From a virus, in IMG/VR virus record IMGVR_UViG_3300027749_000039, positions 96,001-160,000 of that record: a DNA stretch of 64,000 nucleotides; one strand, 5' to 3'. Positions within the stretch are counted from its first letter, which is position 1; every line of letters starts with the position of its first letter. Below are positions 1-64,000 of the stretch, in pieces. The notes beneath the pieces were generated by a model that was not told the DNA's origin, did no database searches, and saw only the letters and a list, made by a program, of their open reading frames with translations. The position numbers were made by a program, and so were the translations under genes.

Positions 1-3000
1 ATTGAGTATTCTTATATTAGTAGCTTGATGTGGTTCAGTAAATGTCATATCAACTTGGTAATATCTATCAGATTCAGTATTTAATTTAACATTTGTATTG
101 CTTATAATTAATTCACCACCTTGTAAGTTTAATAGTTCTGAAGTTGGATCAGTCATGTTTGATTCTACATCAGTTGTGCCATATGTATTAGAATATGTCC
201 AGCTATTATTTAATAAATTATCTAAACCTACATATGCATTAGTAGAAGATACTGGATTTTCAAAATTACCGCTATCTGGTATTAGATTATTGTATATTGT
301 TGACTTATTACCCAACATATAATTAATATTATTATTACCTATTTTAAAATATGAATTAGAACTTAATATATCATAAGTAGGTGAACCATAAATATTTTGA
401 TAATTATATGTATAAGGATATTCACCGCCACCACCACTTATAAATGTGCTAAATATAGTGCTTTTTTTATTTAAATTAACTTGTGATTGTGTTGAATAAT
501 TAACATCAATCCAAGATAGATATAATGAAGAATTTGCTTGACCTACATTATTATCTTTAAATGAGAAATTTTGAACTAATCCAGTATTATATGTAGCAAT
601 GCCACCAGTTATAGAATAAGTTCCAATAGAAGACATAAAATGCCCACCATCAAATATACCATCTATTAAATGCGAATTAGACATTTCAGCTATATATGGA
701 TAACCTTTAAATAATCCATAATTCCATATACCACTAAAATAACCACATAAAAATCCACCTGAAAGCCAAACATTTTTGCTTAAGTAAATAAGGTGATTTT
801 GTGAATCTTTTGTTATTTCAAGTATTGGTGAAGTTAACGTATATTCCAATACTATTGATGAATTATCAACATAAACAACTTTGAACTTATCTTTTAATAA
901 TTTTCTTATACCATTTACATCTATTCCAATTACATTACCAACACTCACATAATCACCTATATTAAATATAGTTGTTATAGTTGTGTCTATAAATTTTAAT
1001 TGTAATCTATGTGTATATTTGCTAATTTTTATATAAGAAGCTACAGGATATAAATCACAATAAGTTAATGTATCATCATTTCTATAACCATTTTCCCATA
1101 TACCATTTTCCCATACTCCACTATAGAACATACCATTCCCATATTGTAATCCAACACCAATATCACTTGTTAAAGTTAATGCTGGTAAAGATAAAGTTGC
1201 GGTAATAGAAGGTGAAGCACTTGCGCCATATACATTATATAATTTATTATTATATAATGGATTATATGATATAAGAGATTCATTTACGGTAACTGATAAT
1301 ATAGAAACTTGCTCTGCTAATGAATTACCAGAAGAGCTTTTAAGTATCTGTAATTTTGTATTTGTAAATCCGCTAGTCCAGTAATATATATCGTCTTTAG
1401 TATAGCTTTTTGTTATAGTAGATGTTCCTACCGCACAATTTGTATATGAAACAGTATAGCCCATTTGAACTCCTATTTGAACATTATTTGGCATACTTGT
1501 TATAGATAATGTTAGTGGATAGTCAATATGCACTATAACTTTTACAGTATAATTTGCATAATCAGTAAATACATTATTTGAGAACACACCGCCACTTTGA
1601 ATCATTCCAGTCAAAGGATATGATGTATAATTATTTGGTTGATTTAACTTATAATTATTTGCTGGAATTGTAGTCACATTGACATGTGCAAAGGTGTATA
1701 ATCCACCTGAATATGAATGTGCAGGATAATATGTTGTGACAGTATATGTAGATGAATATGTCCATGTGCCTAATACAGCCCAACCTCTATTATCACCACC
1801 TGCAGCATATGTAAATGTAGGATCATATAATACTTCTGGTGAACTTCCTGTGAAGGCATTCATCAAATGTATAGAATTATTATTAGAAGCTGAAGCTATA
1901 TTATATAATACAGATTGTGCCATCGGATCAATAATCTGTAACTGTGTAGAATCTATAGTTGAAGTTCCAAAGTTTGAACCATACCAGTTACCATTTCTCC
2001 ATAAACCAGATTCCCAATATATATTTTCAGCAGTTCCATAATTCCATGTTCCTTTTCTCCAGATTCCACCTAACATATAACCACTGTTAAACTTACCATC
2101 TTTCCACTCCGATATATAGAATGCGCTATTATTAAATACACCATTAATCCAAACACAACTATTATTGAAATTAAATGATAGTGTATTAGAGTTAGTGCCT
2201 CCTGATAAACTTTGATCAATAAAAGGATTAAATGAGCTACTATTAAATTCTCCACTAATGAAAGAACCATTTAACCAAGCACTATTGTAGATAATACCTG
2301 AGCTATGTGAGAAAGTTCCACCTAACCAAAGCATATTTTGGAAAACAACGTTATTTGTGATTTTTTTAGTATCTGTTGCTCTTAATAGCTCTGTGTAAAC
2401 TCTTTGATTGGGATTACCAATATGTGCTTGTGTAACAACATAGCCATCTAACCATATACCATAATAGTTATTAGTAAATGAGTTTACAAAATTGATTTCA
2501 TTTTTAAAACTCGCTGTTGTTGAACTACCATTAAATTTACCATTTGTAAATACACCTGAATACCAAAATTTACCATTAAATATACCACCATTAAACTCAC
2601 CATCATACCAAGTTGAGTTGGTAACAAATACTGGTTCGCCAAATTGACCTCCGTTAAATTTACCATATTCCCATGAACAATTCTCTACTCTTATATCTGT
2701 ATCTAATGATACTATACTTATAGTAAATCCAGTGCCAGTACTTGTTGTATTTGGTATAGTATTATAATTTCCTATTGCATAATTATTACCTTTTTCGTCT
2801 ATTGTGTAACTTACAATATGTCCGATTGAGTTATTATATAGACTAGTTGAATGTGTAGTTGTTGAAGGTGTATAACCAGTTCCATAAGATGATAGTGTAA
2901 ATGAAGTCACATTACCAATGTAACCCACTGATAGCACTTGACCAGATGCAGGTGTTGTGCCATTACTTATTGTAAATGAATCACCTACTATATAGCCTAA

Positions 3001-6000
3001 GCCTGGTGAAACAATAGATGCGTCTATTATTGGACCAGAATTACCACTATAAAGAATAGAGCTATATGTACCCGAAGCTGAAAATCCAAATCCATTGCTT
3101 AATATAGTAAATCCGGTAACAGTTCCGCCAGTACTAACTGATATTCTACCTCTTGTTTGTGAGGTGTTAGAAAAGTTATCAATATAGGCTAATTCGCTAG
3201 AGGTGTAACCAGTTCCGCCAGAATATATATTATATGTTAATATACTAAAAGTAGGTGCGGCACTTACTGTTAATACTCTTAATATAAATCCAGAGCCAGC
3301 AGTATTACCAACTGCATTTATTTGTAAAGTTAGTCCACTAGCATTGCTTACACTATTAATTGTTCCTGTGGCTGTGTTATCACCACCTATTATGCTAAAT
3401 GTATCACCTATATTAAATCCATATCCAGGATTTAATATACTTGTTGAATAATGTGATACATTACTTGAAGTGTAACCATAGTATGATAAAAATTTGCCAT
3501 TATTGAATATACCATTTTTCCATTTAGCAAATCCGTCAAATCTACCTCCATTAAAAGTGCCATTATACCAAGTAGATTGTGCATCATCGCCAAAACTTGT
3601 AAATTCTCCATCGTTAAATACTCCATTATACCAATGTATAGTTGAAGCACCGCCTATTATAGCACTTTCGACAGTTCCGTTATACCAATATGTTTGTGTG
3701 GCACCTACACTTAAATTCGGGTAATAACCCATAGTGGTTATTAAATATGGTGAATTTTTTAATCCCAGTATACCATTATTCCATATACCACCATACCATT
3801 TTGAATTATATAGTCTACCATTATTAAATACACCATCTATCCATACTGAATTATAGAATTGTCCGCTATTAAATATACCATCTCTCCAAGAGCGATAATA
3901 ACCTACGCTATAATCATCATATGATGTTAATGTAATTGACGTATCATCCGAATTTACAAAATAACCATTATTAAAAGTGCTATTCAACCAATATCCGTTA
4001 TTAAATACTCCATTTGAAAAAGTTTGTCCAGAAAATATATTATTAAATGAAATAGCATTATTCCAAGTTGTGTTCAAGATGTGTGATTTATATATAACAC
4101 CACTGTTTATAGCATTGAAATCATCTTTAAATAAAGTATTTATAAATCTTAATTTATCTATATTACTTACAGTTAAGTTTTGATCAGTATTATCAAACGT
4201 AGAATTGTATATTGTTGAATTATTTATTAAAATTGTTTTAAATAAACCAGATTCTATCGTTGAATTTTCTATTTTAAATCTATTTACACTAATATAATTT
4301 GGTAAAAATCCATTTATAGAAAATACACCACCAGGTGTCAGTCCTAATATATTATTAGTTACTTCTGTTAAATACAATTGTCTCCAAGTAGATACAGGTG
4401 TTATATATTCTACTTTAAATGTTCCAGAAAATTTTGTAACATTTGAATAAATATCAGTATAGTCAATACCGTTTAACCATATATAGTCATCTACATCAAA
4501 TGTATCATATTGATTATATACATCAGTAGTTAATCTAATTATTAAAGAATTTGTTGAACCAAATGGCATTGATATGCCTAAATTGTCACCATCTAATTGT
4601 ATTTTAGACGAGATGCTATTAAAACTAGAACCACTTTCCCAAGTAGAGTTTAATAATAATCCACTTTCGAAATCAGCTATGGATAACATAGTATCAGTAA
4701 ATAAATTATTTACTGAATATGGTGTGATAATGCTATTATTAGATGTAATTGTAGAGCCTGATTGATACCATGCTAATGTACTTCCTAAATCAATATCAAT
4801 TGATGGTAGTTCGGTTGTATTTGCTGTATGTGTAGTCGAATAAATAGAACCATCAAAATTTATAGAAGTTTTGTATAAGTTTTCATTTTTATTCTTTCTA
4901 GATACAATTATTGGATCTGTTGATAGTTCTGGATTATTAAAATAGTCTAGTATATACTCATTCTCTATATTTAGATAAACTTTATTTTCATCGTTAAATG
5001 ATGTTAAATATAAATCCTTTTTAATTTTATCAATATGTATAACTTCAAAATTTTGCATCCTTAATAAATCTATTTCGGATATAAATAATTTTAAAATTCC
5101 TCTTAATGAGACTCCATCAATAGTATAACTCCATAAATCTGCCTTTAATATATTTACACCATTTTCGGAATTATATGTACCACTTGCTACACTATTCTTA
5201 ATTTGATTAGAGGATAATCTACTTGTCTGTACTTTGGAATTAATAATATTAGAATCTAATATGCTAGAATTAGATAGCAATGCTGTGTTAAAATCGCAAA
5301 ATTTATAATAACCGCTTTTAGAAGCTATTGAATAAGAATATGATAGTCCATAATATACGTCTAAACTACTTATTCCATAATTAGTTAAACCTATATTACA
5401 ATTATTGAAATTACCATTTATTATACTTGCTTGTTCTATATTAGAATCTATGATATAGTTGAACCCAAACCCTTTGTTATTTGAATAATCAGTTGTTTGT
5501 ATTGGTACTCCATTTGAATTTATGTAACAATAATAATTTTGTAAAAATTCTGTATCACTAAGATTTGTAGGAGAATTAAAGTTTATGCCTCTAGAAGGTG
5601 TTCCTGAATTTATAGTTGAGTTAACGACAGATACCGGTGTGTTTTCATAAAATTGTGCATTTAATAACGCAGTATTAGCATTACCACTATTGGTATTGTT
5701 ATTATTTGTTTTTGAATTTAATACTCCATTTTTCCAATTAGAATTTATAAAAATACCAGAATTCCATTTAGCTGAATTACCATACCAATTTATTTGGTCT
5801 ATATATGTTCCAAATATACCATCATTCCACGTTCCCTTAAATAATCCATTTCTAAAATTTAATTTAGAAATGTATGGTTTATTTGATGGTATATCAAAGT
5901 TCCATTTATTTAGGGTTTCACTATATGCATATACACCTCTTGATTTTAAAGTTGTATTGTTAAATATAATATCTTCACCTATTATTAGTAATTTTCCATT

Positions 6001-6603
6001 ATTTGTAAGTGAATATGTTGGTGATCCAGTAGTTGCAAATGGTATAGAAGAAGTGCCTAAAAAATTTCCTAATTCAAACCATAATGATACACCACTTGAA
6101 TTTGATAATCTTTGATAAAACCCAGAATTTGCAATACCACCATATTCTCCAAATATAGAATTTGTTGACCCAGAAAATGTTGAATCTACAAATGCTATAT
6201 TATTTGATAGTTTATATTCAAATTTATTATAAGTATTGTTACTTACATTATCGTAGGAATTAATGGTGGTATTATTAATATAATCAAATTCTCTTTGAGA
6301 AGATATATGATATACCTTAATATACTCATCTATATTATTTATTGATGAAGGTAAGTTGCCTGTGTAATCTATATCTAATGTTACACGGCATCTATCTATA
6401 TCTAAGATTGTATAACCATCTATTCCAGCTGAATAATTACTGGAAGAAATAAAATTATCAGAATCGTAATTACCATTAATTATAAACACCTTATCACCAA
6501 CTACAAAATTAGTGGCGAATTCAGAATAAAATACAGTTTTCTTATAACCGTTATAATTAACTGAATCAACATAATTAAGTAAGCCAGAAGCAAATTTTCC
6601 CAT
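1..6603 (-). CDS. Giant virion structural / tail-fibre-like protein, >2200 aa, runs off the left edge of the window
   Basis: Read by hand from ATG at 6603 (MGKFASGLLNYVDSVNYNGYK...) with no in-frame stop down to position 1. N/S/T/G/I-rich, with many WxxGxF/W repeats and GxGY-xxGD repeats. Absent from the ORF track, probably because its stop lies outside the window. Confidence 0.85.
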   Translation of the reverse strand, partial: MGKFASGLLNYVDSVNYNGYKKTVFYSEFATNFVVGDKVFIINGNYDSDNFISSSNYSAGIDGYTILDIDRCRVTLDIDYTGNLPSSINNIDEYIKVYHISSQREFDYINNTTINSYDNVSNNTYNKFEYKLSNNIAFVDSTFSGSTNSIFGEYGGIANSGFYQRLSNSSGVSLWFELGNFLGTSSIPFATTGSPTYSLTNNGKLLIIGEDIIFNNTTLKSRGVYAYSETLNKWNFDIPSNKPYISKLNFRNGLFKGTWNDGIFGTYIDQINWYGNSAKWNSGIFINSNWKNGVLNSKTNNNNTNSGNANTALLNAQFYENTPVSVVNSTINSGTPSRGINFNSPTNLSDTEFLQNYYCYINSNGVPIQTTDYSNNKGFGFNYIIDSNIEQASIINGNFNNCNIGLTNYGISSLDVYYGLSYSYSIASKSGYYKFCDFNTALLSNSSILDSNIINSKVQTSRLSSNQIKNSVASGTYNSENGVNILKADLWSYTIDGVSLRGILKLFISEIDLLRMQNFEVIHIDKIKKDLYLTSFNDENKVYLNIENEYILDYFNNPELSTDPIIVSRKNKNENLYKTSINFDGSIYSTTHTANTTELPSIDIDLGSTLAWYQSGSTITSNNSIITPYSVNNLFTDTMLSIADFESGLLLNSTWESGSSFNSISSKIQLDGDNLGISMPFGSTNSLIIRLTTDVYNQYDTFDVDDYIWLNGIDYTDIYSNVTKFSGTFKVEYITPVSTWRQLYLTEVTNNILGLTPGGVFSINGFLPNYISVNRFKIENSTIESGLFKTILINNSTIYNSTFDNTDQNLTVSNIDKLRFINTLFKDDFNAINSGVIYKSHILNTTWNNAISFNNIFSGQTFSNGVFNNGYWLNSTFNNGYFVNSDDTSITLTSYDDYSVGYYRSWRDGIFNSGQFYNSVWIDGVFNNGRLYNSKWYGGIWNNGILGLKNSPYLITTMGYYPNLSVGATQTYWYNGTVESAIIGGASTIHWYNGVFNDGEFTSFGDDAQSTWYNGTFNGGRFDGFAKWKNGIFNNGKFLSYYGYTSSNVSHYSTSILNPGYGFNIGDTFSIIGGDNTATGTINSVSNASGLTLQINAVGNTAGSGFILRVLTVSAAPTFSILTYNIYSGGTGYTSSELAYIDNFSNTSQTRGRISVSTGGTVTGFTILSNGFGFSASGTYSSILYSGNSGPIIDASIVSPGLGYIVGDSFTISNGTTPASGQVLSVGYIGNVTSFTLSSYGTGYTPSTTTHSTSLYNNSIGHIVSYTIDEKGNNYAIGNYNTIPNTTSTGTGFTISIVSLDTDIRVENCSWEYGKFNGGQFGEPVFVTNSTWYDGEFNGGIFNGKFWYSGVFTNGKFNGSSTTASFKNEINFVNSFTNNYYGIWLDGYVVTQAHIGNPNQRVYTELLRATDTKKITNNVVFQNMLWLGGTFSHSSGIIYNSAWLNGSFISGEFNSSSFNPFIDQSLSGGTNSNTLSFNFNNSCVWINGVFNNSAFYISEWKDGKFNSGYMLGGIWRKGTWNYGTAENIYWESGLWRNGNWYGSNFGTSTIDSTQLQIIDPMAQSVLYNIASASNNNSIHLMNAFTGSSPEVLYDPTFTYAAGGDNRGWAVLGTWTYSSTYTVTTYYPAHSYSGGLYTFAHVNVTTIPANNYKLNQPNNYTSYPLTGMIQSGGVFSNNVFTDYANYTVKVIVHIDYPLTLSITSMPNNVQIGVQMGYTVSYTNCAVGTSTITKSYTKDDIYYWTSGFTNTKLQILKSSSGNSLAEQVSILSVTVNESLISYNPLYNNKLYNVYGASASPSITATLSLPALTLTSDIGVGLQYGNGMFYSGVWENGIWENGYRNDDTLTYCDLYPVASYIKISKYTHRLQLKFIDTTITTIFNIGDYVSVGNVIGIDVNGIRKLLKDKFKVVYVDNSSIVLEYTLTSPILEITKDSQNHLIYLSKNVWLSGGFLCGYFSGIWNYGLFKGYPYIAEMSNSHLIDGIFDGGHFMSSIGTYSITGGIATYNTGLVQNFSFKDNNVGQANSSLYLSWIDVNYSTQSQVNLNKKSTIFSTFISGGGGEYPYTYNYQNIYGSPTYDILSSNSYFKIGNNNINYMLGNKSTIYNNLIPDSGNFENPVSSTNAYVGLDNLLNNSWTYSNTYGTTDVESNMTDPTSELLNLQGGELIISNTNVKLNTESDRYYQVDMTFTEPHQATNIRILN

Positions 6604-6646
6604 CTTATATATAGACCTTTATTCTATATATAAAATAATACTAGTC

Positions 6647-7210
6647 TTAGTAATTAGATTTTACATATTCCACTAATTTAACTAGATTAGCAGAATTTAA
6701 TGGATATTTATCTACCAAAGATTCCAAGAATTTAGTTCTACCTTCTTTATATAAGTCACCAGCAAATTTATATTCATAATGTATACCGCTTTCCCATTCT
6801 AATAGGGAATCGAAGTCTCTTTCAACAATATTCATATCATATTTGTTAAATTTTTCTGATAAATAATTTTCTCCATTATGTAATGCTGTATCTAAAATAG
6901 CTTGCTTAATATCTAATATGTGAATATCTTTCTTTTCTAAGCATAAAGAGTGAAAAAATTCAGCCGATTTAGTTTCATTATCAGTTCTAGTGGGATCATA
7001 AACTATATCATGAAACAAACTAGCTAATAATAATTTTTCGGTAGTTTTCTCATTTAATTTTCCTGCAATATAATCATTTGTAATCATGTTGTTTAAGTCA
7101 ACTAAATGATTTAGGTTATGATAACCTCTATGTGGTTCGTTCCACATTTCTAAAAGCATATCAAGATTTGCTTTTATTTTATATTTTTCCAAAAGTGTGC
7201 TAAAGTTCAT
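6647..7210 (-). CDS. HD-superfamily metal-dependent phosphohydrolase
   Basis: Motifs PHRGYHNLNHL, LFHDIVYDP and DNETKSA. Confidence 0.75.
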   Translation of the reverse strand: MNFSTLLEKYKIKANLDMLLEMWNEPHRGYHNLNHLVDLNNMITNDYIAGKLNEKTTEKLLLASLFHDIVYDPTRTDNETKSAEFFHSLCLEKKDIHILDIKQAILDTALHNGENYLSEKFNKYDMNIVERDFDSLLEWESGIHYEYKFAGDLYKEGRTKFLESLVDKYPLNSANLVKLVEYVKSNY

Positions 7211-7249
7211 AAAATAATTATTTTCTTATATATTTATAATTTAGTTCTA

Positions 7250-7297
7250 CAAAGATACGATTTTATTTTGAAAAGTTAGAATTATTTCTTATTTTTG
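7250..7297. promoter_or_regulatory. Divergent pair of Bacteroidota-type housekeeping promoters (-7 TAnnTTTG)
   Basis: TATCTTTG on the minus strand at 7250-7257 and TATTTTTG on the plus strand at 7290-7297, between divergent genes. Confidence 0.65.
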
Positions 7298-7311
7298 TAA
7301 AAAAATAACTT

Positions 7312-7911
7312 ATGCTTAAAGTAGGACTTACTGGTAATTATTGTTCTGGGGTAGATGAGATTGCTGAGATTTATAAAAACCTTCAAATACCTATATTTGA
7401 AGTTGATTTAATTATAAAATTTATGTTTTATAATAATTCTGAATCAATTAAAAAAATACAAAAAGAATTTGGTAAAATAGTATTTACCAATAACATATTA
7501 GATATGGTTGCTTTTAATGAACCAACTAAATTTAGAAGATTATTAAAAATAATTGAATTAGATTTAATTGTTGCTTATGAAAGATGGAGACAAGTTAATC
7601 AAAAAGCAAAGTTTACTATATTTAAATCATCTATATTATTTGAATCTAATTGGAATAATATAATGAACTTAAACATATCAGTATTTAAACCAAATGGATT
7701 AAGAGTTGAAGCTATACAGCGAAAGAATAAAATGAAGTCATCTGACGCTTATAGCTTAATTGATACTGAAATGGATGTGTTTCAAAAGAATAGATTATCT
7801 GATTATACAATCAATAATTATCCAGCATATTGTGATAGTGTTGAGAAACAAATTATAGCTATTAATAAATCTATAATGACTAAAACATATTCTTCAATTA
7901 TCTCAACATAA
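7312..7911 (+). CDS. coaE: Dephospho-CoA kinase-like
   Basis: N-terminal KVGLTGNYCSG (degenerate P-loop) and the CoaE-like ILFES and R...R segments. The P-loop Lys is not conserved. Confidence 0.7.
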   Translation: MLKVGLTGNYCSGVDEIAEIYKNLQIPIFEVDLIIKFMFYNNSESIKKIQKEFGKIVFTNNILDMVAFNEPTKFRRLLKIIELDLIVAYERWRQVNQKAKFTIFKSSILFESNWNNIMNLNISVFKPNGLRVEAIQRKNKMKSSDAYSLIDTEMDVFQKNRLSDYTINNYPAYCDSVEKQIIAINKSIMTKTYSSIIST

Positions 7912-7939
7912 AAAAAGCGGCTATATAGCCGCTTTTTTT
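7911..7939. terminator. Bidirectional intrinsic terminator
   Basis: AAAAAAGCGGCTATATAGCCGCTTTTTT between convergent genes. Confidence 0.85.
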
Positions 7940-8216
7940 ATTCTGGTTGCTTAATTTTTATTATAAAATCTTCACCTTTCTTAACTTGTTCTTGAAAAGA
8001 ACCTAAAGCCTTTGAAATTAAAGCCCTATCTAAATCATTAAAAATATCAGCATTATCGTAGCATACTTGAACTGCATTGATTATAATATTCAATGCCATA
8101 GTAGTATTAATAGTTGGTGTATTGAGGATTTCTTTTATTTCTTCCATTTGTTGTTTCATTTCTGGTGAAACTTCCATTTCTGGTGCCAATTCGGCGTTTT
8201 GAATTTGTTCGTTCAT
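7938..8216 (-). CDS. Hypothetical protein
   Basis: ORF track, 92 aa. Confidence 0.7.
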   Translation of the reverse strand: MNEQIQNAELAPEMEVSPEMKQQMEEIKEILNTPTINTTMALNIIINAVQVCYDNADIFNDLDRALISKALGSFQEQVKKGEDFIIKIKQPE

Positions 8217-8234
8217 AAATGTTTATATTTTTAT

Positions 8235-9230
8235 TTATATATCAATTGTTATATTGTCTATATTGAGCCCTAATTTTTCAGCTTGTAGCCTCAGTGGTTT
8301 TCTAATAATCTCTAAGAAGGTTGATTTAATTTTACTCTTAAACTTATTTAGTCTAATTACTTCTCTCATATCATTATTCAAATCACCATTAGAGTTTGGT
8401 AAATAAGATGCCATTCTTAATTTATTATTAAAATAATTTATATCACCTATAAAATCATGTTCAATAGCATTTGGGTTAAGTGTCTCGTAAATAAATTCAC
8501 CACTATCACCCTGTGGTAGAAACACATTTTTATTAAACGGTATTTGTTCAGCTCCATCTATCGTGACTTTACCAGTGTAATTATCAATGTCCCAATTACT
8601 CAGATGTGTTTCTATGAAAGTTCCAATAGATTCTTCAGCTTTTTGTTTAGATAGACCTTTTATCGGAATTTCATATTTATTAGTTGTTGACGATATTTTA
8701 ATATTATACATAATCATACAATTTTCTATCATTGATAATTGATTGTATGGTTTCATTAACCTTTCAACATATGATGTTTCTGAGTCTGAATAGGAAATAA
8801 ATATAACTTGTGAATCATATAGAATTCTTTTTAATTGCTCATCTTCTGGATATTGAATCCAATAATTTCCATGTTCTTTAGCATACGCTGGTACTAACGT
8901 AGCAGGACTTAATCTACTGAATGATAATATGTTTTCTTTTTTATCATCCCATATAATTTCTAATGAAATATAACCATCTATCATTAAATCTCTAAATGTG
9001 TTAGACATATTAATTTCATTATCAAAACCTAATTTTTTAATTAGTTCCTTGAATATTGGACGAATGTTAGCTTCATCTTCGCTGCTAAATGTGCCTAATC
9101 TAATAGAAACATTTATACATTCATTACACATTATGTCTAGATAATATCTAATTTCATCTTTAATCGAATATTCCCTTAATATTCTTTTCTTATCCGCATA
9201 AGATTTGTCTTGGTATGGAATTTGTTTCAT
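8235..9230 (-). CDS. T4 gp20-type portal protein paralogue (short, 331 aa)
   Basis: YSIKDEIRYYLDIMCNECI, FRDLMIDGYISLEI, SYVERLMKPYNQLSMIENC and LSKQKAEESI resemble T4-like portal blocks. Confidence 0.6.
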   Translation of the reverse strand: MKQIPYQDKSYADKKRILREYSIKDEIRYYLDIMCNECINVSIRLGTFSSEDEANIRPIFKELIKKLGFDNEINMSNTFRDLMIDGYISLEIIWDDKKENILSFSRLSPATLVPAYAKEHGNYWIQYPEDEQLKRILYDSQVIFISYSDSETSYVERLMKPYNQLSMIENCMIMYNIKISSTTNKYEIPIKGLSKQKAEESIGTFIETHLSNWDIDNYTGKVTIDGAEQIPFNKNVFLPQGDSGEFIYETLNPNAIEHDFIGDINYFNNKLRMASYLPNSNGDLNNDMREVIRLNKFKSKIKSTFLEIIRKPLRLQAEKLGLNIDNITIDI

Positions 9231-9269
9231 TTTATTTCATTTTTATACAATTTTATATTAATTAATTAA

Positions 9270-9410
9270 TTAAAGTTTAAAAAAAGATTAAATGGTGTTG
9301 TTTATGATTCGTATCATGACGCTTCAAAAGCATTAAACATCCACATCGTTACAATAAGATGGAGATGTTTAAGCAAAAACCCTAATTTTATTAATTACAT
9401 ATTAATTTGA
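9270..9410 (+). pseudogene. Relic C-terminal NUMOD1/HTH domain of a homing endonuclease
   Basis: Start-less frame LNGVVYDSYHDASKALNIHIVTIRWRCLSKNPNFINY on the strand opposite its neighbours. Confidence 0.55.
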
Positions 9411-10490
9411 TAATGGTATATCTATTTTTTCCGCAGATTGATAACCAACTAATTTTATATCTTCATATGTTATATCATAAATGGATTTATTTGCTATTAC
9501 TAATTTAGGTAGAGGGTATGTTTTTTGTTTCAATTGTTTTTCTACACCTTCCATTTGATTAAGATAAATATGACAGTCACCGCCAGATAAAATCAATTCA
9601 TCTGGAACCATATTAACTTCTTTTGCTAATAGCTGTAAAAGTAAACCATATGAAGCTATATTAAATGGTAAGCCTAATGGCACATCAATTGATCTCATAT
9701 TGAATTTTAAACTTAATTTTCTTTTTGGAACATTTTGTTGATCTAATTCATAGTCTTTCCAATCAACTTTATATTTTGGATTTTGATACGCTGTGTCAAA
9801 ATACCATTTATTTCTTTCTTCCGTAGACATTTCTCTTGTATAACATTGAAACAAATAGTGGCATGGTGGCAAAACCATTTGTTCTAAATCACCTACATTC
9901 CAAGCGTTTACCATTAATCTTCTTGAATCTGGATTTGTCTTTAAATCTTTGATTAAGTTTGCTATTTGATCTACCTCAAGTGTATGTATCTTCATTTCTG
10001 TATTATCAATACTTGTCCATTTTCTCCATTGTTTACCATAAACTGGTCCTAATTCACCCCATTTAGCGGCAAAATCATTATCAGTTTTTATTTTTTCAAT
10101 AAATTCTTCTCTTGATAAAGGTCTAAAATTAACAAGTTCAGTAGCATGTGCCATAAAAGATAATTCACCAAGTGAATCATATCGCGAATTATGCTCTTTT
10201 GTTGTTTTATTAACATAATTCTTATATGCATCTCCAACCCAAATATAACAACCATTATCTACTAAATATTTTATATTTGTATCACCTTTAAGGAACCAAA
10301 GAAGTTCTACAACCATGGCTTTCCATGCCATCTTTTTTGAAGTCATAAGAGGAAATCCCTCTTGCATATTAAATCTCATATCATAGCTGAACACAGATTT
10401 AGTTCCTGTTCCTGTACGATCTGATTTTTCTGTACCAAATTCTTTTATATGACGGATTAAGTCAAAGTATTGTTTATCTACACTATTCAT
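9402..10490 (-). CDS. thyA: Thymidylate synthase
   Basis: DRTGTGT, ELLWFLKG, LGPVYGKQWR, LPPCH and RSIDVPLGLPFNIASY. Start placed at ATG 10490 (MNSVDKQY) because a terminator lies at 10531-10559. Confidence 0.95.
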   Translation of the reverse strand: MNSVDKQYFDLIRHIKEFGTEKSDRTGTGTKSVFSYDMRFNMQEGFPLMTSKKMAWKAMVVELLWFLKGDTNIKYLVDNGCYIWVGDAYKNYVNKTTKEHNSRYDSLGELSFMAHATELVNFRPLSREEFIEKIKTDNDFAAKWGELGPVYGKQWRKWTSIDNTEMKIHTLEVDQIANLIKDLKTNPDSRRLMVNAWNVGDLEQMVLPPCHYLFQCYTREMSTEERNKWYFDTAYQNPKYKVDWKDYELDQQNVPKRKLSLKFNMRSIDVPLGLPFNIASYGLLLQLLAKEVNMVPDELILSGGDCHIYLNQMEGVEKQLKQKTYPLPKLVIANKSIYDITYEDIKLVGYQSAEKIDIPLSN

Positions 10491-10530
10491 AAAAATTATA
10501 AGCATAAATGAGAAAAAGTTTAAAAATAAA

Positions 10531-10559
10531 AAAAGCCGCACAAATTTGTGCGGCTTTTT
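10531..10559 (-). terminator. Intrinsic terminator after the S1 gene
   Basis: AAAAGCCGCACAAATTTGTGCGGCTTTTT. Confidence 0.8.
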
Positions 10560-10574
10560 ATTTTGTAATTTAAA

Positions 10575-11702
10575 TTATGCTACTGCTAAGTAAATCTTGC
10601 GATTCATTCTTTCGATAGCTATAACCTTTACTTTTACTGTTTGACCAGCATTGAAAGTTTTTTCAGCTTTTTCTAATTCAGAGTTATGAATCAATCCAAT
10701 TGTTTCATCGTCTAAGAAAATGAGTGTTCCAAATTGTTTGTTTTCTTTCACTTTGCCTGTTAAAGTTTGTCCAATCTTAATATTATCCCACAAAGTTTCT
10801 CTTAAAATTTGAGTTAAGATAATCTTAGAATCCTTTATTATTTCCTTTATGTAGAATTGTATTTCATATCCCGAAGGAATTTGCTTAATCTTTTCTTGCC
10901 ACTCTGGATCTATATTCGTTTTGTGAATCATACCTGTGAGACAAATATCACCATTTGAATTGGAAGCGAATTCAACGAATACGCCGAAATCAGTGGTTCC
11001 TGTTACGCTACCTGTGTAAACTGTATTTGTTTTTAATTCCTTTATTGCTTCTGGAATCAAAGATTGTAAATACTTTCTTCTTGAAACGATGTAAGTTCCT
11101 TCTTCTCTCGAAAAAGATTCTATCATTACCGCAAGTGTTTTACCAACAATTGTTTCTGGTTCAGAAAGTCTGTTAATACCTGCAAGTGTGTTCGGCATAA
11201 ACCCTGGTAAAATAATTGTGTCATATTGTAACTCAACATTGTAACCAGCCGGTGTCATTTCTTTAATGAAGGCGACAATACTATCTTCTTCTTTTAGAGC
11301 TTTAATTGTGTCGTGCGCTCTAGTCTCGTAGAGTTGTGCTACAGAACCTTCGATTAAGTAGTTTCTGTTGTTAACCTTTGAAACTAATAAATCAACTTCA
11401 TCTCCAATATTGAGTGATTTGAAATATTTAAGTTCATTTGGTTTGTTATCAACTCTGACATAATCTTTGAAACCTCCTTCGAACATAAGTGATTCTTTAT
11501 TCATACCAACATAAATTAAGGTATAAACCTCCCCTTCTTGGGGAACATTTACTACCATAGAATCGTAGAGTGAATTAAGTAAGGCTTTTTGTATTAAAAG
11601 CTCTTGATTTGATTTTACCTCGTTATCGAAGTCAAAATCAACGTCTGTGTTGTTGGAAAAATACTTTTTCCTTTTTTCGTTGTAAATAATGGTTTTGCCC
11701 AT
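10575..11702 (-). CDS. rpsA: Ribosomal protein bS1-like, multiple S1 domains
   Basis: Repeated S1 domains (YTGSVTGTTDFGVFVEF...GMIHKTNI; LTGKVKENKQFGTLIFL...GLIHNSEL) and IVSRRKYL. Confidence 0.8.
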   Translation of the reverse strand: MGKTIIYNEKRKKYFSNNTDVDFDFDNEVKSNQELLIQKALLNSLYDSMVVNVPQEGEVYTLIYVGMNKESLMFEGGFKDYVRVDNKPNELKYFKSLNIGDEVDLLVSKVNNRNYLIEGSVAQLYETRAHDTIKALKEEDSIVAFIKEMTPAGYNVELQYDTIILPGFMPNTLAGINRLSEPETIVGKTLAVMIESFSREEGTYIVSRRKYLQSLIPEAIKELKTNTVYTGSVTGTTDFGVFVEFASNSNGDICLTGMIHKTNIDPEWQEKIKQIPSGYEIQFYIKEIIKDSKIILTQILRETLWDNIKIGQTLTGKVKENKQFGTLIFLDDETIGLIHNSELEKAEKTFNAGQTVKVKVIAIERMNRKIYLAVA

Positions 11703-11805
11703 TTTTATTTGTTTTTAAAGTGTAATAGCAATATTGCTGTTAATATTTAGTTAAAATTACAGAAAAGTTTTGAAAAAACAAAAGTTTTTAGAATTATTTT
11801 TTTTG

Positions 11806-12177
11806 TTATTCATTTTCTTTCTTTAAACCCATCTTAGCGATATAATCTCGGATGCGGATTGCGTCTTCGTATTTCTCTAATTTAAGACATTCTTCAAGTT
11901 TTTTATTTAAATCCTCTAAAATCTTTTTGGGATTTTTCTTTTTGCTTTTATAAGAATCATCAAAGATATTATAATAATCGTTCATCTCCTCAATATCCTT
12001 AAAAATAGGTATTGGGCTGTCTTCTAAATCACTTAATTTTTCACTTTCGACTAATAATTTAAGGAATAAGTCATTGAATGCCACATTGTCTATAAGATAT
12101 TTGGCTAAATGATTTGGACGATTTTGAAATATTTTTAGTAGTTTTACTAGATTTCTGTATATTCTATCTTCTGACAT
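11806..12177 (-). CDS. UvrB/UvrC-motif (UVR coiled-coil) protein
   Basis: C-terminal LEECLKLEKYEDAIRIRDYI. Confidence 0.65.
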   Translation of the reverse strand: MSEDRIYRNLVKLLKIFQNRPNHLAKYLIDNVAFNDLFLKLLVESEKLSDLEDSPIPIFKDIEEMNDYYNIFDDSYKSKKKNPKKILEDLNKKLEECLKLEKYEDAIRIRDYIAKMGLKKENE

Positions 12178-12207
12178 AATTAGTATATTTTTAAGTGCTT
12201 CTAAAGT

Positions 12208-12927
12208 TTAAATCTTTGTAAAATATAAATTATAATAGTAATTATAAGAAAATTTAGAACTAGGTTTCTCTTGATTAAATGTTATAGTATTAACCATTTT
12301 AATGGTATCATTTTTTGCGGTATATATTGATATTAAATTATTTGAATCCGCAATTTTTTCAGTAAATAAATTACTATTTTGTAATAATGGTATATTAATA
12401 TTATAAGTATTATTTCTTATAGGACTATTTAAATCATTATAAGTAATAAATAAATCTATATTGGTTAATTGGTAAAGTTGCACTAAGTTATCAACAACAT
12501 ACTGATTTATGGCATAATTGATGTCGTTATTTAAAGTTATATTATTTGAAACACCTTCAAATGTCCTATACTTTTTAAGAGTTGCAAATAAAAAATTTTT
12601 TAAAATAGCGCCGTAATTTACTGTTAATATCCAAGAAGTGTTTGCGGAAAGTTGTGTGTTCGTTTGTGACTTATTTATTACTAATGAGCTATTAGTAAGT
12701 TTATCCGAATTAGTATTATATATTTTTGGACCTAATAATTGTTCGGCTGTTAAATTTAACTGCTCATTATTAATATTCTGATAGTAAATTATATTTTGAT
12801 TTTCGATAGAAATTGAACTATCAAATTTTACTAATTTTGAGGCAAAAAAAGATTTCTTCTCTTTCATCGAAAGAGTTCCATAAACTTTATTATATGTAAA
12901 TTCTGGTGATATGTGCGTTATTTTCAT
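12208..12927 (-). CDS. Hypothetical virion-associated protein
   Basis: N-rich 239 aa ORF co-oriented with the large structural genes. Confidence 0.6.
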   Translation of the reverse strand: MKITHISPEFTYNKVYGTLSMKEKKSFFASKLVKFDSSISIENQNIIYYQNINNEQLNLTAEQLLGPKIYNTNSDKLTNSSLVINKSQTNTQLSANTSWILTVNYGAILKNFLFATLKKYRTFEGVSNNITLNNDINYAINQYVVDNLVQLYQLTNIDLFITYNDLNSPIRNNTYNINIPLLQNSNLFTEKIADSNNLISIYTAKNDTIKMVNTITFNQEKPSSKFSYNYYYNLYFTKI

Positions 12928-12928
12928 A

Positions 12929-15900
12929 TTATGATAAATTTTTTGGTGTTATAGTTATAGGATTAAATGATACAGTAGAATCAATTAATGCTGTTGGTAT
13001 ATTAGTAACAAAAACAGGTATACATTCAGTGTGATATTCAATATCCCAACTAGATTTAAATATAAATATATCTGTTGTAGTATATCCAAATTCATCTAAC
13101 ATAGGATATATTGATTTCAAATTAGGTGAATTTTTCAATTTTAATTGACTACCATTTCTATTTACCTTAGATATTACTGTTTCTTTCAACATACCAAAAT
13201 TGGTAAGGTCAGTGTCAAATATAGTATTAGTAGAATATGTTAATCCTTTTTTAAATAAATCAACAGTTAAAAAGATTGGATCATAATAACCACTATGTCT
13301 ATATAAAGTATTATATATTTGGTTAGTTAATCCTGAATAATTTGGTATAGGTTCTGTATCAAATGTATTTTTCTCAATAACAGAAGCTAAATGTAAATTA
13401 TTATAAAAATTCTTTTTGCTCAAAGATGGCACCGCTCCATTATTTAAAGTTAAACTTGGTTTAATTTGACTTGGTTTTAAAGTCATCGGCACTTTAATTA
13501 AAGAAGAAAAGCGACTTTTAACCATATCTGGTGTATCTATTTTTAGTATAGAACTTATATTATCAAATGATGTTATTTGGTTAAAATCATGTATCTTTAC
13601 TTCATTATCATCAATGATAATATATTTTACCTTATTTATAAATCCATAGTTATTCTGAACATCATTAACTGCACTTATTAAATTATTTGCTGTTAAATTT
13701 GAATATAAATCTTTATATAAATCATCTCTATCTGTATTTGATAAGTTGCCTAATGTATTATCATTTATATAAATATTTAATAAAATATTTTTATATTTTT
13801 TATTGATAAAGATATAAATACCATTATCTAATGTAGAATTATTTATATTACTATTACAAATATAATACCTATTATTAAAATAAATAATGTTATTGGAATT
13901 AACGGAACTACCATATACATAATTAGTGCTAGGTGTAAATGTATATAGCTGTATCCAATCAATAGACGAGTCTGGTGTCACTCCTAATGTTGTTATAGTA
14001 TTGGTATAAAATAATGAATTATTATAAATAACTAAATTACTTGGATAATAGATTTGTATTGGACTCCAAAGATTTACTACGCTCCATTGCACATTTGGGC
14101 TACCAAATGAATCATAGTAATTAGATTTAGTCCAATTATTTGTTGAAGGAGTATATATATTTGAACTAGTATTTGAAATCCAAACTTGATTCTGATATAA
14201 TACTACATCACCTATATTATAAGTTGCACTAGGATTATAAAATGTATTTGTTGTTGTCCCATTATTATAATAATATTCATTATAATTAAACACAATATTT
14301 GATAAACTAGGCGTAGCTCCAGTATATGTAGAGTATGTATTTAATGGTGACCAAAAAATTGTATTAATAGTAGAATAAGTCCAATTAGAACTATTTCCTG
14401 GATTTATATTTGGATCTTGTATAAAAGAATTAGTTATTGACGTATATAATATCTCTTGATAGGTTACAAAGCTTCCTAAATCATATTCTTTCTCATATTT
14501 CCAGTTATCTACAATACTCCAATTCATTAAATTATTTGAATAAGTTAATGATATTTGATTAATATTTGTTGTATCCGTTTCTATTGTTGTATTATTTTTA
14601 GATAATAAAATAGTAAACTTATAATCGTCATAAGTATTATTATTTGTTGTATTAATATTTTGAATTATACCATTTGAAACTTTTACACTACTTACATCAA
14701 ACGCTTTTATTTTTAATCCTTTAAATAAAGTTATATTTGGTATATCACTATCGCCACTATTAAATAATGAAAATTTACTAATATTATCAATTAATGTTGA
14801 ATTATTTAAGTAAACTTTCCTATCAAAAAATATACTAAAATAATCATAACTTAAATCCAAATATTGGTTTATATCAAAATAATAATTTTGATCGATAGAA
14901 TTATTGCTAATTTGTTCTACATGCAGACTATGGAAAGCATAACTAATTGTAGAAGAATTGATTGAATAAAAATAATCTAAATTTCTATTAATTCTTTTTG
15001 GTTGAGTTAAGAAAGTATCCGCTGTTTTATTATGTAATTCGGCTGTAAATGAATTATTTAAATAATATGGATAATCATTACTAGATAATGAATTTTTAAA
15101 TCCCCATTTAGTATGCTGTGAATTTTTTAACCACAATTTATTTAAATTATAATTATTATTCTCATCTTTGTCTATTTTAAAGGTTTCATTATTTGCGGTG
15201 TAATGTGACGAAGCTGGTATATTTGCTACTAAATTATTAACAGTAAAATCTACTTTAGTTCTTGGGAAGTCTATACTTTCCAAGTTCTCCATGTGCATTT
15301 TTGGCTCATCAGTCTGTATAACTGTATTCTCTATTTCATATTCATGGTTTGCAAATTTTGTGTTAACAATAGTTTCGTCAAAATATTTAATATCAGTAAA
15401 CTGTAATTTATAAATTGGAAAAGATACAGGTGTATTATTAGATGTAGTAGAGAGCATATCAATAGTGGTATTATATGCAGGGTCTGGATAGTTTATATAA
15501 TAATTAAGCGTAGTTGAATTTATTTTGAATCCATAGTCAGAATAGATATAATAATCACCATTATCATATTGTAATGTGTGATATTGTTCTCCTATCTTAA
15601 TCAACCATACATCAGCGGTATTCCAATCATCTATTACAAATGAACTACCATCTAAATAAGTTATTTTATTATTAGAGTCTATTGTAATAACACTTTTATT
15701 TATTAAAGCTTGTTTACCAGTCAAATCTATGTCACTTAATATTATCCAATGATATGTATTAAATCCAGCAATATTTACTGGGACTTTTACAACTTCATAA
15801 AAATTACCAAGTATTTCTATGAAAATCTTTGATTGTTCTAATGTCTTATCAGTAAATGGTTTGTTGAAAGTGCTAGTTAGTATATTACCACTAAGTATTT

Positions 15901-16795
15901 CACAATCAGACACAACTATAGAAGCTAAATATGTAGTAACAGATTTAGATAAAATCATATCATCTAAATAAAATCCGCTATATCTATTTATGCTCCAAGG
16001 TCTTAGTGAAGTAGGAGTTGCTGGTGTATCATTAAATAAAAAATTCATGTTGAATATATTTGGATAAACAATATGATTCTTTTTAAATCCGTCATATATA
16101 AACTTTTCCAAATCATGGAATGCATTTTCGTAATCTAGTACATCATCAAAGTAATAAGGGCTTTTTGTATAACCACCTTTTAAATAGTCAATGCCATTCC
16201 AATAAGAAAATTGTAATTTTCTAAAGTCTATTTCAAATCCAGTATCCGGAAAAGCTGTATTATTGGTTATATTATTATATAACCATTGACCTAATTCTGT
16301 TTTATTCGTTAAATCAAATATTTTAACACATTTTAATTTATTTAAAATTTCCGAACTAAAATTATTTTTAGTTACCGTTGTTAGACCAGCGCCATCTATT
16401 CTAAAAATTATAAAATAATTTGGAATACCAGTTTTTGAAGCATATAATGGCGCAAAATATTCAAAATCTTCTGGATAAAATTTATTATCGGCTATATCTT
16501 GGCAACCAGAAATATATAAATCATCTAATTGCTTATCAAAAGAATTAAACATTATATTACTATCATTTTCGTATTTAACAGCAAATGCAATTTCTGGATC
16601 TAAACCATAGAAAAAATTAGGCAAAAGAGCGTCATAATAACTATCTTTATTAAATTGGAAATTCTTGTATATACTATTGGATAAATTACTATTACTTTCT
16701 ATACTATCTAAGTATAAATTATAATTACTATCAACTGTTATTTTGATATTTGTACTTAATCCAACATTTGTCTTTATTAATGAAAATGATCTCAT
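12929..16795 (-). CDS. Large virion structural protein with ChtBD3/CBM5-12-like aromatic repeats
   Basis: 1288 aa; repeats of the form W/Y-xxxxxY-xxG-xxVxY-xxxx-Y/W. Confidence 0.65.
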   Translation of the reverse strand: MRSFSLIKTNVGLSTNIKITVDSNYNLYLDSIESNSNLSNSIYKNFQFNKDSYYDALLPNFFYGLDPEIAFAVKYENDSNIMFNSFDKQLDDLYISGCQDIADNKFYPEDFEYFAPLYASKTGIPNYFIIFRIDGAGLTTVTKNNFSSEILNKLKCVKIFDLTNKTELGQWLYNNITNNTAFPDTGFEIDFRKLQFSYWNGIDYLKGGYTKSPYYFDDVLDYENAFHDLEKFIYDGFKKNHIVYPNIFNMNFLFNDTPATPTSLRPWSINRYSGFYLDDMILSKSVTTYLASIVVSDCEILSGNILTSTFNKPFTDKTLEQSKIFIEILGNFYEVVKVPVNIAGFNTYHWIILSDIDLTGKQALINKSVITIDSNNKITYLDGSSFVIDDWNTADVWLIKIGEQYHTLQYDNGDYYIYSDYGFKINSTTLNYYINYPDPAYNTTIDMLSTTSNNTPVSFPIYKLQFTDIKYFDETIVNTKFANHEYEIENTVIQTDEPKMHMENLESIDFPRTKVDFTVNNLVANIPASSHYTANNETFKIDKDENNNYNLNKLWLKNSQHTKWGFKNSLSSNDYPYYLNNSFTAELHNKTADTFLTQPKRINRNLDYFYSINSSTISYAFHSLHVEQISNNSIDQNYYFDINQYLDLSYDYFSIFFDRKVYLNNSTLIDNISKFSLFNSGDSDIPNITLFKGLKIKAFDVSSVKVSNGIIQNINTTNNNTYDDYKFTILLSKNNTTIETDTTNINQISLTYSNNLMNWSIVDNWKYEKEYDLGSFVTYQEILYTSITNSFIQDPNINPGNSSNWTYSTINTIFWSPLNTYSTYTGATPSLSNIVFNYNEYYYNNGTTTNTFYNPSATYNIGDVVLYQNQVWISNTSSNIYTPSTNNWTKSNYYDSFGSPNVQWSVVNLWSPIQIYYPSNLVIYNNSLFYTNTITTLGVTPDSSIDWIQLYTFTPSTNYVYGSSVNSNNIIYFNNRYYICNSNINNSTLDNGIYIFINKKYKNILLNIYINDNTLGNLSNTDRDDLYKDLYSNLTANNLISAVNDVQNNYGFINKVKYIIIDDNEVKIHDFNQITSFDNISSILKIDTPDMVKSRFSSLIKVPMTLKPSQIKPSLTLNNGAVPSLSKKNFYNNLHLASVIEKNTFDTEPIPNYSGLTNQIYNTLYRHSGYYDPIFLTVDLFKKGLTYSTNTIFDTDLTNFGMLKETVISKVNRNGSQLKLKNSPNLKSIYPMLDEFGYTTTDIFIFKSSWDIEYHTECIPVFVTNIPTALIDSTVSFNPITITPKNLS

Positions 16796-16817
16796 TTATT
16801 TAATTTAATTTTAATTA

Positions 16818-19800
16818 TTATGCTGTGCGTATAGCGGCATTAGAATTACTTTGAATACTATTTACTCTATTTAGTGTAAACTTAATAGTAAATGTAAATG
16901 GTGAATTATCTGCTTGATTATACATTAGAAATTTCAATTCCTTTATATGTCTAACATTTTGACTTACTCCATTTAATATAATATATTGATAATTTGCACC
17001 ACTTTGACTATTATCTAATGCATTCATTTTAAAATAAATATTTATAGGAATATTTATTGTATTAAGAGATGTTAAATAATGTACTTGTTGTGTATTAGTT
17101 TCTTGTATATTAGTTAATTGTTGAACTGATGGGTGAATACTAGTTAATAATTTATTTGTTGAAGAAATTGAACTAGTTGTATCTATCCATTTTGAGCTAT
17201 CAATCAATGATTTATTATTACCTATAAAGGATAATACAGAAGCATCCGAATATCCTATATTGTATTCAGGTGATGATAATATATCAGTAATTGAGTTATT
17301 ACCATTTGTTGCAAATAAATTACCTATATTTTGACTTAACGGTGTAACTGTTGTTTGATTTACTGAATCATAGTTGACGCTCCAAAAAAATTGATTATCT
17401 ATTTGAGTTTTTGAAACACCAGTTACATCACTAGTTATTAATTCATCTTGGTCATCTACCCAAAATACTTGAGGCACCGCACTATTATACACGTCACTGT
17501 TAACACCAGACGTATATGTAGTGCTAGATAATAAACCTAATGTGCTATTCGGTGTTGAATTAGCAACTGTAATAAAGAAATCCTTAACTACATAAATATT
17601 ATTGGCATAAACTCTACCAGATGGAACACCAGGACCAACAAATGGAAATAAATAATCTTCACAATTAACCGTAAAGTTTAATACAGTATTTTTTTCAACA
17701 ATAAATTTATTGCTATTTTTAAATACCGTAACAACTAATTTGCCTTGTGCATTTGTTATAACTGCTTGTAATTCGGCAATTTTATCGGTTAATGATTTTA
17801 AATAATCCATCAAATCTATTGAATTGCCATTTACATCTTTAAATCCTGATAAAATTTTATCAGAAGATAAATAATAAGTAGAGTTATTAACAACAGTTTT
17901 TTGAGATAATAAATCATTTAATCCATTATTATTTAGAGTGGTTAATAGATTAGCTTTAATTGCCTCTTGTTTAGCATTATCTATTACTGAACTATTGTTA
18001 TTAACTGCGTTTAATAAGTTATCAGGAAATCCAACTGTAATGCTATTAGACCAATCAGAGTATAATGGAGAGTCTGGATAACCAACTTCTGAAATAGATC
18101 TCATTCTAATTAATATTGTTTCATTTTTTTGAATTGGTATATTTAATTGATTAATATTAATACTCTCTGGATTATTCATATCATCAACTACCCAAGTAAA
18201 AGAACCAGAAGAAGCATCATAAACTCTTTTTAATGCGGTAGTGCCTAATTGCTGCCAATTAGAATAAGCTGCTGTTTTTGGAACAGCAGATTTAGAAATT
18301 GTGCTAGATAAACCAACAGATGTATCATATAAAGTAAAAGTTTGTATTGGTGTTTCGCTACCATCTTTACTTAATCTTTTATATTGCACATCAAATTTAA
18401 CAATTTGTTGTGGCTTAACTAAATTAGCTTGCCCAGCATTTGAATATGTTGGTACCATTGCCGCTGGTATAGTCCAGAAACCTCTAACCGCAAATGTAGG
18501 CTCAACAGTTACATTTGTAGTTGATGTGGTTAATATTTGACTATTAACCGAATCTTTTAGATTACTAACTGAATGATATTGCGTATGTAATCCGTTTACA
18601 TCATTTAAAGCTTGTTGTTTATCAGCGTCACTACTAAATCTAGTTACCTGTATTTGCTTATTTTTAGATTGGATTGCATTTGAAATTTGTTGTAATTGAT
18701 TATCCAAACTAGAAACTTGTGAAGCTTGTTGCTTAATTAAATTAGAATTAGCTGTATTAGTTAAATGTAGGTTTGTTTGTATAACCTGAAAATTACTAGA
18801 TACTAAATATGGTGCAGTAGGTGTTATTCCTGTATTAACAGGTTGATTTCTATTAACTAAATCTTTTAAAGCAGCACCATAATCACTAACATTAGCATTA
18901 TAATATTGAGTCATCGATAAGCCATTATTATCATCGTAAGAGCTTAAACTCAAATCATTAGTATAATAACCTATGCCATAACTCCAATTTCTACTTAATA
19001 TGTAGTTTGTGTTATTTAATGCTTTGACAAAAAGAACATTTCTTTCATTATAACCAACTGGTATATTTATAGTTTGATCTGTTAATATAGGTGAATAAAA
19101 TTTCAATGTGTTAGTTCCAATCGGAATTGGTTGATTACCAGTAACAGATGTTAAAGTTATTTTAAAATTAGAAGATGAATTAGATATATTAGTAATTTGG
19201 AATATAGTATTTGCGTTAGCTATATTAACTATTAAAGAATCTCCAATAGCTAATTGCTTTGGTGTATTTGTTAATATTTCTGTATAAGTTAATGTATCTA
19301 TATAATACCATAATATATTATTAGTATCAGTTTCCGCTCTTAATACACTAAATATACCACTATATTGTAATTGATTTGGTGTTAATTGCATTGTTTCTTC
19401 TTTATAATCAGCATTACCCGGTGACAATACTCCCGGTGTTGTTTGCTGCCAACCTAAGAAATCATTCAAAACTATATTTGATTTATTATTAAATAATTGG
19501 TTAAAACTAGTTAACGCAGATGAACCTAAATTAGTTAATGTGCCAGTTGAATCAATTTCAAAAGAAATTACATATCTTCTATATAAGATTTCTTTAGTAT
19601 CCATATCAATTTTACCACTTAAATCAATGTTAATAAATAATTCTGGATCCATTAAAGCATCAAATAAATAATTTCTTTTACTAACAAAAGTAGTTGGAAC
19701 ATTTATTTGAGATATATCAGCTGGTTCTAAATTTAAATCAACTGTTATAATTCTTTGAAAACTATTTGGTCCAGTTTTCATAATAGCTCCATTATTATTT

Positions 19801-20036
19801 AATCCATATAAAGTATTAATATTATTATTCATTCTATTAATCTCCGATTGTAAATAACTAAATGACGGCATACTAACAACAGTTGGCGCACCAGTTGAAT
19901 CAACAACAGTTAAATTAACAGAAGCAGCAGTTGTTGTGGTTAAGCTATTAATGTTATTTAATAGTTGGACTACATTATTATTAAAGTTAATTATTTGTTC
20001 GGCAACCGTATGGTATGAATTATAAGTATTTGGCAT
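16818..20036 (-). CDS. Large virion structural protein with central coiled coil
   Basis: 1072 aa, N/S/T-rich; AATATATA element upstream at 20057-20064. Confidence 0.65.
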   Translation of the reverse strand: MPNTYNSYHTVAEQIINFNNNVVQLLNNINSLTTTTAASVNLTVVDSTGAPTVVSMPSFSYLQSEINRMNNNINTLYGLNNNGAIMKTGPNSFQRIITVDLNLEPADISQINVPTTFVSKRNYLFDALMDPELFINIDLSGKIDMDTKEILYRRYVISFEIDSTGTLTNLGSSALTSFNQLFNNKSNIVLNDFLGWQQTTPGVLSPGNADYKEETMQLTPNQLQYSGIFSVLRAETDTNNILWYYIDTLTYTEILTNTPKQLAIGDSLIVNIANANTIFQITNISNSSSNFKITLTSVTGNQPIPIGTNTLKFYSPILTDQTINIPVGYNERNVLFVKALNNTNYILSRNWSYGIGYYTNDLSLSSYDDNNGLSMTQYYNANVSDYGAALKDLVNRNQPVNTGITPTAPYLVSSNFQVIQTNLHLTNTANSNLIKQQASQVSSLDNQLQQISNAIQSKNKQIQVTRFSSDADKQQALNDVNGLHTQYHSVSNLKDSVNSQILTTSTTNVTVEPTFAVRGFWTIPAAMVPTYSNAGQANLVKPQQIVKFDVQYKRLSKDGSETPIQTFTLYDTSVGLSSTISKSAVPKTAAYSNWQQLGTTALKRVYDASSGSFTWVVDDMNNPESININQLNIPIQKNETILIRMRSISEVGYPDSPLYSDWSNSITVGFPDNLLNAVNNNSSVIDNAKQEAIKANLLTTLNNNGLNDLLSQKTVVNNSTYYLSSDKILSGFKDVNGNSIDLMDYLKSLTDKIAELQAVITNAQGKLVVTVFKNSNKFIVEKNTVLNFTVNCEDYLFPFVGPGVPSGRVYANNIYVVKDFFITVANSTPNSTLGLLSSTTYTSGVNSDVYNSAVPQVFWVDDQDELITSDVTGVSKTQIDNQFFWSVNYDSVNQTTVTPLSQNIGNLFATNGNNSITDILSSPEYNIGYSDASVLSFIGNNKSLIDSSKWIDTTSSISSTNKLLTSIHPSVQQLTNIQETNTQQVHYLTSLNTINIPINIYFKMNALDNSQSGANYQYIILNGVSQNVRHIKELKFLMYNQADNSPFTFTIKFTLNRVNSIQSNSNAAIRTA

Positions 20037-20138
20037 CTTAAAAGATATGTTTTTATTATATATTAAATCTAATACTTTTCTAAAAAAATATTTTTGTTTT
20101 TTGAAATCTTTTGCGTATCTTTGTGTAAAAATATAATT

Positions 20139-21986
20139 ATGTCAATAGTAGAAAATCTAGTTAAACAACTAACTCAATACAATGAGGCGTATCGTTCAGG
20201 TGAAGCACTTATTTCCGATACTGAATATGATTTATTAGTAGAACAGCTCGAAGAATTAGATCCAAATAATTCTTTTTTCGATAATGTTGGTATAAAAGTT
20301 GCCGATAAAGAAAGAGAAAGAAAGTTGCCTATCACAATGGCTTCCATGAATAAGATTAAATCAATGGAAGAAGTTGCTGATTGGTGCCGCTTAAAAGGTA
20401 TACCTATTGATTCATATGTAGTATTAACACCTAAATATGACGGACTTTCATTATGTGTTGATGAAACTAAAAATAATGCTACTACTCGTGGTGATGGTAA
20501 ACTTGGACAAGCATCAGATGAACACTATAAGTTAATCAAAAATCATTTGAGCAATATTAATATGCCAACAGATATTTTTGAATTTACTTACGGTGAGGTA
20601 ATGATGTCAAGAGAAACTTTTAAAACAAAGTATTCTATGAACTTCGCTAATCCAAGAAATCTTGTTGCTGGTTTAATTAATAACAAACAAGCAACCGAAT
20701 CACTTAAAGATACTGAATATATTAAATATGGTGGTGTGTGTGCGGATGGTAATAGAAATCTCTTTGCGTATAAAAATGAAATGCTAACTATGTTAAATAA
20801 CTTGCAAAAGATTCAAGTTCCATTTAAAGTAGTTAAAATATCTGAATTGAACGAAGAATTTTTAGTAAATACATTTAAAGAATGGTCAATAGATTATGAA
20901 ATTGATGGTGTAATTGTAGAAATCAATGACTTAAAATTACAAGAAAAACTTGGACGTGAGCGTTCCGGAAACCCTGTATGGGCAAGAGCATTTAAATCTC
21001 CACAATTTGAGCAATCTGCAATTACTACTGTAATAGGTATATCATGGAATATATCTAAACAAGGTTACTTAAAACCTATTCTTCACATTGACCCAGTGCG
21101 CTTAGATGGTGTTACTGTATCTAATGTAACAGGTAATAATGCACGCTTTGTTAAAGATATGGGTCTTGGTATTGGAGCTAAAATTCGTGTTGTTCGTTCT
21201 GGTATGGTTATTCCTTTAGTTAAAGAGGTAATTGAACCAGTTGAATTTGTTATGCCTGATATTGATAATATTGGTTGGAATGAAAATGAGGTTGAGTTAA
21301 TAACTTTAACTGAAACAAAAGAACAAAAATTCAAGCAATTGGTTTCTTTCTTTGAAATACTTGAAGTAGAAAATGCTGGCGAGGGTGTATTCGCCCAACT
21401 TTGGGATGCTGGATATCAAACTGTTAAGCAAGTATTAGAGCTAAAGCCTGCTAATATGGAAAAACTTGAAGGTTTTGGTAAACGCAAAGCAGAAATTGTA
21501 TATAATGCCATTCAAAGTAGAGTAAATAATGTAGAATTATCTAAACTACAACACGCAACTGGTATATTTAAAATGCTTGGTAGTAAAAAACTTGCATTAT
21601 TAGAAGGCTTTAAGACTAAACCAACACTTGGTGAAGTAATGGCTATTGAAGGATTTGCTGAAAAGTCAGCAGAATCGTATTTAACTGGTTATGATTTATT
21701 TAATGATTTTATCAAAGACCTTCCAATTACTATTTCTGAAAAGAAAGTAGTGCAAAAAGCATCTAACGAATTAGAAGGTAAGTCATTCTGCTTTACAGGT
21801 GTTCGTTGCAAAGATTTAGAACCTATTATAGAAAGCAAAGGTGGCAAAATCGCATCTGGTGTTTCTAAAAGTTTAACTTATTTAGTTGCAAAAGACCCTA
21901 CTTCAGGTAGTTCTAAGTTAGTTAAAGCAGAAGAATTAGGTGTAATATTGTTAAGCGTCCAAGATTTAGAAAATTTATTGAAATAA
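20139..21986 (+). CDS. ligA: NAD-dependent DNA ligase
   Basis: KYDG adenylation motif, GEV, NPRNLVAG, DGVIV, OB fold, HhH repeats and C-terminal BRCT. Start set at ATG 20139, downstream of the promoter at 20116-20123. Confidence 0.95.
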   Translation: MSIVENLVKQLTQYNEAYRSGEALISDTEYDLLVEQLEELDPNNSFFDNVGIKVADKERERKLPITMASMNKIKSMEEVADWCRLKGIPIDSYVVLTPKYDGLSLCVDETKNNATTRGDGKLGQASDEHYKLIKNHLSNINMPTDIFEFTYGEVMMSRETFKTKYSMNFANPRNLVAGLINNKQATESLKDTEYIKYGGVCADGNRNLFAYKNEMLTMLNNLQKIQVPFKVVKISELNEEFLVNTFKEWSIDYEIDGVIVEINDLKLQEKLGRERSGNPVWARAFKSPQFEQSAITTVIGISWNISKQGYLKPILHIDPVRLDGVTVSNVTGNNARFVKDMGLGIGAKIRVVRSGMVIPLVKEVIEPVEFVMPDIDNIGWNENEVELITLTETKEQKFKQLVSFFEILEVENAGEGVFAQLWDAGYQTVKQVLELKPANMEKLEGFGKRKAEIVYNAIQSRVNNVELSKLQHATGIFKMLGSKKLALLEGFKTKPTLGEVMAIEGFAEKSAESYLTGYDLFNDFIKDLPITISEKKVVQKASNELEGKSFCFTGVRCKDLEPIIESKGGKIASGVSKSLTYLVAKDPTSGSSKLVKAEELGVILLSVQDLENLLK

Positions 21987-22651
21987 TGAAAATAGTAACA
22001 TTTAGTGATACACACAATTGTCACGATCAGGTGGTTTTGCCTGATTGTGACAATTGTATTTTTGGTGGCGACTTATCTGGTAGAGGTAACCGAATAGAAA
22101 CATCTTTCTTTTTTAGATGGTATAATGCACAAACGCAATGTAAACATAAAATTATGATTGTCGGAAATCACGATATATGTTTTCAAGAAAAATTTAATGA
22201 AGAAACACAAGCAAACCGTTGGCTCGAAACATTAATAGCGCAATATCCTGATATAATTGTATTAGATAATAGATACCCAGATGGAGTTAGAATTGAAGGC
22301 ATAAACATATATGGCAGCCCAGCTACACCATGGTATCATGGTGAAAGATGGGCATTTAACTACCATAGACAAGATATAGCAGAAATCTGGAGTAAAATTC
22401 CAACAAATACTGATATTCTTATAACGCATGGACCAGCTTATGGTATTTTAGACAAAACTTTAACAGAAAAAAATGCAGGTTGTCCAGAATTGCTACAAAG
22501 AATAAAAGAAATAAAGCCTAAATATCATATATGTGGGCATATACACGAATCATATGGTGCTCATTATGAGGATGAAACTATGCACATTAATTGCTCAATA
22601 ATTGATAAAGATTATTATCCAACAAATAAGCCAATAGATTTTATCTATTAA
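21986..22651 (+). CDS. Calcineurin-like metallophosphoesterase
   Basis: SDTH, GGD, GNHD, ITHGP and GHIHE motifs. Confidence 0.9.
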   Translation: MKIVTFSDTHNCHDQVVLPDCDNCIFGGDLSGRGNRIETSFFFRWYNAQTQCKHKIMIVGNHDICFQEKFNEETQANRWLETLIAQYPDIIVLDNRYPDGVRIEGINIYGSPATPWYHGERWAFNYHRQDIAEIWSKIPTNTDILITHGPAYGILDKTLTEKNAGCPELLQRIKEIKPKYHICGHIHESYGAHYEDETMHINCSIIDKDYYPTNKPIDFIY

Positions 22652-22653
22652 AT

Positions 22654-22683
22654 AAAAAAACTGCTTAATTAAGCAGTTTTTTT
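22654..22683. terminator. Bidirectional intrinsic terminator
   Basis: AAAAAAACTGCTTAATTAAGCAGTTTTTTT. Confidence 0.8.
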
Positions 22684-24171
22684 ATTTTCAGTATATTTTT
22701 TTCCAGTAGTTCCAGTTATATAATTGTGTTTATAATACTCACCCATGGTTATATATGGATATATTCCTTTTTTTCTATCTCTTTCAACAATTACTAATGC
22801 GTTTAATATATCTTCTTCCAAATGTTTTATCCTATCAAATGATATTCTAACCATAGCTATATTATTTTGTTTACAATAATCATCTTTTAGTTTATCTGAT
22901 TTTTTTCTAGAAGATAAATCCTGATTATTATATACTTTCATAAAATGCGTAGGACCATCATATTCTATAACACAATTTAAATCTGGTAAATAGGTATCTA
23001 ATCTTAAAACTTTTTTATCCTTTAAATCATTAAATGTTTTCTGTGGTATATTAGTTATTTTTAGGATTTTTAATGTTTTTGCTAATACTTTCTCACCGTC
23101 CGTTTCTCTGCAAAATGGACATATACATCCATATAAAATTTTAGAAGGTTTTATTAGTAACTTTTCAATTTCACCCGAAGCATGTTTCTTTTTATTATTA
23201 CATATAACAATAACCTTTTGTTGAGTATTAACATATTTAGTTTCTTCAAAACTAAATTGTGGTATAATCTTACCATTATCATCTATAATAGTTTCAGTAT
23301 TTGCTTCTATGGCTCTATCTAAAAAAACATCTGGATTAATAGTTTTTTTCAAAGCTCTGGTTTTGAACCCACATTCACGACATCCATTTCCTTGCAAAAA
23401 ACTACTAGGTAATATTAAAAAATTTTTAATATTCCCGTCTTTATGCCATTTTTTATTATGGCAGGTAATTAACACCTTGGTATTATTCTTAATATAATTA
23501 ACTTTTTCATAACTATACTGTGGTATAACTTTATCATTATCATCTATAATAGTTTCGTTGTGTGCCTCTTTAGCCTTATTTACAAAATCGTCAGTATTGC
23601 TACTCTGTTTTAATGCCATATTTTTCTTCCCACATTTGGGACAACCCTCACTTCTCAAAAAATTAGAAGGTCTTATTGGAAAATCTTCAATATTTCCGGT
23701 TTTATGATTTTTTTTATTATGACATGTAATAATAACCTTATCTTTAGCTTTAACATAATTAGTTTTTTCATAACTATATTGTGGCACAACACTACCATTA
23801 TCATCTATAATAGTTTCAGTATGTATCTCTTTGGCTTTATTTATGAAATCACTTGTATTAAGTGTGTTTTTTAACGCAACATTTTTTACAGAACATTCAT
23901 TACAACCCTTTCCACTTAAAAATTCATTAGGTGATATTAGAAAATTTTTAATTTTTCTGTCTTTATGCCATTTTTTATTATGACATGTAATAATAACTTT
24001 ATCTTTACTACCAATATAATTTACCTTTTCGTAGCTATATTGTGATGTTTTATTTCCATTATCATCTTCAATAGTTTCAGGATGCTTTAATTTAGCTTTT
24101 TCTATAAACTCATCCTGAGTTAATTTTTTTTTCTCAAATATTTTATACTTAATCAAATACTTCATCTCCAC
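22669..24171 (-). CDS. Homing-type endonuclease: four Cys-containing repeats plus a C-terminal Vsr/PD-(D/E)xK-like domain
   Basis: Four ~85 aa repeats (ETIIDDNG..PQYSYEKxNY..KVIITC..GCxxC) followed by LRLDTYLPDLNCVIEYDGPTHF. Confidence 0.8.
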   Translation of the reverse strand: MEMKYLIKYKIFEKKKLTQDEFIEKAKLKHPETIEDDNGNKTSQYSYEKVNYIGSKDKVIITCHNKKWHKDRKIKNFLISPNEFLSGKGCNECSVKNVALKNTLNTSDFINKAKEIHTETIIDDNGSVVPQYSYEKTNYVKAKDKVIITCHNKKNHKTGNIEDFPIRPSNFLRSEGCPKCGKKNMALKQSSNTDDFVNKAKEAHNETIIDDNDKVIPQYSYEKVNYIKNNTKVLITCHNKKWHKDGNIKNFLILPSSFLQGNGCRECGFKTRALKKTINPDVFLDRAIEANTETIIDDNGKIIPQFSFEETKYVNTQQKVIVICNNKKKHASGEIEKLLIKPSKILYGCICPFCRETDGEKVLAKTLKILKITNIPQKTFNDLKDKKVLRLDTYLPDLNCVIEYDGPTHFMKVYNNQDLSSRKKSDKLKDDYCKQNNIAMVRISFDRIKHLEEDILNALVIVERDRKKGIYPYITMGEYYKHNYITGTTGKKYTENKKTA

Positions 24172-25049
24172 GGATTATTTTCTATTATTTTTATACCACT
24201 CAATCTCACTAATCCATTACCTAACTCTTTCAAATATTTCTTTAACTCACCTATAGTTCTATCACCCTGTTTACCATTAAAACTAATAGTTATTAAAGTA
24301 TTATCATCAATCGCTGCTTTTTGACCATAAATACGAGACTCATTCACTAAACTTAATACCGTATTATACAAATCTATGCCACGTATATTGCGCCAATTGA
24401 TACGCAACATAGCATCATTAAAATTAGTTACTTTAGAATCCCACTCCCTTGCATTAAAAAATTTATCAATAAATACCTTTTTTTTCTTACGATTAACTAT
24501 CTCATCTCCAATTGGTGATTTAGCTATAACATGCGCCGTTTCTATATCTTTTGGTGGATTATTCGCCTTTAAAATAAATTTCTGAAAAGGATTTTCTTTT
24601 AAATTAATTGGTGTATTTAAAGAAGCACCCTTGGAATATTTATTTCTTGGCTCTTCTTTATTTGACCATATCTTATCTAAATACTGACTTCTTACCTTAA
24701 TACCTTTTTTTAAAAAATCTTTACGTTCATTAAAATTATAAAATTGTTTAATCAATTTTATACGGTACGCTTCCTCAATAGGATATAATCTAAATATATC
24801 TAAATCTTTACTAACATAAATAGAAGCATCATTATAATAATTTAATTTCCATATAGATAATAACCACTCTTTATATTCCTCTAATTTATCAGCAAACACA
24901 GTTTCTAAATATAAAAATTGCTGATTAGTCCAATTCTTAAAAGATCCAACATTTTGCTTACGATAATATACCTTATCATTTTTAGCAATAGGCACAATCT
25001 TTACAAATTTAGTAGGCTTCATAGATTCAAATGTTAATAAATACTTCAT
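24162..25049 (-). CDS. Hypothetical protein with MKYLLTFES N-terminal motif
   Basis: ORF track; TATATA element upstream. Confidence 0.65.
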   Translation of the reverse strand: MKYLLTFESMKPTKFVKIVPIAKNDKVYYRKQNVGSFKNWTNQQFLYLETVFADKLEEYKEWLLSIWKLNYYNDASIYVSKDLDIFRLYPIEEAYRIKLIKQFYNFNERKDFLKKGIKVRSQYLDKIWSNKEEPRNKYSKGASLNTPINLKENPFQKFILKANNPPKDIETAHVIAKSPIGDEIVNRKKKKVFIDKFFNAREWDSKVTNFNDAMLRINWRNIRGIDLYNTVLSLVNESRIYGQKAAIDDNTLITISFNGKQGDRTIGELKKYLKELGNGLVRLSGIKIIENNPWR

Positions 25050-25300
25050 ATGGTATATATAAAAATGTGTATTTTATTTTAAGAAATATTAACCTTAGAT
25101 TTTATCTATTAAACAGAAAAAAATATGTTAATTATTTGTTAAACACAAAAAATTGTCGTATCTTTAATAGATAAAAATAAATATACAGAATTTTTATAAT
25201 TTGTTAAAAAAAAGTTAAAATTTTTACAACTTTTTTAAACTTTAATTATATAATATATAATTAAGCGATAAAAAGCAAATTATAAAAATTAACGGCAAAA

Positions 25301-25918
25301 ATGGCAATTAACACAACAACTTCACAACAGGAATCCCTCTTTAAAGAACGCACAGGCGAATCATTCGCATTTTTCTACGAAAAATTCTATCCAAGATTAG
25401 TTTACAACATTAACGGTATAACACAAGACGAAGTCCTAGCTGAGGACGTAGCTACCGAAGCGTTTATCAAAGCATTTGAAAAAATTGACCAGTATGAAAA
25501 AGGTAAAGCGCAGTTTTCAACATGGTTATTCACAATCGCAAGACACTTAGCATTACAAGAATTAAAACAAAGCAGGAAAGTATCTTCAATTGACTCCGAA
25601 GTAGATGAAGAAGGAACTACTATGAAAGACTTCTTACAAGAAGAAGACAATAATGATGAATTCTTATTTACATTAAATAACAAAAAGGCAGCACTAATCA
25701 AAAAATATATCGGTGAATTAAAACAACCATATAGAATGGTAATTGAAATGAGAGAAATAAAAAAGATGCAATATAAAGATATTGCGGATGAATTAGGTAG
25801 AAATCTTTCAACAGTAAAATCACAAATTAGACAAGGAAGAAATCTTCTAATTAAAGCATCTGAAAAGGAATTTAAATTATTAGATGAGCAAGGCTTAGAA
25901 GGTGAAATTTATTGCTAA
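25301..25918 (+). CDS. ECF-type sigma-70 factor
   Basis: AEDVATEAFIKAF, FSTWLFTIARH (region 2) and YKDIADELGRNLSTVKSQIRQGR (region 4). Confidence 0.92.
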   Translation: MAINTTTSQQESLFKERTGESFAFFYEKFYPRLVYNINGITQDEVLAEDVATEAFIKAFEKIDQYEKGKAQFSTWLFTIARHLALQELKQSRKVSSIDSEVDEEGTTMKDFLQEEDNNDEFLFTLNNKKAALIKKYIGELKQPYRMVIEMREIKKMQYKDIADELGRNLSTVKSQIRQGRNLLIKASEKEFKLLDEQGLEGEIYC

Positions 25919-25919
25919 T

Positions 25920-25957
25920 AAAAAATCGTTAATGTTAAAAAACATTAACGATTTTTT
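25920..25957 (+). terminator. Intrinsic terminator
   Basis: AAAAAATCGTTAATGTT-AAA-AACATTAACGATTTTTT. Confidence 0.8.
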
Positions 25958-25988
25958 ATTTTAAGAATTATTTTGTATCTTTGAGCTT

Positions 25989-26732
25989 ATGAAAAAGCTT
26001 ATATTCTTATCATTATTGGCGAATAGCGTATTCGCACAAGACACGACCACATTTAAAGGTAATGTGACATTATTGGGTAATTATTCATCTGGTAATTATA
26101 ATGCAATTACAATAGGCGGTAAATTAAATTGTATTTATAATCGCAAGCATAATTTAGCAGAATTAACTTCCGCATATAGATATACTAAAATAGATGATAA
26201 ATGCTCACCAAAAGAAGATGAAAAATATGCGTTATTTTCATATTCACATCGTGTAAATAACATAAAAATAATTGGTGTAAGCGAAAATGAGATATCCTAT
26301 GTCAGGCAAATTGATTTAAGAGCTACAATAGGTTCTGGATTTGGCTATAAATTTATAAATACTAAAAAAACAGAACTTGAAATAAGTGAAGTTTTATTAT
26401 TTGAAGATATAAAATATTATAATAAAGAATATAACATATCAACATTAAGGTATTCTACAAGAATAAAATTTACTTATACAAATTATCCATTCAATTTTTC
26501 AACTATATGGTTAGTTCAGCCGCCAATATGGCAAACACAACCTATATCTCCTATTAATAATGGATATAAAGATAATTTTAATATGAGAAGTAATACAACA
26601 ATAGATATAAATCTATCTAAAAAGATAGTTATTGGCATATCAGATGAATTTATAATGCAAACTTATGTTAAACAATTTGGTAAAAAACCTGCCGATAATT
26701 CAGTTAACTTTTATATAAAATATTCATTTTAA
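25989..26732 (+). CDS. Outer-membrane beta-barrel protein, DUF481-like
   Basis: Sec signal peptide (MKKLIFLSLLANSVFAQ), alternating beta strands, GNYSSGN, IDLRATIGSGFGY and C-terminal aromatic YIKYSF. Confidence 0.75.
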   Translation: MKKLIFLSLLANSVFAQDTTTFKGNVTLLGNYSSGNYNAITIGGKLNCIYNRKHNLAELTSAYRYTKIDDKCSPKEDEKYALFSYSHRVNNIKIIGVSENEISYVRQIDLRATIGSGFGYKFINTKKTELEISEVLLFEDIKYYNKEYNISTLRYSTRIKFTYTNYPFNFSTIWLVQPPIWQTQPISPINNGYKDNFNMRSNTTIDINLSKKIVIGISDEFIMQTYVKQFGKKPADNSVNFYIKYSF

Positions 26733-27386
26733 ATGTCAAAAATAATACCAGTAATCCATACTATTAATTTGGAACAAGTTCAATATAACGTCAATTTATG
26801 CCAGGCTAACGGTATAAATGACGTTTTCCTCATTTCACACAAAGTCCGTAATTGGAAAAAAGCAGTTTTTGATTTTCAACTATATTTAGATTGGATTAGA
26901 ACTACATATCCTACTATAAAAGTAGGAGTTAATTTCCTACAACTAGATACTTTACCTGCTGTTGCGGAATCTTCTATACTTGGTTTTGATTATTTGTGGG
27001 CGGATAAATCTTACTTACAAAATAAATCAACTTTATATATTGCTGAAGAGATTGCTGAAAATAAAATTACACCTTATTTTGGTTGTGTCGCTTTTAAATA
27101 TCAAAAGCCAGAAGAAGATTTAGAATGGAGTTGTCTTAAAGCAAAAGAATTAATAGATGTAGTTGTTACTTCTGGTGATGGCACTTCATATGCGCCAGAT
27201 ATTGAGAAAATTAAAACTATAAAAAGATTTATTGGTGATAAACCATTAGCAATAGCAAGTGGTATATCACCGGAAAATAAATCTATGTATAAAGAGTGGG
27301 TAGATTACTTTATGGTAGCATCTAGTATAACAGATAACTATGAAAACATAATAGAATCAAGATTGAAAGATTTAATCAACTTTTAA
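26733..27386 (+). CDS. BtpA/SgcQ-family TIM-barrel protein
   Basis: IIPVIH, VGVNFL, DVVVTSGDGT, PLAIASGISPEN and FMVASSI. Confidence 0.75.
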   Translation: MSKIIPVIHTINLEQVQYNVNLCQANGINDVFLISHKVRNWKKAVFDFQLYLDWIRTTYPTIKVGVNFLQLDTLPAVAESSILGFDYLWADKSYLQNKSTLYIAEEIAENKITPYFGCVAFKYQKPEEDLEWSCLKAKELIDVVVTSGDGTSYAPDIEKIKTIKRFIGDKPLAIASGISPENKSMYKEWVDYFMVASSITDNYENIIESRLKDLINF

Positions 27387-27423
27387 TACTTGCATTTGTA
27401 TAAAAATAAAAATAACAATAAAT

Positions 27424-27747
27424 ATGATTTTAGAAGTAAAAGACGGTAATTTAGAAGAAATTATTAAAGAAGGAGTCGCACTTGTTGATTTATGGGCACC
27501 ATGGTGTGGACCTTGTAGAGTATTAGGTCCAATTGTAGATGGTTTAGCTGTTGATTTAGAAATGGCTGGTTCCGCTATAAAAGTAGCTAAAATGAATGTA
27601 GACGAGAATAGAGATGTTGCAGTTGAATTAGGAGTCACAAGTATTCCAACTATTCTTATTTACAAAGACGGTGTAATTGTAGATAGAGCAATTGGTGTGA
27701 CTCAAAAGCCAAAATTGATGGAAATGTTAGAAAAATATACTAACTAA
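27424..27747 (+). CDS. trxA: Thioredoxin
   Basis: WAPWCGPC and SIPT. Confidence 0.95.
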   Translation: MILEVKDGNLEEIIKEGVALVDLWAPWCGPCRVLGPIVDGLAVDLEMAGSAIKVAKMNVDENRDVAVELGVTSIPTILIYKDGVIVDRAIGVTQKPKLMEMLEKYTN

Positions 27748-27801
27748 TAAAAAATTTTGTTTTTCGATTTTTATTTCTTATCTTTGTAAAAAGAATAAAA
27801 A

Positions 27802-28878
27802 ATGAACTTTTTAGACGAATTTCTCAAATTAACTGCATATACTACGCCATTTAAGCAAGAATCTGATTTAGAAGACTATCTTAATAGCAAAATCCCTGGT
27901 CTTATGAAAGACGCAATCGGTAATTATCATAAAATTATTGGTGATAGTGAAACACTTTTTACTTGCCATCTAGATAATTATTGCCGAGATAAAAGAGCTG
28001 TCACGCATGTTATAGAAGATAATATAATTTGCACTGATGGACTAACTATACTAGGAGCTGATAATAAAGCAGGTGTATTAGTTCTTATATACCTTATAAG
28101 CAATAATGTCCCTGGGCATTATTGCTTCTTTATTGGTGAAGAACCAATTGAATCTGGTGGACTTTATGGTTCTACTTTATTTGCTAAATATTATAAAGAT
28201 ATTAAAAAATTTAAAAGAGCTATTGCTTTTGATAGAAAAGCTACTGGTTCAATTATTACTAGGCAAATGGCTCAAACATGTTGTTCTAATGATTTTGCCC
28301 TTGCTCTTTGTAAAGAATTTAATGATTATGGATTATGGATGGAACCAGACGAAACTGGGTATTATACAGATACAGCTGCATTTTTAGAGCTAATACCAGA
28401 ATGCACTAATATATCTGTTGGCGTATATGACGAACATTCTACAGAAGAATCCATAGATATAGAATATCTAGAAACAATAGCCAAGACAGCCGTCCTAATA
28501 GATTGGGAATATCTACCTACACATAGAACACCAAATTCTTGGATGCCCCTCGAAAATGAGGGTGATGCTATTGTTGCACCTCATATCGAAACGGTGAATC
28601 AAACTTTATATAAAGCAGTTAAATCTATTTTATCTAATTTTAATTTCCGGTGCATGAATAAACTAGACTTTAAAAGTGGTAAAACAATGATGTTTAATAA
28701 TTGGTTTTATGATCTACCATTAACCGTAATTATTAGAAATGCTATTATTACTATAAATGGTAATAGAATACCTATACATGTTGGGCGGAATCAGTTTATT
28801 GATCCACAAGATATACAACATATAATAGAAGGTACAGTAGAAGTAGAGAATATTAACAATTTTGATTGGGATTTTTAA
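27802..28878 (+). CDS. Zn-dependent exopeptidase (M20/M28-like)
   Basis: CHLD, LGADNKAG, GEE, FDRK, YTD, NISVG and EHS metal-ligand motifs. Confidence 0.8.
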   Translation: MNFLDEFLKLTAYTTPFKQESDLEDYLNSKIPGLMKDAIGNYHKIIGDSETLFTCHLDNYCRDKRAVTHVIEDNIICTDGLTILGADNKAGVLVLIYLISNNVPGHYCFFIGEEPIESGGLYGSTLFAKYYKDIKKFKRAIAFDRKATGSIITRQMAQTCCSNDFALALCKEFNDYGLWMEPDETGYYTDTAAFLELIPECTNISVGVYDEHSTEESIDIEYLETIAKTAVLIDWEYLPTHRTPNSWMPLENEGDAIVAPHIETVNQTLYKAVKSILSNFNFRCMNKLDFKSGKTMMFNNWFYDLPLTVIIRNAIITINGNRIPIHVGRNQFIDPQDIQHIIEGTVEVENINNFDWDF

Positions 28879-28880
28879 AA

Positions 28881-29318
28881 ATGAGTATAAATAACAAAAA
28901 AGCATATTACGAGTATTCTATATTAGAAGAATATGTAGCTGGGCTTAAATTATTAGGTTCAGAAGTTAAAGCATTGCGTGAAGGTAATGGCAATATTAAC
29001 GATACATATGTTCTTATAATGGACGATGAAGTATATGTAAGAGGCATGTATATTGCTAAACATAAAGAGTCATCTTGGATGAATCATGAAGAAGTTCGTG
29101 ATAGGAAACTGCTTTTAACTAAAAAGCAAATCAACGATTTAAAAAAAGATTTGAAAGTTAATGGTATTACCATTGTTCCTATTAGCCTATTTACTATGGG
29201 TGGTAAGTTTAAACTTAAAATAGGTGTAGCAAAGGGCAAAAAGAATTATGATAAGAAACAATCTATCAAAGAAAAGGATATTAAACGTCAAACTGATAGA
29301 GATTTAAATAATTACTAA
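28881..29318 (+). CDS. smpB: SsrA-binding protein
   Basis: NKKAYYEY, AGLKLLGSEVKALREG, RDRKLLL, GKGKKNYDK-type tail. Start set at ATG 28881. Confidence 0.95.
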   Translation: MSINNKKAYYEYSILEEYVAGLKLLGSEVKALREGNGNINDTYVLIMDDEVYVRGMYIAKHKESSWMNHEEVRDRKLLLTKKQINDLKKDLKVNGITIVPISLFTMGGKFKLKIGVAKGKKNYDKKQSIKEKDIKRQTDRDLNNY

Positions 29319-29555
29319 ATGAAACATACAGAAAAACTAATCCCATTTGGATGGGATGACTGGGAAGAACATGATATATTACTTAATTCTTATTATAATG
29401 TTGAATTTACAGAAGATTTTGGTGAATTTAAAAAAGGTGAGAAATTTTCCTCAATTACTGTAGATTACATTAAAGGTATAATCGAAGCATTTATTGGTTC
29501 TCCTAGTGATGATTTAAAAATAAAAACAGTTGCCTTTAAAGCAACACCTATTTAA
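29319..29555 (+). CDS. Hypothetical protein
   Basis: ORF track. Confidence 0.65.
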   Translation: MKHTEKLIPFGWDDWEEHDILLNSYYNVEFTEDFGEFKKGEKFSSITVDYIKGIIEAFIGSPSDDLKIKTVAFKATPI

Positions 29556-29557
29556 AA

Positions 29558-29729
29558 AACGAATGTTAAACCACTTGATCATGGGATAGTAGGATTGGTA
29601 TCAATCCAAGATTAATGGCTTCTCAACCCATTTCTATCTATTCGTTTATAAAGCAAATATGACAGTAGGCTAAGCCAAAGTGCCGAGATAATTGGTAAGG
29701 CACACCAATTCTGTCTATTTGCTTTTTTT
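29558..29729 (+). ncRNA. Two tandem related structured RNA elements (unassigned)
   Basis: A: AAACGAAT/ATTCGTTT closing a GAYAG-type three-way junction. B: AAAGCAAATA/TATTTGCTTT plus GACAG/CTGTC and a GTGCC/GGCAC pseudoknot, followed by a U-tract. Confidence 0.4.
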
Positions 29730-29776
29730 ATTTTGTAAAGTCAAATATTTTTCGTATCTTTGTAAAAATTACAAAA

Positions 29777-31045
29777 ATGAACAAATATATTACAGTCATG
29801 TTTCCTTATCCGTCTGGTGACGGGTTGCACATAGGACATGTATATAATTACGCAATAATGGACTCATATTGTCGCTATATGCGATATATGGGCAACGAAG
29901 TATATCAGCCTTTTGGGTTTGATGCCTTTGGTTTGCCTGCAGAAAATTATGCTAAAAAAGTAGGTAGAGATCCAAAAGATGTCACTTATGAAAACATAGA
30001 AAAGTTCCGTATTCAAATGAAACAAATGAATACTAAATTTGAAGAAGTATTGATTACTTCGGATCCTTCCTACCAGAAATGGACACAATGGTTGTTCATG
30101 AAATTGAAAGAACATGGGCTGGCTTATAAGAAAGACGGTGAAGTAAATTACTGTCCTTCTTGTGAAACTGTATTGGCTCGTGAACAAGTAAAAGAAGGTA
30201 AATGCGAAAGGTGTAGTTCTGTTATTGAGATGAAAACTATGAATCAGTGGTATTTTAAGATTACTGATTATAAAGAACGCTTGATTAAAAACTTGGATAA
30301 AATAGATTATCCTACTTCTACTATTAATGCACAACGCATGTGGTTGGAAAACTTGCATGATTGGTGTGTTAGTCGTCAAAGAAGTTGGGGTTGTCCTATA
30401 CCTATTGAAGGCGAAACAGACACAATGGATACATTTGTCGATTCATCTTTTTATTTTATCCGTTATTGTGACCCATTTAATGAAAATGAAATGTGTGCCA
30501 AAGACAAATATAAACAAGTTGATGTTTATGTTGGTGGTAACGAACATGCTTGTATGCACTTGATTTATGCAAGGTTTATTAACATGTTCTTGTATGATAT
30601 TGGTGTAGTTTCAGAAGAAGAACCTTTTCGGAAGTGCATCCATCAGGGAATGATTCTAAACGAAGGCGAGAAGATGTCCAAATCAAAGGGCAATACTATT
30701 AATCCAGATTCTTATGACCAGGACACCTTAAGATTCTATCTTATGTTTATCGGACATTACTTTGATGGTGGTTCATGGTCTGATCAGAATATAGCTGGTA
30801 TTAATCGCTTTATTAATCGTTTTAAAGAGTGGATGTCAAGAGAGGGTGATGATGTTATAGATGTGCCATCTTTTAAAACTAAAATATCTAATTATACAGA
30901 ATCTTTTAAGTTTAATAAGGTTGTATCTGAATTTATGACATTGGTTAATAAAGAACGGATAAAAAACTTGACCGCAGATTCTAAAGAAGAGTTGATTTCC
31001 ATCTTGGAGATTTACATGCCTGGCATAAGAAATAAATTAATTTAA
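29777..31045 (+). CDS. leuS: Minimal leucyl-tRNA synthetase (no CP1 editing domain, no C-terminal domain)
   Basis: MFPYPSG..LHIGH, GFDAFGLPAEN, DWCVSRQRSWG, MDTFVDSS, GGNEHA..HLIYARF and KMSKS; only 422 aa. Confidence 0.88.
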   Translation: MNKYITVMFPYPSGDGLHIGHVYNYAIMDSYCRYMRYMGNEVYQPFGFDAFGLPAENYAKKVGRDPKDVTYENIEKFRIQMKQMNTKFEEVLITSDPSYQKWTQWLFMKLKEHGLAYKKDGEVNYCPSCETVLAREQVKEGKCERCSSVIEMKTMNQWYFKITDYKERLIKNLDKIDYPTSTINAQRMWLENLHDWCVSRQRSWGCPIPIEGETDTMDTFVDSSFYFIRYCDPFNENEMCAKDKYKQVDVYVGGNEHACMHLIYARFINMFLYDIGVVSEEEPFRKCIHQGMILNEGEKMSKSKGNTINPDSYDQDTLRFYLMFIGHYFDGGSWSDQNIAGINRFINRFKEWMSREGDDVIDVPSFKTKISNYTESFKFNKVVSEFMTLVNKERIKNLTADSKEELISILEIYMPGIRNKLI

Positions 31046-31046
31046 T

Positions 31047-31355
31047 ATGAAACACAAAGCACATAGAGCGAACCCGCAATATTATTTTGGCGAAGAAACA
31101 CCTTGTCATAAATTAGCAAATGATCTTATGGCTAATTTAGAATATAGCGGAGTGCTATCTGATGCTTTTTTAAGCTATATTTACACTAGTTTATTTAATA
31201 TGATATACTATCACGATCATAATGATTTAGCTAATGGTAAGCAGTTATATAGCGATATAAACGATTTTTTAGATAGGTATTCTCTATTCTCTGATAGTTA
31301 TAAATCAACTGTTAGACGTCCATTTTTATTAATATTAAATTCAATTGAAAATTGA
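31047..31355 (+). CDS. Hypothetical protein
   Basis: ORF track. Confidence 0.65.
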   Translation: MKHKAHRANPQYYFGEETPCHKLANDLMANLEYSGVLSDAFLSYIYTSLFNMIYYHDHNDLANGKQLYSDINDFLDRYSLFSDSYKSTVRRPFLLILNSIEN

Positions 31356-31558
31356 GATTAGATAGAATGCGATGGTTTGGTCCAGCAAGACCCGAAGATA
31401 AACCAGGTGTAGAAGGTTGGCGACATAGCAGATTATTCAAAGTAGTTAGGCATCAGGGTGCTAAAGCTCTTCGTGCTATAAGCAAAAAATTATGTAAGGA
31501 ATCTATATCAGATAATGATATAGATTTTCCTACGTCTAAATATACAAGAAATCACTAA
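31352..31558 (+). CDS. Small hypothetical protein
   Basis: ORF track; overlaps neighbours in operon fashion. Confidence 0.5.
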   Translation: MRLDRMRWFGPARPEDKPGVEGWRHSRLFKVVRHQGAKALRAISKKLCKESISDNDIDFPTSKYTRNH

Positions 31559-31803
31559 TGGATATAAAATTAATAGGCATTTGGAATGACTCAGCAAGTG
31601 ATAAACCATTTTTTTGCGGATTACCACTAATTGGTCAAATATATGAAGGACATTTAGATCCTGATACAAACAATTCTTGGCTTGTAGTGACTACCAGTAA
31701 TAAAATTGGATATCGAATATTTCCAAAAGAATTTCTCATGCCACTTGCTGAATGGCGAGATAAACAAATAGATTCAATTTTACAAGATGACGAAGAAAAA
31801 TAA
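31558..31803 (+). CDS. Small protein with C-terminal WRDKQIDSIL motif
   Basis: Motif shared with 38786..39031 and others. Confidence 0.65.
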   Translation: MDIKLIGIWNDSASDKPFFCGLPLIGQIYEGHLDPDTNNSWLVVTTSNKIGYRIFPKEFLMPLAEWRDKQIDSILQDDEEK

Positions 31804-31963
31804 AAAACCACGAGATATAGTTAAAGAAACTGAAGAATATTTAGTTTTCCTCAAAAAACGCTTAGATTCGGCTAATTATAAAGCGAATGTTTCAAAAGAA
31901 GAATATGATGAAACAAAGGCAAAATATGATAAGGTTAAATTAAGATTAAAATTATTAAAATAG
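31787..31963 (+). CDS. Small basic protein (58 aa), not in track
   Basis: Hand-read MTKKNKKPRDIVKETEEYLVFLKKRLDSANYK...LKLLK*. Confidence 0.6.
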   Translation: MTKKNKKPRDIVKETEEYLVFLKKRLDSANYKANVSKEEYDETKAKYDKVKLRLKLLK

Positions 31964-31979
31964 TAGTATTATATATATC

Positions 31980-32258
31980 ATGATGTTGACGATCTTTAAT
32001 AAAAAAACTATGCTGGACATTACCAATAAAGAGGAAATACACATTTCATTTTTAAAAGAATTATTAGAAATGAATGGTTATAAAAAAGATGAATTAGATT
32101 TGACAACTGACGATATTGAAATCGAAGGTAGATATATCAATCTAAACGTAGATAATACAGATTTTTCTATATCACTAGATGAGTATATTGAATATAGAAA
32201 TTGGTGGATTGCATTAGAAAGAGAAGAAAAAATTAATTCTATATTAAATGAAGACTAA
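31980..32258 (+). CDS. Hypothetical protein with REEKINSIL tail
   Basis: ORF track. Confidence 0.65.
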   Translation: MMLTIFNKKTMLDITNKEEIHISFLKELLEMNGYKKDELDLTTDDIEIEGRYINLNVDNTDFSISLDEYIEYRNWWIALEREEKINSILNED

Positions 32259-32793
32259 AATGGACTTACAAAAACAAATAGAAGCATTAAAATTGCAGCG
32301 CATCCAAGAAATAATGGATGACAATAATGTATCAAAGATACAGAAAATAAAATTGTTTGAAAAAGAGCAATTGTTTAACTGTGCGCCTTATATACAACAT
32401 GAATTTCCTGATTGGGAAATAGAAGCTGTTGAATTGGAAAAATTGGAAGCTGAACGTATTTTAAAAGAAGGTTGCGATAATCCGAATGAAATATGTGCTA
32501 AACAATTTTATCAATCAAAAATGACTGATACTATATTCGACCCATCTACTTTTTATTATGAGAAATATGAAACAGTTTCTTATTCCGATTCTTTACAAAA
32601 TTGTTTAGAAAATGCGTTAGAAGATATTTCTGAGGAAGAATATGATGCAGTTGATAAAGATAATCCAATTATTACGGTTATAACAACAAGACATCCACAT
32701 ACAGAGTTGAAAAAACCTTATAATGAAATCATAGATAAGGTTTATGAATTTTGTATAACAAATAAAATATGGGGTTTCAAAAATGATTGGTAA
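32248..32793 (+). CDS. Hypothetical acidic protein
   Basis: ORF track. Confidence 0.7.
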   Translation: MKTKMDLQKQIEALKLQRIQEIMDDNNVSKIQKIKLFEKEQLFNCAPYIQHEFPDWEIEAVELEKLEAERILKEGCDNPNEICAKQFYQSKMTDTIFDPSTFYYEKYETVSYSDSLQNCLENALEDISEEEYDAVDKDNPIITVITTRHPHTELKKPYNEIIDKVYEFCITNKIWGFKNDW

Positions 32794-32956
32794 AGCTATT
32801 TTCAAATTTAACAGTGGTCTTGCCGCTATTTTATGCTCTAAATGTAGAGTTATTATCAAAATTGGTAAAAATTTTACCGATGAAGAAACCATGGCATTTA
32901 AAGGTGAAATAGAATTAGAAGCGCAATTTTGTAAAAAATGTAAATTACAAAAATAA
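32783..32956 (+). CDS. Small Zn-finger protein (57 aa), not in track
   Basis: Hand-read MIGKAIFKFNSGLAAILCSKC...FCKKC. Confidence 0.55.
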   Translation: MIGKAIFKFNSGLAAILCSKCRVIIKIGKNFTDEETMAFKGEIELEAQFCKKCKLQK

Positions 32957-33007
32957 ATATACAATAAAATTTTGTTTATTGAATACTTTTTCGTAATTTT
33001 GTATCAT

Positions 33008-33232
33008 ATGAATAAAGAGAAATTAGGGCTGATGTTAGCCGAGTCACTAGAATTAAAATATAAAGCTGATAGAGCCGATGCTTTGGCAAGGTTTGCAGTT
33101 TATATGAATAATCCAGTAGCAATTGGTGAACATCCACAGCATACGGAAGAAATGGATAAATTGGTTAGCCAATTTACAGATGCTAACGATAAATTATCGG
33201 CATTAAAAGAAATGGTTGAAGCAATCAAATAA
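33008..33232 (+). CDS. Small helical phage protein (NPVAIGEH motif)
   Basis: ATG at 33008, just after the promoter at 32994-33001. Confidence 0.7.
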   Translation: MNKEKLGLMLAESLELKYKADRADALARFAVYMNNPVAIGEHPQHTEEMDKLVSQFTDANDKLSALKEMVEAIK

Positions 33233-33392
33233 AAAATATACGAAAAAGTTTTTAAAAACTTTGAAAATTAAAAACTTTTTCGTATTTTTGCTTAAAATAA
33301 TAACAAAAAGAAAAAAAAGCACTTTTAGAATATAATATATATAATTATACGAAAAAAACAAAAATAATTTTTGTAAATAAAAAACTTTTTCG

Positions 33393-33400
33393 TATCTTTG
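33393..33400 (+). promoter_or_regulatory. Bacteroidota-type -7 promoter element driving tRNA operon 1
   Basis: TTTG about 20 nt upstream of TATCTTTG. Confidence 0.7.
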
Positions 33401-33433
33401 TTGTATAATAACAAACAATAAGAAATTAAATAT

Positions 33434-33505
33434 AGCGGGATAGAGCAGTGGTAGCTCGCAAGGCTCATAACCTTGAGGTCATTGGTTCGAATCCAGTTCC
33501 TGCTT
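33434..33505 (+). tRNA. tRNA-Met(CAT), initiator-like
   Basis: Cloverleaf; CAAGG-CTCATAA-CCTTG; fMet-like GAGCAG.GGTAGCTCG D arm. Confidence 0.88.
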
Positions 33506-33520
33506 CAAAAAAAGACATAT

Positions 33521-33592
33521 TGCGGAGTAGAGCAGTGGTAGCTCGCAAGGCTCATAACCTTGAGGTCGTTGGTTCGAATCCAGCCTCCGTTA
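33521..33592 (+). tRNA. tRNA-Met(CAT), initiator-like (U1.U72 mismatch)
   Basis: Near-duplicate of 33434..33505 with an unpaired 1:72 position. Confidence 0.88.
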
Positions 33593-33631
33593 CTAAAAAA
33601 TTAAAAACAATAACAACTTAAAAATTATTTT

Positions 33632-33721
33632 ATGAAACATTTCAGCTCACATAAACATTCGTTTAAATTCTGGTTTAGCAATCAGGGTTCGGTAGAGTTT
33701 TGTTTCAAAAATGCTTCATAA
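33632..33721 (+). CDS. Leader peptide 1, MKHFSSHKHSFKFWFSNQGSVEFCFKNAS (putative attenuator)
   Basis: A-rich start context; codons 2-16 are only K/H/F/S/W, matching the downstream tRNAs. Confidence 0.8.
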   Translation: MKHFSSHKHSFKFWFSNQGSVEFCFKNAS

Positions 33722-33740
33722 GAAGTTATTGAAATGAACT

Positions 33741-33781
33741 AAAAATCTCCGAACTTTATATAAAGTTCGGAGATTTTTTTT
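33741..33781 (+). terminator. Attenuator terminator 1
   Basis: AAAAATCTCCGAACTTT-ATAT-AAAGTTCGGAGATTTTTTTT. Confidence 0.9.
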
Positions 33782-33785
33782 ATAT

Positions 33786-33859
33786 GGTGATATTGGTGTT
33801 AGCGGTTAGCATGGGACCCTGTGAAGGTCTAGGGACGGATTCGAATTCCGTATATCACC
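33786..33859 (+). tRNA. tRNA-His(GTG)
   Basis: G-1, C73; GGACC-CTGTGAA-GGTCT. Confidence 0.88.
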
Positions 33860-33862
33860 CAA

Positions 33863-33981
33863 GAAAAGGTAGATTAAACAAAGAAATTATTTAATTGAAA
33901 CTAGTATAGATTAAATAATCGTATTGATGGTAAAGGTAAGCGGTTAAGCGGAAGATAGTGGTTCGAATCCACTCCTTTTCA
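33863..33981 (+). pseudogene. Degenerate tRNA-like element
   Basis: GAAAAGG/CCTTTTC acceptor and a perfect T arm, with no recognisable D or anticodon arm. Confidence 0.45.
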
Positions 33982-33992
33982 CGAAATAATAT

Positions 33993-34066
33993 GGTGATTG
34001 TAGCTCAATTGGTAGAGCGCAGGTTTGTGGAACCTGAGGTAGCGGGGTCGGAGCTCGTCAATCACC
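33993..34066 (+). tRNA. tRNA-His(GTG)
   Basis: G-1, C73; CAGGT-TTGTGGA-ACCTG; atypical T loop. Confidence 0.8.
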
Positions 34067-34072
34067 CAATAA

Positions 34073-34144
34073 GGTAATCAAGCTAACTTGGTAACGTGGG
34101 AGATTCCAACCCTCCAGTCGTCGGATCGTAACCGGCTGTTCGTG
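34073..34144 (+). pseudogene. Decayed tRNA, probably Trp(CCA)
   Basis: TTCCAAC loop and T arm present; acceptor 5' strand does not pair. Confidence 0.45.
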
Positions 34145-34155
34145 CAAAATAAAAT

Positions 34156-34228
34156 ACGGGTATGGTGAAAATGGCTATCATTTTTGTCTCCAAAACAAAA
34201 GTTCCGGATTCGAATTCTGGTGCCCGTG
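34156..34228 (+). tRNA. tRNA-Trp(CCA)
   Basis: TTTGT-CTCCAAA-ACAAA; G73. Confidence 0.88.
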
Positions 34229-34235
34229 CTAAAAT

Positions 34236-34307
34236 GGTGTTGTAACATAGAGGTTTATGTGTTGATCTGAAAAATCAAAAATGCCAGATCGTTACTGGCC
34301 GACACCA
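34236..34307 (+). tRNA. tRNA-Phe(GAA)
   Basis: TTGAT-CTGAAAA-ATCAA; T loop ATCGTTA. Confidence 0.85.
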
Positions 34308-34370
34308 CAAAAATAAATTAAAAAAGGAAGACGCACCCATTTTATATATAAGTAAATAACAAATATAAAA

Positions 34371-35249
34371 ATGGGTGCGAATTCAAAAGAATGGACAGAA
34401 AAGGAAAAAGAAATACTTTTTAAATATTTTCCGAGTATGGGTAGTAATTATTGTTCAGAATTAACAGGAAGAACAAAAAGAGCTTGTCAAGAAATGGCAA
34501 AAAAATTAAAATTGAAGAGAGATTTAGATAAGTATGAAGATAAAGAAAAATTAGAGGAGTTAGTTAAAGGTTGTAAATCATATACAGAATGTGTAATAAA
34601 ATTGGGGTTATCTCCCAGATGTTCTGGTAATTTTCAGACTATCAAAAAATATATCACAATATATAATATAGATATTTCACATTTTGAAAATGGATTTCAA
34701 ATAGGCAACAAACCTCAAAATAAGAAAGAATTATCAGAAGTTTTAATAGAAAACTCTTTTTTTAGCAGAACTCATCTTAAAGAGAGACTATATAAAGAGG
34801 AATTAAAAAAGAAAGAATGTGAGATATGTGGAATTGGTGAAGATTGGTTTAATGGAACTAAAATAGTCCATATTTTAGACCATATAAATGGTGAGCCTTA
34901 TGATAATCGTCTTGAAAATTTAAGAATCGTTTGTCCTAATTGTAATTCAACATTAGAAACAAATTGTGTTGGGAATAAAGTTAATAAAATATATGATTCT
35001 AAAAAAGATGAATATAAAAGTGAAAAAACACATAAAAAATGTAATTGTGGTAAAATAATTTTGAAAGAAAGTAAATTTTGTTCAGAATGCAATGCCAAAA
35101 GTAAAAGAAAAATTATTAATAGACCAACATTTGAAGAATTAGTTAAGTTAATAGAAGAAAATGGTAATACTGGAACAGGTAAAATATACGGCGTTAGCGA
35201 AGCTGTCATAAGAAAATGGTTAAAACAATATAAAAATAAATTAGTATAG
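34371..35249 (+). mobile_element. Free-standing HNH homing endonuclease inside tRNA array 1
   Basis: CEIC...LDHINGEPYDNRLENLRIVCPNCNS and a C-terminal HTH. Confidence 0.88.
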
Positions 35250-35262
35250 AATATACTAAAAT

Positions 35263-35337
35263 ACAGACTAGTCTATGGTAGTCGGCGGAACTCCAAATCC
35301 CGTGTGACTCGAGTCAGTTCAATTCTGGCAGTCTGTG
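35263..35337 (+). tRNA. tRNA-Trp(CCA), atypical D arm
   Basis: ACAGACT/AGTCTGT acceptor; CTCCAAA loop. Confidence 0.6.
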
Positions 35338-35347
35338 CTAATAAATT

Positions 35348-35431
35348 GGAAAGTCCTAATTAGGAGTAGTTAGCCGTTTTGAAAACGGTGAAGGTGTAAT
35401 AGCCGTGGGGGTTCGAGTCCGTCACTTTCCG
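35348..35431 (+). tRNA. tRNA-Ser(TGA)
   Basis: GCCGT-TTTGAAA-ACGGT; long variable arm; G73. Confidence 0.82.
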
Positions 35432-35442
35432 CAAAATAAAAT

Positions 35443-35519
35443 ACGGGTTTCGTCTAATATTTAAGACACCTCCCGGCAAGGGAGTTAATGTTGTAAGGGT
35501 GAAAATCCTACAACCCGTG
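35443..35519 (+). pseudogene. Atypical tRNA-like element (loop CGGCAAG, T loop GTGAAAA)
   Basis: ACGGGTT/AACCCGT acceptor and D arm intact; anticodon and T loops non-canonical. Confidence 0.45.
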
Positions 35520-35535
35520 CAAAAAGATTAAAATT

Positions 35536-35571
35536 ATGAAACAATATAAACAGATTAAACAAAAACAATAA
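35536..35571 (+). CDS. Mini leader peptide MKQYKQIKQKQ ahead of three tRNA-Lys genes
   Basis: A-rich start context, four AAA Lys codons, alternative hairpins downstream. Confidence 0.55.
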   Translation: MKQYKQIKQKQ

Positions 35572-35603
35572 GTTAGGCTCCTATGGATGCTTAACAAATA
35601 TAA

Positions 35604-35678
35604 GCATTCGTAACTCAGAGGCAGAGTATTCGGCTTTTAACCGAAGTGGCGAGATTTCAAAATTCTCCGGATGCACCA
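35604..35678 (+). tRNA. tRNA-Lys(TTT)
   Basis: TTCGG-CTTTTAA-CCGAA; CCA encoded. Confidence 0.88.
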
Positions 35679-35681
35679 AAA

Positions 35682-35753
35682 CCGCTTGTAGCAAACTGGT
35701 GTAGGCAAGAGTCTTTTAAACTCTGGGGCTGGGTTCGACTCCCGGCAGGCGGA
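35682..35753 (+). tRNA. tRNA-Lys(TTT)
   Basis: AGAGT-CTTTTAA-ACTCT. Confidence 0.85.
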
Positions 35754-35758
35754 CAATA

Positions 35759-35830
35759 GATTTTATATGTCAATGGTTAGACTAGCAGACTCTTAATCTG
35801 CGGATCTGAGTTCGAGTCTCAGTGAAATCA
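35759..35830 (+). tRNA. tRNA-Lys(CTT)
   Basis: GCAGA-CTCTTAA-TCTGC. Confidence 0.88.
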
Positions 35831-35846
35831 CAAAAAATTTTTAAAA

Positions 35847-37115
35847 ATGTTAGAAATAAAATTATTTAGGCAAAATAAGGACCTAATTATAGAAGGACTT
35901 AAAAAGAAAAATTTTAAGCAACTTAATTTAGTTGATGAAATTATTAAATTGGATGAAGATTTAAGAAAATTAAAACAGGAAACTGAAAATTTAACTTCTG
36001 TTATTAATAAAAATAATAGCGAAATTGCAAGATATATTAAAACAGATGCAGTTAAGGTAGAAAATATTAAAACTCATAATATTATTTTAAATGAAAAAAT
36101 TGAGGAATTAACTAATATACTAAATCAAACTGAAAACGAGTTATTGGATAATTTAATTCAATTACCAAATCTTCCAAATCAAATTGTAGAAATAGACAAT
36201 GGTAATGAAGCAACTAATGGTAATGTTATTATAAGAGAAAACTTAACTCAGTGTACACAAGGTAAACCTCATTGGGAAGTAATTAAAGATTTAAATATAG
36301 TTAGTTTTGAACTAGGAACTAAAATTACTGGTGCTGGGTTTCCTGTTTATATCGGAAAAGGCGCAAGATTACAAAGAGCTTTAATTCAATATTTTTTAGA
36401 TTATAATACTAATGCTGGTTATACAGAATATAATATACCATTAATGGTTAATTATGATTCTGCATATGGTACAGGACAACTCCCTGATAAAGAAGGTCAA
36501 ATGTATTATGCTGAAAAGGATAATTTATACTTAATTCCAACAGCAGAAGTTCCTTTAACTAATATCTTTAGAGATGAAATAGTTAATTTGCCCATAAAAA
36601 TGACAGGACATAGTGCTTGTTTTAGAAGAGAAGCTGGCGCACATGGTAAAGAAGTAAGAGGGTTAAATCGAGTTCATCAATTTGAAAAAGTTGAAATAGT
36701 TCAATTAGTTCAACCTGATAAAAGTTATGAAGTATTGGAAGAAATGGTTTTACATGTTGAGAACTTGATAAAAAGCTTAGAATTACCATATAGAATACTT
36801 AAATTAAGTGGCACAGATATGAGTTTTGCATCTGCTTTAACTTATGACTTTGAAGTATATAGTGCGGCTCAAGACAGATGGTTAGAAGTAAGTTCTGTGA
36901 GTAATTTTGAAACTTTCCAATCTAATCGTATGAAAATTAGATTTAAAGAAGATAAAAAGAACAAATTAGTTCATACTTTAAATGGAAGTTCTTTAGCATT
37001 ACCAAGAATAATGGCTTGCTTATTAGAAAATAATCAAACACATGAAGGTATAAAAATACCAGAAGTATTAATACCGTATTACGGTGACAAATTTTTAACA
37101 AATGGAAAATTATAA
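35847..37115 (+). CDS. serS: Seryl-tRNA synthetase
   Basis: N-terminal coiled coil, LIPTAEVPL, FRREAG, RVHQFEKVE, EVSSVSN and LNGSSLALPR. Confidence 0.95.
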   Translation: MLEIKLFRQNKDLIIEGLKKKNFKQLNLVDEIIKLDEDLRKLKQETENLTSVINKNNSEIARYIKTDAVKVENIKTHNIILNEKIEELTNILNQTENELLDNLIQLPNLPNQIVEIDNGNEATNGNVIIRENLTQCTQGKPHWEVIKDLNIVSFELGTKITGAGFPVYIGKGARLQRALIQYFLDYNTNAGYTEYNIPLMVNYDSAYGTGQLPDKEGQMYYAEKDNLYLIPTAEVPLTNIFRDEIVNLPIKMTGHSACFRREAGAHGKEVRGLNRVHQFEKVEIVQLVQPDKSYEVLEEMVLHVENLIKSLELPYRILKLSGTDMSFASALTYDFEVYSAAQDRWLEVSSVSNFETFQSNRMKIRFKEDKKNKLVHTLNGSSLALPRIMACLLENNQTHEGIKIPEVLIPYYGDKFLTNGKL

Positions 37116-37347
37116 AAAATTAATAGAGAAATATAAAGTTGAAATAGTAGATTATATTATTTCTTCAAAAGACCAATTAGAAGAATACCGTAAAAAGTAT
37201 TTAGGCGCAAATGGAATTATAAAACAAGTTTATAATCAATTAAAACAAGTTCCTGCTGAAAAAAGAAAACAAGCAGGAGAATTGTTAAGAGGATTAAAAG
37301 ATTGTGCTGAAAATAAATATGAAAATTCTTTTGTTAATTCAAAATAA
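37102..37347 (+). CDS. Stand-alone PheRS alpha-subunit N-terminal tRNA-binding arm
   Basis: LEEYRKKYLGANGII...LKQVPAEKRKQAGELL matches the PheS N-terminal coiled coil; no catalytic domain follows. Confidence 0.72.
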   Translation: MENYKKLIEKYKVEIVDYIISSKDQLEEYRKKYLGANGIIKQVYNQLKQVPAEKRKQAGELLRGLKDCAENKYENSFVNSK

Positions 37348-37352
37348 TTTCG

Positions 37353-37360
37353 TATCTTTG
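37353..37360 (+). promoter_or_regulatory. Bacteroidota-type -7 promoter element for tRNA operon 2
   Basis: TTTG...TATCTTTG; AATATATA also present at 37397-37404. Confidence 0.7.
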
Positions 37361-37409
37361 TAAAAGAAAATAAACAAAAAAGCATTTTAACAATATAATA
37401 TATACAATT

Positions 37410-37466
37410 ATGAAAACAATATCATCGTCTAGTCGCAGTAGTTTAACTTTGGAAATCCAGAGATGA
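37410..37466 (+). CDS. Leader peptide 2, MKTISSSSRSSLTLEIQR (putative attenuator)
   Basis: Block TCA TCG TCT AGT CGC AGT AGT; downstream tRNAs are Ser and Arg(ACG). Confidence 0.8.
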   Translation: MKTISSSSRSSLTLEIQR

Positions 37467-37485
37467 TAGTGTATGTATATACTTG

Positions 37486-37517
37486 AAGCCTTGGATTGTA
37501 AAATTCAAGGCTTTTTT
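37486..37517 (+). terminator. Attenuator terminator 2
   Basis: AAGCCTTGGAT-TGTAAA-ATTCAAGGCTTTTTT. Confidence 0.88.
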
Positions 37518-37523
37518 AATTTT

Positions 37524-37614
37524 GGTGAGTTACTCAAGTGGTCAAAGAGGCTTGTTTGCTAAACAAGTAGGACGGTAAAACGTTGCGTGGGTTCGAACCC
37601 CACACTCACCGCCA
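37524..37614 (+). tRNA. tRNA-Ser(GCT)
   Basis: CTTGT-TTGCTAA-ACAAG; long variable arm; GCCA end. Confidence 0.92.
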
Positions 37615-37617
37615 AAA

Positions 37618-37658
37618 TATACAGATAATTGCGGGTTCGAGACCCGTTCTGGATACAA
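37618..37658 (+). pseudogene. tRNA 3'-half remnant
   Basis: Isolated GCGGG-TTCGAGA-CCCGT T arm. Confidence 0.4.
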
Positions 37659-37664
37659 AAATAT

Positions 37665-37738
37665 GGTCTCATCGTTCAATGGATTTAGGATACTTGGCTA
37701 CGAACTAAGAGATTGGGGTTCGAATCCCTATGAGACTA
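37665..37738 (+). tRNA. tRNA-Arg(ACG)
   Basis: CTTGG-CTACGAA-CTAAG. Confidence 0.9.
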
Positions 37739-37744
37739 CTAATA

Positions 37745-37832
37745 GGAAAGTTGGCAGAGCGGTTTAATGCGCTGGCACTGAAGCCGGTGACTGGCAAAAG
37801 CCGGTCCGTGAGTTCGAATCTCATACTTTCTT
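37745..37832 (+). tRNA. tRNA-Ser-type with 6-nt anticodon loop ACTGAA (possibly degenerate)
   Basis: GGAAAGT acceptor, long variable arm and normal T arm; anticodon loop one nt short. Confidence 0.55.
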
Positions 37833-37836
37833 ATAT

Positions 37837-37926
37837 GGAGAAGTAAAACGAAATTGGTATCGTCCCTGATTGGAAATCAGGTTATCGGGTCAAACTGGTA
37901 TGTAGGTTCGAGTCCTATTTTCTCCG
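37837..37926 (+). tRNA. tRNA-Ser(GGA)
   Basis: CCTGA-TTGGAAA-TCAGG; long variable arm; G73. Confidence 0.88.
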
Positions 37927-37970
37927 CAATGTTTCAAAAAAAGAAATATACTTAATAATACACAATTAAA

Positions 37971-38207
37971 ATGGCGAATATAAATGATTACATGATTATA
38001 ATAAAAGAAATTAATAAGGCTTATGATAGTCTTTCGCCTCTTATTGGTCCAAATATCAATGAGGATATACAGACGATTAATAAAAGTATTAAAGCTTTTA
38101 AGTATAATATATTATATGTTAAGTCTAATATACATAAAACGAATAGGATTTTGCGATTAAAAAGGCATAATCGAAAAAAGAAAAATTTTGCAAAGTCAAA
38201 AAAATAG
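37971..38207 (+). CDS. Hypothetical basic protein
   Basis: ORF track. Confidence 0.55.
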   Translation: MANINDYMIIIKEINKAYDSLSPLIGPNINEDIQTINKSIKAFKYNILYVKSNIHKTNRILRLKRHNRKKKNFAKSKK

Positions 38208-38221
38208 TGTATATTTGCACA

Positions 38222-38578
38222 ATGAGTAAAGTTCAATCATATATAATAACAAATAAAATAAAACTAATCCGTAGAGTTATTGACCACGGATATGATAAAG
38301 CTTTTGGTTATGCTAATGTTGGTGATGATGAAGATTACACTAAATCATTGCAAAATAAACCCAAAGAAGAATTACTAGCAGTAATTAAAGAATTAAAAGA
38401 TTCGTTATATACACCTGAAACTTCTAATAGAAAAAAATCTCCTTATGAGCCTAAGTTTTGTATAGGTAAATGTCAAAGAGAATTTATACCAAAAGATTCT
38501 AATTTAGAAATATATTGTGCATCATGTGATAGAGTAATAGCGGTTAGACCTATTAAACAAGATTTTAAAGACATATGA
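38222..38578 (+). CDS. Hypothetical protein with C-terminal Zn ribbon
   Basis: CIGKC...CASC; start ATG 38222 follows the promoter at 38210-38217. Confidence 0.65.
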   Translation: MSKVQSYIITNKIKLIRRVIDHGYDKAFGYANVGDDEDYTKSLQNKPKEELLAVIKELKDSLYTPETSNRKKSPYEPKFCIGKCQREFIPKDSNLEIYCASCDRVIAVRPIKQDFKDI

Positions 38579-38802
38579 GTAAGAGAAAAGAATTTGACAT
38601 AGAAAGAACGGAATATGATGATAAAGTGGAAGAAATCCGCAAACAAAAAAGAGAATTACGTCATATTCAAGAACCTGGTCTTGTAAAAAAAATTAAAAAA
38701 GATCTTAAACGTGAGCAAAGAGCTGCTAAACGTGGTGATAAAAATAATTTGAAAAAATACATCAAGGATGAGATAGATAATTACGGTGAGGAAGATGATT
38801 AA
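38575..38802 (+). CDS. Hypothetical charged protein
   Basis: ORF track. Confidence 0.65.
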   Translation: MSKRKEFDIERTEYDDKVEEIRKQKRELRHIQEPGLVKKIKKDLKREQRAAKRGDKNNLKKYIKDEIDNYGEEDD

Positions 38803-39031
38803 ATATATTTGTATAATATCGGAATTATTAGATACAAATGACTTTTGTGATGAAATTAATATAATAACGGGTAAAGTATATTTAATTGAATATGTAAATA
38901 AATATGTATATTATTTATATGATATACATGAGAAATATTTAGGCGAAATATGGGGAACTATAAGCGACCATTTTATAACATTAGCCGATTGGCGTGATCA
39001 GCAAATAGATTCAATTTTAAATAATAAATAA
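38786..39031 (+). CDS. Small protein with WRDQQIDSIL tail
   Basis: Tail paralogous to 31558..31803. Confidence 0.6.
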   Translation: MRKMIKYICIISELLDTNDFCDEINIITGKVYLIEYVNKYVYYLYDIHEKYLGEIWGTISDHFITLADWRDQQIDSILNNK

Positions 39032-39091
39032 CTCTTTATTATAAATAGGACAAATTTTCATTTTAATATATAATATAAAGTATTTAATTAA

Positions 39092-39967
39092 ATGAAATGG
39101 ACAAAAGAAAAATGTAAGGAGATTTCAAATTTATTTGATAATATAAGTGACTTTGAGAAAGAGTATAGAGGGTCTTATATGTCTGCTAGAAGAAATGGTT
39201 GGTTAGAAGAAATAACCAAACATATGAAAAAAAGAGAGACCTTGACCGAGAAAAGGTGTCATGAGATTTCATCAAAATTTGAAACTAAAACAAAATTATG
39301 TGAACATAATAGTTCTGTTTATAAAAAAATTATGAAGAACAAATGGCTATATATGTTTTCTCATATGGAAAATAATAATAGTAGTGAAGATGATAGATGT
39401 ATATACGCATACGAATTTAATGATAACAGTGTTTATGTAGGATTAACAAAAAATGTTAAAACTAGAAATAATTTGCATATGAAACATGGTAGTGTTTTTG
39501 AACATATAAGAATATGCAATGATTTTAAGTTAATAATCTTAACAGATTATTTACCAGTTTATGAATCAAAATTAAAGGAAGATGAATATCTTAATTATTA
39601 TAAAAATAATGGATGGAAAGTCTTAAACAAGATAAAAACTGGTGGTATAGGTAGTTGCGGATATTTGAATAGGACATCATATTGGATAAAAGAAAAATGT
39701 ATTGAAGAAGCATTAAAATATACAAATAGAAGCGAATTTCAATATAATTCGGGAAGTGCATATCGCTCTGCTCAAAAAAATAAATGGTTAGATGAAATAT
39801 GTTCGCATATGCAACCACTCCGAAATTACAAGGGATATTGGACAAAGAAAAAATGTGAAGAAGAATCTTTGAAATATAAAAATAAAAATCAATTTCAAAA
39901 AAATAATAGTGCCGCATATATGTGTTCATACAAAAATGGTTGGCTAAATGAATTTTATAAAAGTTAA
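39092..39967 (+). mobile_element. GIY-YIG-like homing endonuclease with WTKEKC repeats
   Basis: CIYAYEF..NSVYVGLT..R...H; repeated W(T/I)KEKC..EALKY modules. Confidence 0.75.
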
Positions 39968-39973
39968 AGTGAA

Positions 39974-40630
39974 ATGAAAAAATACGATAAGATTCCATAT
40001 TGGAATAAAGGATTATTTGACTCTGATTGTATCGGGTTTAATAAAGAAGATGGTTCAAATATGAGATTTGAGTGGTCAAAAAAACGTGGGTTTTATAAGT
40101 TTGGAACTCGTAATGTAATGATTAATGAGAAAGATGAAAACTTTGGAAAAGCTATTCCTTTATTTTTAGAAAAATACGGCGAAGATTTACCAAGAGTATT
40201 TGTTAATAAATATAAAAAAGTAGAAAACTTTGTTGTATTTGGTGAATATGTTGGTGAAAATTCCTTCGCTGGATGGCATGACCCAAATGATAAAATGGAT
40301 ATTATTTTATTTGATGTTAATCAATATAAAAAGGGGTTCATTTCTCCATATGAGTTTTTAGATAATTTTGGACATTTATCAATTCCTTCTGTTATTTATC
40401 AAGGTAAATATACACAAGAATTAATAGACAATGTTAGAAAGAATGTTTTTAACTTAAAAGAAGGTTTAATTACTAAAGGAATTACTTATACTAAAAAAGA
40501 AGGTGAAGCAATTTGGCAAGTAAAAGTTAAGACTAACGACTGGCTTAAAAAAGTAAAAGAAAAGCTAGGTGATAAAGCTTTAGCTGATGAATTAAATGGA
40601 GATAAATCATTAATAGCAGAATACATATAA
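39974..40630 (+). CDS. RNA-ligase-type nucleotidyltransferase
   Basis: KEDGSN (motif I), FGEY, LFDV, EGLI and VKVKT. Confidence 0.7.
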   Translation: MKKYDKIPYWNKGLFDSDCIGFNKEDGSNMRFEWSKKRGFYKFGTRNVMINEKDENFGKAIPLFLEKYGEDLPRVFVNKYKKVENFVVFGEYVGENSFAGWHDPNDKMDIILFDVNQYKKGFISPYEFLDNFGHLSIPSVIYQGKYTQELIDNVRKNVFNLKEGLITKGITYTKKEGEAIWQVKVKTNDWLKKVKEKLGDKALADELNGDKSLIAEYI

Positions 40631-40633
40631 CTT

Positions 40634-41338
40634 ATGGAAAGAGAATATAAAAGAACTGATTGGGATATTATATCCTTCAAAACAAAAGAAGGTGAAATAA
40701 TTGATGAAACACATGCTGAATTTGAAAAACTATGTAAAATGCATGAAGATTGGGAATTTAGTTGTGATACGGTTTCTGATTGTAGAAACCAATTTTATAA
40801 AGAACAAGTCAAGAGCAATGGATTTCCGGTAATATACTCTGTTAGAAATAATGTATTTTGTCCTACTGGAATTGGTTATCAATCCGAGATACTAACAATC
40901 GGTGATGAATATGGAACAACTTTTCGTGGTTCAAATCCAAAAGAAAGAAGTTGGGGTAAAATACTTGCGTTTTATCAAATAAACGAACAAATGTGTATAG
41001 AAGAAAAAAGAGGTGGTCAGCCAGTATCAAATATGATAGCTAAAATTGATCCCAACATACCATGGAAATATAAAACAATTTTTGAAAAATCACTAACTGA
41101 TGATGTTTTACATGAAATAGCTAAATTATCTGGTGTATTTGAAAATGATGAATACTTTTTTGATACATATGATGGTGGCATTAGAGTTATTGATTCTTTG
41201 AGTGAAGTAGGATATAGATTACAAATGTATCCAAATGGTGCGGTAAATTGTATATCAAAACATGATATGTGCCCGGACGAATATAAAGCTAAAGAACTTT
41301 ATAAATTTATTTTAAAAATTTTTGATGAAAAAAATTAG
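40634..41338 (+). CDS. Hypothetical protein
   Basis: ORF track. Confidence 0.7.
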   Translation: MEREYKRTDWDIISFKTKEGEIIDETHAEFEKLCKMHEDWEFSCDTVSDCRNQFYKEQVKSNGFPVIYSVRNNVFCPTGIGYQSEILTIGDEYGTTFRGSNPKERSWGKILAFYQINEQMCIEEKRGGQPVSNMIAKIDPNIPWKYKTIFEKSLTDDVLHEIAKLSGVFENDEYFFDTYDGGIRVIDSLSEVGYRLQMYPNGAVNCISKHDMCPDEYKAKELYKFILKIFDEKN

Positions 41339-42026
41339 TAAAAGGCAGGTAGCCCCAGACTACCATAGAATACCACACTTTAATAAGGAAATTTCCAACA
41401 TGACGCACGATGACATCATATTGGAAACAGATATACAATTTCCTATTGAGTGTTGGATTCAAGAAAAACTCGATGGTGCTAATACTGGAATTGGATGGCT
41501 AAATGATGGTCCTATATTAAGGAATAAAGAACATATTTTAAAGAAAGGATATTCTAAAATTAAAACACCGGCAAAAAAGCAATTTACATCTGCTTGGAAT
41601 TGGGTGCATAAACATAAAGAAGATATTGAGTTTATCCAAGAAATGTGTTATTCACAAATTACTATATTTGGTGAGTGGTTATATGCGCAACATTCGTTGC
41701 ATTATGATAAATTACCTGATTTATTTATAGCATATGATATATGGTCAGTAGAGGATAATTCTTATTTAAGTCCAGAAATAGTGGATACATTATTATCACA
41801 AACTGATATAAAATATATTAAACCTATAAAAACTACTCTTAATTCAATACAAGATATAATTGAATTATCCGAAAAAGAATCAGATTATAGAACTGGCATA
41901 AGAGAAGGTATAGTTATTAAACATGCTGAGGGTAGATTATGTACTCAGATGTATAAAGTGGTAAATAATAAGTTTATTCGCAGAGAAGATTTTAATAAAG
42001 AATTAATAAAAAACACCGTTAAATAA
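41322..42026 (+). CDS. RNA ligase (Rnl2-like adenylyltransferase domain)
   Basis: QEKLDGAN, FGEWLY, FIAYDI, REGIVIK and YKVV. Confidence 0.85.
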   Translation: MMKKISKRQVAPDYHRIPHFNKEISNMTHDDIILETDIQFPIECWIQEKLDGANTGIGWLNDGPILRNKEHILKKGYSKIKTPAKKQFTSAWNWVHKHKEDIEFIQEMCYSQITIFGEWLYAQHSLHYDKLPDLFIAYDIWSVEDNSYLSPEIVDTLLSQTDIKYIKPIKTTLNSIQDIIELSEKESDYRTGIREGIVIKHAEGRLCTQMYKVVNNKFIRREDFNKELIKNTVK

Positions 42027-42035
42027 CGGTGTTTT

Positions 42036-42245
42036 TTATTCGTCTTTATCATTGTCATCATTTTCTTTAGTACATTTTTCCACTTTGTCAAAATATTCTT
42101 CTTGTTTCTTTTTGATGATTTCTTTTTGTTCTTTACTTTGTTTTGATTTGTAATCCTTCACAACTTCAATATCAGTTCCGCTATCTAGTAATTTATTCAT
42201 AGCTGATTTTTTAGAATGATCTTCAAATAATTTTATGTATTTCAT
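42036..42245 (-). CDS. Small protein with MKYIKLFED N-terminal motif
   Basis: AATATATA element at 42250-42257 (minus strand). Confidence 0.65.
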   Translation of the reverse strand: MKYIKLFEDHSKKSAMNKLLDSGTDIEVVKDYKSKQSKEQKEIIKKKQEEYFDKVEKCTKENDDNDKDE

Positions 42246-42255
42246 AGTTTATATA

Positions 42256-42984
42256 TTATTTAATAAAATCAGCAAATTTTATTACCGATTCTTTTAGCAT
42301 CATATTAAACTCTTTATCGAAATCTTTTGGATCTTGTTTATATCCAGATTTAGATTCATCTAATGCATCATCAGTCCATTGATAAGACCAGAATAAATCA
42401 TCAGGTATTTTGAAGCCAAAAAAAGTTAAAACTTTCTTTTCTAATTTAACTGCTTCTTCGCCATTCCAGTTATGTCCTACTGATATAACACCTACTTCTA
42501 TATCTTTAATTATATTTTTTTCACCAAGAGTAGCCCATCTATTTTCAAGCCAAGTTAATCTCTCAACTAATTTAGCATAAACAGCATTCATTTTACCCCA
42601 TCTAATTGAACCAAAAAATATAACAGCATCAGATGTTAATAACTCATTAACTACTTTATATAATTCATCATCTTTATTATTAAAAGAAGCCCAACATCTT
42701 AATTCTCCTGTTTTATCTTTACCATCTTTTAGTAATGCTTCTTTAACTCCACAATTATTTCCTGTTTTAGAGCTAACATTTCCTTCACATTGATAGATAT
42801 TTAATTTAGATACGTCTATTATAGTCACAACACTTTTACCTAATTCTTCTTGCATTTTATAAGCTAGTGCGGAAGATTTAGGTGTTTCATCATGTCCTTC
42901 CCAACGATTAGATGTTAAAAGGAAAAGTATTTTTTCTTTTACTTTTAGCTGTTCTATTGTTTTATCATATTTAACTTTTGACAT
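42256..42984 (-). CDS. NADPH-dependent FMN reductase / iron-sulfur flavoprotein-like
   Basis: TS.R...PKS, IYQCEG, DAVIFFGSIRWG and VGHNW flavodoxin-fold motifs. Confidence 0.75.
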   Translation of the reverse strand: MSKVKYDKTIEQLKVKEKILFLLTSNRWEGHDETPKSSALAYKMQEELGKSVVTIIDVSKLNIYQCEGNVSSKTGNNCGVKEALLKDGKDKTGELRCWASFNNKDDELYKVVNELLTSDAVIFFGSIRWGKMNAVYAKLVERLTWLENRWATLGEKNIIKDIEVGVISVGHNWNGEEAVKLEKKVLTFFGFKIPDDLFWSYQWTDDALDESKSGYKQDPKDFDKEFNMMLKESVIKFADFIK

Positions 42985-42985
42985 A

Positions 42986-43375
42986 TTAATAACCGTAACC
43001 TTTATTTATTGGCATATCTGATACAACTTTAACTTCAAACCCGAAACCAGTGTCATCTAATTGTCTATAATTATTATCATAGTGTCTAACATTTCCTCTA
43101 TCAAAAGAATAAGGAGTTGGTTTATTTATTTCTCTCATCCTTTCGAATTCTCTTTGTTGTCTTTCAGCTTTTAATTTATTTTCTTCCATAGCCATCATTT
43201 CGTCAAATGTTAATTCAGCATTTGGATTAACATAAGCAGGTTGTGGTGGAGGTGTATTGTTTGTATTAATTCCGTATTTAAGCATTAGATTATATGCTTC
43301 ACTAGAAGAAATATTTACTTCTTGTGGTTCGGAATATTCTTGTGCCTGTAGGATTCTAACTTCTGGTCTTATCAT
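42986..43375 (-). CDS. Hypothetical protein
   Basis: ORF track; AATATATA upstream. Confidence 0.65.
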   Translation of the reverse strand: MIRPEVRILQAQEYSEPQEVNISSSEAYNLMLKYGINTNNTPPPQPAYVNPNAELTFDEMMAMEENKLKAERQQREFERMREINKPTPYSFDRGNVRHYDNNYRQLDDTGFGFEVKVVSDMPINKGYGY

Positions 43376-43469
43376 AAAAATTAGTATTTTAAGTATATAT
43401 TAACATTTAGATTTTGCTTTTCTAACAAAAATAACGTAATTTTGTCTTTAGAAATTAATATATAATCTT

Positions 43470-43979
43470 ATGAGACTAACAAGAATATCAGAATCTATTG
43501 GAATGATTCCAAGACAAGAGGATTATCCTTCTAAAGCAGAATTGCTTAAAAAATATGGCTATGACGAAAATAGCAAAAATATGGAAGATTATTTTGACGC
43601 TAAGAGACAATTTGAAGAAGAGTGGTTAAGAAAGTATAGAAAAGAAGAATCAGATAGAAGAAGACAAACTGAGGAAGAAATAGAAACTAAAACTCTTACA
43701 CAAGCTGAAAAGTTAGAGAAAGAAAAAGAAGATTTGGAAACTAGGAATAAGCGTCAGCAAGAATTACAATTTTCGGAAGAAGAGGTAAATAAATTGCACA
43801 TTGCAGCTAATAGTAAAGCAGTTTCTAGAGTTTCTCAAATATTAGGAAATGCATTAGCGGAAAAAGATGATAGTTTTTTAAGTGATTTAGTTGAATTAAT
43901 TAACAAATATCCTCAATATCATTCCGGATCTTTATTTGAAAAAAATTCTATTGAAAAGTTTTCAGATTTTAGAAAATAA
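43470..43979 (+). CDS. Charged coiled-coil hypothetical protein
   Basis: ORF track; MRLTRISES start and IEKFSDFRK end. Confidence 0.65.
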   Translation: MRLTRISESIGMIPRQEDYPSKAELLKKYGYDENSKNMEDYFDAKRQFEEEWLRKYRKEESDRRRQTEEEIETKTLTQAEKLEKEKEDLETRNKRQQELQFSEEEVNKLHIAANSKAVSRVSQILGNALAEKDDSFLSDLVELINKYPQYHSGSLFEKNSIEKFSDFRK

Positions 43980-44020
43980 TATTTGTTGCTTTCGATTAAT
44001 AATCGTATATTTGTAAACAA

Positions 44021-44614
44021 ATGAGATTATACAAGACAGCAATTAATAATAATAACGAAGTTTTATCATATGTGATGCCAGAGCAGGTTGAAAAAATATA
44101 TTCAATCCGAACTGATGAAACATATGATATTTCATTAGAAGCCTTACTTGAATATATTGAACTAACAGGATATGTTATATTTCCATATTTAAATCCTGTT
44201 AATGATATAACATCTATTGTATATGTAGATATAGATTACCAATTTACACCTTGGGATAAACAAGCTATATCATATGTCACTGACCAAATACATAAATGCA
44301 TTAGACAAAAACTTATAGATGTATTCTTTGAAGATTATGAAGAACCGTTTTTAGGTAAATCTGATTTAGAGCAACATGATTTACTTGGTATAACAGGTGA
44401 GGAAAAGATTTTCAAAAATGAAATAACTTATTTATACCATAAATACAAAGGTGGTATTTGGGAATCCTCAAATAAACACGCTGTAGAAATAGATAGATAT
44501 AGTGGTATAATTTCTGGTAATAATATAGGTGAATCCACTATAACGTATCAAGTAGATACTGGAGCTGGAATATTAACATGTTTTAAAACAATAGAAGTAA
44601 TATATGATAAATAA
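44021..44614 (+). CDS. Protein with C-terminal Ig-like (Big_2) domain
   Basis: WESSNKHAVEID..SGIISG..IGESTITY. Confidence 0.6.
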   Translation: MRLYKTAINNNNEVLSYVMPEQVEKIYSIRTDETYDISLEALLEYIELTGYVIFPYLNPVNDITSIVYVDIDYQFTPWDKQAISYVTDQIHKCIRQKLIDVFFEDYEEPFLGKSDLEQHDLLGITGEEKIFKNEITYLYHKYKGGIWESSNKHAVEIDRYSGIISGNNIGESTITYQVDTGAGILTCFKTIEVIYDK

Positions 44615-44780
44615 AAAATGTAAAATATGCGACAATCAGTTTGTCGCATTAACGGAAGAAAAAGTATTCTGTTCTCCGGAATGCCTTATTACATATGTCA
44701 AATCAGATGAATTTGATAAAGAGATGGAAGACTATTTTAATTCTTCAAATAAGATAGATGAAAAAGGCAATAATATTTGA
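44604..44780 (+). CDS. Small Zn-finger protein (58 aa), not in track
   Basis: Hand-read MINKKCKICDNQF...FCSPEC. Confidence 0.5.
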   Translation: MINKKCKICDNQFVALTEEKVFCSPECLITYVKSDEFDKEMEDYFNSSNKIDEKGNNI

Positions 44781-45345
44781 TTTATATGATACTCTGCTAA
44801 AAATAGAGAAAAAATCAAAACCATATTTGTATTTATTAAATCATGTAGTTCCAATGGATGTATCTCAAAAAGATATTATAAATCATCTTATGACTAATGA
44901 TTTACCGGCTATACGCTTTATAACACAAATACAGGATATAGGTTTATTAGATGAACAATTTGAACAACACACATTTTTAAAATATCTTGATGCTGAAGTC
45001 GAGTCTACTAGTGTCATATCCGGAACTTTTAGAGTATTAGATAAATTAAAAAATGCCGGTTATAGATTATTCATTTTATCTAATTTAGCAACTCCATATA
45101 AATATCCGTATTATAAATACAACCTGGATAAGTGGATTGAAAAAGCTTTTTTCTCTTGTGATTGTAAGGATAAAAAACCAAATGCTTCTTTTTTTCAACA
45201 AGTAGTAGATTATTCTGGGTTAAATAAAGAAGATTTTATAATGATAGGTGATAATCCTATATCAGATGTAAAAGGAGCTGTTGATTTTGGAATGGAAGCT
45301 TTATTGAAAAATAAAGATTTGTATGTCCTAACCCAATACTTATGA
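44758..45345 (+). CDS. HAD-superfamily hydrolase
   Basis: IIFDLYDTL, LSN, KKP and MIGDNPISDVKGA. Confidence 0.9.
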   Translation: MKKAIIFDLYDTLLKIEKKSKPYLYLLNHVVPMDVSQKDIINHLMTNDLPAIRFITQIQDIGLLDEQFEQHTFLKYLDAEVESTSVISGTFRVLDKLKNAGYRLFILSNLATPYKYPYYKYNLDKWIEKAFFSCDCKDKKPNASFFQQVVDYSGLNKEDFIMIGDNPISDVKGAVDFGMEALLKNKDLYVLTQYL

Positions 45346-45404
45346 CCGAATAAAAAGTATATATTAATTAATTAATATATACTTTATTAAATAACAAAAT
45401 TAAT

Positions 45405-45869
45405 ATGAATTGGCACAAATTGCATGAAGAATCAAGAAATTTCGGACAAAAATTAGCAGATAAGGTTGCATCTGGTATGGGCTCTTGGAGATTTATTATA
45501 ATACAATCTATTATTGTTATTATATGGATGATATTTAATGTATTGGGAATATGTTATCATTGGGATCCATATCCTTTTATATTACTTAATTTGTTATTCT
45601 CAACACAAGCGGCTTATGCAGCACCAATAATTATGATGTCTCAAAATAGAGCGGCTGAGAGAGATAGGGCAGAAGCAGAGGCGGATTATAAGGTAAATAT
45701 AGATTCTAAAAAAGAAATAGAGCATATAATTATCCGCTTAAATGCCATTGAAATAGATAAGCTAAATAAAATGATGAAAATTGTTGAAGATATGCAAACA
45801 CATAACCACGAACATTTACATAGTTTAGCCGAAGATATGAAAGAGTTAAAAGAAAATTTAAAAAAATAA
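45405..45869 (+). CDS. DUF1003 membrane protein
   Basis: ADKVASGMGSWRF, WDPYPFILLNLLFSTQAAYAAPIIMMSQNR. Confidence 0.88.
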   Translation: MNWHKLHEESRNFGQKLADKVASGMGSWRFIIIQSIIVIIWMIFNVLGICYHWDPYPFILLNLLFSTQAAYAAPIIMMSQNRAAERDRAEAEADYKVNIDSKKEIEHIIIRLNAIEIDKLNKMMKIVEDMQTHNHEHLHSLAEDMKELKENLKK

Positions 45870-45902
45870 CCATCGTAAGATGGTTATTTTTTTATATAGT
45901 AT

Positions 45903-46127
45903 ATGAATAAAATAATTGATGAGTTTTTTGAGAATAATAAAACAACATATTTACAATGGCGTGAATATGATTCGGAAAAGTTAAAAACTGCTACTGAACA
46001 AAATCCTATTTATTCAGATATACACGAAATTACAATAGATAAGAATAATAATACAATAGTATATTGTGTTCATGATATGAAGGGTTCTATAATTAGAAGG
46101 TCAATTGGAACTATTGAAAATTTATAA
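45903..46127 (+). CDS. Hypothetical protein
   Basis: ORF track. Confidence 0.6.
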   Translation: MNKIIDEFFENNKTTYLQWREYDSEKLKTATEQNPIYSDIHEITIDKNNNTIVYCVHDMKGSIIRRSIGTIENL

Positions 46128-46199
46128 AAAATTTTTCTAAAAAAATTTTTTTATACAGATTTTTTTTGTATCTTTGTAAAAGAAAATAAAGATAATAAA

Positions 46200-46535
46200 A
46201 TGAATTACGCAGAAATTAGAGCAATAATACAAGAAGTATTTGATGATATAAACCAAATTGGATATTATTTTCAATATCCAACTTATGGTGAAGAAGAAAT
46301 TATAAAAGAACTAACTGAAAAATTAGGTGAGCATGAAAACGTTCATAATGACGGGTTCTATGATGGATATGATTGTCAATCAGTTCTATATTTCAAAGAT
46401 CACGATGTTTATATTCAGGCTGACGGATTTTATACTTCTTATAATGGGACTGAATGGGACAGGATCAATGAAGTTTTTCCTTATCAAAAAACCATAACTT
46501 GTTATTCTCTTAAAAAAGAAGAAAAGGGAGAATAA
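46200..46535 (+). CDS. Hypothetical phage protein (G.Y.SY.G.EWD motif)
   Basis: ORF track; promoter at 46169-46176. Confidence 0.7.
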   Translation: MNYAEIRAIIQEVFDDINQIGYYFQYPTYGEEEIIKELTEKLGEHENVHNDGFYDGYDCQSVLYFKDHDVYIQADGFYTSYNGTEWDRINEVFPYQKTITCYSLKKEEKGE

Positions 46536-46606
46536 AAAATTAATATATACTTTATAAAAATACGAAAAAAGCTTAAAATAATTTTTGCTATTTCAAAACT
46601 TTATCG

Positions 46607-46629
46607 TATATTTGCAATACAATAATCAA
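46607..46629 (+). promoter_or_regulatory. Promoter/TSS region of tRNA operon 3
   Basis: TATATTTG -7 element; 19 nt (46611-46629) identical to 61721-61739. Confidence 0.72.
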
Positions 46630-46661
46630 CAAACAAACAAAACATTTTAAATAAAAATTTT

Positions 46662-46760
46662 ATGAAAACTACAATAATCACAACACAAGTAATCGGCGCA
46701 TATGAAGCGGGTTATGCCTATGAGGGAACATCTCATGGAGTTGGTAAGTTATGTAGTTAA
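46662..46760 (+). CDS. Leader peptide 3, MKTTIITTQVIGAYEAGYAYEGTSHGVGKLCS (putative attenuator)
   Basis: Block GAYEAGYAYEG; downstream tRNAs are Tyr, Glu, Ala and Gly. Confidence 0.82.
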   Translation: MKTTIITTQVIGAYEAGYAYEGTSHGVGKLCS

Positions 46761-46782
46761 TCATAAAAAGATATAATTACTT

Positions 46783-46817
46783 AAAGCATCCAACTCAAAA
46801 AGTTGGATGCTTTTTTT
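46783..46817 (+). terminator. Attenuator terminator 3
   Basis: AAAGCATCCAACT-CAAAA-AGTTGGATGCTTTTTTT. Confidence 0.9.
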
Positions 46818-46827
46818 ATGTTAAATT

Positions 46828-46911
46828 GGGAGTGTTGGGCAATTGGCTGGCCCGCCTGACTGTAAATCAGGTTCTTCGGACATGGGGGTTCAAATCCCTC
46901 CACTCTCACCA
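46828..46911 (+). tRNA. tRNA-Tyr(GTA), G1:C72
   Basis: CCTGA-CTGTAAA-TCAGG; variable arm; ACCA end. Confidence 0.92.
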
Positions 46912-46915
46912 AATT

Positions 46916-46995
46916 CGTTCAGTTGTCTAGCGGCAATGACTGGGAGCTGTAACCTCCCCTCTTCGGATTCGTAGGTTCGAGTCCTACCTGAACGA
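46916..46995 (+). tRNA. tRNA-Tyr(GTA), C1:G72
   Basis: GGGAG-CTGTAAC-CTCCC; acceptor CGTTCAG/CTGAACG; A73. Confidence 0.85.
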
Positions 46996-46996
46996 C

Positions 46997-47091
46997 AAAA
47001 ATATACTGGTATTATTAACAGCGGGATAGATTACCAAATAGGAGGTGAAAGTCCTTATGACCGTACAGAGAAAGGCTTTGTGTATATTTTT
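46997..47091 (+). ncRNA. Unassigned four-way-junction RNA between tRNAs
   Basis: AAAAATATAC/GTATATTTTT closing stem; TGGTA/TACCA; AGGA-GGTGAAAG-TCCT; ACAGAG/CTTTGT. Confidence 0.4.
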
Positions 47092-47095
47092 ATCT

Positions 47096-47167
47096 GCTAC
47101 CATAGATTAATCGGTAAATCGTGGCTCTTTCACAGCCAAGTAGGGGGATCGTAACCCCTTGGTAGTA
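47096..47167 (+). tRNA. tRNA-Glu(TTC)
   Basis: TGGCT-CTTTCAC-AGCCA; T loop ATCGTAA. Confidence 0.82.
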
Positions 47168-47174
47168 CAAACAA

Positions 47175-47246
47175 GGCCCAGTAGATTACTGGCTAAATCG
47201 TTGCACTTTCACTGCAAAGAAGACGGATCGAACCCGTTCTGGGCTG
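47175..47246 (+). tRNA. tRNA-Glu(TTC)
   Basis: TTGCA-CTTTCAC-TGCAA. Confidence 0.85.
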
Positions 47247-47253
47247 CAAGGGT

Positions 47254-47277
47254 GTTAGTTATTCCGGAATAACTAAC
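47254..47277. repeat. Perfect 24-nt palindrome
   Basis: GTTAGTTATTCC|GGAATAACTAAC. Confidence 0.8.
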
Positions 47278-47281
47278 TTTA

Positions 47282-47347
47282 GTATAGTAGCTCAATTGGT
47301 AGAGCGGTGGTGATTCACAGGCAGTAGGTTCAAAACCTATCTATACA
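47282..47347 (+). pseudogene. tRNA with collapsed anticodon arm
   Basis: Canonical AGCTCAATTGGTAGAGC D arm and a T arm; anticodon arm reduced to GTG-GTGATT-CAC. Confidence 0.55.
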
Positions 47348-47359
47348 CAAAATTAACAA

Positions 47360-47433
47360 GTCAGGTTTGACAAGCGGCTTAAGTCACCTTCCTCTCAAGA
47401 AGGACATCATGGGTTCGAATCCCATACTTGATT
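47360..47433 (+). tRNA. tRNA-Glu(CTC)
   Basis: CCTTC-CTCTCAA-GAAGG. Confidence 0.82.
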
Positions 47434-47492
47434 CACAGAAAAGGTTATCTGGGTGGATTTTTCAACAGAAAATGAAACTCCGAGCCTTAGAC

Positions 47493-47566
47493 GGGGCGGC
47501 ATGTACCAAGGCTGGCGAAGAACACTTGCAATGTTCCTGTGGTGAGTTCAATTCTCATCCGCTCCA
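47493..47566 (+). tRNA. tRNA-Ala(TGC)
   Basis: GAACA-CTTGCAA-TGTTC; G3:U70 and A73. Confidence 0.8.
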
Positions 47567-47615
47567 CGAAGTGAAGGAAAACACGATAAACCCGTCTGCT
47601 AGGACGTAAAATAAC

Positions 47616-47687
47616 GCAGAGATAGTATAACGGTTATTACACTGGCTTGCCAAGCCGGATATGGGAGTTCGATTCTCCTTCTCTGCT
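47616..47687 (+). tRNA. tRNA-Gly(GCC)
   Basis: CTGGC-TTGCCAA-GCCGG; U73. Confidence 0.88.
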
Positions 47688-47744
47688 CTAAAAATGGTTC
47701 GACCGCTAAATCGAGTTAGTGAAAATCTACATTCGAACCATATG

Positions 47745-47818
47745 AGGGGGATTAGTTGTAATTGGCAAAACGTGGGCTTTGCAAGTCTGAGTTGCCGGAT
47801 CGTTGCCGGCATCCTCCA
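47745..47818 (+). tRNA. tRNA-Ala(TGC), A1.C72 mismatch
   Basis: TTTGCAA loop, G3:U70, weak anticodon stem. Confidence 0.65.
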
Positions 47819-47874
47819 CAACAAAATAGTGATAGAGCGGCTTTGAACTTTTATATATAAAAATAAAAGTTCAA

Positions 47875-48510
47875 TTGCATCACACAATTTATAAAATAAC
47901 CAATTTAATAAATGGCAAAATTTATATTGGAAAACACTCAACAAATGATATTAAAGATAACTACTACGGTAGTGGGAAATTAATTAAAAGTGCTATAGAA
48001 AAATATGGTATTATTAATTTCACAAAAGAAATTTTGTTTAATTTTCAATCAGAGGAAGAAGCTTATGCCAAGGAAAAGGAAATAGTAAATGAAAGTTTCA
48101 TAAAAAGAAAAGATGTTTATAACCTTATAATAGGGGGTGATACATTTGAAGCTATTAATTCCAATTTAGAATTAAGAAAAGCTAAAAATAAGAAAGCTGC
48201 ATTAATTATGAATTCTGTAAATTGGAATAATCCAGAATTTAGAAAAAGGCAAACTGATAAAATGATATTACAAAATAAAAAATTGCATAAAGAAGGAATT
48301 CTTAAAAGTGTTGATTGGACCGGAAAGAAACATAAGGATGAAAGCAAAGAGAAAATGAGGGAAAAGGCAAAATTGAGAATAGGTGATAAAAACTCTTCAT
48401 TTGGAACTTGTTGGATATATAATGAAAATGAAAGTAAGAAAATAAAAAAAGAAGATTTAGAAAACTACTTATCTATTGGATGGATAAAAGGTAGAAAAAT
48501 TAAATTTTAA
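47875..48510 (+). mobile_element. GIY-YIG homing endonuclease inside tRNA array 3
   Basis: TIYKITNLINGKIYIGKH, YYGSG and NUMOD3-like GKKHKDESKEKM; TTG start. Confidence 0.88.
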
Positions 48511-48513
48511 TAA

Positions 48514-48596
48514 GCGAGTATAGTATAACGGAGGCGAAAGCCGTATTATGCTGGTCTTCCAAACCGGATATGAGAGTTCGATTCTCTCTACTCGCT
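48514..48596 (+). tRNA. tRNA-Gly(TCC) with GGC-GAAA-GCC hairpin inserted in the D loop
   Basis: CTGGT-CTTCCAA-ACCGG; U73. Confidence 0.8.
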
Positions 48597-48603
48597 CTAA
48601 AAT

Positions 48604-48678
48604 GGGTTGTATATTTTAATGATAGAATGCTGCGGGATTATAAAGCGGCGGTGTGAGACCAATTCTCATTATAACCCC
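48604..48678 (+). pseudogene. Degenerate tRNA (11-nt anticodon loop)
   Basis: GGGTTGT/ATAACCC acceptor; GCTGC/GCGGC stem; T loop ACCAATT. Confidence 0.45.
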
Positions 48679-48719
48679 AAATGAAGGAAATTCTTCATTA
48701 TAAAAATAAAAATTAAAGT

Positions 48720-49019
48720 ATGTCGGATCGAAGATATTATGTCTTTATGAAAAGCGGTAGAAAGTTCTGCGTAGAAGAATATGGTAAGACATATACTGAT
48801 TGGGGTAATTATAACCCAGCTACGAAGAAGATTGAAAAGGTTGCATCTAAATCAAGTGAGATTATTGATGAACATAACACTAAAATAACGAAAGAAAACG
48901 GATATAAGAATATCTGTATGTTAGAAACTGGTACATCACCAATGGCTTATATTGAAGCTATTGATACAAGTGGTGTAGAAAGATTTGAAGGTGTAGATTT
49001 TGTTACATACGAAGATTAA
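48720..49019 (+). CDS. Hypothetical phage protein
   Basis: ORF track. Confidence 0.7.
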   Translation: MSDRRYYVFMKSGRKFCVEEYGKTYTDWGNYNPATKKIEKVASKSSEIIDEHNTKITKENGYKNICMLETGTSPMAYIEAIDTSGVERFEGVDFVTYED

Positions 49020-49020
49020 T

Positions 49021-49179
49021 ATGGAATTAAATATTCTAATAGAAAAGATTAAATCTAAAATTGATTTAACAGAAGAGGAAGAAATATATTATTTAGTTAA
49101 TGGCTTAAAAATGAGCGAAAAAGAAGCTAAAAGAATTGTATACCGACCTAAACCTGTAATAGGAAAATTAATAGATTAA
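49021..49179 (+). CDS. Small hypothetical protein (52 aa), not in track
   Basis: Hand-read MELNILIEKIKSKIDLTEEEEIYYL... Confidence 0.55.
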   Translation: MELNILIEKIKSKIDLTEEEEIYYLVNGLKMSEKEAKRIVYRPKPVIGKLID

Positions 49180-49218
49180 TTAGAAATATATTTGTAAAAA
49201 GATATATTTCTACTACAT

Positions 49219-49265
49219 GCCGGTTCAAGGAACGCACACCCTGGCGAGGGTGCCTACCGGCTCCA
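49219..49265 (+). ncRNA. 47-nt CCA-terminated minihelix abutting tRNA-Ala
   Basis: GCCGGT/ACCGGC stem, inner ACCCT/AGGGT hairpin, TCCA end. Confidence 0.45.
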
Positions 49266-49338
49266 GGGGGATTAGCTCATTTGGTAGAGCATTTGTATGG
49301 CATACAAAAGGCGACCGGTTCGATTCCGGTATCCTCCA
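49266..49338 (+). tRNA. tRNA-Ala(GGC)
   Basis: TTTGT-ATGGCAT-ACAAA; G3:U70. Confidence 0.88.
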
Positions 49339-49365
49339 CTAAAAAATATAAAACAAATAAATAGA

Positions 49366-49416
49366 ATGAAAACTAAAAACATGGGCGGAAAGACGCTGGA
49401 CGCATTAATGTCGTAG
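49366..49416 (+). CDS. Short upstream ORF MKTKNMGGKTLDALMS overlapping the AlaRS 5' end
   Basis: A-rich start context; ATGAAAACT start like the other leaders. Confidence 0.45.
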   Translation: MKTKNMGGKTLDALMS

Positions 49417-49460
49417 AAGAGTATAAAACTTTCTGCGACGGTAAACAAATAAACTTCAAA

Positions 49461-50240
49461 ATGGACGATAACGTCCGCTCCTATGACGAAACAACTCTGT
49501 TTTGTCCTGCAGGAATGTCCCAATACAAATCCTTATTTAAGGATATTAACCACAAGGGAACAATAAGTAATATACAATCTTGCCTTCGTTTAAACGATAT
49601 GGAAGAAATAGGTGATGGGAGCCACCTATTGTATTTTAACATGATTGGATTATTCTCGTTTAGAGAAATGACTATACAAGAAGCTATTGACTTTTGGATG
49701 GAATTTCTCTATAAAATCAATTGTATTCCTGATTACATTACTATTCATCCTGATAAACCTGAATGGCGAGATTTCTATTCTAATTATAATGTTGAAATAC
49801 GTTATGATGAAGGGTGTATATGGAGTGACGGAGGTATCGGTGGCTACTGCACTGAATTTTACAAGGATGATATTGAAATAGGTAATATAGTTAATCCGTT
49901 AGGTACTTGTATTGACGCAGGGTGGGGTTTGGAACGTATAGAAATGGTTTTATATAATGAGAGAAAAACAAAAGAAGAAACCTTAATTAATACAATTATG
50001 AAAATGATTGAAAGCGGATTTACACCTACTTACAATAAACAAGGTTCTCTTTTGCGAAAACTTTTAAGAATTTGTTATTTAGAAAAAATAGAAGTTCCGC
50101 ATCAATTTTACCAAGATGAAATTTTGAGACAACAAAAAATTATAGAAAAATATAATAGAATGAAAGAGAAACCTAAGTTTAAAAATATGTCTAAGGAGTT
50201 TTGGTTTAATACTCTTGGTATTGATATAGATTTAATGTGA
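49461..50240 (+). CDS. alaS: Minimal alanyl-tRNA synthetase (aminoacylation core only)
   Basis: TTLFCPAGMSQYK, IQSCLRLND, FNMIGLFSF, WSDGGIGGYCTEF, EIGNIV and IDAGWGLERI. The frame is open upstream to 49377, so the true start may be earlier. Confidence 0.82.
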   Translation: MDDNVRSYDETTLFCPAGMSQYKSLFKDINHKGTISNIQSCLRLNDMEEIGDGSHLLYFNMIGLFSFREMTIQEAIDFWMEFLYKINCIPDYITIHPDKPEWRDFYSNYNVEIRYDEGCIWSDGGIGGYCTEFYKDDIEIGNIVNPLGTCIDAGWGLERIEMVLYNERKTKEETLINTIMKMIESGFTPTYNKQGSLLRKLLRICYLEKIEVPHQFYQDEILRQQKIIEKYNRMKEKPKFKNMSKEFWFNTLGIDIDLM

Positions 50241-50322
50241 TTTAACTGACTTAGATTTATTATTAGATAGTTCAAACTTACTTCTTTTCTCTTATATAAA
50301 AAAGAAAAGAAAAGAATAAATT

Positions 50323-51051
50323 ATGAAAGAAAAAGAGTTATACAAAACCATTGATATAATTGATGATTCTCGTTTGGAAATAATAATTGAAGTTAAAAAT
50401 GGTATAGAAGGTATGGTGATACATCCTGATTTGGCTATACATAAGTGTATAGAAATGATATCTAAATATGCCATAATCAAAGTTTTGTCCGGAAAAAATG
50501 GAATAAAACTTATAGATGGTGAGGAAAATAGATATCCTGATATACCAATAATTGTGGATTTATTTAATAATAAAATTGCTATTGATGTTAAGTCAAGCAA
50601 TTCCACTAGTGGTAAAGGATTATCAGGTAATGATGCTTTTTCGTTTATTAATTTCGAAACTTCTAGATATAATATATTTGGAGAAGAATTTATTATAGGT
50701 GTTGTTTATGAAGTTATAAATGGTAGATTATATCCACAAGATGTGATTTTTGATAAATTACATTTTTTAGTGGCTAAAAGGAAAAAAGATGGATTTATGT
50801 CTCATGGTGGTGATAAATTTAATTCTAGGATGTTATCTATTAATAGGTATAATAATGGTGATTATGATTATTTAAGTAGAGAAGAATTATTAGAAGGATG
50901 TAAAAAAACTTACAAATTCTTATTAGAAAATCCTAAATTTCGTAATTTAGTTAATGATGTTAAGATTAAAAAACCAAAGAAAAATAGTAATATATATGAT
51001 CCAGTTGGTGATTATACGAAATTGCTATTAGAAAAATTAGAAATGTTATAA
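50323..51051 (+). CDS. PD-(D/E)xK restriction-endonuclease-like protein
   Basis: YPD...AIDVKSS catalytic pattern; upstream hairpin with TATATA loop. Confidence 0.6.
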   Translation: MKEKELYKTIDIIDDSRLEIIIEVKNGIEGMVIHPDLAIHKCIEMISKYAIIKVLSGKNGIKLIDGEENRYPDIPIIVDLFNNKIAIDVKSSNSTSGKGLSGNDAFSFINFETSRYNIFGEEFIIGVVYEVINGRLYPQDVIFDKLHFLVAKRKKDGFMSHGGDKFNSRMLSINRYNNGDYDYLSREELLEGCKKTYKFLLENPKFRNLVNDVKIKKPKKNSNIYDPVGDYTKLLLEKLEML

Positions 51052-51119
51052 TTTAAATTAGAAACGGAATAGTTATCCGTTTCTTTTTTTTTTATATATA
51101 ATAAAAAATATATATTTTA

Positions 51120-51560
51120 ATGAAATTTGTGAAAACATTTGAAACCTTTAATTATACTCCAAATAATTATGAATATGATTATACCGAAGCTAATGAAGAT
51201 GATATAGAAATTGCGGAACGTGAAGGATATTTAAAATCAATGAGTAATGATTTATTTAAAAGATTAGTAAATGTAGTTTCTTCTAATTCTGGTGATACTG
51301 AAACTAATAATTATAAATTGGAACATGACGGGTATTATTCATATTTTAATTATAATTTTAGAAAAGATGATATAACTGGTCAAGGTAAAATAAATGATTG
51401 GTATTTTTCAATCTATCTTATAATGGATGATTCATTTATTTTATCTTATAAAGACGAAGAAACCGATGAAATTAAATGTTTTCACTGCTCTAATTATTTA
51501 AGCTTAATTAAGTGTATGAAGGATAAACAAGATGAAACAAGAGGTATTTATATTAAATAA
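51120..51560 (+). CDS. Protein with MKFVKTFETF N-terminal motif
   Basis: ORF track. Confidence 0.65.
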   Translation: MKFVKTFETFNYTPNNYEYDYTEANEDDIEIAEREGYLKSMSNDLFKRLVNVVSSNSGDTETNNYKLEHDGYYSYFNYNFRKDDITGQGKINDWYFSIYLIMDDSFILSYKDEETDEIKCFHCSNYLSLIKCMKDKQDETRGIYIK

Positions 51561-51589
51561 TTAATATATAATAAAAAATATAATATATT

Positions 51590-51973
51590 ATGAAAAATAT
51601 AAAAAACTTTGGTGATTTTGTAAATGAATCTTATTCTATTTTAGAAGGAAAAGACCATAAATTTGCGGATGAAGCATTTAGTAGAAAAATTACTGATAAA
51701 TTTTTATCTGATTCTTATGATGTAAGTGATGAATTTTATAATAAAATTATAACATTAGCACATGCTTATTTTAAGAAAAATAGCGATGGAGATGTTGATA
51801 AATTTATATCTTCGGAAAAAGATAAATTAGATAAATTAATAGCAGGTGAAAAAAAGAAAGGTGAAAAACAAAAAAATAAAGAATTAAAATCATCTAAAAA
51901 GAAGGATTATGAAAATGAAGAAATAACTGATGATGATATGAAAGATTTAGAAGATGACGAAGAAGAAGATTAA
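51590..51973 (+). CDS. Charged protein with MKNIKNFGDFVNES N-terminal motif
   Basis: ORF track; terminator AAAAAGCGGATAAAATTATCCGCTTTTTT follows. Confidence 0.65.
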   Translation: MKNIKNFGDFVNESYSILEGKDHKFADEAFSRKITDKFLSDSYDVSDEFYNKIITLAHAYFKKNSDGDVDKFISSEKDKLDKLIAGEKKKGEKQKNKELKSSKKKDYENEEITDDDMKDLEDDEEED

Positions 51974-52038
51974 TAAAAAGCGGATAAAATTATCCGCTTT
52001 TTTTATTAAACTTTTTATTTTTTATTCATAAATAACTT

Positions 52039-52191
52039 ATGACTAAAACAATAAGATTAGATTACGATGATAATCCAAATGATGTAGCTGACAAATTTGC
52101 TTATATATTAGAAAAATTTGGCATCTCGGTTGAATATATTGATAATGATGGTTATCAAGATTATGTAGAATTAGAAATAAAAAAAATATAA
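52039..52191 (+). CDS. Small acidic protein (50 aa), not in track
   Basis: Hand-read MTKTIRLDYDDNPND... Confidence 0.55.
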   Translation: MTKTIRLDYDDNPNDVADKFAYILEKFGISVEYIDNDGYQDYVELEIKKI

Positions 52192-52194
52192 AAT

Positions 52195-52428
52195 ATGGGC
52201 TGGAAATCAACAATAGCGGTATCAAGACAACACGCACTTCACTTAATTTATGAACGAGCGGTTAGAGCTTCTAATCAAGAATTAGAAGAATTATTAGAAT
52301 CAGTAGGGTATGGTGACGATACTAGTTTATCTTTATACGGTCATAATTTTACCGTTTTGGATTCAAATGATGAAGTAGAAGAGTATAATAAATCGGATTA
52401 CGAAGAAGAAGATGAAGAAGATTGTTAA
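52195..52428 (+). CDS. Hypothetical protein
   Basis: ORF track. Confidence 0.65.
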   Translation: MGWKSTIAVSRQHALHLIYERAVRASNQELEELLESVGYGDDTSLSLYGHNFTVLDSNDEVEEYNKSDYEEEDEEDC

Positions 52429-52678
52429 GTTAATTAATTTACACCGTAGGTTAATTAACATTTATAAGTATGATAAATCAGTTGCCATACTTAATACCAT
52501 AATTAGATTAGAAGATAAATTATCTTTACCTTTATTAATAATTTTAGTTTTATTAAATGGAACCGAAAATCGTTATTGGTTAATAGATATGCAGAAAAAC
52601 ATAAGTGTGAGCAACCTGAAAGATTCTAAAAAGAATATAAAATTATTCACTTATGACATAGTGGCTGACCCAGGATGA
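52412..52678 (+). CDS. Hypothetical protein
   Basis: ORF track. Confidence 0.5.
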   Translation: MKKIVKLINLHRRLINIYKYDKSVAILNTIIRLEDKLSLPLLIILVLLNGTENRYWLIDMQKNISVSNLKDSKKNIKLFTYDIVADPG

Positions 52679-52833
52679 AAGTTAAAGATTTAATAGCTAT
52701 GCTTCAAAAACTTAATCCAGAAGCGGAAATTATACTTGAGCCAACTGATGGTATGAAACTAAAACAACAATTTAATTATTATGATGAGGGTTGGAAAGAA
52801 GAAGATATAACAGAAAATGGTGATATAATCTAA
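52675..52833 (+). CDS. Small protein MKVKDLIAMLQKLNPEAE (52 aa), not in track
   Basis: Hand-read; common phage MKVKDLI..L..L.P type. Confidence 0.55.
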   Translation: MKVKDLIAMLQKLNPEAEIILEPTDGMKLKQQFNYYDEGWKEEDITENGDII

Positions 52834-52862
52834 ACTTTAAAAAAAATATTACTATATAAATT

Positions 52863-53171
52863 ATGAATTTATATGAAGCACAAAAGTTTTTTTGGAATGA
52901 ATTGAAAGATGTTATTAAAAATAATAATATGGAATCTATATATGTAAATGTGTATATAGGAACAGCAATACAAGATTGTTATGATTATGTATGGGAAAAA
53001 AGAACAGAGACAATAAGATTGTCCGACGGACCATTTTTAGACGGCACTTTTGATGGTGCAAAAGTTTTTATTGATGCGAATAAAAAATATAGCGATCAAA
53101 AATTATATGATAAAGAAGGTAATATAATTCATGATTTCAGTATAAATTTTGGTCATTTATGTTTAATATGA
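52863..53171 (+). CDS. Hypothetical protein
   Basis: ORF track. Confidence 0.6.
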   Translation: MNLYEAQKFFWNELKDVIKNNNMESIYVNVYIGTAIQDCYDYVWEKRTETIRLSDGPFLDGTFDGAKVFIDANKKYSDQKLYDKEGNIIHDFSINFGHLCLI

Positions 53172-53416
53172 GATGGCAAGAAATAGAAAATGATTTTGAT
53201 AGGTTTGATTTAGATAGATCTTTCATTAGCAAAAATCTTTTATCAAGAGAAAAAGTAAGAATAGTCAAATATCCACATTTGGATATTCCAATAGTATATT
53301 ACATAAAGATGTATAAAATATTTTCTTTTAAAAGTGATTTTAAACCAAAATATCCTATATTAAGTAGATTTTTTACACTACTTGGTATTAGAGATATAAA
53401 TTATAATGAAAAATGA
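53159..53416 (+). CDS. Hypothetical protein
   Basis: ORF track. Confidence 0.5.
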   Translation: MFNMRWQEIENDFDRFDLDRSFISKNLLSREKVRIVKYPHLDIPIVYYIKMYKIFSFKSDFKPKYPILSRFFTLLGIRDINYNEK

Positions 53417-53460
53417 ATATAGAATTTTTTGAGAAAAAATTTAATATAAAATTATAGTTA

Positions 53461-53534
53461 GCAAGATTCGCCTAGTTGGTATGGCATCACACTTCCAATG
53501 TGAAATAGGGCCGGTTCGAGACCGGCATCTTGCT
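53461..53534 (+). tRNA. tRNA-Gly(TCC), solitary
   Basis: TCACA-CTTCCAA-TGTGA; U73. Confidence 0.88.
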
Positions 53535-53608
53535 CAACACATATAATACGAAAATCTATTTGTTAATTCAAATAGATTTTCGTATTTTTGCTTATTAAAA
53601 GAAATTCT

Positions 53609-54682
53609 ATGAAATTTAACACATTTCCCGAAAATATAAATCCTTTCCAGAAAAAAGGTATAGTAAAGTTTGGTATCGATCCAACTGGCTCTGAGATGCA
53701 TTTAGGACACCTCTTACCTTTGAGAATTGTGAAAAAATTCAAAGCCGAAGGTTTCCCTATACATATTATACTAGGCACATTTACAGCTCAAATTGGAGAC
53801 GCTACTGGTAGAGATGCTACCCGTCCAATCTTAACAGAGCTAGAAACTATTGAAAATGGTGAAAAATTACTTCAACAAGTAAAAAGAATACTTGGTGATG
53901 ATATAATAATTCACAAAAATACAACTTGGCATAATGCAATGCAACTACCAGAGTTTATGAAGGTTATATCTAATTTTTCAGTTCAAAAGCTATTAAATAG
54001 AGATAATTTTGCTAAACGTATGGAAGCTCATGTGCCTATCGCTATGCACGAGTTGATGGGTCCAATACTACAAGGTATAGATTCATTTCAGTTAAATACT
54101 ACCGTAGAAGTTGGTGGTTCTGATCAATTATTTAATTTTGTAATTACAAGAGAAGTACAAGAATTATTGGGACAAACACCAGAAGTTTGTGTGCTATCTC
54201 CTGTTATTAACGGATTAGATGGACGTAAAATGTCTAAATCATTTGGTAATTGTATTTTTATTAATGATACCCCAGAAGATGTATTTGGTAAAGTTATGTC
54301 TATTTCAGATGAAACTATGAGAGAGTGGCTTCCTATATTTTTTGACGAAATAGATGCTACAAAACATCCAATGGTTCAAAAGAAAGAATTAGCATTTCGA
54401 ATAACACAGGAAATATGGAGTTTAGAAGCGGCGGAAACGGGTAAAGCACACTTCCAATCTGTTATACAAAGTAGGGAACTACCTGAAAATATGCCTGAAT
54501 TTGAAATAGGTAATTTAACTGAAATAGTTAGTAAAATTATTAATGGTTCTAAAACAGAAGCAAGAAGATTATTAACTTCAAATGCTGTTAAAATTAATGG
54601 TGAAAAAGTAGCAGAAGGGTTTGAAGTAAAGTCTGGTGATATAGTTAAAGTAGGTAAAAGAAATTTCGCAAAAATTATATGA
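53609..54682 (+). CDS. tyrS: Tyrosyl-tRNA synthetase (bacterial type, C-terminal S4 domain)
   Basis: GIDPT..MHLGH, IGD, QGIDS, GGSDQLFN and KMSKS; start ATG 53609 follows the promoter at 53583-53590. Confidence 0.92.
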   Translation: MKFNTFPENINPFQKKGIVKFGIDPTGSEMHLGHLLPLRIVKKFKAEGFPIHIILGTFTAQIGDATGRDATRPILTELETIENGEKLLQQVKRILGDDIIIHKNTTWHNAMQLPEFMKVISNFSVQKLLNRDNFAKRMEAHVPIAMHELMGPILQGIDSFQLNTTVEVGGSDQLFNFVITREVQELLGQTPEVCVLSPVINGLDGRKMSKSFGNCIFINDTPEDVFGKVMSISDETMREWLPIFFDEIDATKHPMVQKKELAFRITQEIWSLEAAETGKAHFQSVIQSRELPENMPEFEIGNLTEIVSKIINGSKTEARRLLTSNAVKINGEKVAEGFEVKSGDIVKVGKRNFAKII

Positions 54683-54942
54683 TGTTAATAAATATAGGAA
54701 TTGAAAAAATTGGCACTTTTGAAGTAAAATACTCTTTATACCAAAAAAATTTTGAAGGACATAAACTTTATGACGTTATTGTAGACGATATTTTAGTTGG
54801 TGATATAAGTGTTAAAGATGATTTAAATAATTGTTTTAATACCTATAAATCTTCTTTTTGTCGCACATTGCAATATGCAATACAAAAGAAGGAAAATATA
54901 TATTTAAATATAACAGGTGGATTAAATGGATATTATGAATAA
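54679..54942 (+). CDS. Hypothetical protein
   Basis: ORF track. Confidence 0.55.
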   Translation: MMLINIGIEKIGTFEVKYSLYQKNFEGHKLYDVIVDDILVGDISVKDDLNNCFNTYKSSFCRTLQYAIQKKENIYLNITGGLNGYYE

Positions 54943-54948
54943 GAAAAT

Positions 54949-55728
54949 ATGAATTTAACAGACTTAATTAAGCAACGAAAAAAGAAGGAAACTCTAAAAG
55001 ATAAATTAGGGCATTGGTGGAGTTATACCAAAACATATAAGATAGAAATACCTTATTATGAGTTTAAGAAAGGTATTTTTAATGTGATTAAATGGGCTAA
55101 AGTTATTTGGAAAGATACTGATTATGGTTATCACGATATAATGAAAATATGGCAATTTAAGCTTGATAAAATAGCTGATAATTTTGATAAAAAATACCAA
55201 AAAGCTAATAAAAATGGTAATTGCTATTATAATGATTTACCAGAACAAGTTAAATATATGCGTATAGCAAGCCGTTTAATTGATAGATTATATGGAGAAG
55301 GTGAATTTTATGACAATACATATGAAGAAGAGTGGCGTAAATATCATAAGAAAGAATATGTATGGAAACCAAGTGAAAAAGATTTAGAAGAAGTTAGAAA
55401 AATAGCTATTGCTATAAATCGTGAGCGAAGGATTGATTCTATATTAGGAGATACTGATATAGAAGAAATAGATTTAGACGATGATGTAGAATTAGATTTT
55501 CTTGATATAGAGGCAAATAAACCTTATCATTTAGAGGCAAAAATTATTAATGAAAATTTTGACGAGTATTTTATTAAAAATAAATTATCTTTGAAAAAAG
55601 CAATTAAAAAAACTGGCTCAACTGATAAAGAATTATTAGCACAAGCTATTAGCGAAATGAAACATAAAAAGGCTAAAAAGTTATTTTTTAAAATAATAAA
55701 AGACAAGTTAGAGACTTGGATTGACTAA
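54949..55728 (+). CDS. Hypothetical protein with internal RERRIDSIL motif
   Basis: ORF track. Confidence 0.7.
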   Translation: MNLTDLIKQRKKKETLKDKLGHWWSYTKTYKIEIPYYEFKKGIFNVIKWAKVIWKDTDYGYHDIMKIWQFKLDKIADNFDKKYQKANKNGNCYYNDLPEQVKYMRIASRLIDRLYGEGEFYDNTYEEEWRKYHKKEYVWKPSEKDLEEVRKIAIAINRERRIDSILGDTDIEEIDLDDDVELDFLDIEANKPYHLEAKIINENFDEYFIKNKLSLKKAIKKTGSTDKELLAQAISEMKHKKAKKLFFKIIKDKLETWID

Positions 55729-55729
55729 T

Positions 55730-55849
55730 ATGGCACGAACATCTAAAAAAATTGCCTCAAAGGCATCAAAATTACTAAAAGAATCTACTAGTAAAATAAT
55801 AAAGGCTGTTGCCGCATCAGCTTTAAGACAAAGAAAAAAAGGTAAATAA
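55730..55849 (+). CDS. Small basic protein MARTSKKIASKASKLL (39 aa), not in track
   Basis: Hand-read; fills the gap between neighbours. Confidence 0.55.
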   Translation: MARTSKKIASKASKLLKESTSKIIKAVAASALRQRKKGK

Positions 55850-56109
55850 TGAAAGCAGTAAAATTAATAAAATTACTACAAGAACAAATAGATAAACACG
55901 GTGAAGATATTGAAGTTTTCATCGAAGCACCAGGTTTTAATAGTGAAGAAACTTTTTCGACAGAAGATTATATCAATGACGAGATTTCCATCGATGAAGA
56001 TTTAGATACTTATCCAAAACATCTAATCATGGAAAAACATGGTGATAATAGAGGCATTATTTATGGTGTAGAAATAATTGGTAGTTCTTCTGTTAATTTT
56101 AGCGGATAA
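55849..56109 (+). CDS. Hypothetical acidic protein
   Basis: ORF track. Confidence 0.6.
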   Translation: MKAVKLIKLLQEQIDKHGEDIEVFIEAPGFNSEETFSTEDYINDEISIDEDLDTYPKHLIMEKHGDNRGIIYGVEIIGSSSVNFSG

Positions 56110-56119
56110 AAATAGATAG

Positions 56120-56314
56120 ATGAAAATTAGAAAAAATTATATACTTTTTATGAATCCTATGCTAAAAACTGCTTATTATGGTGGGTATAAATTTAGTAAA
56201 AGGATTTCAAAAGCAACATTAGGGCATATTTATGATTGCTCTTTTAGTGAATTAAAACATAATATTAAAATCCTTGAAAATAGAGGATATACAATATCAA
56301 AAAGAAATTATTAA
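56120..56314 (+). CDS. Hypothetical protein
   Basis: ORF track. Confidence 0.55.
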   Translation: MKIRKNYILFMNPMLKTAYYGGYKFSKRISKATLGHIYDCSFSELKHNIKILENRGYTISKRNY

Positions 56315-56316
56315 AT

Positions 56317-56613
56317 ATGAGTATAAATGTAAATATAGATATAGATGATATTTTATATTCTATGGGTAGGCGTGATATGGAAAGATTGCTATCCGAATTA
56401 TTAGAAGATATGGATTCCTCTTCCATAAGAGCAGCAATAGACCGTATGAAAGATGAGAATAAAAAACTTATTTGTGTTGGTTTAGTTAATACAAAAAATA
56501 CAACTTTTTTGGAGGAAGATTTTAATGATAGTTTAGCAAAATTATCGGCAAATTACATCTCTCTTAAAAAAGAGGATCAAGAAATAATTGAAGCAATAGC
56601 AGAAAAATACTAA
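56317..56613 (+). CDS. Hypothetical protein
   Basis: ORF track. Confidence 0.65.
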   Translation: MSINVNIDIDDILYSMGRRDMERLLSELLEDMDSSSIRAAIDRMKDENKKLICVGLVNTKNTTFLEEDFNDSLAKLSANYISLKKEDQEIIEAIAEKY

Positions 56614-57201
56614 ATGACAACATTAAAAGAAATAAAAATACATATGATTAATTATCTATCCGAATTTGGATTAGATGATGATGACTATTATGATGAAGAT
56701 GGACATTGTGGTGGACAGCTTTTAGTAGAAATAAAAAGTTTTTGGAAACATTTTTCCACTGATACAGATAAAGATTTTATCTATGTTGTTAGTGGTAAGT
56801 ATATGAGTGATGATATAGATTTAGATGGTGCTCGTGATTATTTTTTTAGTAGTTCAGGAGTTATTCCTATGTTATTTGATTATCTTACTAATACACTCAA
56901 ATACTCTTTAGAGGAATATAGAAGTTGTATATGGAATAGTGTTGGATTAACAGATGACATATGGTCAATGTATGATGAACTTGAAGCTAAAGATGAACCA
57001 AATGTAGAAGATAATACTACTATTAACACTGAAAGTTTTTCTATACTTAAATATCCTAAACATATGAAAGCAGAATTAGACGCTAATCCTCTGTTAAAAT
57101 TTGTGGGGTTATCTAAAGTAGATGGTGAAAGTCCTATTTATTCAATTAATATACCACAAGGTTATACAATTGTTCCAGAATTTAAAGAAGCATTAAAATG
57201 A
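56614..57201 (+). CDS. Hypothetical acidic protein
   Basis: ORF track. Confidence 0.65.
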   Translation: MTTLKEIKIHMINYLSEFGLDDDDYYDEDGHCGGQLLVEIKSFWKHFSTDTDKDFIYVVSGKYMSDDIDLDGARDYFFSSSGVIPMLFDYLTNTLKYSLEEYRSCIWNSVGLTDDIWSMYDELEAKDEPNVEDNTTINTESFSILKYPKHMKAELDANPLLKFVGLSKVDGESPIYSINIPQGYTIVPEFKEALK

Positions 57202-57593
57202 TAGTAAAAAGTAAAATAGAAAAAAAATATACCAATCCTGATTGGAGTCATTTTCCAGAATATAGAATAGATTTTATTTATTCTTCAAATACATATTCTG
57301 GATATTTAGAAGGTATGCCGTCTATTGAAAATAGACACAATGAAAGGGTCACAGATAGGATGATTAAACAAGCCAAATTATTATATCCACACTTAGAACC
57401 TTTTGTTTATACAGGTAATTTAGATATAACTAAAGTTTATCCATATAGATGTAATATAGCATGGATTAATAATCTGGAAAATCATATGTTAGTTATATGG
57501 TTTGATGAAGGTAAAACGGATATTATAGCAAGTTTAGAAACTATAATTGATGATATAAATTTTGATAAAAATTCCGAAGATTTTGGATTTTAA
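57198..57593 (+). CDS. Hypothetical protein
   Basis: ORF track. Confidence 0.65.
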   Translation: MIVKSKIEKKYTNPDWSHFPEYRIDFIYSSNTYSGYLEGMPSIENRHNERVTDRMIKQAKLLYPHLEPFVYTGNLDITKVYPYRCNIAWINNLENHMLVIWFDEGKTDIIASLETIIDDINFDKNSEDFGF

Positions 57594-57602
57594 AAATATA
57601 AA

Positions 57603-58082
57603 ATGATAGTAAGAGTATTAAGTAAAGGACATTTTGATACGCTTCTTCCTAGAATGCGTATAGACAATTCCAATGTTGAAGAACATGTGGATAAAGCTTT
57701 TATTTCTATTACTGATGGTGATAGAGAAGATGCTCATTACTTTGATAAGGATTATTCAAATGTTCTTAACTTAGAATTTGATGATGCTACTGACGAAGAA
57801 AATGAACGTAGACGAAAATTTGGACAAATAGAATATATTCTATTCACAAAAGAACAAGGTGAAAAAATACTCGAATTTATTGAACAAAATAAACATGTTG
57901 AAACTTTTTATGTTCATTGTTTAGCAGGCGTTTCTAGAAGCGGAGCTGTAGGTCTCTTTATAAATGATCTACATGGTGAAGAATCTTATTTTGAATTTGC
58001 TAATAGCAATCCAATAATAAAGCCAAATTATTTTATTTTGGCTATGTTGAGAAGATTACAAAATGGTTTAATAGAAGAATAA
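57603..58082 (+). CDS. CX5R (dual-specificity / tyrosine-phosphatase-like) phosphatase
   Basis: VHCLAGVSRSGAVG; LNLEFDD acid loop; PN motif. Confidence 0.85.
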   Translation: MIVRVLSKGHFDTLLPRMRIDNSNVEEHVDKAFISITDGDREDAHYFDKDYSNVLNLEFDDATDEENERRRKFGQIEYILFTKEQGEKILEFIEQNKHVETFYVHCLAGVSRSGAVGLFINDLHGEESYFEFANSNPIIKPNYFILAMLRRLQNGLIEE

Positions 58083-58109
58083 ATTAAAATTATCTATAAT
58101 ATATAGATA

Positions 58110-58295
58110 ATGGAAAATATATTTAACTTTGAAGAATTTTTAACAGAAGCTTATAATAAGCCAAGAGGTAAGATGAAATCTCGCTGGTCTGTTAAGTATA
58201 AAAAATCTATTAACTGCTCGAATCCCAAAGGTTTTTCTCAAAAGAATTATTGTAAGAGGAAAAAAAGAGGTGGGAAATATAAAACTAAAAGTTAA
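58110..58295 (+). CDS. Small basic protein with FNFEEFLTEA head and INCSNPKGFSQKNYC motif
   Basis: ORF track; AATATATA at 58098-58105. Confidence 0.65.
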   Translation: MENIFNFEEFLTEAYNKPRGKMKSRWSVKYKKSINCSNPKGFSQKNYCKRKKRGGKYKTKS

Positions 58296-58407
58296 TTAAC
58301 TTTTAGTTTTATATTTCATATGAAAAAAATAATATGCTTTCTCTACTAACTTTTTTTGTTTTTGTTAGATTATTTTCGTAATTTTGTATAAATTGAAAGA
58401 TAAAAAT

Positions 58408-59346
58408 ATGAAAGATTCATTAGGTGATAGGATAAAAGAATACGAATCACAAACATGTGGAACTCGTTTAATGGGCAGACTGCCCGTGATATGCCGGCTC
58501 GACGGAAAGAATTTTAGCCGCTTTACTAAAGGTTTAAAGCGTCCATATGATGAACGTTTATCTAATCTTATGGTTGAAACTACTAAGTATTTAGTTAAAG
58601 AAACTAATGCTAATTGTGGCTATCATCAATCAGATGAAATTACTTTAGTATGGTATTCTGACTCATATGAATCTAAAATTTATTTTGATGGACGCTTATT
58701 CAAAATGATTTCTGATTTAGCCGCCATGGCTTCTGTATTTTTCAATAGAGAATTACCAAGCTATTTACCAGAAAAAGCACACTTGATGCCTCGTTTTGAT
58801 TGTAGAGTATTTAGCATACCTACAATTCACGAAGCTGCTAACTGCTTTCTGTGGCGCGAATTAGATGCTACTAAGAACTCAATTAGTATGGCTGCACAAC
58901 ACTATTATTCTCACAAAGAATTAGAAGGTAAAAATGGTTCGGAAAAACAAGAAATGCTTTTCCAAAAAGGCGTAAATTGGAATGACTACCCAGCCTCATT
59001 TAAAAGAGGAACCTATATTCAAAGGAAAAGAGTTCTAACAAAGTTTTCTACTGAAGAATTAGAGAATTTACCTGTTAAACACCAAGCTAGGCAAAATCCT
59101 GACTTGATGATTGAGAGATGGGTAATAGATAGGATAGATTTACCGCCTTTGATGACTATACAGAATAGAGAAGAAGTAATTCTTTTTGGAGCTGAGCCAA
59201 ATGACGTGCGTGTAGTAGGTTATACTATTGAAGATATGTTAGAAGCTTTCTATGCAAAAGGTGATAAAGTTGATATGACAGAATTTAAATTCTGGGTAGA
59301 TTCAGTATTACCTTTGCTAAAAACAAAAGAAAAAGAATTAATATGA
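58408..59346 (+). CDS. tRNA-His guanylyltransferase (Thg1-like protein)
   Basis: RIKEYE, RLDGKNFSRFT, QSDEITL, FDGR and FDCRVF. Confidence 0.92.
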   Translation: MKDSLGDRIKEYESQTCGTRLMGRLPVICRLDGKNFSRFTKGLKRPYDERLSNLMVETTKYLVKETNANCGYHQSDEITLVWYSDSYESKIYFDGRLFKMISDLAAMASVFFNRELPSYLPEKAHLMPRFDCRVFSIPTIHEAANCFLWRELDATKNSISMAAQHYYSHKELEGKNGSEKQEMLFQKGVNWNDYPASFKRGTYIQRKRVLTKFSTEELENLPVKHQARQNPDLMIERWVIDRIDLPPLMTIQNREEVILFGAEPNDVRVVGYTIEDMLEAFYAKGDKVDMTEFKFWVDSVLPLLKTKEKELI

Positions 59347-59603
59347 GTTTAAATTGGTTTCCTAGTTTTGATTACGCAACATTATATTCACCACGTAAAT
59401 TTGATTTAGATTTATTTCAAATGAATTGTATATGCATATATATGCCTTTAGGCGGTAGCCAATTTAAAGAAAATGATTTGTGTCATTTTTACTTAGATGG
59501 TGAATGGGTTAGAGTAACTAAAGTAGGTAATAAAAAAATGAGTGCGCCGGAAGTATCTACATATGCATTTTCCGAATTTAAAAAATATTTCAAAGTTAAT
59601 TAA
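59343..59603 (+). CDS. Hypothetical protein
   Basis: ORF track. Confidence 0.55.
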   Translation: MSLNWFPSFDYATLYSPRKFDLDLFQMNCICIYMPLGGSQFKENDLCHFYLDGEWVRVTKVGNKKMSAPEVSTYAFSEFKKYFKVN

Positions 59604-59605
59604 TT

Positions 59606-59845
59606 ATGAAAATGATAGTTGAAGAGTGGGGAGACGGGTATGAAAATAGTGGCGTATCTGTAACACTTATTAAATCAGATGGCAAAGAAATGAACGTTAC
59701 ATTTAGAGATGGCGAACGTGAGGATATGGTTATAGCTAGGGATTTAAGCGATGCAACATATATAGCATCGCTTATTAAAACTGCATATGATGCTGGTAAA
59801 ACAGGTGAAGAATTGATAATTGAATATAAAGATATAGAAGAATAA
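59606..59845 (+). CDS. Hypothetical protein
   Basis: ORF track. Confidence 0.65.
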   Translation: MKMIVEEWGDGYENSGVSVTLIKSDGKEMNVTFRDGEREDMVIARDLSDATYIASLIKTAYDAGKTGEELIIEYKDIEE

Positions 59846-60591
59846 TGAAACAAGTTGTGTATCTAGGCGATATTCACGGCAACTTTGATTGGTTGAAACG
59901 TGAGATAAAAAGAGTTGGCATAGGTGAAAATGAAGAAGTAGCTTATATAATCCAAGTTGGAGATTTTGGAATCGGATTTAATAATAAATCCGATTTAGAT
60001 ACTTTAAACTTATTAAATGAGTTTCTTAAATTGAGGAATATAATAATGATTGCTATTCGTGGTAATCATGACGACCCTTCATTTTTTCAAGGTAATCATA
60101 TTTATTCTAATTTGATGTTAGTGCCTGATTATACTACTATGGAAATAGATGGTAGAAACCATTTATTCGTGGGTGGTGCTATATCAATAGATAGAAAGTA
60201 TAGGCTACATAAAGATCAGATAGCTGCATCTTATGGCTCTTCACAGAAGTCATATTGGTATGATGAACTATTCTTATTAAATGAAGAAAAGTTAAAAGAT
60301 ATAACTGGTATTGATGTAGTTATATCACATACTGCTCCTGAGTGGTGCTATCCTGATAATAGAAATGGGTTTGGTCCATTTGTTGATGAATTTGCTTATG
60401 ATGATGATAAGTTATACACTGATTTGGATAAAGAACGTAAAGATGTGACTAAAATGTTCCAAATTTTAGAAAAAAATGGTAATACTATTCAGTATCATGC
60501 ATATGGTCATTTTCATTCAAGTCAAATAACTATGAATAGATATTGCAATCATTATTTATTAGGTATAAATGAGTTTAGGGAATTATATTAA
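59845..60591 (+). CDS. Calcineurin-like metallophosphoesterase
   Basis: GDIHG, VGDFG, RGNHD, SHTAP and GHFH. Confidence 0.9.
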   Translation: MKQVVYLGDIHGNFDWLKREIKRVGIGENEEVAYIIQVGDFGIGFNNKSDLDTLNLLNEFLKLRNIIMIAIRGNHDDPSFFQGNHIYSNLMLVPDYTTMEIDGRNHLFVGGAISIDRKYRLHKDQIAASYGSSQKSYWYDELFLLNEEKLKDITGIDVVISHTAPEWCYPDNRNGFGPFVDEFAYDDDKLYTDLDKERKDVTKMFQILEKNGNTIQYHAYGHFHSSQITMNRYCNHYLLGINEFRELY

Positions 60592-61370
60592 TTCCCTAAA
60601 CTCATTTTTATTTCTATATATTTGTTATACTTTCTTTTAAGACCAAAAGTAAAGTCGGAATATAACCAATTTAAAAATTTAATAGAATTTTTTCTACCAC
60701 CTATATATAGAATAGAATGTTTATTATTACCATTTATAATTCTTCTGATAGAATATTTAATACCTAAATTAATAGATATATCTTCTAAATATTTCCAATC
60801 TTGTCCGTATGTGCTTGCAAAATATATTTGAGGTGATTTATTACTGAAGTTTATACACCCATCGCCGTCCATTATTCCTCTTAGAAAATATTTAATATCT
60901 TCCTGTTTAATCTTCATTAAATTAAAATCTGGCGAGGCTGTACTTTTATTTTCATAATTAAATGACCTAAATATATTTACAATATCTTTAGAACAGTATT
61001 GGATACACGCAGATGTTTTTGTTCTGCCCTTTCTTAATCTTTCATTATAATAAAAATTTCCTAATTTTTCAAATATTGGTTTGATATCGTCTAAATCTTC
61101 TTTTAGTATTTCTATACCTATATTATTACCGACTAAATATCCATCAGACCATAATAATCCCATTATATAGGACACATAAGGATTATCAACTTTTTCAAAT
61201 GTATCTAAACTTGGGTAAATATATTTTTTATTATAACTCAATTTTAATTTTTTAGCTTTGTTTTTAACCATATCAATAGTAAAATTACTCAATATTTCAT
61301 TTATTTTAGTTGGTCCAATTTTGTGGTAGTTTTCTACCATGAATTTTATTTCGTGTTCTTTCCATTCCAT
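60588..61370 (-). mobile_element. LAGLIDADG homing endonuclease
   Basis: YIMGLLWSDG and YFLRGIMDGDG motifs. Confidence 0.88.
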
Positions 61371-61477
61371 AATTTATATATTATTTATGATATAGCCCCT
61401 AATAATGTTTACACGCAAATAAAATAAATATGAAAATAATTTTGTCAATTCAAAACTTTTTCGTACTTTTGTAATCT

Positions 61478-61675
61478 AATTAAGAACATAGAAACTAGCA
61501 TAGTGTAATAAACTATGTAAAAACTTTACATGCTCACAGAACGTTAAAATTTTATCATTATAACAGGTTACTTAATCGAAAGAAGATAATTGGTATAATG
61601 TATATCTATAAGATATAATAAAATTATAACCTTTCAATCCGAAAGGCATAGACTTAGAGTGTAAAGAGTTTCAAA
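61478..61675 (+). ncRNA. Candidate ~200-nt structured RNA with its own promoter
   Basis: Promoter at 61464-61471, no ORF, nested stems (see findings). Confidence 0.4.
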
Positions 61676-61716
61676 AATAAATCTGAAAATAATTTTGCAA
61701 ATTAAAAACTTTATTG

Positions 61717-61739
61717 TATCTTTGCAATACAATAATCAA
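61717..61739 (+). promoter_or_regulatory. Promoter/TSS region of tRNA operon 4
   Basis: TATCTTTG element; 19-nt identity to the operon 3 start. Confidence 0.72.
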
Positions 61740-61808
61740 TAAAGAAACAAATAACGATAAAAAGTCCATAGAGGAAAAAAGTAGTTTAAAAATTAAATAT
61801 ATAATATA

Positions 61809-61910
61809 ATGAAAAACATTAATAGAAATAATAATACCATAAATTTAGTCATAAATAACGTGAATACGTTATGCGTGATTAGAGGAGTTATGGGGTTAAG
61901 TCTATTATGA
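61809..61910 (+). CDS. Leader peptide 4, MKNINRNNNTINLVINNVNTLCVIRGVMGLSLL (putative attenuator)
   Basis: Codons 3-25 use only N/I/R/T/L/V/C, the specificities of the downstream array. Confidence 0.85.
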   Translation: MKNINRNNNTINLVINNVNTLCVIRGVMGLSLL

Positions 61911-61937
61911 TAATATTTCAAATATATTATAATATTT

Positions 61938-61971
61938 AATCTCAAACTCAAAAAGTTTGAGATTTTTTTTT
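61938..61971 (+). terminator. Attenuator terminator 4
   Basis: AATCTCAAACT-CAAAA-AGTTTGAGATTTTTTTTT. Confidence 0.9.
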
Positions 61972-61981
61972 ATGTTAAAAT

Positions 61982-62069
61982 GGCGCAGTGATGAAACTGG
62001 TTAGTACATGCAGGACTTAAAATCCTGTGGACAGAAATGTCCGTGTCGGTTCGACTCCGACCTGCGCTA
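61982..62069 (+). tRNA. tRNA-Leu(TAA)
   Basis: CAGGA-CTTAAAA-TCCTG; variable arm. Confidence 0.9.
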
Positions 62070-62076
62070 CAAAACT

Positions 62077-62150
62077 CGGCGGGTAGCTTAGACGGTAAAA
62101 GCACGAATCTTATAAATTCGAGATAGTGGGATCGTTACCCACCCCTCCGA
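62077..62150 (+). tRNA. tRNA-Ile(TAT)
   Basis: CGAAT-CTTATAA-ATTCG. Confidence 0.82.
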
Positions 62151-62155
62151 CAAAT

Positions 62156-62228
62156 GGTTCTATCGTACAATGGATTAGTACAAGGCTCTTCTAAAGCCTT
62201 TATGTGGGTTCGAATCCCGCTGGAACTA
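62156..62228 (+). tRNA. tRNA-Arg(TCT)
   Basis: AGGCT-CTTCTAA-AGCCT. Confidence 0.9.
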
Positions 62229-62279
62229 CAATCGTTATTAATTTTTATTAGGGAGTTCGGTTTATATAATATATAATTT

Positions 62280-63086
62280 ATGAGACATAAACAAACAGAA
62301 CAAACTAAAAAGAAGTTATCAGAAATAAGAAAAAAATGGTTAGCAGATAATCCAGAAAAACATCCATGGAAAAGAAAAGATAAATTCTTATCTAAGCCTT
62401 GTGAATTTTTCAAAAAGAAATTATTGGAAAATAATTTAACTTTTTCGGAAGAACAAAACTTACTTGAAGGAAGAGCATATTCGGTAGATGTAGTTTTTTA
62501 TGATAAAATGATTGGATTTAAAATAAATGGAAATCAACATTATAATTCAGATAAAACTCTTAAAGATTATTATAAAAAAAGGAAAGAAGAGATTGAAATT
62601 TTAGGATGGAAATTATATGATATACATTATACAAAAGTTTATAATGAAAAATTTATAGAGGAAATAATAAAATTCATAAAAGAGCAAAAGGAAATTCCAA
62701 ATTTTAATTTTGAATTTTTTATAAAAAAGGTTAAAAAAATATGTAAAGATTGTGGTAAAGAAATATCATATAATAGCATAGAAAGATGTTTAAAATGTCA
62801 TAATATATCCAGAAGAACAGAAAAATATGAAGTTAATTTAAAATATAAAATAGGTGCTAATAAAAAAGAAAAATTTATAAAAAATTGTAATTGTGGTGAA
62901 ATAATATCCATAAATTCAAATAATTGTAAGGAATGTTTTGATAAAATACAAAGAAAAATAGTTGATAGACCAAGTTTAGAAATTTTATTAGAAGAGGTTA
63001 AAGATATAGGATATAGTGCGGTTGGTAGAAAATATGGAGTTAGTGATAATTCTATAAGAAAGTGGATAAAAAATTATCAAAAATAA
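62280..63086 (+). mobile_element. Vsr/DUF559-like endonuclease with Zn fingers and HTH, inside tRNA array 4
   Basis: YSVD...GFKINGNQHY, L..LGW, CxxC pairs, and a C-terminus shared with 34371..35249. Confidence 0.75.
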
Positions 63087-63090
63087 AAAT

Positions 63091-63162
63091 TGTCGTATAG
63101 CTTAGTGGGGAAGCGTCAGCAGAAGTAGCTGAAGGGCATAGGTTCAATTCCTGTTGCGACTA
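63091..63162 (+). pseudogene. tRNA with aberrant anticodon loop AGAAGTA
   Basis: Cloverleaf intact but no U33. Confidence 0.55.
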
Positions 63163-63169
63163 CAAATAA

Positions 63170-63241
63170 GGTTCCTTAACTCAGAGGCAGAGTGCTACTT
63201 TTACATGGTAGAAGTCGGGATTTCAAAATTCCCAGGAACCA
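63170..63241 (+). tRNA. tRNA-Val(TAC)
   Basis: CTACT-TTTACAT-GGTAG. Confidence 0.85.
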
Positions 63242-63248
63242 CAAAAAT

Positions 63249-63320
63249 TGGAATGTAGCTCAGAGGCAGAGCAGGATCCTGTTAAGATCAAGGTCGAGAT
63301 ATCGTAATTCTCCATTCCAG
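63249..63320 (+). tRNA. tRNA-Asn(GTT)
   Basis: GATC-CTGTTAA-GATC; G73. Confidence 0.82.
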
Positions 63321-63325
63321 CAAAT

Positions 63326-63397
63326 AGTCTTATAGCTCAAAGGCAGAGTGCCTGTTCGACATACAGGAGGTTGCGATATCGTAATTCGCTAAGACTA
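63326..63397 (+). tRNA. tRNA-Val(GAC)
   Basis: CCTGT-TCGACAT-ACAGG. Confidence 0.8.
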
Positions 63398-63406
63398 CAA
63401 ATAAAG

Positions 63407-63480
63407 GGGCGTATGGTGAAATTGGTTTATCACGTCTGACTGTTAATCAGTTATTATAGGTTCGAGTCCTATTGTGCCCG
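63407..63480 (+). tRNA. tRNA-Asn(GTT)
   Basis: CTGA-CTGTTAA-TCAG; G73. Confidence 0.85.
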
Positions 63481-63507
63481 CTAATTAAATAAAAAAAGTA
63501 AATAATA

Positions 63508-63586
63508 CGGAACGTACCGAGTCACACTGATAATGTGGATATTCGTAAAGGTGTTGAAAATGAGATTTCAAGATTCTCCGTTCCGA
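63508..63586 (+). other. D-armless tRNA-Ile(GAT)-like RNA
   Basis: CGGAACG/CGTTCCG acceptor, CACA-CTGATAA-TGTG, T arm present; D arm replaced by an extended helix. Confidence 0.5.
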
Positions 63587-63592
63587 CAAAAT

Positions 63593-63668
63593 GCCAAATT
63601 AGTATAGCGGCGATTATACCAACCTTGTAAGTTGCGAGACACCAGTTCGAGTCTGGTATTTGGCTCCA
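63593..63668 (+). tRNA. tRNA-Thr(TGT)
   Basis: CAAC-CTTGTAA-GTTG; TCCA end. Confidence 0.88.
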
Positions 63669-63702
63669 CTACTGATCAGAATCCAGTGATTCAGATCTAA
63701 AA

Positions 63703-63778
63703 CGGACTATAGCTCATTATTGGTTAGAGCGTCACGCTGATAACGTGAAGGTGGTTGGATCGAAGCCAGCTAGTCCGA
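63703..63778 (+). tRNA. tRNA-Ile(GAT)
   Basis: TCACG-CTGATAA-CGTGA. Confidence 0.88.
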
Positions 63779-63784
63779 CAAAAT

Positions 63785-63857
63785 GCTAAAGTGTCTGAAT
63801 GGTTGAGGAACTTTCTTGGTATGAAAGATAATATCGGTTCGAATCCGTTCTTTAGCT
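63785..63857 (+). tRNA. tRNA-Thr(GGT)
   Basis: CTTTC-TTGGTAT-GAAAG. Confidence 0.85.
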
Positions 63858-63863
63858 CTTAAT

Positions 63864-63936
63864 GGCGCCTTGGTCGAGTGGTTATAGGCGCAGGTCTGCA
63901 AAACCTGATACATTGGTTCAATTCCAGTAGGCGCCT
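63864..63936 (+). tRNA. tRNA-Cys(GCA)
   Basis: CAGGT-CTGCAAA-ACCTG; U73. Confidence 0.9.
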
Positions 63937-63949
63937 CAAATTAAATAAA

Positions 63950-64000
63950 ATGAAACCGATTAAAAAAACATTTCTCTTTCTTCGCCAATTAACAAAAAAT
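63950..64000 (+). CDS. Partial ORF MKPIKKTFLFLRQLTKN... (possible further leader peptide)
   Basis: A-rich start context; runs off the window edge. Confidence 0.35.
   Translation, partial: MKPIKKTFLFLRQLTKN

Follow-up and report, generated by a model that had tools for sequence, protein, structure and literature searches.

Enterobacterial attenuators place a short open reading frame (ORF) with clustered control codons between a promoter and an intrinsic terminator, and the position of the ribosome sets an alternative antiterminator helix. Multivalent examples include the ilvGMEDA leader (Ile, Leu and Val) and the thr leader (Thr and Ile), and trpL, hisL, leuL and pheL are further leaders of this kind. 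The known scope of the family is amino-acid biosynthesis or aminoacyl-tRNA synthetase (aaRS) genes. In the E. coli pheST attenuator, the pheM leader controls PheRS, a part of the aminoacylation machinery; it senses one amino acid and controls the synthetase only, with no tRNA gene behind it. T-box riboswitches, in contrast, bind uncharged tRNA directly and without translation, using Stem I with its specifier loop and the conserved T-box sequence. For tRNA genes, no published description of leader-peptide attenuation was found in the literature, and the E. coli tRNA-Phe gene pheV has neither a leader ORF nor a terminator in the roughly 100 nt upstream. The tRNA arrays of large phages, such as the Mahaphage clade (Al-Shayeb et al. 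2020, PMC7162821) and the phiCbK-like phages (Gill et al. 2012, PMC3556154), whose genomes and arrays are of the same kind as those considered here, are described as codon-usage supplements without regulation; the words 'attenuat' and 'leader' are absent from both papers.

The locus analyzed here lies in a window of 64,000 nucleotides taken from a 190-kb contig of an uncultured huge phage, in which a leader and a putatively switchable stop precede a block of Tyr, Glu, Gly and Ala tRNA genes. An earlier reading, made from the letters alone (the sequence-only reading), had proposed an attenuator at this site. This proposal is supported by the anatomy of the locus, by sister modules whose leaders track their own arrays, and by the geometry of the antiterminator. 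With a probability of roughly 0.8, the element is a leader-peptide transcription attenuator through which the tRNAs and an AlaRS-like gene would respond to demand. The upstream parts are as follows.

46584–46614, + strand: promoter of the Bacteroidota type, TTTG-19 nt-TAnnTTTG, by motif match
46662–46760, + strand: leader ORF of 32 codons, ATG AAA start, TAA stop at 46758–46760
46695–46727, + strand: control block, codons 12–22 (GAYEAGYAYEG), each codon read by an array tRNA
46719–46737, + strand: candidate pause or 1:2-type hairpin of 7 bp inside the end of the control block, from minimum free energy (MFE) folds without a ribosome
46737–46751, + strand: predicted antiterminator 5' strand, complementary to the terminator 5' arm, ending 7 nt before the stop codon
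46779–46796, + strand: predicted antiterminator 3' partner, overlapping the 3' half of the terminator 5' arm
46783–46820, + strand: strong intrinsic terminator, 13-bp stem (46783–46813), 5-nt loop, 7 U, hairpin dG -17.5
51060–51084, + strand: next strong terminator-like hairpin with a T-run

Promoter, leader ORF, terminator and tRNA array follow one another in the order and with the spacing that an attenuator requires. The promoter motif is complete and lies 48 nt 5' of the leader ATG, so that transcription would be expected to start at about 46620. On the + strand of the contig the motif occurs 29 times, against 4.5 copies expected, and in five of the seven modules of the contig it stands 48–85 nt 5' of the leader. 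No Shine-Dalgarno sequence is present on the 5' side of the leader, and the 5' UTR is A/T-rich and unstructured, as is usual in Bacteroidota. Only 8 nt separate the end of the terminator from the start of tRNA-Tyr (46828); consequently, there is no room for a separate promoter of the array. The hairpin at 51060–51084 is the probable end of the transcription unit. The genes behind the terminator, with tRNAs called by ARAGORN and an Rfam scan, are listed below.

46828–46996, + strand: two tRNA-Tyr(GTA), ARAGORN and Rfam
47096–47434, + strand: two tRNA-Glu(TTC), a tRNA-like element and tRNA-Glu(CTC), ARAGORN and Rfam
47281–47348, + strand: the tRNA-like element, its anticodon arm shortened as judged by reading the sequence
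47494–47568, + strand: atypical tRNA-Ala(TGC) with G3:U70, not called by ARAGORN; assigned by homology, Rfam match weak
47616–47819, + strand: tRNA-Gly(GCC) and tRNA-Ala(TGC), ARAGORN and Rfam
47875–48510, + strand: GIY-YIG (Seg-like) homing endonuclease gene, an insertion in the array, by blastn and profile match
48514–48596, + strand: tRNA-Gly(TCC) with a D-loop insertion, Rfam 52.5 bits
48605–48677, + strand: Ile-TAT-like tRNA with an enlarged anticodon loop, Rfam 29.1 bits
49266–49339, + strand: tRNA-Ala(GGC), ARAGORN and Rfam
49461–50240, + strand: homologue of the AlaRS catalytic core ('mini-AlaRS'), 259 aa, Pfam PF01411 tRNA-synt_2c, E 1e-17

Most tRNAs that had been read from the sequence (Tyr-GTA twice, Glu-TTC twice, Glu-CTC, Gly-GCC, Ala-TGC and Ala-GGC) were found by both ARAGORN and Rfam. 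Gly-TCC and the second Ala-TGC also proved to be real, if atypical: the former has its Rfam score, and the latter has a homologue in the relative L003 that ARAGORN calls as Ala-TGC. The endonuclease gene has blastn matches to annotated phage homing endonucleases and a weak SegE_GIY-YIG match. The mini-AlaRS, which was said to close the locus, is indeed the last recognisable gene of the gated unit. Its similarity to Aquifex AlaRS is clear over residues 31–152 and weaker over 206–248 and 279–302, including the GLER motif-3 region, and it adjoins tRNA-Ala in relatives too. The regulated set thus comprises about 12 tRNA genes and the AlaRS-core homologue.

The link between leader and array lies in the codons. 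All coordinates of the sequence-only reading were correct on re-checking, including those of the control block GGC GCA TAT GAA GCG GGT TAT GCC TAT GAG GGA. The array's own tRNAs read 13 of the 31 leader codons, compared with a background mean of 0.13 (p=0.005). With ARAGORN-called tRNAs only, the unbroken matched run is 10 codons long (p=0.0014, the comparison set being 1,455 small ORFs from the contig), and it reaches 11 once Gly-TCC at 48514 is included. The remaining 18 of 31 codons have no match in the array, and the Thr-rich N-terminus is among them. It had been claimed that the Thr/Ile-rich N-terminus is unmatched; this holds for the Thr part, which matches nothing, while the ATA codon may be matched by the Ile-TAT-like tRNA. 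The N-terminal motif, M followed by K/R/N, T/N and I/L, is common to nearly all leaders of the family, and it is therefore attributed to common ancestry or to an initiation feature rather than to a sensor. No such conservation extends to the C-terminal halves. The further proposal that synonymous codons are varied for isoacceptor-level sensing is borne out across the family, where 66 of 86 informative codons agree with the array although 46.3 would be expected, a total never attained in 100,000 simulations. This leader on its own agrees weakly, covering all seven anticodon classes (P=0.13) and using nine distinct codons (P=0.04).

The strongest evidence is comparative. The contig carries six further modules of the same build, seven in all, and four related phages, with LR745206.1 and LR756502.1 among the carriers of homologous modules, add 15, for a total of 22 in five phages. 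The leaders differ among modules, and each tracks the content of its own array. On the contig, no other permutation of leaders and arrays scores as well as the true pairing, whether a Lys candidate is included (40,320 permutations) or left out (5,040); in relatives the true pairing is the unique best of 120 and of 5,040, so that it ranks first in every phage tested (three). The combined leader-array match has a Fisher p of 1e-20 over the 22 modules in five phages, and of 5e-13 in the relatives alone. In LR745206.1 and LR756502.1 the unit is split into a Tyr/Glu array with a Y/E-rich leader and an Ile/Gly/Ala array with an I/G/A-rich leader. In the GC-rich relative L004, the array gains Pro and Asp tRNAs and the leader gains P and D. 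The modules L3 and L4 are paralogous, with near-identical promoter, UTR and terminator loop and an exchanged codon block. Several gated units are closed by aaRS genes: the unit of the Ser-rich leader 1 by SerRS, that of leader 5 by a class IIb aaRS, and the present one by the AlaRS core. This fits sensing of charged tRNA.

The antiterminator proposed earlier, GAGTTGG (46738–46744) paired with CCAACTC (46790–46796), is reproduced by the fold models in its outer helix, while its inner extensions are similar but not identical to those first drawn. The two strands are complementary, and in the MFE fold predicted before the 3' arm of the terminator has been transcribed they make up the outer helix; the antiterminator is the MFE structure of an RNA whose 3' end lies at the terminator loop. 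Its duplex with the terminator 5' arm has a dG of -11.6, sequesters about half of that arm, is equalled in 27 of 500 shuffles, and has p=0.047 in a separate shuffle test, which is marginally better than chance for this module on its own. In the sister modules L2 and L6 the duplex is not significant against shuffles. Across the 22 modules, however, the strand beats shuffles with a Fisher p of 2e-15 (3e-11 in the relatives alone), the complementarity recurs despite differing terminator sequences, and in all of them the strand is placed where the ORF ends. A few relatives have their best complementary strand ending 20–26 nt short of the stop codon, outside the footprint of a stop-centred ribosome. 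In masked folds, a ribosome at codons 13–22 leaves the antiterminator as the MFE structure, and one at the stop codon abolishes it. These models suggest the classical logic, in which a stalled ribosome permits the antiterminator and a ribosome at the stop leaves the terminator. The antiterminator forms in the ribosome-free fold too, and a clear counterpart of the trp anti-antiterminator is therefore lacking; the candidate hairpin at 46719–46737 directly adjoins the antiterminator strand.

These parts can be assembled into a mechanism. Because the leader is spelled in the codons of its tRNAs, the block is probably made only when those codons decode slowly. Host RNA polymerase would start at the Bacteroidota-type promoter and transcribe the 32-codon leader, which is presumably translated with transcription and translation coupled in a Bacteroidota host. 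Codons 12–22 would then sample Gly, Ala, Tyr and Glu codons. When the matching aminoacyl-tRNAs are plentiful, the ribosome would reach the stop codon and cover 46737–46751, the terminator would form, and transcription would end before tRNA-Tyr. When any of them is scarce, the ribosome would stall in the block, and the free strand could pair with the terminator 5' arm, permitting read-through into the Tyr, Glu, Gly, Ala and Ile-like tRNAs and the AlaRS-core gene. The outcome would be negative feedback on the supply of exactly the sampled tRNAs. The direction of this switch, from stalling to read-through, is suggested by geometry and modelled folding. The codon match and the terminator are equally compatible with the opposite sign, in which efficient leader translation gives read-through, for example through a trailing ribosome that pushes polymerase through the terminator, and stalling gives termination; the array would then be made only while decoding works. 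The ribosome-free antiterminator, by which the switch is not identical to trp, also leaves room for it. However, the strand masked by a terminating ribosome is the complement of the terminator arm, and a gap of 22 nt (11–33 nt in the family) separates the stop codon from that arm, so a terminating ribosome cannot mask the terminator itself. Positive feedback on tRNA supply also has no obvious use, and the opposite sign is considered very unlikely.

The remaining alternatives question whether and how the leader senses at all. Small ORFs are common in AT-rich DNA, with 1,740 of 10–40 codons on the contig, and the leader could be a small-protein gene or a chance ORF ahead of a leaky terminator, with the array expressed constitutively by read-through. 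Chance fails, however, to account for 22 modules in five phages that track their arrays, with unique best pairing in three, nor does it explain why complementarity to the module's own terminator arm recurs; this explanation is highly improbable. Sensing without translation, by pairing of codon-like triplets with the anticodons of uncharged tRNAs as in the T-box specifier codon, is suggested by the gene content, since tRNAs and an aaRS homologue are usual T-box territory in Firmicutes. It is hardly credible, given that neither a T-box nor any other Rfam family apart from tRNA appears in 46000–50500 at E up to 1, that each of the 22 elements is a true ORF that begins with ATG, carries the conserved N-terminal motif and closes in frame with a stop whose spacing to the terminator is fixed, and that eleven different consecutive triplets cannot each dock a tRNA. 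Finally, the attenuator may work as proposed while its released leader RNA or peptide acts in trans, like Sinorhizobium rnTrpL and peTrpL. Such trans-acting attenuator products have a reported precedent (PMC6614838 and PMC7298713), and the N-terminal motif is conserved across leaders, but the sequence indicates no target and the C-terminal halves diverge, which makes an added trans role quite improbable.

As an attenuator, the phage module shares with the enterobacterial leaders the layout of the short ORF, the ribosome-set antiterminator and the response of one leader to several amino acids, the last two being predicted here. Unlike them, it controls tRNA genes rather than biosynthetic enzymes, and therefore the sensed molecule and the product belong to the same class. 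It also differs in that 11 codons sample four amino acids and seven anticodon classes, in having no clear 1:2 anti-antiterminator, and in being carried by a phage, where duplication has made it a bank of modules. With tRNAs and an AlaRS core as its targets, it stands outside the known scope of the family. The Rfam scan of 46000–50500 at E up to 1 returned only tRNAs, with no match to His_leader, Thr_leader, Leu_leader, Trp_leader or other leader families. The likeness to pheST lies in the aaRS genes that end the phage units. Like the T-box of Firmicutes, the module would place aaRS and related genes under feedback, with the charging state of specific tRNAs deciding between terminator and antiterminator; T-box identity itself was rejected, as Stem I, its specifier loop and the T-box sequence are all absent and the same scan gave no T-box match.

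Taken together as a bank, the modules might form a distributed, isoacceptor-resolved sensor of the state of the host tRNA pool, a tentative idea held at below even odds. If so, each tRNA block and synthetase would be switched on only when its own codons fail to decode. Such failure could arise if host tRNA decays after shut-off, if the phage and its host differ in codon usage, or if anticodon-nuclease defences of the host cleave particular tRNAs. Attenuation would then be a phage counter-measure, reprogrammed by module duplication and rewriting of the codon block. As a separate observation, two tRNA blocks of phiCbK are preceded by small ORFs that are rich in the amino acids of the array and have annotated terminators behind them.

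The window is AT-rich (about 28% GC) and forms part of a contig of 190,602 bp. ARAGORN predicts 46 tRNA genes for the whole contig and 35 for the window. The module under study, termed L3, comprises a leader ORF, a terminator and a tRNA array, laid out in window coordinates as follows.

Features of module L3
46584-46614: promoter, a perfect Bacteroidota-type motif (TTTG, 19 nt, TAnnTTTG), 48 nt 5' of the ATG
46662-46760: leader ORF with an ATG AAA start, 32 codons and TAA at 46758-46760
46783-46813: 13-bp stem of a canonical intrinsic terminator with a 5-nt loop, followed by 7 T
46828-46996: two tRNA-Tyr-GTA
47096-47247: two tRNA-Glu-TTC
47281-47348: tRNA-like element with a truncated anticodon arm
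47360-47434: tRNA-Glu-CTC
47494-47568: atypical tRNA-Ala-TGC with an unusual D-region, missed by ARAGORN, homologous to a called Ala-TGC of a relative
47616-47688: tRNA-Gly-GCC
47746-47819: tRNA-Ala-TGC
47875-48510: GIY-YIG homing-endonuclease gene inside the array
48514-48596: tRNA-Gly-TCC with a hairpin of roughly 13 nt inserted in the D-loop
48605-48677: Ile-TAT-like tRNA with an 11-nt anticodon loop
48720-49179: two small uncharacterised ORFs
49266-49339: tRNA-Ala-GGC
49461-50240: AlaRS-like protein, 259 aa
51060-51084: next strong terminator after the AlaRS-like gene

The stop codon of the leader lies 22 nt from the terminator, and the first tRNA-Tyr begins at 46828, so that no space is left for a separate promoter between terminator and array. 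The promoter motif occurs 29 times on the + strand of the contig, against 4.5 expected, and stands 48-85 nt 5' of five of the seven leaders found there. The AlaRS-like protein aligns clearly with residues 31-152 of Aquifex AlaRS and more weakly with residues 206-248 (including the conserved GLER of motif 3) and 279-302; it thus corresponds to a compact catalytic core that lacks the editing and C-terminal domains. Several array spacers (47248-47280, 47689-47745, 49195-49265 and 49340-49460) form stable hairpins, with z-scores of -2.7 to -3.7 against shuffles, and may act as processing or stabilising elements of a polycistronic precursor.

The block at codons 12-22 (46695-46727), which a sequence-only reading had matched to the downstream tRNAs, was recovered with an identical sequence. 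Under standard wobble rules, the array's own tRNAs read 13 of the 31 L3 leader codons (p=0.005), whereas small ORFs of the contig average 0.13 on this measure. The unbroken matched run extends over 10 codons when only ARAGORN-called tRNAs are used (p=0.0014) and over 11 once the Gly-TCC at 48514 is included. The codons of an overlapping ORF in the +2 frame (46702-46776) were also compared with the array and did not match it.

Six further modules with the order and spacing of L3 are present on the contig. Three lie in the window, and three lie in the part of the contig past it, designated L017, in which position 1034 corresponds to contig position 161034.

Sister modules on the contig
L1, window 33632-33721: leader rich in His, Phe, Trp, Lys and Ser; followed by His, Trp, Phe and Lys tRNAs and SerRS
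L2, window 37410-37466: leader rich in Ser and Arg; followed by Ser-GCT, Arg-ACG, Ser-TGA and Ser-GGA
L4, window 61809-61910: leader rich in Asn, Ile, Arg, Thr, Leu, Val and Cys; followed by twelve matching tRNAs
L5, contig 161034-161102 (L017 1034-1102): leader rich in Leu and Met; followed by Leu-TAG, Leu-AAG, Leu-CAA and Met
L6, contig 171086-171181 (L017 11086-11181): leader rich in Asp, Gln and Pro; followed by three Asp tRNAs
L7, contig 172519-172569 (L017 12519-12569): leader rich in Gln; followed by three Gln tRNAs

Module L7 and probably also L1 lack their own promoter; they lie inside longer units and consequently would gate sub-arrays. Two tRNA-Met genes (33434-33593) are located between a promoter and leader 1 and are not gated. 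Full-length synthetase genes encode SerRS (35847-37115), TyrRS (53588-54682) and a class IIb enzyme of the Asp/Lys/Asn type (L017 2908-4098). The SerRS and class IIb genes end gated units whose leaders hold Ser and Asn codons without a corresponding tRNA in the unit, and the TyrRS gene is preceded by a lone Gly-TCC tRNA (53461-53535) and then a hairpin (53545-53586). Besides the GIY-YIG gene, two HNH homing-endonuclease genes are found inside tRNA arrays (window 34371-35249 and L017 1300-2133). A tRNA with a four-base anticodon (ctga), reported by ARAGORN at window 37744-37833, is most simply Ser-TGA with a misparsed loop, judging by its position and the content of the leader.

L3 and L4 are 78% identical in alignment. 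Near-identity extends over the promoter, 5' UTR, terminator loop and downstream T-run, whereas the codon blocks of the two are entirely different, which argues for spread by module duplication followed by rewriting of the block. Almost all leaders share an N-terminal motif consisting of M, then K/R/N, then T/N, then I/L. This motif accounts for the Thr/Ile-rich start of L3, described in the sequence-only reading as unmatched by the array.

When leaders and arrays of the contig are permuted, the true pairing is the single best of 40,320 arrangements with a possible eighth, Lys leader included, and the single best of 5,040 without it. This Lys candidate (35536-35571) is an 11-codon Lys/Gln-rich ORF located 32 nt 5' of three Lys tRNAs. 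A search for a U-tailed terminator at this locus found none, only a weak hairpin without a U-tract, and in the relatives the Lys tRNAs are part of the His/Phe/Trp unit. The candidate may be a degenerate leader, a different kind of leader or a chance ORF, and its status as an eighth leader is uncertain.

The nearest database relatives are LR745206.1 (634,780 bp) and LR756502.1 (642,428 bp). In Al-Shayeb et al. 2020, the genomes above 634 kb are all assigned to the Mahaphage clade and predicted to be Bacteroidetes phages (PMC7162821). The tRNA regions of these two genomes were compared together with those of UViG_3300009181_004073 and of UViG_3300033069_001734, a GC-rich 82-kb contig; the AlaRS-like proteins of the latter two are 68% and 56% identical, respectively, to that of the L3 unit. 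The four regions contain 15 further modules, whose leaders are not copies of that of L3 but follow each its own array. In LR745206.1 and LR756502.1 the unit is split: a Y/E-rich leader stands 5' of a Glu/Tyr array, and the Ile-TAT, Gly and Ala tRNAs have an I/G/A-rich leader of their own. In UViG_3300009181_004073, Glu, Tyr, Ile-TAT, Gly and Ala tRNAs follow a single leader that is rich in I, E, A, G and Y. In UViG_3300033069_001734 the array gains Pro, Asp and Met tRNAs and the leader gains P, D and M; this module was found by eye, as the detector script demands a strong T-run and misses it. The true pairing is the unique best of 120 permutations in LR745206.1 and of 5,040 in LR756502.1. Codons readable by the own array are enriched in all 22 leaders (Fisher p 1e-20 overall, 5e-13 for the relatives alone). 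The 7-kb contig of UViG_3300009181_004073 is a perfect inverted self-duplication with the array on both strands, most likely an assembly artefact.

The proposal that varied synonymous codons reflect isoacceptor-level sensing fares differently at the two scales. L3 on its own offers thin evidence: with its peptide and the contig codon usage taken as given, coverage of all seven anticodon classes is not significant (P=0.13), and the occurrence of 9 distinct codons among the 11 of the block is weakly so (P=0.04). Across the family the tuning is clear. Informative codons, 86 in all, are those for whose amino acid the array has tRNAs, but with anticodons that read only some of the synonymous codons. 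Of these, 66 are readable against 46.3 expected, a value that 100,000 simulations never reached. L5 provides the strongest individual example: its six Leu codons (CTA, TTG and CTT, two each) match Leu-TAG, Leu-CAA and Leu-AAG. In long ORFs, 67% of the Leu codons are TTA, a codon absent from L5; Leu-TAA belongs to array 4.

The proposed antiterminator, GAGTTGG with CCAACTC, reappears in the MFE structure of an RNA ending at the terminator loop, as GAGUUGG:CCAACUC with inner helices. Tyr/Glu-type leaders from four phages align with 60% column identity and are too diverged for a formal covariation test; therefore, per-module shuffle tests were used, in which the best strand between the start codon and the terminator 5' arm was compared with dinucleotide shuffles of that stretch. 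The L3 strand (46737-46751, dG -11.6) is equalled by 27 of 500 shuffles in one test and has p=0.047 in another. The pairing reaches p of 0.01 or less in L1, L4, L5 and L7 and is not significant in L2 and L6, and over 22 modules the Fisher p is 2e-15 (3e-11 for the relatives alone). The putative antiterminator of L3 is marginal by itself, and its support comes from the family. Terminator sequences vary among modules and the complementary strands vary along with them. The geometry does not vary: the end of the strand is separated from the stop codon by 3-26 nt, or the two overlap, and the stop codon precedes the terminator arm by 11-33 nt.

In constrained folds of L3, a 30-nt ribosome mask centred on codon 13, 17, 20 or 22 leaves the antiterminator in place, whereas a mask over the stop codon abolishes the helix and frees the arm. 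The two structures have similar stabilities (about -17 kcal/mol for the antiterminator fold and -17.5 for the terminator hairpin), and the outcome would depend on which strand becomes free first. Following classical logic, ribosome stalling would lead to read-through and completed translation to termination. A possible pause site is the 7-bp hairpin at 46719-46737. That the leader is translated, that this is coupled to transcription, which way the switch responds and what triggers it physiologically are predictions from the sequence.

The L3 element would work similarly to the established multivalent enterobacterial leaders (ilvGMEDA, thr) and the pheST attenuator; unlike trp, its fold has no evident anti-antiterminator. 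L3 also departs in one point of scope from the leader-attenuator family, because it controls tRNA genes. An Rfam scan with E up to 1 returned tRNAs only, with no Rfam leader family and no T-box. A possible attenuator-like leader ahead of E. coli tRNA-Phe genes was considered as a precedent and rejected: the region upstream of MG1655 pheV contains only a promoter-like stretch and lacks both a leader ORF and a terminator. The full-text literature searched, including PMC7162821 and PMC3556154, yielded no description of leader-peptide attenuation of tRNA genes; a 'tRNA operon' match in PMC3082878 proved irrelevant to it.

If a leader switch stands ahead of each array, the phage would gauge decoding speed codon by codon and top up only the tRNAs and synthetases in short supply. 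The tRNA genes of large phages, which number in the dozens, are currently explained in two ways: as supplements to codon usage that are expressed constitutively, or as decoys for defences that target tRNAs. Attenuation of the trp type, among the oldest regulatory paradigms, would then reach targets of a new class, where the product itself is the sensed molecule. Such a switch would explain the grouping of arrays by amino acid and make it directly possible to ask when and why the phage requires its tRNAs. Since the modules are short, modular and evidently easily reprogrammed (L3 and L4 differ mainly in the codon block), they could act as natural biosensors for the charging of individual tRNAs.

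Among the leaders, only leader 5 ends in TAG (L017 1100-1117), and a tRNA with a CUA anticodon, of the amber suppressor type, is encoded at contig 54412-54485, outside the window. If this TAG were read through, the ribosome would stop five codons further on, at a distance of about 10 nt from the terminator arm, and the attenuator could then behave differently late in infection.

The cultured Caulobacter phage phiCbK seems, judging from its sequence (JX100813), to carry cassettes similar to the L3 type, which would make the idea testable in a laboratory system. Its genome paper does not mention attenuation (PMC3556154). Two of the tRNA blocks of phiCbK were inspected as a partial check; the candidate cassettes lie at JX100813 49540-49769 and about 51341-51502. 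In the first (L016, the phiCbK piece, 2541-2770), the annotated 45-aa gp083, rich in Ser, Leu, Pro and Lys, is followed by an annotated rho-independent terminator and by Pro, Lys, Leu and Ser tRNAs. In the second (L016 4342-4503), a Q/F/V/I-rich mini-ORF and an annotated rho-independent terminator precede Phe, Val, Ile and Gln tRNAs.

Follow-up and report, generated by a model that had tools for sequence, protein, structure and literature searches.

Computational evidence for a probable multivalent leader-peptide attenuator ahead of a tRNA array in a huge freshwater phage

Controlling tRNA genes through the speed at which their own codons are decoded would be an unusual form of regulation. Here, we describe a unit in a 190-kb fragment of a huge freshwater phage (GC 28%) that, on a computational case, is very likely a ribosome-mediated (leader-peptide) transcription attenuator controlling a phage tRNA operon. 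"The window" denotes the whole 64,000-nucleotide stretch that was analysed. The parts of a leader-peptide attenuator (promoter, leader ORF, cognate codon block, terminator, antiterminator and stall geometry) are all present and non-random. Sequence features, recurrence, covariation and stall geometry thus support an earlier sequence-only reading, which had proposed an attenuator at this place. Since the block is written in codons that the array can read and the transcription stop is switchable, the tRNAs are probably made only under slow decoding. The same design is found at six other arrays of the fragment, giving at least seven units in the genome (A to G, the present one being D). The best reading of this bank of multivalent attenuators is demand-driven transcription of phage tRNA and aminoacyl-tRNA synthetase (aaRS) operons. 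The evidence consists of the anatomy of the units, their statistics and conservation, and the covariation of leader content and helices.

Anatomy of the unit

The regulatory part of unit D comprises the following features:
61694..61724, + strand: Bacteroidota-type promoter motif (TTTG, 19 nt, TAnnTTTG), putative promoter of unit D
61809..61910, + strand: leader ORF, 33 sense codons, with an ATG AAA start and a TGA stop followed by TAA
61815..61883, + strand: putative regulatory codon block, codons 3-25, each decodable by some tRNA of the array that follows
61855..61872, + strand: 7-bp hairpin within the block, belonging to a larger helix of 61832-61852 with 61875-61898
61885..61900, + strand: antiterminator 5' arm (leader codons 26-31), partner 61936-61949
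61936..61971, + strand: intrinsic terminator, with 5' arm 61938-61948, loop, 3' arm 61954-61964 and a T-run to 61971

The promoter motif, whose role we take from the known Bacteroides consensus, matched 17 times in the window against 3.5 expected (0 of 100 shuffles reached 17), and matches stand upstream of leaders B, C and D and of the Met tRNAs. The host is presumably a Bacteroidota bacterium, initiating without a Shine-Dalgarno sequence. Beginning 85 nt downstream of the motif, the leader ORF, which we presume to be translated, was selected by an unbiased rule as the longest ORF ending near the terminator.

Reading this ORF bore out the earlier description of codons 3-25: the block consists of AAC/AAT, ATT, ATA, AGA, ACC, ACG, TTA, GTC, GTG and TGC, that is, 9 Asn, 4 Ile, 3 Val, 2 Thr, 2 Leu, 2 Arg and 1 Cys, with zero codons for any other amino acid. 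Even Lys, which accounts for 8.8% of codons, is missing. Codons readable by the unit D array make up 40.3% of phage codon usage, and the chance probability of a 23-codon readable run in a 31-codon ORF is ~7 × 10−9 (p(set) = 0.403); at the amino-acid level, the corresponding value is 0.41^23 = 1 × 10−9. The block had also been said to cover all ten anticodons of its array. Ten are indeed covered, but the array has 11: the 'Leu'(AAG) gene at 63091 had been overlooked, and the AAG anticodon has no codon in the block (CTA is present at leader codon 32, outside it). Given set membership, covering 10 of 11 anticodon classes is unremarkable (P = 0.31); the statistical weight sits in codon exclusivity, and "covers all anticodons" alone carries none of it.

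Downstream of the promoter and not at the 3' end of a gene, the terminator stem (61938-61964) has 11 bp, a loop of 5 and a U-tract, and a terminator scan calls the same site. The first gene of the array, a tRNA-Leu, begins 11 nt downstream of the terminator. The terminator helix is retained in 8 homologous leaders, compensatory changes having altered both partners in 7 of 15 pairs. Its 5' arm is common to the terminator and the antiterminator, which renders the two computed helices mutually exclusive. The sequence-only reading had described the alternative helix as 14 bp with one bulge, and this was confirmed: 61885-61899 pairs with 61936-61949 through 12 Watson-Crick and 2 G-U pairs with one bulged A, at −10.1 to −12.6 kcal/mol (p = 0.002-0.003 vs dinucleotide shuffles).

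The tRNA array and its sister units

Behind the terminator lie 12 tRNA genes with 11 distinct anticodons (ARAGORN, Rfam), interrupted by an ORF:
61982..62229, + strand: tRNA-Leu(TAA), tRNA-Ile(TAT), tRNA-Arg(TCT) (ARAGORN; Rfam)
62280..63086, + strand: 268-aa homing-endonuclease-like ORF interrupting the array (Pfam, all matches below curated cut-offs)
63091..63481, + strand: tRNA 'Leu'(AAG), Val(TAC), Asn(GTT), Val(GAC), Asn(GTT) (ARAGORN; Rfam)
63593..63937, + strand: tRNA-Thr(TGT), Ile(GAT), Thr(GGT), Cys(GCA) (ARAGORN; Rfam)

As read from the sequence, the 'Leu'(AAG) tRNA (63091-63163) has 73 nt, no long variable arm and an atypical anticodon loop. Relaxed ARAGORN settings yielded hundreds of false tRNAs and were used solely to inspect named gaps. 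The sub-cut-off Pfam matches of the 268-aa ORF comprise zinc ribbons, a C-terminal HTH and a weak restriction-endonuclease-like match; NCBIfam returned no match for it. Paralogous endonuclease-like ORFs also occur within other arrays.

The sister units pair leaders and arrays as follows:
Leader A: His/Phe/Ser/Lys/Trp codons; array of His, Trp, Phe, Ser-TGA and Lys tRNAs with SerRS
Leader B: Ser/Arg codons; array of Ser and Arg tRNAs
Leader C: Gly/Ala/Tyr/Glu codons; array of Gly/Ala/Tyr/Glu tRNAs with an AlaRS fragment
Leader E: Leu/Met/Asn codons; array of Leu and Met tRNAs with AsnRS
Leader F: Pro/Gln/Asp codons
Leader G: Gln codons; array of Gln tRNAs with GlnRS

Among 61 terminator-like sites in this genome, the combination of an ATG-AAA leader with a following terminator is confined to positions 4-25 nt upstream of tRNA arrays. 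A mini-ORF before the Lys tRNAs (35536-35571, four Lys codons including codon 2) was not counted as an attenuator because the hairpin that follows it is weak and lacks a U-tract.

These gene contents bear on a classical amino-acid starvation sensor, which would respond to charging level only, like ilv, thr and pheST, with the aaRS genes as the regulated cargo and the tRNAs as passengers. In its favour, four sister units carry cognate aaRS genes, and SerRS, AsnRS, GlnRS and AlaRS/PheRS fragments stand behind cognate codons. Specifically, five Asn codons in leader E match AsnRS where no Asn tRNA is present, and the AGC Ser codons in leader A match SerRS only. Yet unit D has no aaRS, its two downstream ORFs matching no Pfam family, and units B and F hold tRNAs only. 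Furthermore, extra tRNA would bring no relief from amino-acid starvation, and the codons track anticodons and not amino acids alone, ATA being used only where Ile-TAT is in the array. We therefore consider a pure starvation sensor unlikely.

Proposed mechanism and RNA folding

Under the attenuator model, host RNA polymerase would initiate at 61694-61724 and transcribe the leader, and a ribosome would translate the 33-codon ORF, on the assumptions that initiation needs no Shine-Dalgarno sequence and that the host couples translation to transcription. Should aminoacyl-tRNA run short at any of the block's codons (Asn, Ile, Arg, Thr, Leu, Val or Cys), the ribosome would linger between codon 3 and about codon 24, leaving 61885-61900 free to pair with 61936-61949 once the latter has emerged. 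The antiterminator would then preclude the terminator, and polymerase would enter the 12 tRNA genes. With fast decoding, the ribosome would instead cover the antiterminator arm and reach the stop codon, so that the terminator (61938-61964 with its U-tract) would form and end transcription 11 nt upstream of the array. With respect to the isoacceptors encoded in the array, the block would function as an OR gate, and the phage's tRNA supply would thereby limit itself by negative feedback. Inferred in this scheme are that the leader is translated, that its translation is coupled to transcription, which way the switch turns and which physiological signal it answers.

The minimum free energy (MFE) fold of 61809-61972 reaches −39.3 kcal/mol (z = −4.83), and the full-length MFE structure of unit D combines the terminator with a 1:2-type helix (61832-61852 with 61875-61898) that is predicted to tie up the antiterminator arm in untranslated RNA. 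The equilibrium probability of the terminator is 0.1-0.5 for stalls at codons 7-24 and 1.0 otherwise, and the fold switch of the leader is predicted at codons 23-25. The hairpin at 61855-61872 is a candidate pause or anti-antiterminator element; relatives have a hairpin of different sequence at this position (alignment judged by eye).

The folds also bear on a timer with the opposite default, in which ribosome-free RNA adopts the antiterminator and the array is transcribed, and any translation of the leader shuts transcription off. The codon match would then set the speed of shut-off, or reflect mutational or codon-usage drift shared with neighbouring sequence. Consistent with this, many units have a terminator 5' arm that is sequestered in co-transcriptional folds of truncated transcripts even when no ribosome is present ('none' values 0.2-0.99). 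However, the full unit D RNA folds into the terminator and the helix that ties up the antiterminator arm, and such a timer accounts neither for the match between each block and the codons of its own array nor for the coincidence of the block end with the fold-switch point. We regard it as somewhat less probable than the starvation sensor.

As to what the attenuators would sense, a tentative possibility is that the bank monitors decoding capacity genome-wide, isoacceptor by isoacceptor, with rare G/C-ending codons probing wobble. The matching tRNA/aaRS operon would be switched on only when decoding fails, either because the host pool is unfit for a 28%-GC genome or because host tRNAs are degraded or cleaved by anticodon-nuclease defences.

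Recurrence across related huge phages

The design recurs in 36 units of eight related huge-phage records, although homologous leaders share ancestry and the 36 units are not 36 independent trials. In each of seven genomes, the true leader-to-array pairing was the unique maximum over all permutations (permutation p = 1/720 in three genomes, 1/24 in four). Searches for further relatives gave little: megablast of 24 kb against the phage collection returned tRNA-sized matches only, viral contigs searched with SerRS yielded no relative, and a degenerate DNA pattern of the D leader matched 89 stretches, only four of them true homologues.

The antiterminator helix was significant against shuffles (p < 0.05) in 18 of 37 units, with a Fisher combined p of 4 × 10−21 over homologous, non-independent units; helices of types B, C and G were individually not significant in this comparison. 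Arms paired better with their own terminator arm than with foreign ones (mean −11.6 vs −7.6 kcal/mol). In a MAFFT alignment of eight D-type leaders, the antiterminator arms of the window and of the related record G001 fell out of register, and arms and terminators were therefore compared through a cross-pairing energy matrix. Three terminator sequences occur among homologous D-type leaders, each matched by its own antiterminator arm: the G001 arm pairs at −18.5 with its own terminator vs −4.6 to −11.3 with foreign ones, and the D arm of this window at −12.6 vs −8.4 to −11.0.

Leader content covaries with array content as well. In this genome, the Met, Leu-CAA and Leu-TAG tRNAs belong to unit E, which has its own Leu/Met leader, and the D block is without Met; in G001, G004, G005 and LR745206.1, a Met tRNA is part of the D array and the D leaders hold 2-4 Met codons. 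Likewise, Ile-TAT is in array D here, behind a leader with two ATA codons, and in five relatives it is in Gly/Ala arrays, whose leaders carry ATA. The covariation is imperfect: G002 and G003 have Met codons in the D leader where no Met tRNA was detected in the D array, and several D leaders contain a Cys codon where no Cys tRNA was detected in the array.

In masked-ribosome equilibrium folding, a switch appeared only in leaders D and E of this genome, the terminator always winning elsewhere. We therefore adopted a co-transcriptional measure, and for the same reason the model depends on kinetic, co-transcriptional folding. By this measure, sequestration of the terminator 5' arm is predicted (P 0.6-0.99) for every A-site position up to the last codon of the matched block, and its release a median of 3 codons past the block (34 units). 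The fold switch falls within 0 to +5 codons of the block end in 82% of units, which none of 20,000 random placements equalled, and the 'on' zone shows a 6.3-fold enrichment of matched codons (p = 4 × 10−35). Rare G/C-ending synonyms are over-used among the matched codons (121 of 389 vs 52.5 expected, p = 3 × 10−19), an excess that fits selection for slow or isoacceptor-specific codons.

That the ORF is spurious or encodes a small protein, with a hairpin that serves the upstream transcription unit as a common terminator or insulator and a codon match due to chance, is strongly disfavoured and hardly credible: AT-rich genomes do abound in short ORFs rich in Asn, Ile and Lys, but the block avoids Lys, readable runs with chance probabilities of 1 × 10−6 to 1 × 10−7 recur at four other leaders, no other permutation in any of seven genomes pairs leaders and arrays as well as the true one, and the terminator lies between promoter and tRNAs.

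Implications

The reasons why phages carry tRNAs have long been debated, with codon compensation and escape from tRNA-targeting defences as the main ideas (e.g. PMC10264068, PMC11464382). A sensor written in the array's own codons would show that tRNA supply is a regulated, demand-driven phage function, and the leader codons would name those that the phage itself 'considers' limiting. If decoding fails through anticodon-nuclease defences, the bank would represent an inducible counter-defence and not constitutive codon compensation. As a small natural device, a leader unit would also report how available chosen tRNAs are. At least eight huge phages with Bacteroidota-type promoters share the design, and the idea is directly testable because a partial check found the layout in a cultured Caulobacter phage as well.

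The literature searched contained no account of tRNA genes under leader-peptide attenuation. Textbook accounts place the control of tRNA genes at their promoters, with growth rate and the stringent response as inputs, and we know of no described feedback from decoding itself onto tRNA transcription.

Comparison with known systems

To our knowledge, the leader-peptide attenuators described so far all control amino-acid biosynthesis or aaRS genes. The genes behind unit D, 12 tRNAs and an endonuclease-like ORF, are neither, and an attenuator controlling tRNA genes is a departure from those systems. The closest multivalent precedents are the ilvGMEDA (Ile/Val/Leu) and thr (Thr/Ile) leaders of enterobacterial amino-acid operons, in which a stalled ribosome selects the antiterminator. 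Unit D shares with them a short leader ORF, a multi-amino-acid block, a terminator before the first gene and an alternative helix with the terminator 5' arm. Unlike them, the phage units would control tRNAs (and aaRS genes in sister units) in place of biosynthetic enzymes, one block samples seven amino acids and ten anticodons, and a bank of units partitions the phage tRNA set. Nor does the phage unit have any sequence or Rfam relationship to them, and its presumed Bacteroidota host would use no Shine-Dalgarno sequence. In the E. coli pheST attenuator (pheM leader), leader-peptide attenuation of PheRS senses Phe-tRNA availability, and the sister units resemble it in holding aaRS genes or fragments behind cognate codons; pheM, in contrast, is monovalent and controls the synthetase only, with no tRNA gene behind it.

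T-boxes bind uncharged tRNA directly, without translation, via a specifier codon and the T-box sequence. They likewise tie aaRS and related genes to a specific tRNA state through a terminator/antiterminator choice, whereas the phage unit has a translatable ORF with many different codons. No Rfam T-box model matched in the window or in 61690-61985. Over the window, only tRNA models passed the Rfam gathering score; the amino-acid leader families (His, Leu, Thr, Trp, Phe) gave no match, with nothing better than E = 5 in 61690-61985. A sub-threshold Phe_leader match at 33710-33783 (24 bits vs a cut-off of 55) covers only a terminator.

Finally, the Caulobacter phage phiCbK, checked superficially and in one unit, encodes a 45-aa gp083 rich in Ser, Leu, Ala, Pro and Lys, followed by an annotated rho-independent terminator (49745-49769) and then by Pro, Lys, Leu, Ala and Ser tRNAs. 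Although the sequences and host phylum are unrelated and the GC content differs (62% in phiCbK vs 28% here), both phages have the same order of short ORF, terminator and tRNA array, with an ORF rich in the amino acids of its array.

Layout of the leader D unit

The IMG/VR virus record that holds the window (as its bases 96001-160000) has its DNA in freshwater and lake metagenomes, spans 190.6 kb at a GC content of 27.9%, and carries 46 tRNAs over its full length (ARAGORN). CheckV estimates its completeness at 31%, and the full genome should therefore reach several hundred kb. Matches to a promoter motif of Bacteroidota type (TTTG, 18-21 nt, TAnnTTTG) numbered 17 vs 3.5 expected, with 16 of them on the + strand; from this motif only, we infer a host within the phylum Bacteroidota. 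One match precedes leader D, a 33-codon ORF upstream of a tRNA array (array D), and the unit is arranged as follows (window coordinates).

61694-61724: promoter motif, from the Bacteroidota-type motif search
61809: ATG of leader ORF D, 85 nt 3' of the promoter motif; 33 codons, with TGA TAA at 61908-61913
61938-61964: predicted terminator hairpin of 11 bp, then a T-run
From 11 nt after the terminator: tRNA array D (ARAGORN), opening with Leu-TAA, Ile-TAT, Arg-TCT, in that order
62280-63086: endonuclease-like ORF inside the array, after Arg-TCT
After this ORF: an atypical 73-nt 'Leu'-AAG tRNA, Val-TAC, Asn-GTT, Val-GAC, Asn-GTT
Last block: Thr-TGT, Ile-GAT, Thr-GGT, Cys-GCA

A second promoter motif lies at 61441-61471, followed by about 220 nt without a notable ORF before the leader D promoter; this stretch (61441-61690) may represent a small RNA or a remnant.

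Codon content of leader D

The sequence-only reading had proposed that 23 consecutive codons (3-25) specify only amino acids of the array, which was borne out. The block comprises 9 Asn, 4 Ile, 3 Val, 2 Thr, 2 Leu, 2 Arg and 1 Cys codons and no other residue, and array D tRNAs can read all of them under ordinary wobble rules. Array-readable codons make up 40.3% of phage codon usage, and a run of this length has a probability of ~7 × 10−9, allowing for position; Lys, the commonest filler in the genome (8.8%), is missing from the block. The further proposal that the block covers all ten anticodons stood only in part: ten are indeed covered, but the array holds eleven, the AAG tRNA being the one that the block does not sample, and coverage of 10 of 11 anticodon classes has P = 0.31 given codons drawn from the readable set. 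The signal in the block is its exclusivity, not its anticodon coverage. Rare G/C-ending synonyms, such as ACG, ACC, GTG, GTC and TGC, provide a second signal: over all units they account for 121 of 389 matched codons vs 52.5 expected (p = 3 × 10−19).

Recurrence within the genome and among relatives

The same layout, an ATG-AAA leader, a terminator and tRNAs 4-25 nt further on, recurs at the other arrays of the genome with a different codon block in each leader.

Leader A, window 33632-33721: His/Phe/Ser/Lys/Trp codons; then His, Trp, Phe, Ser-TGA and Lys tRNAs, with SerRS (window 35847-37115) and an 81-aa PheRS N-terminal fragment (window 37102-37347) at the unit's end
Leader B, window 37410-37466: Ser/Arg codons; then Ser-GCT, Arg-ACG, a Ser-like tRNA and Ser-GGA
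Leader C, window 46662-46760: Gly/Ala/Tyr/Glu codons; then Gly, Ala, Tyr and Glu tRNAs, with a 259-aa AlaRS catalytic fragment (window 49461-50240) at the end
Leader E, genome 161034-161102 (window coordinate 65034-65102, beyond the window): Leu/Met/Asn codons; then Leu-TAG, Leu-AAG, Leu-CAA and Met tRNAs, with AsnRS (genome 162908-164098) at the end
Leader F, genome 171086: Pro/Gln/Asp codons; then Asp and Pro tRNAs, followed by leader G with Gln tRNAs
Leader G, genome 172519: Gln codons; then three Gln tRNAs, with GlnRS (genome 172882-174471) at the end

For leaders A, B, C and G, the run probability lies between 10−6 and 10−7, and among 61 terminator-like sites in the genome the ATG-AAA leader type occurs only beside tRNA arrays. 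The synthetase genes and fragments, identified by Pfam and NCBIfam equivalog models with scores above cut-offs, each close an attenuated unit whose leader contains the cognate codons.

Two uncultured huge phages, LR745206.1 (635 kb) and LR756502.1 (642 kb), and five IMG/VR contigs (263-508 kb) have this bank too, with both homologous and non-homologous leaders. Units were collected by an unbiased rule, taking the longest ATG ORF that ends near a terminator abutting a tRNA, which returned 36 units in eight records. Wherever a genome had four or more units, the true leader-to-array assignment was the single best permutation. Leader content also follows array content. In this genome, Met, Leu-CAA and Leu-TAG have separated into unit E, behind a Leu/Met leader of their own, and the D block lacks Met; in four relatives the Met tRNA stays in the D array and the D leader carries 2-4 Met codons. 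Array D here includes Ile-TAT, and leader D has two ATA codons; in five relatives this tRNA belongs to Gly/Ala arrays, whose leaders contain ATA. The match is imperfect in two relatives (G002 and G003), which retain Met codons with no Met tRNA detected in the array, and in several D leaders that retain a Cys codon with no Cys tRNA detected.

Terminator, antiterminator and predicted fold switch

The 14-bp alternative helix described earlier, pairing 61885-61899 with the terminator 5' arm at 61936-61949, was recovered in exactly that place, at -10.1 to -12.6 kcal/mol (p = 0.002-0.003, dinucleotide shuffles). In all units the antiterminator arm occupies the 3' end of the leader ORF, directly past the codon block. 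It reached p < 0.05 against shuffles in 18 of 37 units, helices of types B, C and G being individually weak. Among eight D-type leaders, compensatory changes preserve the terminator helix. Their terminator sequences fall into three classes, and the arm found with each class matches its own terminator but not those of the other classes, which is covariation of the alternative helix.

Nascent RNA ending at the terminator loop was folded with the footprint of a ribosome set at each codon in turn. The terminator 5' arm is predicted to be sequestered for any A-site position that does not go beyond the matched block, and to be released a median of 3 codons past it. Release falls within 0 to +5 codons in 82% of units (0 of 20,000 random block placements were as good), and the 'on' zone is 6.3-fold enriched in matched codons (p = 4 × 10−35). 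The equilibrium ensemble of leader D also switches, with P(terminator) at 0.1-0.5 when the ribosome stalls at codons 7-24 and at 1.0 elsewhere. Untranslated, its full-length RNA (z = -4.83) folds into the terminator plus a helix tying up the antiterminator arm, which resembles the 1:2 helix of trp-type attenuators; on the default state without translation, nascent-RNA and full-length folds point different ways.

Unusual tRNAs and neighbouring elements

At window 37744-37833, among Ser tRNAs whose leader has TCA and TCG codons, lies a class-II tRNA (long variable arm) with an anticodon loop of 8 nt (or 6). ARAGORN calls its anticodon as four bases, 'ctga', and the gene may encode an odd Ser-UGA tRNA or a quadruplet/frameshift decoder. 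Further elements inside the arrays resemble tRNAs but have large insertions or degenerate arms, at 33863-33981, 34070-34150, 35444-35522, 48514-48596 (read as Gly-TCC with an expanded D arm), 48605-48677 and ~63508-63590. The segment 63500-63603 shares 87% identity with LR745206.1, and 35348-35432 is a good Ser-TGA missed by default ARAGORN. Homing-endonuclease-like ORFs of HNH, GIY-YIG-like, zinc-ribbon/HTH and LAGLIDADG types sit within or beside the arrays (34371-35249, 47875-48510, 62280-63086, 60588-61370 on the minus strand, and genome 161300-162090).

Both the promoter motif and the 5'-UTR at window 33260-33400 resemble those of leaders B and F, with ATA in place of ATG, after which a second promoter feeds two tRNA-CAT genes directly. 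The stretch looks like a decayed leader, and these two tRNAs are the only array members upstream of an attenuator. Directly ahead of three Lys tRNAs, a short ORF of 11 codons (35536-35571) contains four Lys codons, if codon 2 is counted, and four Gln codons; it is not convincing as an attenuator, because the hairpin after it is weak and lacks a U-tract. The stop codon of leader E is TAG, and the phage also has a gene for an amber-suppressor-type tRNA-CUA (genome 54412-54485). Read-through would shift the stop 15 nt downstream, to within ~8 nt of the terminator stem; speculatively, a ribosome terminating there could mask the stem, which might tie tRNA expression to the recoding state.

Comparison with known systems

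Codon match, helices, fold switch and recurrence with other codon blocks support, at the level of sequence and folding, the earlier view of the unit as an attenuator. Leader D is probably a multivalent leader-peptide attenuator, in which slow decoding at any matched codon would allow read-through into the array and fast decoding would lead to termination before it. The quantity sensed would be aminoacyl-tRNA availability at the ribosome, which fits both the tRNAs and the synthetases found behind these leaders. No match to any Rfam leader family or T-box was obtained, and full-text literature searches returned no account of tRNA genes, phage or cellular, under leader-peptide attenuation, although such absence is not proof. 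The mechanism is of the same kind as the ilv, thr and pheST attenuators, and, apart from the 1:2-type helix, on which the folds differ, every testable sequence-level feature of that class was found but one: the controlled genes are biosynthetic or synthetase genes in that class and tRNAs here. The evidence thus supports a known regulatory kind that would here act on tRNA genes.

A comparable arrangement occurs in the Caulobacter phage phiCbK (JX100813.1, 46500-53500), where the 45-aa gp083, annotated 'hypothetical protein', is rich in Ser, Leu, Ala, Pro and Lys, exactly the amino acids of the Pro, Lys, Leu, Ala and Ser tRNAs that follow an annotated terminator 3' of it. Two more annotated terminators precede other tRNA blocks, with no clear leader for either in a quick scan. 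phiCbK thus provides a cultured system with the same layout.
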